Source of the DNA: Nitrospirota bacterium
GTDB taxonomy: Bacteria; JACPQY01
Length of the DNA stretch: 20,000 bases
Direction of reading: 5' to 3'
Assembly: GCA_016180645.1 (NCBI GenBank)
Contig: JACPAV010000025.1
Span: 47,884-67,883 of the forward strand
Positions within the stretch are counted from its first letter, which is position 1, and each line of letters begins with the position of its first letter. Both the position numbers and the translations under genes were made by a program. The notes below the pieces were generated by a model. The model saw only the letters and a list, made by a program, of their open reading frames with translations. It searched no databases and was not told the origin of the DNA. Positions 1 through 20,000 of the stretch are shown in pieces.

Positions 1-1193
1 ACCTGACGAAACAGAAGGCCCTTGAAGACCGGCTCGTGCGATCGCAAAAGCTGGAGGTGGTCGGAAGGCTGGCCGCCGGGATCGCGCACGATTTCAACAA
101 CAACCTGACAACCATCCTGGGGTACGCCGATCTTCTATCACGAGAACTGGAAGCGGGATCCGAACCGGGCCGCTACGCCGCCGAGATCAGAGATTCCGCC
201 AAGCGGGCTTCAGCGGTCTCTCAGAGGCTGCTGACCTTCAGCCGGAGGGAACTCGTCAAGCCCGTGGAGCTTGAGTTGAATGCGGCGATTTCCGACCTCG
301 AAAAGACATTCAGGCGTCTCATCGGCGAGAACATCGAGTTGCGGGTTACGCCCTGCATCGAGCGCTGCTGGATCAAGGCCGACCCGGGACAACTTGAGCA
401 GGTGCTTCTCAACCTGGTCATCAATGCAAGGGACGCCATGCCTGACGGCGGGACACTGGCCATCGAAACCAAGAGGGGCATGTCCGCCGGCGCCGGCCCG
501 GCGGCCGATCGCACCGCGCGGGAACCGTTTATCCAGGTGTCCGTAACGGACACGGGAACCGGCATGACGCAAGAGACCCAGGCCCGCCTCTTCGAACCGT
601 TTTTCACCACCAAGGAAGAAGACAAGGGAACGGGGTTGGGGCTGTCTACAAGCCGTGAGATTGTGAGGCAGATGGGAGGCGAGATAAAGGTGTGGAGCGA
701 ACCCGGCCGGGGATCAAGATTCGAAGTCCATTTGCCTCAAGCACTCCATGCGACCCTCTCCACTCATCCGAAAGTGCATCCCGCCCCGCGGGGGGGGAGG
801 GAAACAGTCCTTCTCGTCGAGGACGACGATCAGATCCGGGATCTCGCCGTTCGGTTCCTGCGGATGTCGGGCTACAAGGTCATCGAGGCGTGCGATGGAG
901 TGGAGGCTCTGGAGTTGTCGGAACGCCATTCGGAAGCCATCGACCTTCTTGTCACGGATGTTGTGATGCCTCGCAAGGGAGGCTGGGAGCTGGCCGCCGA
1001 ACTGCACGCATCACGACCGGAAACGAAAACCCTTTACATGACCGGATATGTGGACAACGCCTTCATGAGCCAAAGGCTCGGCGAGTTGGGGAGGTCGCTG
1101 GTTCGGAAGCCGTTTACGTTGGACGATCTCGGTCGCTCTGTCCGCGAGGCTTTGGGCGCCGACTCTCGGGATCGATCCTCGGAGTCTGCCTGA
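1..1193 (+). CDS. Hybrid sensor histidine kinase/response regulator (HisKA + HATPase_c + REC), 5' end outside window
   Basis: H-box GRLAAGIAHDFNN, N-box QVLLNLVINARDAM, G-boxes DTGTGM and GTGLGL, F-box FEPFFTTK; receiver LLVEDD...LLVTDVVMP...KPF. Frame is open back to the window start. Confidence 0.95.
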   Translation, partial: LTKQKALEDRLVRSQKLEVVGRLAAGIAHDFNNNLTTILGYADLLSRELEAGSEPGRYAAEIRDSAKRASAVSQRLLTFSRRELVKPVELELNAAISDLEKTFRRLIGENIELRVTPCIERCWIKADPGQLEQVLLNLVINARDAMPDGGTLAIETKRGMSAGAGPAADRTAREPFIQVSVTDTGTGMTQETQARLFEPFFTTKEEDKGTGLGLSTSREIVRQMGGEIKVWSEPGRGSRFEVHLPQALHATLSTHPKVHPAPRGGRETVLLVEDDDQIRDLAVRFLRMSGYKVIEACDGVEALELSERHSEAIDLLVTDVVMPRKGGWELAAELHASRPETKTLYMTGYVDNAFMSQRLGELGRSLVRKPFTLDDLGRSVREALGADSRDRSSESA

Positions 1194-1308
1194 GGGCCTG
1201 ACGCCCCCAGATCGGCTGCAATCGAAAACCAAATCAATGGTAAGCGCGGCCCATGCGATCTTTCCGCGGCGGCCGATTCCTTGTTGGTTTCCGGTGGAAT
1301 GTTGGTCC

Positions 1309-1405
1309 AAAACAAGAGGCGCGGGCCCCCTGCGAGGATACGGGGGAGCGAAGAGGCCCGCGCCGTAAAGACTTCTTGGGGGGATGATGCGTCTCCCCCA
1401 CTACG
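1309..1405 (-). ncRNA. Putative ~95-nt sRNA (copy A) ending in GC hairpin with C-rich loop and U-rich tail
   Basis: Own promoter at 1412-1439; stem GGCGCGGGCC/GGCCCGCGCC (1318-1327/1355-1364) then UCUUGUUUU; near-identical inverted copy at 6766-6817. Confidence 0.6.
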
Positions 1406-1411
1406 GGCTCG

Positions 1412-1439
1412 ATTCTAGTCCCGGCAGGTAAATTGTCAA
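1412..1439 (-). promoter_or_regulatory. Sigma70-type promoter TTGACA-N16-TAGAAT
   Basis: Plus strand shows attcta (1412-1417) and tgtcaa (1434-1439), 16-nt spacer. Confidence 0.7.
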
Positions 1440-1848
1440 CTGGGGTGATGTCCTTACTCGCAGTGGTGTTGTGAGAACCGGAACCTCCTTATCGACATGG
1501 GACGATGGCCCGTCCCCTTCTGACCTTGGCGCCTCATCTTCCCGCAGGAAGCACTTTGTCTCTCTTTCCCGTCTCACGCGCGATTTCTTGGGAGAGGATC
1601 TTTGGAAGTTGTTTGATGAGCGCCCAACGGGCCCGCGCCAGGAATTCTTTCAGCCCCATTGCATGAAGGTGGCGCTCTTGCCATCCAGGTAGAACGGCGT
1701 CCGGTCGGGGATCGGTCAGGTCCGGCGATCGGAGTCGGAGGCGATTGGACGCGAGGTGGGAGACGAAGGCCATGTTTCCTGTGGGGTGACTGCGCGCGTT
1801 TCGCGGAACCAACGCGGCAAACCGGCGGGATTGACGATGAGTTCAATA

Positions 1849-1886
1849 TATGCTACACATTTACCCTATGGTAAATATTATGCATA
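1849..1886. promoter_or_regulatory. Dyad operator TATGC-N5-ATTTACC-N4-GGTAAAT-N5-GCATA at the start of the TA operon
   Basis: Symmetric two-part inverted repeat in an AT-rich patch just downstream of TTGACG (1831-1836). Confidence 0.7.
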
Positions 1887-3517
1887 CAGGCCGGCGCACT
1901 GGAAGGATTCCGGTCGCAGATCTTGAACAAGAGGCGGTAGGGGGGATCCTCCAGCTCATCTCGCATATCGGAGTCAAGGTCAGGCAGGACAGGAGGCCGA
2001 GGCGGGAGCGGGGGGGTGGGGGCATCGGGTGGGACCGCGTGCTGAGGGCCCGGCACGGGGGGGAGGAGGCCCGGATCGGGATTCGGATCGTACGAAGAGG
2101 CGAGCCGAGTGCTGTCCTCGAGGCGATCGGCGTGATTTCGCTCATCAGAAAGAGGCCGGGCGAGCATGCGACGCGGCCCATCATCTTCGCCCCGTCTCTG
2201 ACGGAGCGGGCCATGGAGCTCTGCGACGAAGCGGATGTGGGCTACCTGGATCGCCTCGGAAACGTCGCGGTGCGATTTCTGAACGTGGTTGTGCAGAAGG
2301 AAAAGGAAAAAAGCATGCCCTGGCCCAGACGCGAGCTTCGGCATCTCTTCGCGCCCAAGACATCGAGGGCCATTCGGGTCCTGCTTACAGCCCCGGCCCG
2401 AGCGTGGACCCAGAAGGGGCTGGCGGACGAAGCGGACGTCAACATTGCCCTTGTCAACCGCTTGGTGAGACGGCTCAAGGTCGAGGGACTCGTCGCCCTA
2501 TATCACAAGCGATGGATCGTGACGGACCCGAAGACGCTCCTGGGAAGGTGGCTTCAGGCGTACGCCTTCGGGGACGCACATCTGAGCCTGCCCTGTTTCG
2601 ATGTGCAAGGGGCGCAGGGACTCTACCGAGGTCTGCGGGATCTCGCCGAGAAGCGCGGGCTGCGGTGGGCCGTGACGCTCTACTCGGGCGCGAACATGCG
2701 GTCCCCCTTTACGACGGCGCAGGTCACGCATGTCTACATCGGGGGGGCGGACGTGCATGAAACGGCGGAGGCGCTCGAGTTGAGGCCGGTCGGGAAGGGT
2801 GCAAACGTGGTCCTCATCGAGCCGGGGGATGAGGGTGTGTTCCACGGCGCACGGGAGATTGAGGGCGTTCCCGTTGTGTCTGATCTTCAACTCTACCTGG
2901 ACCTGAAGACATCCGGAGGGCGGGCTGCGGAGCAGGCCGAGCACTTGGTGGAGAAGGGACTCGTGGCGGCCGCGAAAGAGTGCGCCGCCCCCCCCTTGGG
3001 GATCGTCCTGGGAGGCATCCCTTCGGATGTGGGTGGAGAGGATGACGGCGCGCCCGGCGATCGGGCGGCGCAGGCGGTTTTGCTTGTCGAAAGGGAGATC
3101 GAGAAAACCATGACTCGGGGCAAGTCGCGGGGGAGTAGGAGAGCCGAATGGCTGCGCGCGACCTTGTGGCTCCTCCGCCTCCAAGCGGCGATGGAGGAGG
3201 ACCGGAAGCATTTCCTCGAGTCGGCGGAGCGGATCGTGTCAACCGATACGGCGACCGACGCCTTGGAGGCGCGGGGACTCTTGGATGGAGCGCTGGTGTC
3301 GTATGGGCGGGCGCTGCGCAACGGCCTGAAGGCGAGGTGGGAGACGGATCCTCATGATCGTAAGCACTATCGGGCGGACTTTCAGCGGCAGCTGCGCCTT
3401 CTGTTGAACGTGGAGAGTCAGCCGACGTGGCTGAGGCCGTGGATCGAGCGTCTCAAGACATGGTCCGAAGACGAATCCCGCGGAGTGGGGGAGAAGGGCG
3501 ATGGCGGAGCCGCGTAG
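1868..3517 (+). CDS. AbiEi-like type IV TA antitoxin/regulator with ~180-aa C-terminal extension (start uncertain: 1850/1868/1880)
   Basis: Motifs CDEADVGYLDRLGNV, LFAPKTSRAIRVLL, HTH TQKGLADEADVNIALVNRLVRRL, GANVVLIEP, VVSDLQLYLDL...GGRAAEQAEHL; overlaps a downstream nucleotidyltransferase. Confidence 0.8.
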   Translation: MVNIMHTGRRTGRIPVADLEQEAVGGILQLISHIGVKVRQDRRPRRERGGGGIGWDRVLRARHGGEEARIGIRIVRRGEPSAVLEAIGVISLIRKRPGEHATRPIIFAPSLTERAMELCDEADVGYLDRLGNVAVRFLNVVVQKEKEKSMPWPRRELRHLFAPKTSRAIRVLLTAPARAWTQKGLADEADVNIALVNRLVRRLKVEGLVALYHKRWIVTDPKTLLGRWLQAYAFGDAHLSLPCFDVQGAQGLYRGLRDLAEKRGLRWAVTLYSGANMRSPFTTAQVTHVYIGGADVHETAEALELRPVGKGANVVLIEPGDEGVFHGAREIEGVPVVSDLQLYLDLKTSGGRAAEQAEHLVEKGLVAAAKECAAPPLGIVLGGIPSDVGGEDDGAPGDRAAQAVLLVEREIEKTMTRGKSRGSRRAEWLRATLWLLRLQAAMEEDRKHFLESAERIVSTDTATDALEARGLLDGALVSYGRALRNGLKARWETDPHDRKHYRADFQRQLRLLLNVESQPTWLRPWIERLKTWSEDESRGVGEKGDGGAA

Positions 3518-4358
3518 CCCGGAAATAACGCGGGCCTTGGAGGAGGTTCTCGTCGAGATCCTGACGCACCTGGGCCGGTACGCCGAGCACATGGTGGTGG
3601 TTGGGGGGATGGGTACTTACCTGCTCATCCGGGACCACGTGGGGCCGGAGGGATACATCGGGACGCGGGACATCGATCTCTTGGTGAATCCCTCGGAGAT
3701 CCCGGGGACGGTGTATGCGCGGATCAGCGAGATCCTGTCGGACCACGGTTTCCAGCAGAAGAAGGACCTGCTGGGAAAGCCAATCCCAAGCATTTTCGTG
3801 CGGACCAAACTCCTTCCCGGAGAGGGCGTTTGGGACGAGGAAATCGATTTCCTGGCTCCCGAGTACGGGGGGTCGGGCCGGAAACGGCGGCATCAGCGCG
3901 TGCAGGATCTTCTGGCCCGCAAGGTTCGGGGTGGAGACTTGGCGTTGGAGGGGGCGATGACGGTCCCTGTGCGGGGCGTGCTTCCCTCGGGTGCGCCGCA
4001 GACAAGATCCATCCGTGTCGCTTCGCCTGCATCGCTTCTCGTCATGAAGGCGGTCACGTTCGGCGATCGGAAGGAGGACAAGGACGCGTATGACATTGTC
4101 ATGCTTCTGCGCCATGCTCCGGGAGGGCTGGATTCGGCGGTGGAGTACTTCACGGTTCATGGCTCACACGGTTTGGTGAGGGAGGCCGTGCGAGTACTGG
4201 AGGAGGCGTTTGGAGGATCGGATTCGATCGGCCCGGCGGGGGCGGCATCCAGCATGGGGGCCACCGGCCCCGAGGTCAGAGCCCAGGATAGGCAGTTGGC
4301 GTTCGAGGTGGTGCAGAGGTTTCTCAAGCGTATTTGGAGGGGCGGAGGAGCGCCATGA
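3501..4358 (+). CDS. AbiEii-like nucleotidyltransferase toxin
   Basis: VVVGG...GTRDIDL pol-beta NTase motif and MKAVTFGDRKEDKDAYDI; coupled to the AbiEi-like gene. Confidence 0.8.
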   Translation: MAEPRSPEITRALEEVLVEILTHLGRYAEHMVVVGGMGTYLLIRDHVGPEGYIGTRDIDLLVNPSEIPGTVYARISEILSDHGFQQKKDLLGKPIPSIFVRTKLLPGEGVWDEEIDFLAPEYGGSGRKRRHQRVQDLLARKVRGGDLALEGAMTVPVRGVLPSGAPQTRSIRVASPASLLVMKAVTFGDRKEDKDAYDIVMLLRHAPGGLDSAVEYFTVHGSHGLVREAVRVLEEAFGGSDSIGPAGAASSMGATGPEVRAQDRQLAFEVVQRFLKRIWRGGGAP

Positions 4359-4656
4359 CTTGGATGGAGTGATGGGGGCCTTGCCGTTTTTGCGCGGCAT
4401 GTTGGGCGCCGACTTCCCAGAGGGAACGCCCTCTCCCCATCCCAATCCCATCCAAAACCAAGAAGGAAAAAGAATCCATTGAAAGAGATTGCGAAGAAGA
4501 GGCCTGTTCCTCTGGGAAGCGTACACCCCGCAACATTTCCCCTGCCCTGTGGTAGGATCAGCCGGAGTGGAGAGAAAGAACGTGTCCCGTCAAACGGGAG
4601 GACGTGTCACCCCATGCAACGGGGCAAGCTGTCCCGCGTGATCGGAGGTCAACACA

Positions 4657-4860
4657 ATGATGACGGTGCCCAAGAAGGAATTCGTTGAAGGCTACTCCGT
4701 CTGGGTCGGCGACGACACGCCGATCGATCTCAAGGTGAGAATTCTCGCCGCGATTGCGAGCTACCAGATGGGAATCAAAAGCATGGACAGAACGCTCAAG
4801 CTCTACGGAGAAAACTGGACCGCCCAGTTCGAGAGGGAAGGGGTGGTGAGATTGCAATAA
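4657..4860 (+). CDS. Small hypothetical protein (67 aa)
   Basis: GGAGG SD at 4644-4648; protein-like composition. Confidence 0.6.
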   Translation: MMTVPKKEFVEGYSVWVGDDTPIDLKVRILAAIASYQMGIKSMDRTLKLYGENWTAQFEREGVVRLQ

Positions 4861-5012
4861 CCATGGAACAGGGGCAACTGTTCAAACCCTCCGCCGACAC
4901 GGTCCTTCCCACCGACGCGGAAAGCGAAGTGGAGCGCCCACTGCGGGATTTCGCGAAGATCCCCGCGGAATGATGCAGCCGGACTTCCATCCGGCCGCAT
5001 ACCATCGCGATC

Positions 5013-5333
5013 CTACGCTGTGAGGGATCCAAGGCCCTCCGGACCGGTCATGGTCTGGAGAGAGTGGAGAATGTCCTTGGGGACAGGCAGGAGCTTCCCT
5101 CCCGCGAAGGCAAGCGTGATGCGCTCGTAGTCGGGGTAGAGTACGGCCGTGTGGAAGGATCGCCGCCTGTATGCAAAGAACTCGTCCATCGCCACCTGGA
5201 GGACTTCCTTGGGATCGGGGGCGTGGATGGTGAACGCGACGCTGAACGGTCCGAGGTCGCGCCCGTGATGCCTGGCGGTGTAGGGAATCCTCACGAGGGA
5301 GCGAGCGGGCGCCTTCGCTTCGAGCTTCGCCAT
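5013..5333 (-). CDS. Hypothetical protein (~106 aa)
   Basis: Protein-like ORF; upstream TTCCAC-N17-TACAAT overlaps the 5345 ATG, favouring the 5333 start. Confidence 0.55.
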   Translation of the reverse strand: MAKLEAKAPARSLVRIPYTARHHGRDLGPFSVAFTIHAPDPKEVLQVAMDEFFAYRRRSFHTAVLYPDYERITLAFAGGKLLPVPKDILHSLQTMTGPEGLGSLTA

Positions 5334-5503
5334 GGCGAGATCCATTGTAACCTGCCGACAGGGTCGGTGGAAGTGGAAAAGGGGTATTGCAACGGTTTCC
5401 GAAGTGGGTTACAAGTGCGGGGCTTTGCGACCTGCCTCCAAGAGTAGTTATAACCAATGGGGAGAGGCTGGAGCGAGAGCAATGGAATGAAGGAGGATGA
5501 TTC

Positions 5504-5929
5504 GTGGCAAAACCAAAGAGAAAGAAAGCCAGGGGCAAGGTCATCCTGGCAGGTGAGTACGCGCGCAAGTCACTAGCCGCGCTCAGACCGTCGTCGATCA
5601 ACGATCTGGTCAAGAAAGTGAAGGCCGTCACTGGGCGCAGACTCGCGTTTGCAACGGCGAAGGCCCTGTATCAGGAGTTCCGATCCAAGGTGGGCGCTTC
5701 GGCCCCGGCAGACGAAAGGCCGGCACCCCGGCGGATCCCTCGACCAACCCGTCGGGCGGTGTCACCACAGAACGGCGAGCAGTACTTGGTGGTGACGAGG
5801 GACCGGGGCTTCAGGCTTGAAGTCCTGCGCTACATGGACAAGGGGCAGGCGGAGAGAAAGGCAACCGAGATGATCGGAGCGGGGCGAAAAACGCGCGTCC
5901 TGGTCGCGAACCTGAGAGAGGAGGAGTGA
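5504..5929 (+). CDS. Basic (K/R-rich) hypothetical protein, 141 aa
   Basis: AAGGAGG SD before GTG; first gene of a compact run. Confidence 0.7.
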   Translation: MAKPKRKKARGKVILAGEYARKSLAALRPSSINDLVKKVKAVTGRRLAFATAKALYQEFRSKVGASAPADERPAPRRIPRPTRRAVSPQNGEQYLVVTRDRGFRLEVLRYMDKGQAERKATEMIGAGRKTRVLVANLREEE

Positions 5930-5930
5930 G

Positions 5931-6086
5931 ATGGCACAGAAAAAGCCTTTTGGCGGCATGACAATCGACTTTGGAGGCCGCAAAGAAAGTATTGAGAGCG
6001 TCTTCGGAACGGGGGCTCTCAAGCCCAGCGACATGACGAAGAAGCTCTGGTCCTTCATCAAGTCCAAGAAGCTCATCAGGAAGTAG
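5931..6086 (+). CDS. 51-aa SWIB/MDM2-like miniprotein (not in ORF track)
   Basis: GAGGAG SD; MAQKKPFGGMTIDFGGRKESIESVFGTGALKPSDMTKKLWSFIKSKKLIRK; VFG..ALKPSDMTKKLWSFIK..L resembles the SWIB core G..pmpRteVtKklW.YIK..L. Confidence 0.7.
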   Translation: MAQKKPFGGMTIDFGGRKESIESVFGTGALKPSDMTKKLWSFIKSKKLIRK

Positions 6087-6137
6087 TCGCCTTTTCGGTC
6101 CGAGAGGACCGCCGGGGTACTGAACCGATTCTCTGGG

Positions 6138-6455
6138 TTGAAGAGCACAAGTAAGAGCCGGCGGCGGCCTGTCCCCACCGCGCCGCTGGGGGCGGCTGGG
6201 CCGGCAACGAGGGAAACCGTCGAAGCGCGGCTCAAGGCGGCGGCCGACCGTATGGTATGGGCTCTGGAGTCGGCGCTCAAGGTTGCGGCGGCGCCTCGTG
6301 ACAAGCGGAAAGCGCGGAAGATTCTCCGGATAGCCCGCCACCTCAAGAAGAGCGCCTACAAGGCGCTGGGTGAAGTCGCGCCCGAGGTCGATCGTCCCAC
6401 GCGAGTCGAAGGCTTCAAGAAGCCGCTCAAGGCGCTATCGCGCAAACTTCAGTAG
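6138..6455 (+). CDS. Basic helical hypothetical protein (105 aa)
   Basis: Same-strand ORF after the SWIB-like gene; TTG start uncertain. Confidence 0.45.
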   Translation: MKSTSKSRRRPVPTAPLGAAGPATRETVEARLKAAADRMVWALESALKVAAAPRDKRKARKILRIARHLKKSAYKALGEVAPEVDRPTRVEGFKKPLKALSRKLQ

Positions 6456-6509
6456 GATCCGACGTCTTGGCGCGATCGGAAGGGATCGGGGCATTCCGCC
6501 GCTCAAGCC

Positions 6510-6574
6510 ATGATCCCACCACCTGTCACCAAGTCGAAGACTTGCCTTTCGGCAGTGACAGGTGGTGGGATGAT
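6510..6574. repeat. T-shaped palindromic element copy 1
   Basis: 17-bp perfect IR 6513-6529/6555-6571 enclosing two mini-hairpins (CAAGTC-GAA-GACTTG; GCC-TTTC-GGC); ATGAT at both ends. Confidence 0.85.
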
Positions 6575-6601
6575 TGACAAACCACCTTTCGTTGGTACGA
6601 T
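6574..6601 (+). promoter_or_regulatory. Sigma70-type promoter TTGACA-N16-TACGAT with extended -10 TG
   Basis: TTGACA 6574-6579, TG 6593-6594, TACGAT 6596-6601. Confidence 0.7.
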
Positions 6602-6607
6602 GCAGTG

Positions 6608-6820
6608 ACGGCATTGGGGGTGGAGTGATGACGATGAACACGCCGACAGAAGAGTCTGGGCGATGCGGATCCCGGATGACGGGACGCGCGTCCGAAGTGA
6701 GCCAAATCGGCCATGGGCGGAGTCGTTGGCGGAGGTTGGAGTGTCCAACTTCCGAGTAGAGATGCATGGCGCGGGCCCCGTTCGCTCCCCGTTCCTCGCA
6801 GGGGGCCCGCGCCTCTTCCT
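6608..6820 (+). ncRNA. Putative sRNA/leader (copy B) ending in the same C-rich-loop hairpin as copy A
   Basis: Promoter upstream; internal hairpin 6730-6754; 6766-6817 is a near-exact reverse complement of 1314-1366. Confidence 0.5.
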
Positions 6821-6859
6821 TCCTGACCCCGTCGCCCTCGCCCACGTGACGGCCTTCCC

Positions 6860-7066
6860 ATGAGAGCACACATCCTTTCCGGACCAAACTCCGCGACTTG
6901 GCGAACATGCGCGCGTTGCCATGTGACCCTGCTGGGCGGCGGTTTTCGCTGCCGACACTGCCGGATGCTCTTGCCAAGCCTGAACAGGCGGAGCGGCATG
7001 CTCACGTTCGTTCTCCTCGCACTTTCAACGCTCGCTGTAGCTCTGGCCTTACGCAGCCAGGGCTGA
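6860..7066 (+). CDS. Small CxxC-x10-CxxC zinc-ribbon protein with C-terminal TM helix
   Basis: CARC...CRHC then MLTFVLLALSTLAVALAL; a diverged paralog at 12226-12439 conserves the cysteines. Confidence 0.65.
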   Translation: MRAHILSGPNSATWRTCARCHVTLLGGGFRCRHCRMLLPSLNRRSGMLTFVLLALSTLAVALALRSQG

Positions 7067-7080
7067 TCCCCCACCACCTC
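7064..7080. repeat. Half-site of the T-shaped palindrome family
   Basis: TGATCCCCCACCACCTC matches the arm TGATCCCACCACCT with two extra C; overlaps two convergent stop codons. Confidence 0.55.
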
Positions 7081-8128
7081 AGGGGCGCGACAAAAGATCC
7101 ATGAACAGCTGCTTGAACCTCTCTGTGTCCAGATCCTCCCAAACCGTGACGGGAGAACGCCCATCCGATTCCTGCAGGACGACGGTTCTGCCCCAGTCCT
7201 CCGACCCTGGGTCCGTGACGATGCGGATGAACCGGGTGGAGCTTTTTGTGAGAAGAGAAGGATCGAGTTCGCACAGGATGCCGATCGAACCGTAGGGATA
7301 GAATCCTCCCGCCACGGCCTCCATGATCGAGAGCCACGAAGAGGCGCGCTCGGTGAGGAATTCGGCAAGAAGCGTTCCACTGGATTCGAGCCTCTCGAAA
7401 TCGGCCCGCGTGACGACGGTATCCATCGTGATGTCCAGGGGGACGAGGACCGCTCGTTGCGCGTTCCGGAGGACGTACTCCGCGGCCTGCGGGTCGAACC
7501 CCACGTTTGCCTCCGCCCGGAACCGGAGCGGCACGTTGCCCGCGACGTCCACGGCCCCGCTCACGATGATGAGTCTCCCAAGATTCCCCGCGAAATCCGG
7601 ATCCGCCATCATGGCCGTTGCAATATTGGTGAGGGATCCCTGGGCGAAGAGCGTAATGGCCCCCGGATGCTCTTTCACAACCGCGACGAGAAACCGCGAG
7701 GCCTCCGTCTCCTCCCCCAGCCGGCTCGCCCGATCGGCGCCCGCGTAGACGGGGACCTTCGCGTGGCCGGCCACCGAGAGGACCTCTTTGGCCACACGGA
7801 CTTCATCGTTCAGCGTCCCGTTCCCGAAGACGATCGTGAGTCCGAGGAGCCTCACGTCCTCCCTTCTCGTGAGGACGGCAATGTCGAACCCGTCATCCAC
7901 CTCCGAGATCGGGGTGAGGTCGATCGTGGGATCGGAGTCCATCACGACGAGCCGCCGGTCGTCCGGAGCGTTCTCCTGGCAGCAGGTGAGAGCGAGAATT
8001 CCGATTGCGGCGCAAAGAAAGGAAGCTGTGAGCCGGTCACGCCAACGGCGTGCCTGCCCGGATGATCCCTGCATCGGAACGGCGCGGGACGGGGCTTCAG
8101 AACGCGCGTCCGCCGGCCGGCGGATCAT
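7079..8128 (-). CDS. IU-family nucleoside hydrolase, predicted lipoprotein
   Basis: DSDP...VDDGF Asp cluster, TIVFGN, GSLTNIATA, AEANVGFDPQAA, VPLDIT; hydrophobic signal ending ILALTC; GGAGG SD before ATG 8128. Confidence 0.9.
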   Translation of the reverse strand: MIRRPADARSEAPSRAVPMQGSSGQARRWRDRLTASFLCAAIGILALTCCQENAPDDRRLVVMDSDPTIDLTPISEVDDGFDIAVLTRREDVRLLGLTIVFGNGTLNDEVRVAKEVLSVAGHAKVPVYAGADRASRLGEETEASRFLVAVVKEHPGAITLFAQGSLTNIATAMMADPDFAGNLGRLIIVSGAVDVAGNVPLRFRAEANVGFDPQAAEYVLRNAQRAVLVPLDITMDTVVTRADFERLESSGTLLAEFLTERASSWLSIMEAVAGGFYPYGSIGILCELDPSLLTKSSTRFIRIVTDPGSEDWGRTVVLQESDGRSPVTVWEDLDTERFKQLFMDLLSRP

Positions 8129-8208
8129 CCCACCACCTCCCACAGGCCGCAGAGCGGCCTCGGATCTAGCGGCTCGCTTGGCGAGCCGGTGGGAGGTGGT
8201 GGGATCAT
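8124..8208. repeat. T-shaped palindromic element copy 2 (inverted relative to copy 1)
   Basis: 17-bp perfect IR 8127-8143/8189-8205 enclosing hairpins AGGCCGC-AGA-GCGGCCT and CGGCTCGC-TTG-GCGAGCCG; ATGAT at both ends on the minus strand. Confidence 0.85.
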
Positions 8209-9752
8209 AGGCCGGCGCGGCTCAGAAGCCTGCGCACGGCGTCCACCCCGACTTCCAAATCCGACTTGGACAGAATCCGGTCGATCGTGTGGGGCCTAAT
8301 CTCTGTCTCCACCTTGGCGCGAGCCCGATCGGTAAGCTCTTGCGAAACGGCGAGGTCCTTCGCGGCCGTTCCGATCTTGTCCGCCTGTTCCTCCGTGAGC
8401 GGCACGGCCCCCCAGCGCCTGAGCTGCTCCCTGTAGAGGCCAAGGTAGTAGAACCTTTCTTCAAGAACGTTTTCCATCCTTGAGACCAGAGCGTCATCCA
8501 GCGAACCCGGCTTGCGGCTCCCTTCGAGAATGATGCTGAAGAACTCCCGGCTGTCGGAGGCGAGGCGCTTCAAGTTGGATGCGACGGGGTCGAGCATTTC
8601 GAGCGGCTGGAACTGGGGATCTCCTTCGGGCGGCTTCCAGCGGCCGGAACCGGCGCGTGATGGCGTGGGGCCCGCGGCCTTGTTGCGGATCTCCTGTCCG
8701 CCTTGGCGGAACGCGGGTAGGCTCGCCGATTTGGTGGCGGTCCGGCAGCAGAACTTGTATTTCTTGCCGCTCCCGCAAGGGCAGGGGGCGTAGACATCGC
8801 CTGGAGGCATGCCGACCCCAGGCGTCACGTCCCGCCCTTTCAGGAGGTCTTCGGGAGCGAAACCGAGATTGTCCAGGTCGAGGTTCCCGTCGGCAAAATC
8901 ACCCGCAAGGACGGAACTGAGCGACCCCAGCATGGACTCGCTCTCCTTGCGCATCTGGTCCAGACGGTCTGTACCCACCCGGTGGAGGAGATCGTTGAGC
9001 GGCCCCCGGTTGCCGTTTTCCGCCTCGCGGCACGCCGCGTTGAACTCGTTCGAGATCTCGCCCCACTTTTCGCGCCACGCGGCCATGAGACCATCGCGAT
9101 CCCGCACGCGCTCCTCGTGTGAGGAGGGACTCGCGACGGTTTCGGCAGGAGGCGTGAACGAGAGATCGAACCGCGCCCGTTCTTTCGCGTCGCCCAGGAG
9201 CGACGTCAGGAACCGGCTGCGGGCCGATCGGCCGACCTCCCGGAAGCCCTCGAAGGCCTTGGGAGAAAGATCCCGAACGTGTGCGAAGACGCGCGAGACC
9301 TTAAGGATGCCCTCCTGGACCGACGCGAGAACGCGGGCCATGTCGTCCCACGATTCTCGAATGAGGTCTTCATTGATTTCGGGCATCGTGGCCTCGGCGA
9401 AACCGAGCCGCCTGCGGATCGCGGGTGGGGCCAGGATCGGGTAGACCCCCATGCGCTTCATGACGAGTTTCAGGCGGAAAGAGAGCATTTCCGTCAGGCC
9501 GAAGGCGAGGTCAACCCACTCGGTGAACTTTCCGACTGATTTTTCGCGCTCCAACCGGAACCACTCGGAAGCATGCGGATACTCGTCGCGCGTGACGACC
9601 TTCTCCCCGGCAGGATCGGAACGCTTGCCGACCTCGGTGATGGCGAGACCGCGTGTCCGCGCGTCATCGAGGAGTTTGTCCAGGTGGGCGAAGACGAGAG
9701 GGAGATCCTCCTCGGTCACGACCAAGTTGCGCGCGGGACACTTTTCAGCCAC
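8205..9752 (-). CDS. SEC-C motif protein (~515 aa)
   Basis: PCPCGSGKKYKFCC; GGAGG 6 nt before GTG at 9752, which removes the overlap with the divergent gene. Confidence 0.8.
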   Translation of the reverse strand: MAEKCPARNLVVTEEDLPLVFAHLDKLLDDARTRGLAITEVGKRSDPAGEKVVTRDEYPHASEWFRLEREKSVGKFTEWVDLAFGLTEMLSFRLKLVMKRMGVYPILAPPAIRRRLGFAEATMPEINEDLIRESWDDMARVLASVQEGILKVSRVFAHVRDLSPKAFEGFREVGRSARSRFLTSLLGDAKERARFDLSFTPPAETVASPSSHEERVRDRDGLMAAWREKWGEISNEFNAACREAENGNRGPLNDLLHRVGTDRLDQMRKESESMLGSLSSVLAGDFADGNLDLDNLGFAPEDLLKGRDVTPGVGMPPGDVYAPCPCGSGKKYKFCCRTATKSASLPAFRQGGQEIRNKAAGPTPSRAGSGRWKPPEGDPQFQPLEMLDPVASNLKRLASDSREFFSIILEGSRKPGSLDDALVSRMENVLEERFYYLGLYREQLRRWGAVPLTEEQADKIGTAAKDLAVSQELTDRARAKVETEIRPHTIDRILSKSDLEVGVDAVRRLLSRAGL

Positions 9753-9858
9753 CGGGATCCTCCATTGCGTGCCGTACCACGGCACATGCCGGGCCGTCAA
9801 GGTGAAGCACCGAAATCCGAGCGTTGAGTGCCTGGCCCCGGAAGGACATAATCCGGGC

Positions 9859-11223
9859 GTGGATTGGAGAATCATGCTGACGGTCTTTCTGCTGCTTGCA
9901 CCCGCCGGTGTCGGTTGCGCGGGTGACGGTGAGACATGCGGTTCGTCGGCGTCCTCCGTGACGCCGTTCCGCGCGGGAAAAGACTTCATCTACGACGCCT
10001 CGGAGAGGGTCACAATTCCGAGAGGTGTGAACGTCCCCGGCAACTACGACTATCCGTTCAAGTACACATCGGCGGATCTGGACCTGATCGCCTCTTTCGG
10101 CTTCAACTTCATCCGGCTCGGGATTTCCTGGAAGCACATGGAGCCGAAGGAAGGGACCTATGACATGGCGCACGTCGATCAATACCGAAACTTCATCCGT
10201 GAGGCGGGTGAGCGCGGCATCTATGCCATGATCGAGGTCCACCAAGTCAACTGGTGCATGAAAGGGGGCGACGTCCCCGAATGGATGTGCGAGGAAATAC
10301 CCCCATTGTGGGACGACCTCGGGACGATCCTTAAAGAGGCTGACCGCTTCTGGAAAAGCGAGGAACTTCGGGCCAAACTCATTCGCTTCTGGATATTTCT
10401 GGCTCGGAACTTCAACGATCTTGACTCCCTTTTCGGCTATGACATCCTCAACGAGCCCACATCGAGTTACGGCATCCTTTTCGGGGAATTCGAGAAGTGT
10501 TGCCTCTTCCCCTTCTACCGGAACGTCATTTCAGCCATAAGAGAGGTCGACTCGCGCAGACCCATTGCTCTGGAGCCGAACGTCCTTTCCACCGCGCTTC
10601 GCGACTACACCGAGCCCTTCCCCTACGACAACCTGCTGTTCTCGCCGCATCCCTACTTTCCCCACACCTACGGGGGGCAAGGGCTCATCATCTTGGCGAA
10701 AGAAACGCCTGTAGACATCAGGGAAAAGTATGGGAGGTACGTCCAAGAGGCGAAAGTCATGGGCGTTCCTGTCCTTGTGGGCGAATACGGGGGTCCGGAA
10801 GAAGACAAGCATGACTTTGTGCCCGCGTGGTTGGAAGAAAGCCATCGAATGCAGGACCAGTATCTGTTGGGAGCCGCCTACTGGGTGTATAACCCCGACG
10901 ACACGATGTGGTCCATCGTAGACAGGAACAGAACCCCGAAGCCCTACTATCTTGAGCGGCTCCGGCGACCCTACCCGAGATTCACCGCCGGCATCCCGCT
11001 CTCGCTTTCCTTCGACCGTTCGGAGGGGCACTTTTCCTACTCGTACGCGCCGTCCGGCGGCTCGTGCGGCACGACGGAGATATTCCTGCCGCAGGCCATG
11101 ATGGAAACGGGCCACCTGCGCGTGGCGGGGGCGCGAAAATGGTCGTACGATCCGAGCCGGGAGGTGCTCGCTGTCGGGAGCGCGAGGGCGAAAGAAGTCC
11201 ATGTCGAAATCGCGTCCGAGTAG
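9859..11223 (+). CDS. GH5 endoglycoceramidase-like glycoside hydrolase, predicted lipoprotein (start 9859 or 9874)
   Basis: RGVNV, GFNFIRLGISWKHMEP, acid/base GYDILNEP, nucleophile VLVGEYG, RPYPRFTAGIP before a C-terminal beta domain; signal LLLAPAGVGC. Confidence 0.9.
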   Translation: MDWRIMLTVFLLLAPAGVGCAGDGETCGSSASSVTPFRAGKDFIYDASERVTIPRGVNVPGNYDYPFKYTSADLDLIASFGFNFIRLGISWKHMEPKEGTYDMAHVDQYRNFIREAGERGIYAMIEVHQVNWCMKGGDVPEWMCEEIPPLWDDLGTILKEADRFWKSEELRAKLIRFWIFLARNFNDLDSLFGYDILNEPTSSYGILFGEFEKCCLFPFYRNVISAIREVDSRRPIALEPNVLSTALRDYTEPFPYDNLLFSPHPYFPHTYGGQGLIILAKETPVDIREKYGRYVQEAKVMGVPVLVGEYGGPEEDKHDFVPAWLEESHRMQDQYLLGAAYWVYNPDDTMWSIVDRNRTPKPYYLERLRRPYPRFTAGIPLSLSFDRSEGHFSYSYAPSGGSCGTTEIFLPQAMMETGHLRVAGARKWSYDPSREVLAVGSARAKEVHVEIASE

Positions 11224-12085
11224 GAGACTTGCGCGCCGCCTGCTGGTTCTCGCGTCGGTCGGGGTGCTCGTTTCCTGTGGCGGGGAAAGTGGTCCTGCCG
11301 CCGTGGACACGGGCCGGACAGAGATGGAGGGCCTTGTGGCCTGGACGAAAAATCCATCGCTTCAGAAAGGACTGGGGCTGTGGGAAGCGCGGACGTTCTG
11401 TTGGACGATCGGCGGGGACTGTCGAGACAACATTCGGTCAAGCCGGGCGGAGTGGACGGGGGACGGGAACGTGTATCTGCGGGCCGAGGATGAGAACATG
11501 GGAGACCTCGGAACTCACGTGGCCGCCCTCACCCAGGGGACGGATTTCGACGGTCACCCTCGGGGGACGTCGCTGCTGCAGATCAGGAACGGCGATGTTG
11601 AAGCGGCGTACATTCTGTTCGACCGCTCCGACGCGGGCGCCACGGGCTGCTCCGGCGTTGCCGGTTCGGGCAACATCATCAATTTCTGGCTCCGCCATCC
11701 TGAAACGGGCGCCCGCTGGGTGACGGACTTCTACTTCGAGACGGTCGGCCTAAACGCCGGCTTCGGGGAGCGGGCCGCGCCGCACAACGAGTTCGTCCAG
11801 GAAAGGACCCTGCTCGGCATCGACTGGTACGCCTACCAGTTCGAAATCACCAAGTTCCCCGACTACTGGAGCAAGACCGTCGACGCCGAAGGTGTGGAAC
11901 ACTGGGTCATCAACTTGAAGGCGTTGCTCGACCGGGGCGCGGCGTTCTCCGGACGGGACCTGAAGAACTATGTTTGGCACTACGTCGAAGTGGTCTCGGA
12001 GAACGTCTGCGCCGGAGGGAAAGTCGGCGAAAGCGCCTCTTGGCAGCGCGTCCACTATTTCGAAATCCGGATGAAGCTTCGCTGA
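11201..12085 (+). CDS. Hypothetical lipoprotein (294 aa)
   Basis: Basic N-terminus, LLVLASVGVLVSC lipobox; overlaps the GH5 stop; paralogous fragment at 17308-17511. Confidence 0.75.
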   Translation: MSKSRPSRRLARRLLVLASVGVLVSCGGESGPAAVDTGRTEMEGLVAWTKNPSLQKGLGLWEARTFCWTIGGDCRDNIRSSRAEWTGDGNVYLRAEDENMGDLGTHVAALTQGTDFDGHPRGTSLLQIRNGDVEAAYILFDRSDAGATGCSGVAGSGNIINFWLRHPETGARWVTDFYFETVGLNAGFGERAAPHNEFVQERTLLGIDWYAYQFEITKFPDYWSKTVDAEGVEHWVINLKALLDRGAAFSGRDLKNYVWHYVEVVSENVCAGGKVGESASWQRVHYFEIRMKLR

Positions 12086-12225
12086 TGCGACGCCGTCCGA
12101 TCCTCGACCGGGGAGACGTCTCTTACCTGTATAGGTCAGGCCACTTCGCTCGGTGCGAGGGGATAGCCAGGATAGCGTGTCGCACGTTACCCCCACCGGG
12201 GGCCTGGGATACAGGCCAGAGCGGT

Positions 12226-12439
12226 ATGCATGAAAGGGCTTGCGCGGGTCATCGGGAACAGTTGGCGATATGCGTTCGTTGCCACGTAACCCTCTGCGGT
12301 CGCGAGGTCCGATGCCGCCATTGTAGGATGCTTTTCCCGACCGTGAATCCGCCGGCTGGCGGAGAGCGGCGCGCTCATGGCAGTTCTCCTGGCCCTTTCC
12401 GCTTTCGCCGTGGGCTTGGCGCTTTGAATCCAGGGCTGA
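12226..12439 (+). pseudogene. Frameshifted paralog of the 6860-7066 zinc-ribbon/TM gene
   Basis: CVRCHVTLCGREVRCRHCRMLFP in one frame; SGALMAVLLALSAFAVGLAL*IQG* in another, with an internal TGA at 12425. Confidence 0.7.
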
Positions 12440-12897
12440 TGGCGTCGCTTGCGGTCTTGCTCTGAGCCGGAAACCTCAGCCGATCCACCGCCGCGGCCAA
12501 TTCCTCTGTCTTTCGCTCCCTCGCGTACTCGGCAAGCTGCCCAACGGTCTCGTCGGGGAGCGGCAGCGCGGCACCGAGCATCCGGACCAGACACCGCTTG
12601 CAGACCCTTGTGGAAGGGATCCGCATCCCTTCCTTTTCGTTCTGGTAGTAGGTTTCGCCCTCCCGGATCTTGGCGCGGCAGTCGCAACGGTGCTCTTTGC
12701 GCGCCTGGACGGGACGGAATTCCCAGAAAGCGCGGCCGATGCGGTTGAACAGCGTAAGGGCATTCTGAAAACTCCCCTCCGAACTGAAGAAGGAATGCCA
12801 TGACCGGTCGAGTCTGGCGCGCGTCACCTGCTGCGCACTGCGGGCAGTGGTCTGGCCATTCGACGAGGGCAGCCGGCGTGGTTTTCGGCTCAGGCGT
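12375..12897 (-). pseudogene. Probable frameshifted Cys-rich zinc-finger gene
   Basis: C-terminal frame ARKEHRCDCRAKIREGETYY...VCKRC; N-terminal CPQC segment in another frame, starting at ACG (12895-12897) overlapping the upstream stop. Confidence 0.45.
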
Positions 12898-14344
12898 GCC
12901 GCTCTTCCACCTTCTCCACGAAGGCGAGAACTCTCGCGGCGAGTTCCCGGCCCCTGTGGACAGCGGCCTCGAACGCCCGGAGTTCCTCTCCACGCCCCTC
13001 GACGGCCGGATCCCCTCTCCACGCGTCCAGAAGGCGGCAGTACGCCAGGAGGGACTGGTTGTTCTGGGACCACCCCGAACGAATCCGACCGCAGACAACC
13101 GGATGGAGCGACCCTCTCAGGCGCGCGGCCTCCTCGATGATCCCGGCGAAGAAAACGGCGTTATCGAGCCAAGTCCCGACTTTTTCGCGAAGCTTCGGGA
13201 ACTCATCGGAGGAGGGAACAAGCGGATTGCCGTACCGGTCGGTCGGAGGCAGATCGAGCAGCTCGGGCCCGCTCCCGTCCAAACCGGGCTCGCCGAAAAC
13301 CTGCCTGCGAATCCGGTTCACCGCGCCGATGATTTCCTTCAGGAAAGGCGACGGCGCAAAATCGGTCTCCTTGAGGTCTCCCGTCTGGAGGGCTTCGGCG
13401 ACAAGAGACATAATCTGAAGCTGGAGCGCTTCGTGCTCCCGGAGCATCTCCTCGCGTTCATGTTCGGGTAAGGTATGAGCCACGCGGCGCGCCGCGGACT
13501 CGCCTCCCGAGACCTGAGCCGCCTGAACTTGCTTGAAGACCGATCCCCATCTCTCCTCGAAGACCTGGCGCCGCGCCATGAAGCTCACCCACCGAGGGTC
13601 ACCCCAGTCAACCTGTCCGCGTCGCTCCGGACGGGGGCCGACGTAGTTGCCTTCCTTGTCGCGCCAGAGGGGCCAGTGAGGAACGAGTCGACGGTCCCGG
13701 AACTCTTTGTCCCTGATATAGCGCATGTAGAAAACGCTGCCGATCGCGCGACCAAGCTCCCGATACCCCTTGAACAGATGGGGGAACTCCACCGGCAGGC
13801 GTTCGAACGCCTTCGAGGCCGGCAGCCGATAGGTGAGAACGGAGGCGGCGATCCGACACATCTCGTCCCAATGCTCCTCGAAGTGCTTCTTCTTCACTAC
13901 GCCTCCGAAACATTTCTGCGCCTTGGGCGGCAGCTTCTGGCCGGGCATGGAGTAGAGCTTGAAGGTGCTCCCCGGGGAGAGGAAGAGATGGAGCTCGAAG
14001 CCCATCAGGTGCATGAAACCGAACGCGCAGTCGATCACTTCGCTCCTCGGTATCCCGGGCGGCCATCCCCGGACGGCGTCGCCCCCGCCCAGTTCGTAGT
14101 CCACGGGCATGGCCGCGACGATTTCCTCTTCCTCGTTCCGAGGGAGCTTCGCGAGCGTCGTCCCCTGGCTTTCCGCGCGGTTCTTGAACCCGTCAATCAA
14201 TCTGAAGGCGATAGGGATCTCGGACTCGTGCGCGACGAAGATTTTCGGGATGGAAGTGAGCTTCTCCTCCAACGATCCTCCGACTCCGCTTTCGTAGCAC
14301 TTGACCCGCCGCGCGTCAACGGCATCCACCCACGGGTGTTGCAC
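12890..14344 (-). CDS. 484-aa protein with an internal degenerate Tn3-transposase-like segment
   Basis: AFGFMHLMGFEL...KLY...EEHWDEMCRIAASV...PAS...YRELGRAIGSVFYMRYIRDKEFR resembles Tn3 TnpA (FAL.HLLGF...LY...I..HWDD.LR.AASI...AS...LRELGRIERTLF.L.Y..D..LR). Confidence 0.65.
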   Translation of the reverse strand: MQHPWVDAVDARRVKCYESGVGGSLEEKLTSIPKIFVAHESEIPIAFRLIDGFKNRAESQGTTLAKLPRNEEEEIVAAMPVDYELGGGDAVRGWPPGIPRSEVIDCAFGFMHLMGFELHLFLSPGSTFKLYSMPGQKLPPKAQKCFGGVVKKKHFEEHWDEMCRIAASVLTYRLPASKAFERLPVEFPHLFKGYRELGRAIGSVFYMRYIRDKEFRDRRLVPHWPLWRDKEGNYVGPRPERRGQVDWGDPRWVSFMARRQVFEERWGSVFKQVQAAQVSGGESAARRVAHTLPEHEREEMLREHEALQLQIMSLVAEALQTGDLKETDFAPSPFLKEIIGAVNRIRRQVFGEPGLDGSGPELLDLPPTDRYGNPLVPSSDEFPKLREKVGTWLDNAVFFAGIIEEAARLRGSLHPVVCGRIRSGWSQNNQSLLAYCRLLDAWRGDPAVEGRGEELRAFEAAVHRGRELAARVLAFVEKVEERHA

Positions 14345-14462
14345 GCCTGCGTACCCCTGTTCAACCGGTGCGTCAAAAGCCGGTCCCGCATGCCGGAGGA
14401 ATATCGAGCCGAAGGCGCAACGTTCGGCCTCGTCTCCCCGACAGAACCGTCACTTGAACTTC

Positions 14463-14536
14463 CGGTCCCGGCCGGACTTGAACCGGCTTTCTCCGCCTTG
14501 ACGGGGCGGCGTCTCGACTGCTTCGACTTCGGGACC
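14463..14536 (-). tRNA. tRNA-Asp(GTC), C33, A8
   Basis: Cloverleaf; CCGCC-CCGTCAA-GGCGG. Confidence 0.9.
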
Positions 14537-14538
14537 CT

Positions 14539-14578
14539 CGCTCCTGCCCGGATTGGAACCGAGGTCTACGGCAGGAGC
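14539..14578 (-). pseudogene. 40-nt tRNA remnant (acceptor stem + T arm only)
   Basis: GCTCCTG-ccgtagac-CTCGG-TTCCAAT-CCGGG-CAGGAGC-G. Confidence 0.7.
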
Positions 14579-14588
14579 CTGGAAACTG

Positions 14589-14660
14589 TGGCCCGTGCGA
14601 GAGTCGCACTCGCTTCACCGGATTGAAAGTCCAGTATCCTAACTCGTAGACGAACGGGCC
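14589..14660 (-). tRNA. tRNA-Glu(TTC)
   Basis: CTGGA-CTTTCAA-TCCGG; T loop TGCGACT. Confidence 0.9.
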
Positions 14661-14661
14661 G

Positions 14662-14734
14662 TGGCTCGAAAAGGATTCGCACCTTTGCCTGCGCCTTATG
14701 AGAGCGCCGTGCCTGCTGATTACACCATCGAGCC
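14662..14734 (-). tRNA. tRNA-CAT, elongator Met-like
   Basis: GCGCT-CTCATAA-GGCGC; paired 1-72; Ile2 not excluded. Confidence 0.85.
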
Positions 14735-14736
14735 TC

Positions 14737-14811
14737 TGGTAGCGGGTCCAGGATTTGCACCTGGGATCTCGTGGTTATGAGCCACGCGAGATACTACTTC
14801 TCCAACCCGCG
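14737..14811 (-). tRNA. tRNA-fMet-like (CAT), CCA encoded
   Basis: 5' CGCGGG with C1xU72 mismatch; CGTGG-CTCATAA-CCACG. Confidence 0.85.
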
Positions 14812-14901
14812 ATCAGGAGCTCGACTATTGAAAGTAGTGTGGTAGGTTATCGCTCGCGCATTCGCGGGCGATCTTCGTAGAAGGATTCCGCGCCCATCCG
14901 G

Positions 14902-14972
14902 ACACGGCTGCGGGAGTTGCACCCGCCTGATGTGGGTTGCAGCCACACGCCTACCTGCTCGGCCAAGCCGTG
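14902..14972 (-). tRNA. tRNA-Cys(GCA)
   Basis: TGTGG-CTGCAAC-CCACA; U73. Confidence 0.9.
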
Positions 14973-15036
14973 CGCGGATAAACGCGGACTACAGTCCGTC
15001 TCGAAAGAAATCGTTACAGCCATCGTGTGATCTCCG

Positions 15037-15109
15037 CTGGGGAGGTGGGTCTCGATCCCACAACTTCCTGATTAACAGTCAGGCCCGTTGCCGATTGCGG
15101 TACTCCCCA
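15037..15109 (-). tRNA. tRNA-Asn(GTT)
   Basis: CCTGA-CTGTTAA-TCAGG; T loop ATCGAGA. Confidence 0.9.
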
Positions 15110-15201
15110 GCGCAGACCACGCGCCAGAGAGTTCCTATTGCCCGGACCCAGTTTCTTCATGCCCATCATGGTACTCCTTTCGTCATTCTCTCGTCAAACT
15201 T

Positions 15202-15273
15202 CAGGGAAGCAGGGACTCGAACCCTGGTCTGCGCTTTTGGAGAGCGCATGATTGGCCGCCATCTTCCTCCCCT
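15202..15273 (-). tRNA. tRNA-Trp(CCA)
   Basis: GCGCT-CTCCAAA-AGCGC; weak D arm, G8. Confidence 0.85.
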
Positions 15274-15275
15274 GT

Positions 15276-15347
15276 TCGGCGCGGGAAGGTACGATCTTCC
15301 GTCTGTCGGTTATAAGCCGACTGCTCTCCCTATTGAGCTACACGCCG
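15276..15347 (-). tRNA. tRNA-Ile(TAT)
   Basis: GTCGG-CTTATAA-CCGAC; A73. Confidence 0.9.
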
Positions 15348-15354
15348 TAACCTT

Positions 15355-15440
15355 CGGAAGGTGAGGGAATTGAACCCCCGCCGGACGTGCCGGGATCGGT
15401 TAGCAACCGATTGCGACAAACCGACATTCGCCTACCTTCC
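15355..15440 (-). tRNA. tRNA-Ser(GCT)
   Basis: ATCGG-TTGCTAA-CCGAT; long variable arm. Confidence 0.9.
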
Positions 15441-15444
15441 AAGC

Positions 15445-15519
15445 TGGAGCCTCCGGCCAGTATTGATCTGGCTTCTCCGCGTTACGAGTGCGGTGCATCA
15501 CCTTTTATGCTTCAGAGGC
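15445..15519 (-). tRNA. tRNA-Thr(CGT), CCA encoded
   Basis: CCGCA-CTCGTAA-CGCGG. Confidence 0.85.
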
Positions 15520-15522
15520 ACG

Positions 15523-15594
15523 AGCCGCCGGAGGGCGTCGATCCCTCTTTTCCTGGGTACAGGCCAGGCGTCTTTCCATCTCGACCTCAGCGGC
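15523..15594 (-). tRNA. tRNA-Thr(TGT), C33
   Basis: CCTGG-CCTGTAC-CCAGG. Confidence 0.85.
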
Positions 15595-15601
15595 AGAACT
15601 T

Positions 15602-15672
15602 TGCGGGAGCGGGGACTTGATCCCCGGCTTCAGGCTTGGAAGGCCCGCTTGCTTCCACTACAACACTCCCGC
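15602..15672 (-). tRNA. tRNA-Gly(TCC)
   Basis: CGGGC-CTTCCAA-GCCTG; acceptor GCGGGAG/CTCCCGC. Confidence 0.9.
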
Positions 15673-15679
15673 TCATGTT

Positions 15680-15866
15680 TGCGCGGGGCCGGCCTCGATC
15701 CGGCATGGACCTGTGTGTAGGACAGGCGGCTCTCCATTCACCCCGCACCAATCCCGAAACAAGCGTGTTGATGTTGAAAACACGAAAGGCGAAGCCGCCT
15801 TCGGCTACAAATCAACACCTGTGCAGACGCAAACACAGGATTGGTGCGGGGTTCGCCTACCCGCGC
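15680..15866 (-). tRNA. tRNA-Val(TAC) interrupted in the D loop
   Basis: 5' piece GCGCGGG-TA-GGCGA (15866-15853) pairs with 3' CCCGCGC-A; 3' piece has CCTGT-CCTACAC-ACAGG; removing 115 nt yields a 72-nt cloverleaf. Confidence 0.85.
15740..15852. mobile_element. 113-nt MITE-like or intron-like insertion in the tRNA-Val D loop
   Basis: Perfect 15-bp TIR ACCCCGCACCAATCC (15740-15754)/GGATTGGTGCGGGGT (15838-15852); TC direct repeat on both flanks; internal stem GTGTTGAT/ATCAACAC. Confidence 0.75.
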
Positions 15867-15874
15867 TTCAAATT

Positions 15875-15946
15875 TGCGGAGTGCGGGCTTCGATCCCCAC
15901 CCTTCCGCATACCAAACGGACGCACATCCAACCGTGCTCTAGCGGC
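15875..15946 (-). pseudogene. Chimeric tRNA: Thr(GGT) 5' part with Gly-type 3' end
   Basis: 5' GCCGCTA cannot pair with 3' ACTCCGC-A; anticodon arm TCCGT-TTGGTAT-GCGGA intact. Confidence 0.75.
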
Positions 15947-15953
15947 GAAACTT

Positions 15954-16040
15954 CGGAGAGGGTGGGATTCGGACCCACGTCCGCCGGTCGGCGGATTCGG
16001 TTTTCAGGACCGATGCCTTCAACCACTCGGCCACCTCTCC
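15954..16040 (-). tRNA. tRNA-Ser(TGA), C33, C55
   Basis: TCGGT-CCTGAAA-ACCGA; long variable arm. Confidence 0.9.
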
Positions 16041-16045
16041 CAACT

Positions 16046-16137
16046 TGGCGGTAGCGGGAGGGGTCGAACCTCCAGTCCACGTCTTCACGGGACGCCGCCT
16101 TTCCACGACGGCGGTTTCACCATTCACCCACGCTACC
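16046..16137 (-). tRNA. tRNA-Ser(GGA), CCA encoded
   Basis: CCGTC-GTGGAAA-GGCGG; long variable arm. Confidence 0.9.
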
Positions 16138-16144
16138 AAACGGA

Positions 16145-16229
16145 CGGAGGGTGCTGGATTCGGACCAGCGGACCCTTTCGGGCCTCCCGCTTTCGAGGCG
16201 GGTGGATTCAACCGCTCTCCCAACCCTCC
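16145..16229 (-). tRNA. tRNA-Ser(CGA), C55
   Basis: CCCGC-CTCGAAA-GCGGG. Confidence 0.9.
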
Positions 16230-16234
16230 AAATT

Positions 16235-16318
16235 TGCGGCTGGCTGGAGTTGCACCAGCATGGGTGTTACCCCACAAGCCTCTCAAGCCTGCTCGTCTGC
16301 TTGTTCCGACACAGCCGC
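16235..16318 (-). tRNA. tRNA-Leu(GAG)
   Basis: CAGGC-TTGAGAG-GCTTG. Confidence 0.9.
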
Positions 16319-16324
16319 GTATTC

Positions 16325-16408
16325 TGGCCCCGCCAGGATTCGCACCTGGACGGCCTTCTCGGCCGGCGGGTCTTAAATCCGCCGCGTCTGCTGTTTCGCC
16401 ACGGGGCC
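16325..16408 (-). tRNA. tRNA-Leu(TAA)
   Basis: GCGGA-TTTAAGA-CCCGC. Confidence 0.9.
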
Positions 16409-16416
16409 TCCGTCTC

Positions 16417-16430
16417 ATTGTCAAAGAACA
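16417..16430 (-). promoter_or_regulatory. boxA-like antitermination element TGTTCTTTGACAAT
   Basis: Resembles rrn boxA (GYTCTTTRAMAA) in a tRNA spacer. Confidence 0.55.
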
Positions 16431-16438
16431 ACCACATT

Positions 16439-16522
16439 TGCGCCGGGAAGGACTTGCACCTTCACGCCCTTTCGGACCACGGCTTCTGAGACCGTGACGG
16501 CTGCTGTTTACGTCACCGGCGC
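16439..16522 (-). tRNA. tRNA-Leu(CAG)
   Basis: ACGGT-CTCAGAA-GCCGT. Confidence 0.9.
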
Positions 16523-16528
16523 GTCATT

Positions 16529-16609
16529 TACCGGAGGTGGGACTTGGACCCACACGCCTTTCGGCACGAGCTTCTAAGGCTCGCGCGTCTGCCGTTCCGC
16601 CACTCCGGT
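16529..16609 (-). tRNA. tRNA-Leu(TAG), C55
   Basis: CGAGC-CTTAGAA-GCTCG. Confidence 0.9.
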
Positions 16610-16617
16610 ATCAAACT

Positions 16618-16699
16618 TGCCCCTGGAAGGATTTGCACCTTCACGCCTTTCGACAGCGGATCTTGAGGCCGCCTCGTCTGCTGATTCCGACACAGGGGC
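16618..16699 (-). tRNA. tRNA-Leu(CAA)
   Basis: GCGGC-CTCAAGA-TCCGC. Confidence 0.9.
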
Positions 16700-16984
16700 G
16701 CTTCGATAGTCCCTGAAATCATTGGCGTCCGCTTCCCGGAATTTCCGGAGCAGCGAATCGTACCGCCTCACCATGTCCATGATCTCGTCGTTCACAGCGT
16801 CTTTCCCTTCACTTTCAATTTCAAATTCCTCTTCATGAGCCGGTGAATCGTTCCCCCGGCTACTCCCGCCCGTGGAGAGGCGACCCACCCACCATGCTTT
16901 GCCGCCCGCTCCAGGGCGGCTTCTCTATTCCGTATCCACATGTTTCCCGGCTTTCCCGTCATCTCAACCTCGTCAAAACAAAAA

Positions 16985-17130
16985 GACAGACCAAGATGGC
17001 AATTGTCAGGGCCACGGCTGCTTTCCTTTCGGGTTTCTTTGGATCAGCTCGTCGTAACCCTTAGAGGGTTGACGTACCGAGCGATCCTGTGGACAGCGTG
17101 GCGCCTAATATCAAGCACCACACCAATAGA
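16985..17130 (-). ncRNA. Rod-shaped RNA with central bubble, 6S-like candidate
   Basis: Nested helices GCCACG/CGTGGC, GCTG/CAGC, GGATC/GATCC, GCTCG/CGAGC, AACCCT/AGGGTT; asymmetric bubble with GAAA mini-hairpin; U-rich tail. Confidence 0.5.
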
Positions 17131-17147
17131 CTGAACAAGAACCGCAC

Positions 17148-17220
17148 TGGCCACCCCTGGGATCGAACCAAGCTCTCCCGCTTTTCAGGCGGGCGCAGCG
17201 ACCACGTTTGCTTGGTGGCC
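17148..17220 (-). tRNA. tRNA-Phe(GAA)
   Basis: CCCGC-CTGAAAA-GCGGG. Confidence 0.9.
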
Positions 17221-17273
17221 AGTTCGATTCCCGTAAAGAAGGGCTCAGTGTTCTTGTTCATGCTGATCTTTTC

Positions 17274-17302
17274 TTTGTACTCGCCTCCTGCGTTTTTGTC
17301 AA
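17274..17302 (-). promoter_or_regulatory. Promoter for the left tRNA block, TTGACA-N17-TACAAA
   Basis: tgtcaa 17297-17302 and tttgta 17274-17279 on the plus strand, ~55 nt upstream of tRNA-Phe. Confidence 0.65.
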
Positions 17303-17307
17303 GATCG

Positions 17308-17511
17308 CATGGCGAACACACCGGAGACTTGGGGACCGACGTGGCCGCGCTGAGCCAGGGCCTCGATTTCAACGGAAACAAACGCGGCATAGCCCTTGAG
17401 GTCGTTCGGATGAGCGACGTCGAGGCGGCCTACATCCTGTTCAGTCGGTCCGACGCGAGGACAACGGGTTGCTCAGGGCTGGTCGGTTCGGGCAACATCA
17501 TCGACCTTTGA
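17308..17511 (+). pseudogene. Internal fragment paralogous to the 11201-12085 lipoprotein
   Basis: GDLGTDVAALSQGLDFNG...DVEAAYILFSRSDARTTGCSGLVGSGNII versus GDLGTHVAALTQGTDFDG...DVEAAYILFDRSDAGATGCSGVAGSGNII. Confidence 0.85.
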
Positions 17512-17649
17512 CCCCGAAACCCCGACACGGTGGCCACCACTCACATACATGCAAACTTACAACATCTATCTTCCCACTGCCCCTATTATCGAATTTTTCA
17601 CGAAAACGCGGAAAAGGCCAATACATAGCTTGGGAGCGTGAAAGATCAA

Positions 17650-18450
17650 TCAGGCGTGAGCGGTGGCCTCGGTCCAGCCGAGAAGGTAGGTGATCCGCGG
17701 CCGGCCGATCCCTGGGGAGAGCCGCCCGATCTCGAACCGGTAACCGTTGCCGTCGGTCAGCCCCTCGGTCAGACGCTCCAGTTGCCTAGGGGTAAAGACT
17801 CTCATGCACGATACAACCCCGTCCCACATGGTAAAGAACGGCAGCACCGGAACCAGATAGGTCAAGAGCAGGCGCTGCAATTTAGGCGGCCGGATCAGCG
17901 GGGCGGACAGAAGGACGCCTATCGGGACAAACCCAATCGCCGGCAGCGCCATGCGCTGTTCAACGACCTCGAAAATGCCGATCGGAGCGCCGGACTCGAC
18001 CGCATCGCGCAGGATCGCCCGCGCCACCGGCGACGGCATGTGGTGAAATGCATTGAAGATCGTTCGCACTCCCTTAAGGTCGTGCGGGACCGCCGCCGCG
18101 TCGACCGGGGTTGAAATGAATTCGATTCTTCCCCCCGACTCCTGCGCCGCCCGGTGGAAAGCCCCGGTGTTGGGGTACTTGTCGGTCAACGTGATCCTGA
18201 CCGGATATCCCGCTTTGCGAAAAAGACTTTCCATTCTTACTTGCGGCCCGCTTCCGCCCGACCCCATGTCGATGATCCGTTCCGTGTCGTGCGCGCGCAA
18301 CCACTCGACCATCTTCGGTACGATCGGATCGAACGCGTGCGACACCTCGTTTAGGTAGCGCAAGCAGTCGGTCATGTAGTCGCGCCACTGCACCGGAAAC
18401 CACTGGAAATCCTCAAACTCGAACAGATAGTCGCGCAACATGGGCGGCAT
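17650..18450 (-). CDS. Class I SAM-dependent methyltransferase-like protein
   Basis: Motif I IIDMGSGGSGP, ITLTDKYP, VDAAAVP, FNAFHHM. Confidence 0.8.
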   Translation of the reverse strand: MPPMLRDYLFEFEDFQWFPVQWRDYMTDCLRYLNEVSHAFDPIVPKMVEWLRAHDTERIIDMGSGGSGPQVRMESLFRKAGYPVRITLTDKYPNTGAFHRAAQESGGRIEFISTPVDAAAVPHDLKGVRTIFNAFHHMPSPVARAILRDAVESGAPIGIFEVVEQRMALPAIGFVPIGVLLSAPLIRPPKLQRLLLTYLVPVLPFFTMWDGVVSCMRVFTPRQLERLTEGLTDGNGYRFEIGRLSPGIGRPRITYLLGWTEATAHA

Positions 18451-18616
18451 TCGTTAGCCCACCCCTTTCCGCTCTGCTGCCGCAACAACCCTCCCCGCCC
18501 CAGCCAACAGGCCCAGCAGCCCGAAGGTGGTCCATGAGTTTGGGAGGGAGTCGAGTCTCATCGGCCCATCCTATCACTTCCCTGCGCCCCCCTTCCCACA
18601 GGGCCTCCCCTTTCTC

Positions 18617-18895
18617 TCACCGTTCTTCTCTTTTTCCTCCCCCCCCGCCCCGCGCGCGCGGGGAAAAAGAGGGAGCGGTGGGGGGAACCAGACCCTTGTG
18701 GGAATGCTGGGCCGACAGCACGCTCAGGAAAAGGCCCTCGATCCGTTGGTGCGCCTGGCGCCGGGCCTCGCGGACGAGATCCTCCAGGACCGTCTCGCCC
18801 GGCTCGACGTTCATCTTACAATCGAAGGAGACCGATCCGTGTGACGACCCTCCCGCCCATGGCGGGAGACTGTCACGGGGATAGAGGCGTGTCAA
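18617..18895 (-). CDS. Possible small hypothetical protein
   Basis: Amphipathic core VLEDLVREARRQAHQRIEGLFLSVL; same strand as neighbours; no clear SD. Confidence 0.3.
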   Translation of the reverse strand: MTRLYPRDSLPPWAGGSSHGSVSFDCKMNVEPGETVLEDLVREARRQAHQRIEGLFLSVLSAQHSHKGLVPPTAPSFSPRARGGGGGKREER

Positions 18896-18921
18896 CGCAC
18901 GAGAGGGTGCGTGGCGAATCG

Positions 18922-18996
18922 TGCCCTTGGAGGGATTTGAACCCTCTGCCTTCCGGTTCGGAACCGGAGATGCAAATCCAGTTACACCTCAAGGGC
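18922..18996 (-). tRNA. tRNA-Arg(CCG)
   Basis: TCCGG-TTCCGAA-CCGGA. Confidence 0.9.
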
Positions 18997-19002
18997 CAAA
19001 CT

Positions 19003-19073
19003 TGGGACCGGAGCGAGTCGGACGCTCGTATCCGCGATGTCACCACGGCGCTCTGCCGTTGAGCTACGGTCCC
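19003..19073 (-). tRNA. tRNA-Val(GAC), C55
   Basis: CCGTG-GTGACAT-CGCGG. Confidence 0.85.
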
Positions 19074-19074
19074 G

Positions 19075-19145
19075 TGGAGCCGCAGGGAATCGCACCCTGA
19101 TTTCATCCATGCCGAGGATGTGTCCTCCTATTGAACGACGGTCCC
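19075..19145 (-). tRNA. tRNA-Ala(GGC), C33
   Basis: CATCC-TCGGCAT-GGATG; G3:U70. Confidence 0.85.
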
Positions 19146-19151
19146 AAACTT

Positions 19152-19226
19152 TGCCCCAGGTAGGACTCGAACCTACACGTTGCCCCGCTCGTAACGGGGT
19201 GGCCTCTCCAATTGACCGACTGGGGC
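19152..19226 (-). tRNA. tRNA-Arg(ACG)
   Basis: CCCCG-TTACGAG-CGGGG. Confidence 0.9.
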
Positions 19227-19236
19227 TCGAACTGGG

Positions 19237-19310
19237 GGTGACTGACCGGACTTGAACCGGCTACTGTGAGGGCCACAACCTCACGCCTATCCTCTTCGGC
19301 TTCAGCCACC
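19237..19310 (-). tRNA. tRNA-His(GTG)
   Basis: TGAGG-TTGTGGC-CCTCA; G-1:C73. Confidence 0.9.
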
Positions 19311-19317
19311 ATAGATT

Positions 19318-19389
19318 TCTGGGCGCTGCGAAGTCGAACCCAGTCCACGGCGTTCCCGACACCGGATGCAGCCTCTACACCACGCCCAG
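19318..19389 (-). tRNA. tRNA-Pro(GGG), C33, irregular T stem
   Basis: CGGTG-TCGGGAA-CGCCG. Confidence 0.8.
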
Positions 19390-19396
19390 TCCAACT

Positions 19397-19467
19397 TCTG
19401 GGAGCTTGGGATTGAACCAAGTCCACATCGTTCCGAACGATGGAGGCGACCTCTACCCCACTCCCAG
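19397..19467 (-). tRNA. tRNA-Pro(CGG)
   Basis: CATCG-TTCGGAA-CGATG. Confidence 0.9.
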
Positions 19468-19473
19468 TCGAAT

Positions 19474-19544
19474 TCAGGGTGCCTGGAATTGAACCAGGTC
19501 CACATCGTTCCAGGCGATGGATGCGACCACTACACCACACCCTG
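19474..19544 (-). tRNA. tRNA-Pro(TGG), C33
   Basis: CATCG-CCTGGAA-CGATG. Confidence 0.9.
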
Positions 19545-19546
19545 GG

Positions 19547-19619
19547 TGCGCCCGGTAGGACTTGCACCTACACTCTCAGCCTTATCAAGACTGCGCTTCA
19601 CTGTTTAAGCTACAGGCGC
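19547..19619 (-). tRNA. tRNA-Ile(GAT)
   Basis: CAGTC-TTGATAA-GGCTG. Confidence 0.9.
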
Positions 19620-19625
19620 GAAATG

Positions 19626-19698
19626 TGGGGCCGGTGGGCTTCGATCCCACGTCTTCCGCTTAAAAGGCGGATCGTGCTCCCGACTCACCTACGGCCCC
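19626..19698 (-). tRNA. tRNA-Lys(TTT)
   Basis: TCCGC-CTTTTAA-GCGGA. Confidence 0.9.
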
Positions 19699-19747
19699 GT
19701 TCTTTTGTCGTCCTCTCCTTTCATCGGACGCTCCTTTCAAACATGGG

Positions 19748-19818
19748 TGGAGCCACGGAGATTTGAACTCCGATCTCAGCGGTGCGGACGCCGCATCCTC
19801 CCATTGGACGATGGCCCC
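19748..19818 (-). tRNA. tRNA-Ala(CGC), C33
   Basis: CGGCG-TCCGCAC-CGCTG; G3:U70. Confidence 0.85.
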
Positions 19819-19827
19819 AATACATTT

Positions 19828-19900
19828 TGGGTCCGGTGGGACTTGCACCCACAGCTTCCGGTTTAAGAGACCGGCACTCTGTCTGTTGAGTTACGGACCC
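19828..19900 (-). tRNA. tRNA-Lys(CTT)
   Basis: CCGGT-CTCTTAA-ACCGG. Confidence 0.9.
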
Positions 19901-20000
19901 GTGATGACAAAACACCTGCGCAAGCATCTTTCTGGTAAGGGTTGGAGTTCTGGAAAGACCCTTGCGCTTACCGTGCCGCTGGACGCGGGACGGCGATGCG

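Follow-up and report, generated by a model that had tools for sequence, protein, structure and literature searches.

Related systems

The closest described counterparts of the element considered here are the MITEs of the Correia (Neisseria), ERIC and RUP type. In the accessible part of PMC10969869, these are short, non-coding sequences with terminal inverted repeats and a target-site duplication, present in many, mostly intergenic, copies, and their transcripts form a long hairpin which RNase III can cut; all these traits have a parallel in the present element, the hairpin at the level of its predicted fold. The differences are that no match in print was found for its ends and its GCGAAGC motif, that it has no known parent insertion sequence, and that the family, whose ends hardly vary, is found in phyla far removed from each other.

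The second point of comparison is the long tRNA array. The L-array has been defined as at least 20 tRNA genes at a density of at least 2 per kb (PMC4758250, the portion available), and the available portion of PMC8421152 describes such arrays as horizontally spread, usually silent, supernumerary sets, with pseudogenes making up 3 of the 26 genes of the Anabaena array. The array of the present host, with 26-30 genes and duplicated in the genome, likewise resembles the known ones in its supernumerary, non-canonical and dead members. It differs in showing a cause of gene death, a transposon insertion; in the main texts on tRNA arrays, PMC8421152 included, the string "transpos" occurs 0 times in the portions available.

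Archaeal introns at non-canonical positions, processed through a bulge-helix-bulge (BHB), and split tRNAs resemble this locus in having an insert located around the D loop and looped out of the cloverleaf. However, the insert described here has no BHB geometry, no EndA gene was found in its host, and the inserted sequence is present in the DNA in many copies, with target duplications. Finally, the intervening sequences of bacterial 23S rRNA are removed by RNase III without re-ligation, and the fragmented rRNA is still functional inside the ribosome. The analogy would be that a gene for a stable RNA contains an inserted hairpin, with stem cleavage as its likely fate, whereas the pieces of a tRNA severed at its D loop would lack a scaffold comparable to the ribosome.

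Set against these systems, the locus is most probably the result of a MITE copy having broken a spare tRNA-Val(UAC) gene in a long accessory tRNA array; it would be a transposon hit in a dispensable gene, and no novel intron of bacterial tRNAs.

Structure of the split tRNA-Val(UAC) gene

The gene lies on the minus strand at 15866..15680 of the window (the whole stretch of 20,000 nucleotides analysed, part of contig C29 of a host assembly of 4.7 Mb, 65 contigs and 61% G+C), and its D loop is split by an insert of 111-113 nt. The 5' piece (15853..15866, minus strand), formed by the acceptor 5' strand, positions 8-9 and the D-stem 5' strand, aligns with the first 14 nt of an uninterrupted paralogue on contig C21. 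The 3' piece (15680..15739, minus strand) comprises the rest of the D arm, the anticodon arm with C before TAC, the variable loop, the T arm, the acceptor 3' strand and the discriminator A; its inner boundary, at 15739, is the point beyond which contigs of metagenome runs X5 and X8 cease to match.

Between both pieces lies the MITE core of 111 nt (15741..15851), which reads CCCCGCACCAATCC ... GGATTGGTGCGGGG from 15851 to 15741. Its terminal inverted repeats are perfect over 14 bp (15838-15851 and 15741-15754), or over 15 bp if they are taken to include the A/T adjoining them at 15852 and 15740, giving the 113-nt span 15852..15740. The central GCGAAGC motif occupies 15789..15795 on the plus strand, opposite the tRNA. 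A GA (or GAA) direct repeat is found on both sides of the insert and, read as a target-site duplication on the tRNA strand, corresponds to CGAA upstream (15852..15855, minus strand, overlapping the 5' piece) and TGAA downstream (15737..15740, minus strand), where the C21 paralogue has a single TGAA. One of the 4 positions differs between these two copies, which is a point against inactivation by a MITE.

The split gene is called neither by ARAGORN (26 genes in the window) nor by Rfam (27 tRNA matches), and neither program reports a tRNA between 15673 and 15953. Once the insert and one GA are deleted in silico, ARAGORN calls a 72-nt tRNA-Val(tac). Genes interrupted in this way are missed by tRNA finders, so that an array can seem to be devoid of an isoacceptor. 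The base preceding the anticodon of the restored tRNA is C, as in the C21 copy, whereas a further tRNA-Val gene, on contig C23, has T; the split gene therefore deviates from the canonical elongator tRNA-Val, with its U33, although its cloverleaf is otherwise called.

For the 187-nt stretch as a whole, the predicted minimum-energy fold has the insert as a closed hairpin, with all four tRNA arms (acceptor, D with 3 bp, anticodon and T) formed around it; its z is -5.6, with 0 of 200 shuffles as stable, and the insert alone folds with z = -7.4. The inner helices of this fold are GTGTTGAT/ATCAACAC and GAAGGCG/CGCCTT, with CCTGTG/CACAGG as an alternative. The initial annotation, made from the letters of this DNA, had proposed a tRNA-Val gene with a D-loop insert whose removal restores a 72-nt tRNA, and an insert that closes upon itself so that the cloverleaf can form around it. 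The piece coordinates, the inverted repeats, the GA/GAA repeat, the restored tRNA and the named inner helices were all found again, and the predicted fold agrees with the closed domain; the base before the anticodon, by contrast, had to be corrected from U to C.

The same annotation had considered misassembly, which would have joined a repeat to a tRNA fragment. Contigs of runs X1 and X4 do break near the repeat boundaries, but a 686-nt contig of X1, produced by a different assembler, crosses both junctions with 0 differences over 15686-16371, although X1 may be the source sample and hence not independent DNA. Moreover, the flanks restore a gene identical to the paralogue at 69 of 72 positions, and an assembly artefact can be regarded as practically negligible.

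Array context, paralogue and empty sites

The split gene forms part of a tRNA array at 14463..19900 (minus strand), about 5.4 kb long, which reaches the contig end and yields 27 Rfam matches and 26 ARAGORN genes, the latter between 14588 and 19900. A second array, with 30 genes in 3.9 kb, is located at C21:21779-25649. Both (26 and 30 genes) are L-arrays by gene number and density, and together they hold 56 of the 104 tRNA genes called by ARAGORN in the host genome (30 on C21 and 26 on C29). The two arrays are syntenic, only about 73% identical, and both situated at contig ends. C precedes the anticodon in 14 of the 56 array tRNAs, as against 2 of the 48 elsewhere in the genome. Among the unusual members are a TTA-anticodon tRNA called "Stop", Asn(ATT) and Ile(TAT).

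The C21 array contains the uninterrupted 72-nt tRNA-Val(tac) which supplies the 69/72 comparison with the joined C29 gene, and the pair constitutes an empty and a filled site: a single TGAA on C21 against CGAA-insert-TGAA on C29. The C23 gene is a third tRNA-Val(tac), canonical and with U33. The split gene is therefore redundant, being backed by both the C21 copy and the canonical C23 gene.

Further sites were obtained by comparing contigs of four metagenome runs over 15200-16400. Besides the filled form, X1 has another contig of comparable depth, whose match covers 15686-15742 with a single difference and breaks off there, as would be expected of the C21 paralogue. The contigs of X5 and X8, which come from related groundwater organisms and each from another study, match at about 94-98% up to 15739. 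While the X5 contig diverges there, the X8 contig resumes at 15960, with 193 letters between both points as compared with 220 here. Since 113 of these 220 letters are insert, X8 would come from a relative which has no insert and about 86 letters more, a surplus that fits two extra tRNAs present at this place on C21 (Gly-GCC and Thr-GGT). Judging by these lengths, the X5 and X8 relatives probably carry the intact gene.

These sites also bear on the idea, raised in the initial annotation, of a switch at the DNA level, in which precise excision by a transposase would reactivate the gene in part of the population. The intact ends, the near-intact flanking repeats and the existence of insert-free relatives would suit it. 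However, the three runs with this DNA show only the filled form (at least 99% identity) and the paralogue, and no joint between 15739 and 15853 appears among the contigs listed, which is weak evidence in that contigs drop rare variants. Furthermore, no transposase partner was found and the gene is redundant, all of which makes such a switch exceedingly doubtful.

An additional observation concerns the 87 nt between tRNA-Ser(TGA) and the split gene (15867-15953, minus strand), with no call by ARAGORN or Rfam. This stretch includes a Thr(GGT)-like anticodon arm, but its T arm and acceptor end mismatch its own 5' end. It looks like a deletion remnant, to judge from the paralogue, which has two tRNAs (Thr-GGT and Gly-GCC) at that place, and from the surplus of about 86 letters in the contig of a relative. 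The locus is decaying in two ways, through the insert and through this remnant.

The element in the host genome

Copies of the insert had been sought elsewhere by a whole-genome search for left and right ends facing each other, with at most 2 mismatches per 14-nt end. Sixteen such pairs are present in the host genome, the split-tRNA copy being one of them, spread over 10 contigs and separated by 75-299 nt (most by 107-114). The exact 9-nt core of the ends is not enriched by itself (54 and 48 copies against approximately 67 expected per strand), but exact cores pair within 400 nt 10 times, as compared with approximately 0.2 chance pairs estimated from 54 and 48 cores in 4.7 Mb. With a profile of oriented copies, nhmmer recovers 12 full copies in the host genome. 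The split-tRNA copy scores E = 8e-19 against a family profile whose alignment included that very copy and seven others from the same genome.

Direct repeats of at least 3 bp flank 13 of the 16 host copies (4 with 3 bp and 9 with 4 bp), and repeats of 4-5 bp flank 9 of 24 non-redundant external copies; when one flank is moved by 10 nt as a control, direct repeats are found in 1 of 46. The target duplications measure 3-5 bp and are mostly T-N-N-A words (TTGA, TCAA, TGAA, TTCA and TGGA). The element is thus short and non-coding, shares its terminal inverted repeats with copies at unrelated loci, has target-site duplications and can be compared with an empty site (in the C21 paralogue and, judging by where their match ends, in the X5 and X8 contigs), as is characteristic of MITEs. 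A point against inactivation by such an element is that the split-tRNA copy has no close interior match in the host genome, the best reaching 52%.

The initial annotation had hesitated between an intron, a MITE which inactivated the gene and an element aimed at tRNA genes. At 15 of the 16 host copies, tRNA genes are absent up to a distance of 3 kb. In a removal test, 46 copies (16 from the host and 30 external) were each deleted in five registers, and a tRNA was restored across the junction at only one of them, that in tRNA-Val(UAC); both results argue against targeting of tRNAs. Conversely, the multiple copies at non-tRNA sites, the target-site duplications, the uninterrupted paralogue and the relatives speak for a MITE that inactivated the gene. 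One external copy (L053 9117-9229), on a metagenome contig of 41% G+C, is intergenic within a tRNA cluster, 19 nt behind a tRNA-Leu(GAG).

Some host copies deserve separate mention. Contig C20 (119 kb), which carries TraH- and TraF-like genes and is probably a conjugative element, has five clear copies (at 19552, 37265, 38991, 71512 and 109243) and a 1.6-kb pair with diverged ends. Two C20 copies bracket a 1.6-kb gene, and those at 71512 and 109243 read almost as reverse complements of each other, one of them with an extra piece of 32 nt. Longer variants with the same ends, of about 210 and 300 nt, also exist (G001 L047 227-434, L048 243-453 and pairs on C33, C37 and C74; G000 C53:40555-40763 and 63135-63433), some of which are flanked by TTCA repeats.

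Family definition, interior and spread

The family can be recognised by its 14-bp ends (CCCCGCACC[A/T]ATCC and its complement), its central GCGAAGC and its length of about 101-114 nt; 36 of 37 distinct copies fall within this range, and the remaining one measures 145 nt. Over 13 oriented and aligned copies, column identity is 92% in the ends and 44% in the interior. Apart from the helix at the termini, the consensus fold has only a very small hairpin at its centre, and interiors compared with shuffled ones have a mean z of -0.77, only 6 of 37 lying below -2; the split-tRNA copy, at -2.95, is among the more structured. A family of structured RNAs was rejected for these reasons. The insert was also considered as a terminator, given the terminator-like hairpins inside it on the tRNA strand, and this candidate was discarded too: the 3-kb region contains 6 such sites, as compared with 3.5 +/- 1.8 in shuffles. 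No relevant Rfam family matches the insert at E<=10 over 15660-15960.

The motif GCGNAGC (nearly always GCGAAGC) was counted in 20 of 37 distinct copies, whereas shuffling of the interiors leads one to expect 0.67; it lies 42-71 nt from one end, mostly at 48-50. In the part of PMC13037366 available, GCGAAGC is described as an extraordinarily stable "mini-hairpin DNA" motif, which points to a role at the level of DNA.

The same end pair, 70-100 nt apart, is present at 7 loci of 4 other assemblies (Acidiferrobacterales, Patescibacteria group, Candidatus Moranbacteria and a Nitrospirae-labelled one) and at 23 metagenome loci, 19 of them of at most 47% G+C. The search of viral contigs gave 0 matches, and phage records showed similarity to single tRNAs only. 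At some external loci (L035, L070 and L056/L059/L067) the flanks extend the inverted repeat (TTCA ... TGAA, CAG ... CTG) and there is no direct repeat, a situation that could result from recombination between copies or from a true end that is longer. In the literature, the end strings retrieve only papers on human mitochondrial DNA, and the family is apparently undescribed, as judged from searchable texts.

Intron or insertion

The proposal of a new intron type can be examined at the level of DNA. In the predicted fold, the two insert junctions face one another where an unbroken helix of 17 bp ends, an arrangement which leaves no bulge-helix-bulge, that is, no pair of 3-nt bulges with a 4-bp helix between them. 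The tRNA-splicing endonuclease domain (PF01974) has 0 matches in the host genome, estimated to be 97% complete, while the same search matches four archaeal control genomes. A group I or group II intron core is longer than 113 nt, and neither intron type is among the Rfam matches at E<=10 over 15660-15960. Together with an interior that conserves neither sequence nor fold and the lack of an Rfam family, these results give the new intron type no support. A search for genes encoding RtcB or a splicing endonuclease, suggested in the initial annotation, was positive for the former and negative for the latter, and the presence of RtcB says little, as it is also found in 10 of 14 control genomes. The RtcB match (G000:C5:25473-26777) has one TGA inside the matched frame.

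A more elaborate possibility is that the insert, a MITE by origin, is removed or tolerated in the RNA: a nuclease (RNase III or another) would cut the terminal helix, and the halves would be joined by RtcB or would work as a two-piece tRNA. Processing of this kind is physically conceivable on the predicted fold, with its four tRNA arms around a closed insert, and the host has genes for both RtcB and RNase III. In addition, Watson-Crick pairs make up the whole of the acceptor and D stems of the split gene, including the places at which the paralogue has G-U, which indicates exons still free of decay, and an Anabaena array of the same kind is co-regulated with rtcB according to the available portion of PMC8421152. 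On the other hand, there is neither a bulge-helix-bulge at the junctions nor a splicing endonuclease domain in a 97%-complete genome, RtcB is common, no interior fold is conserved, and 45 of the 46 copies lie outside tRNAs. Moreover, the gene is redundant twice over, so that nothing selects for its rescue. Altogether, removal or tolerance in the RNA is improbable. Its specific version, in which RNase III cuts the 15-17 bp helix and the tRNA works either joined by RtcB or as two pieces held together by the acceptor and D stems, is very improbable; if true, it would make of a MITE a makeshift bacterial tRNA intron.

The preferred reading, inactivation of a spare gene by a MITE, would involve the following steps. 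The tRNA-Val gene would already have been redundant when a transposase supplied in trans, probably of the DDE type, inserted the element at a GAA/TGAA of the segment that codes for the D loop, with duplication of 3-4 bp. Owing to that redundancy the hit would have been tolerated, and the split gene would now be dead. If the array is transcribed, the terminal helix of 15-17 bp would be a likely substrate of RNase III, and the precursor would be cut in two instead of being spliced. According to the accessible part of PMC10969869, the inverted repeats of Correia-element transcripts are sites of RNase III cleavage; by analogy, and given the RNase III gene of the host, such cleavage would be the likeliest fate of the transcript.

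Search for a parent transposon

An autonomous element with matching ends was found neither in the host genome (end pairs up to 5 kb) nor in the 4 other assemblies or the 30 external loci, which counts against inactivation by a MITE, although assemblies often drop copies of insertion sequences. All host end pairs up to 5 kb turned out to be weak matches or to belong to two distinct small copies, and the 30 external loci offer no long end pairs. A 1.8-kb end pair in the Moranbacteria assembly was tried as a parent element and proved to be two separate small copies. In a relative of the same family, six solitary ends were inspected: three beside housekeeping genes (serA-like, pyrG and IF-2B-like), two in copies of approximately 210 bp and one about 500 bp from a contig end. 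A protein-family search around three of these solitary ends revealed no transposase.

Among the known families of insertion sequences, IS1380 has CC ends and duplicates 4-5 bp. It was rejected as the parent, being absent from the host genome, and the one IS1380-type transposase detected in another assembly has unrelated ends. The ORFs between two C20 copies were likewise discarded as transposases, as they are TraH/TraF-like instead. A family with nearly invariant, GC-rich 14-bp ends, GCGAAGC and a free interior provides a useful handle for finding the mobilising enzyme.

Two other features of the window may be recorded. The ORFs at 8205-9989 and 12890-14344 (both on the minus strand) are paralogous, 24% identical and of 594 and 484 aa; in each, about 115 residues match positions 744-859 of the 954 of a Tn3-family transposase model, and one carries a SEC-C motif. 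The two ORFs do not amount to complete transposases, nor are they obvious fragments, and no link with the element is drawn. Finally, an AbiEi-like/AbiEii-like pair (type IV toxin-antitoxin/abortive infection), recognised by weak Pfam matches, occupies 1850-4358 on the plus strand.
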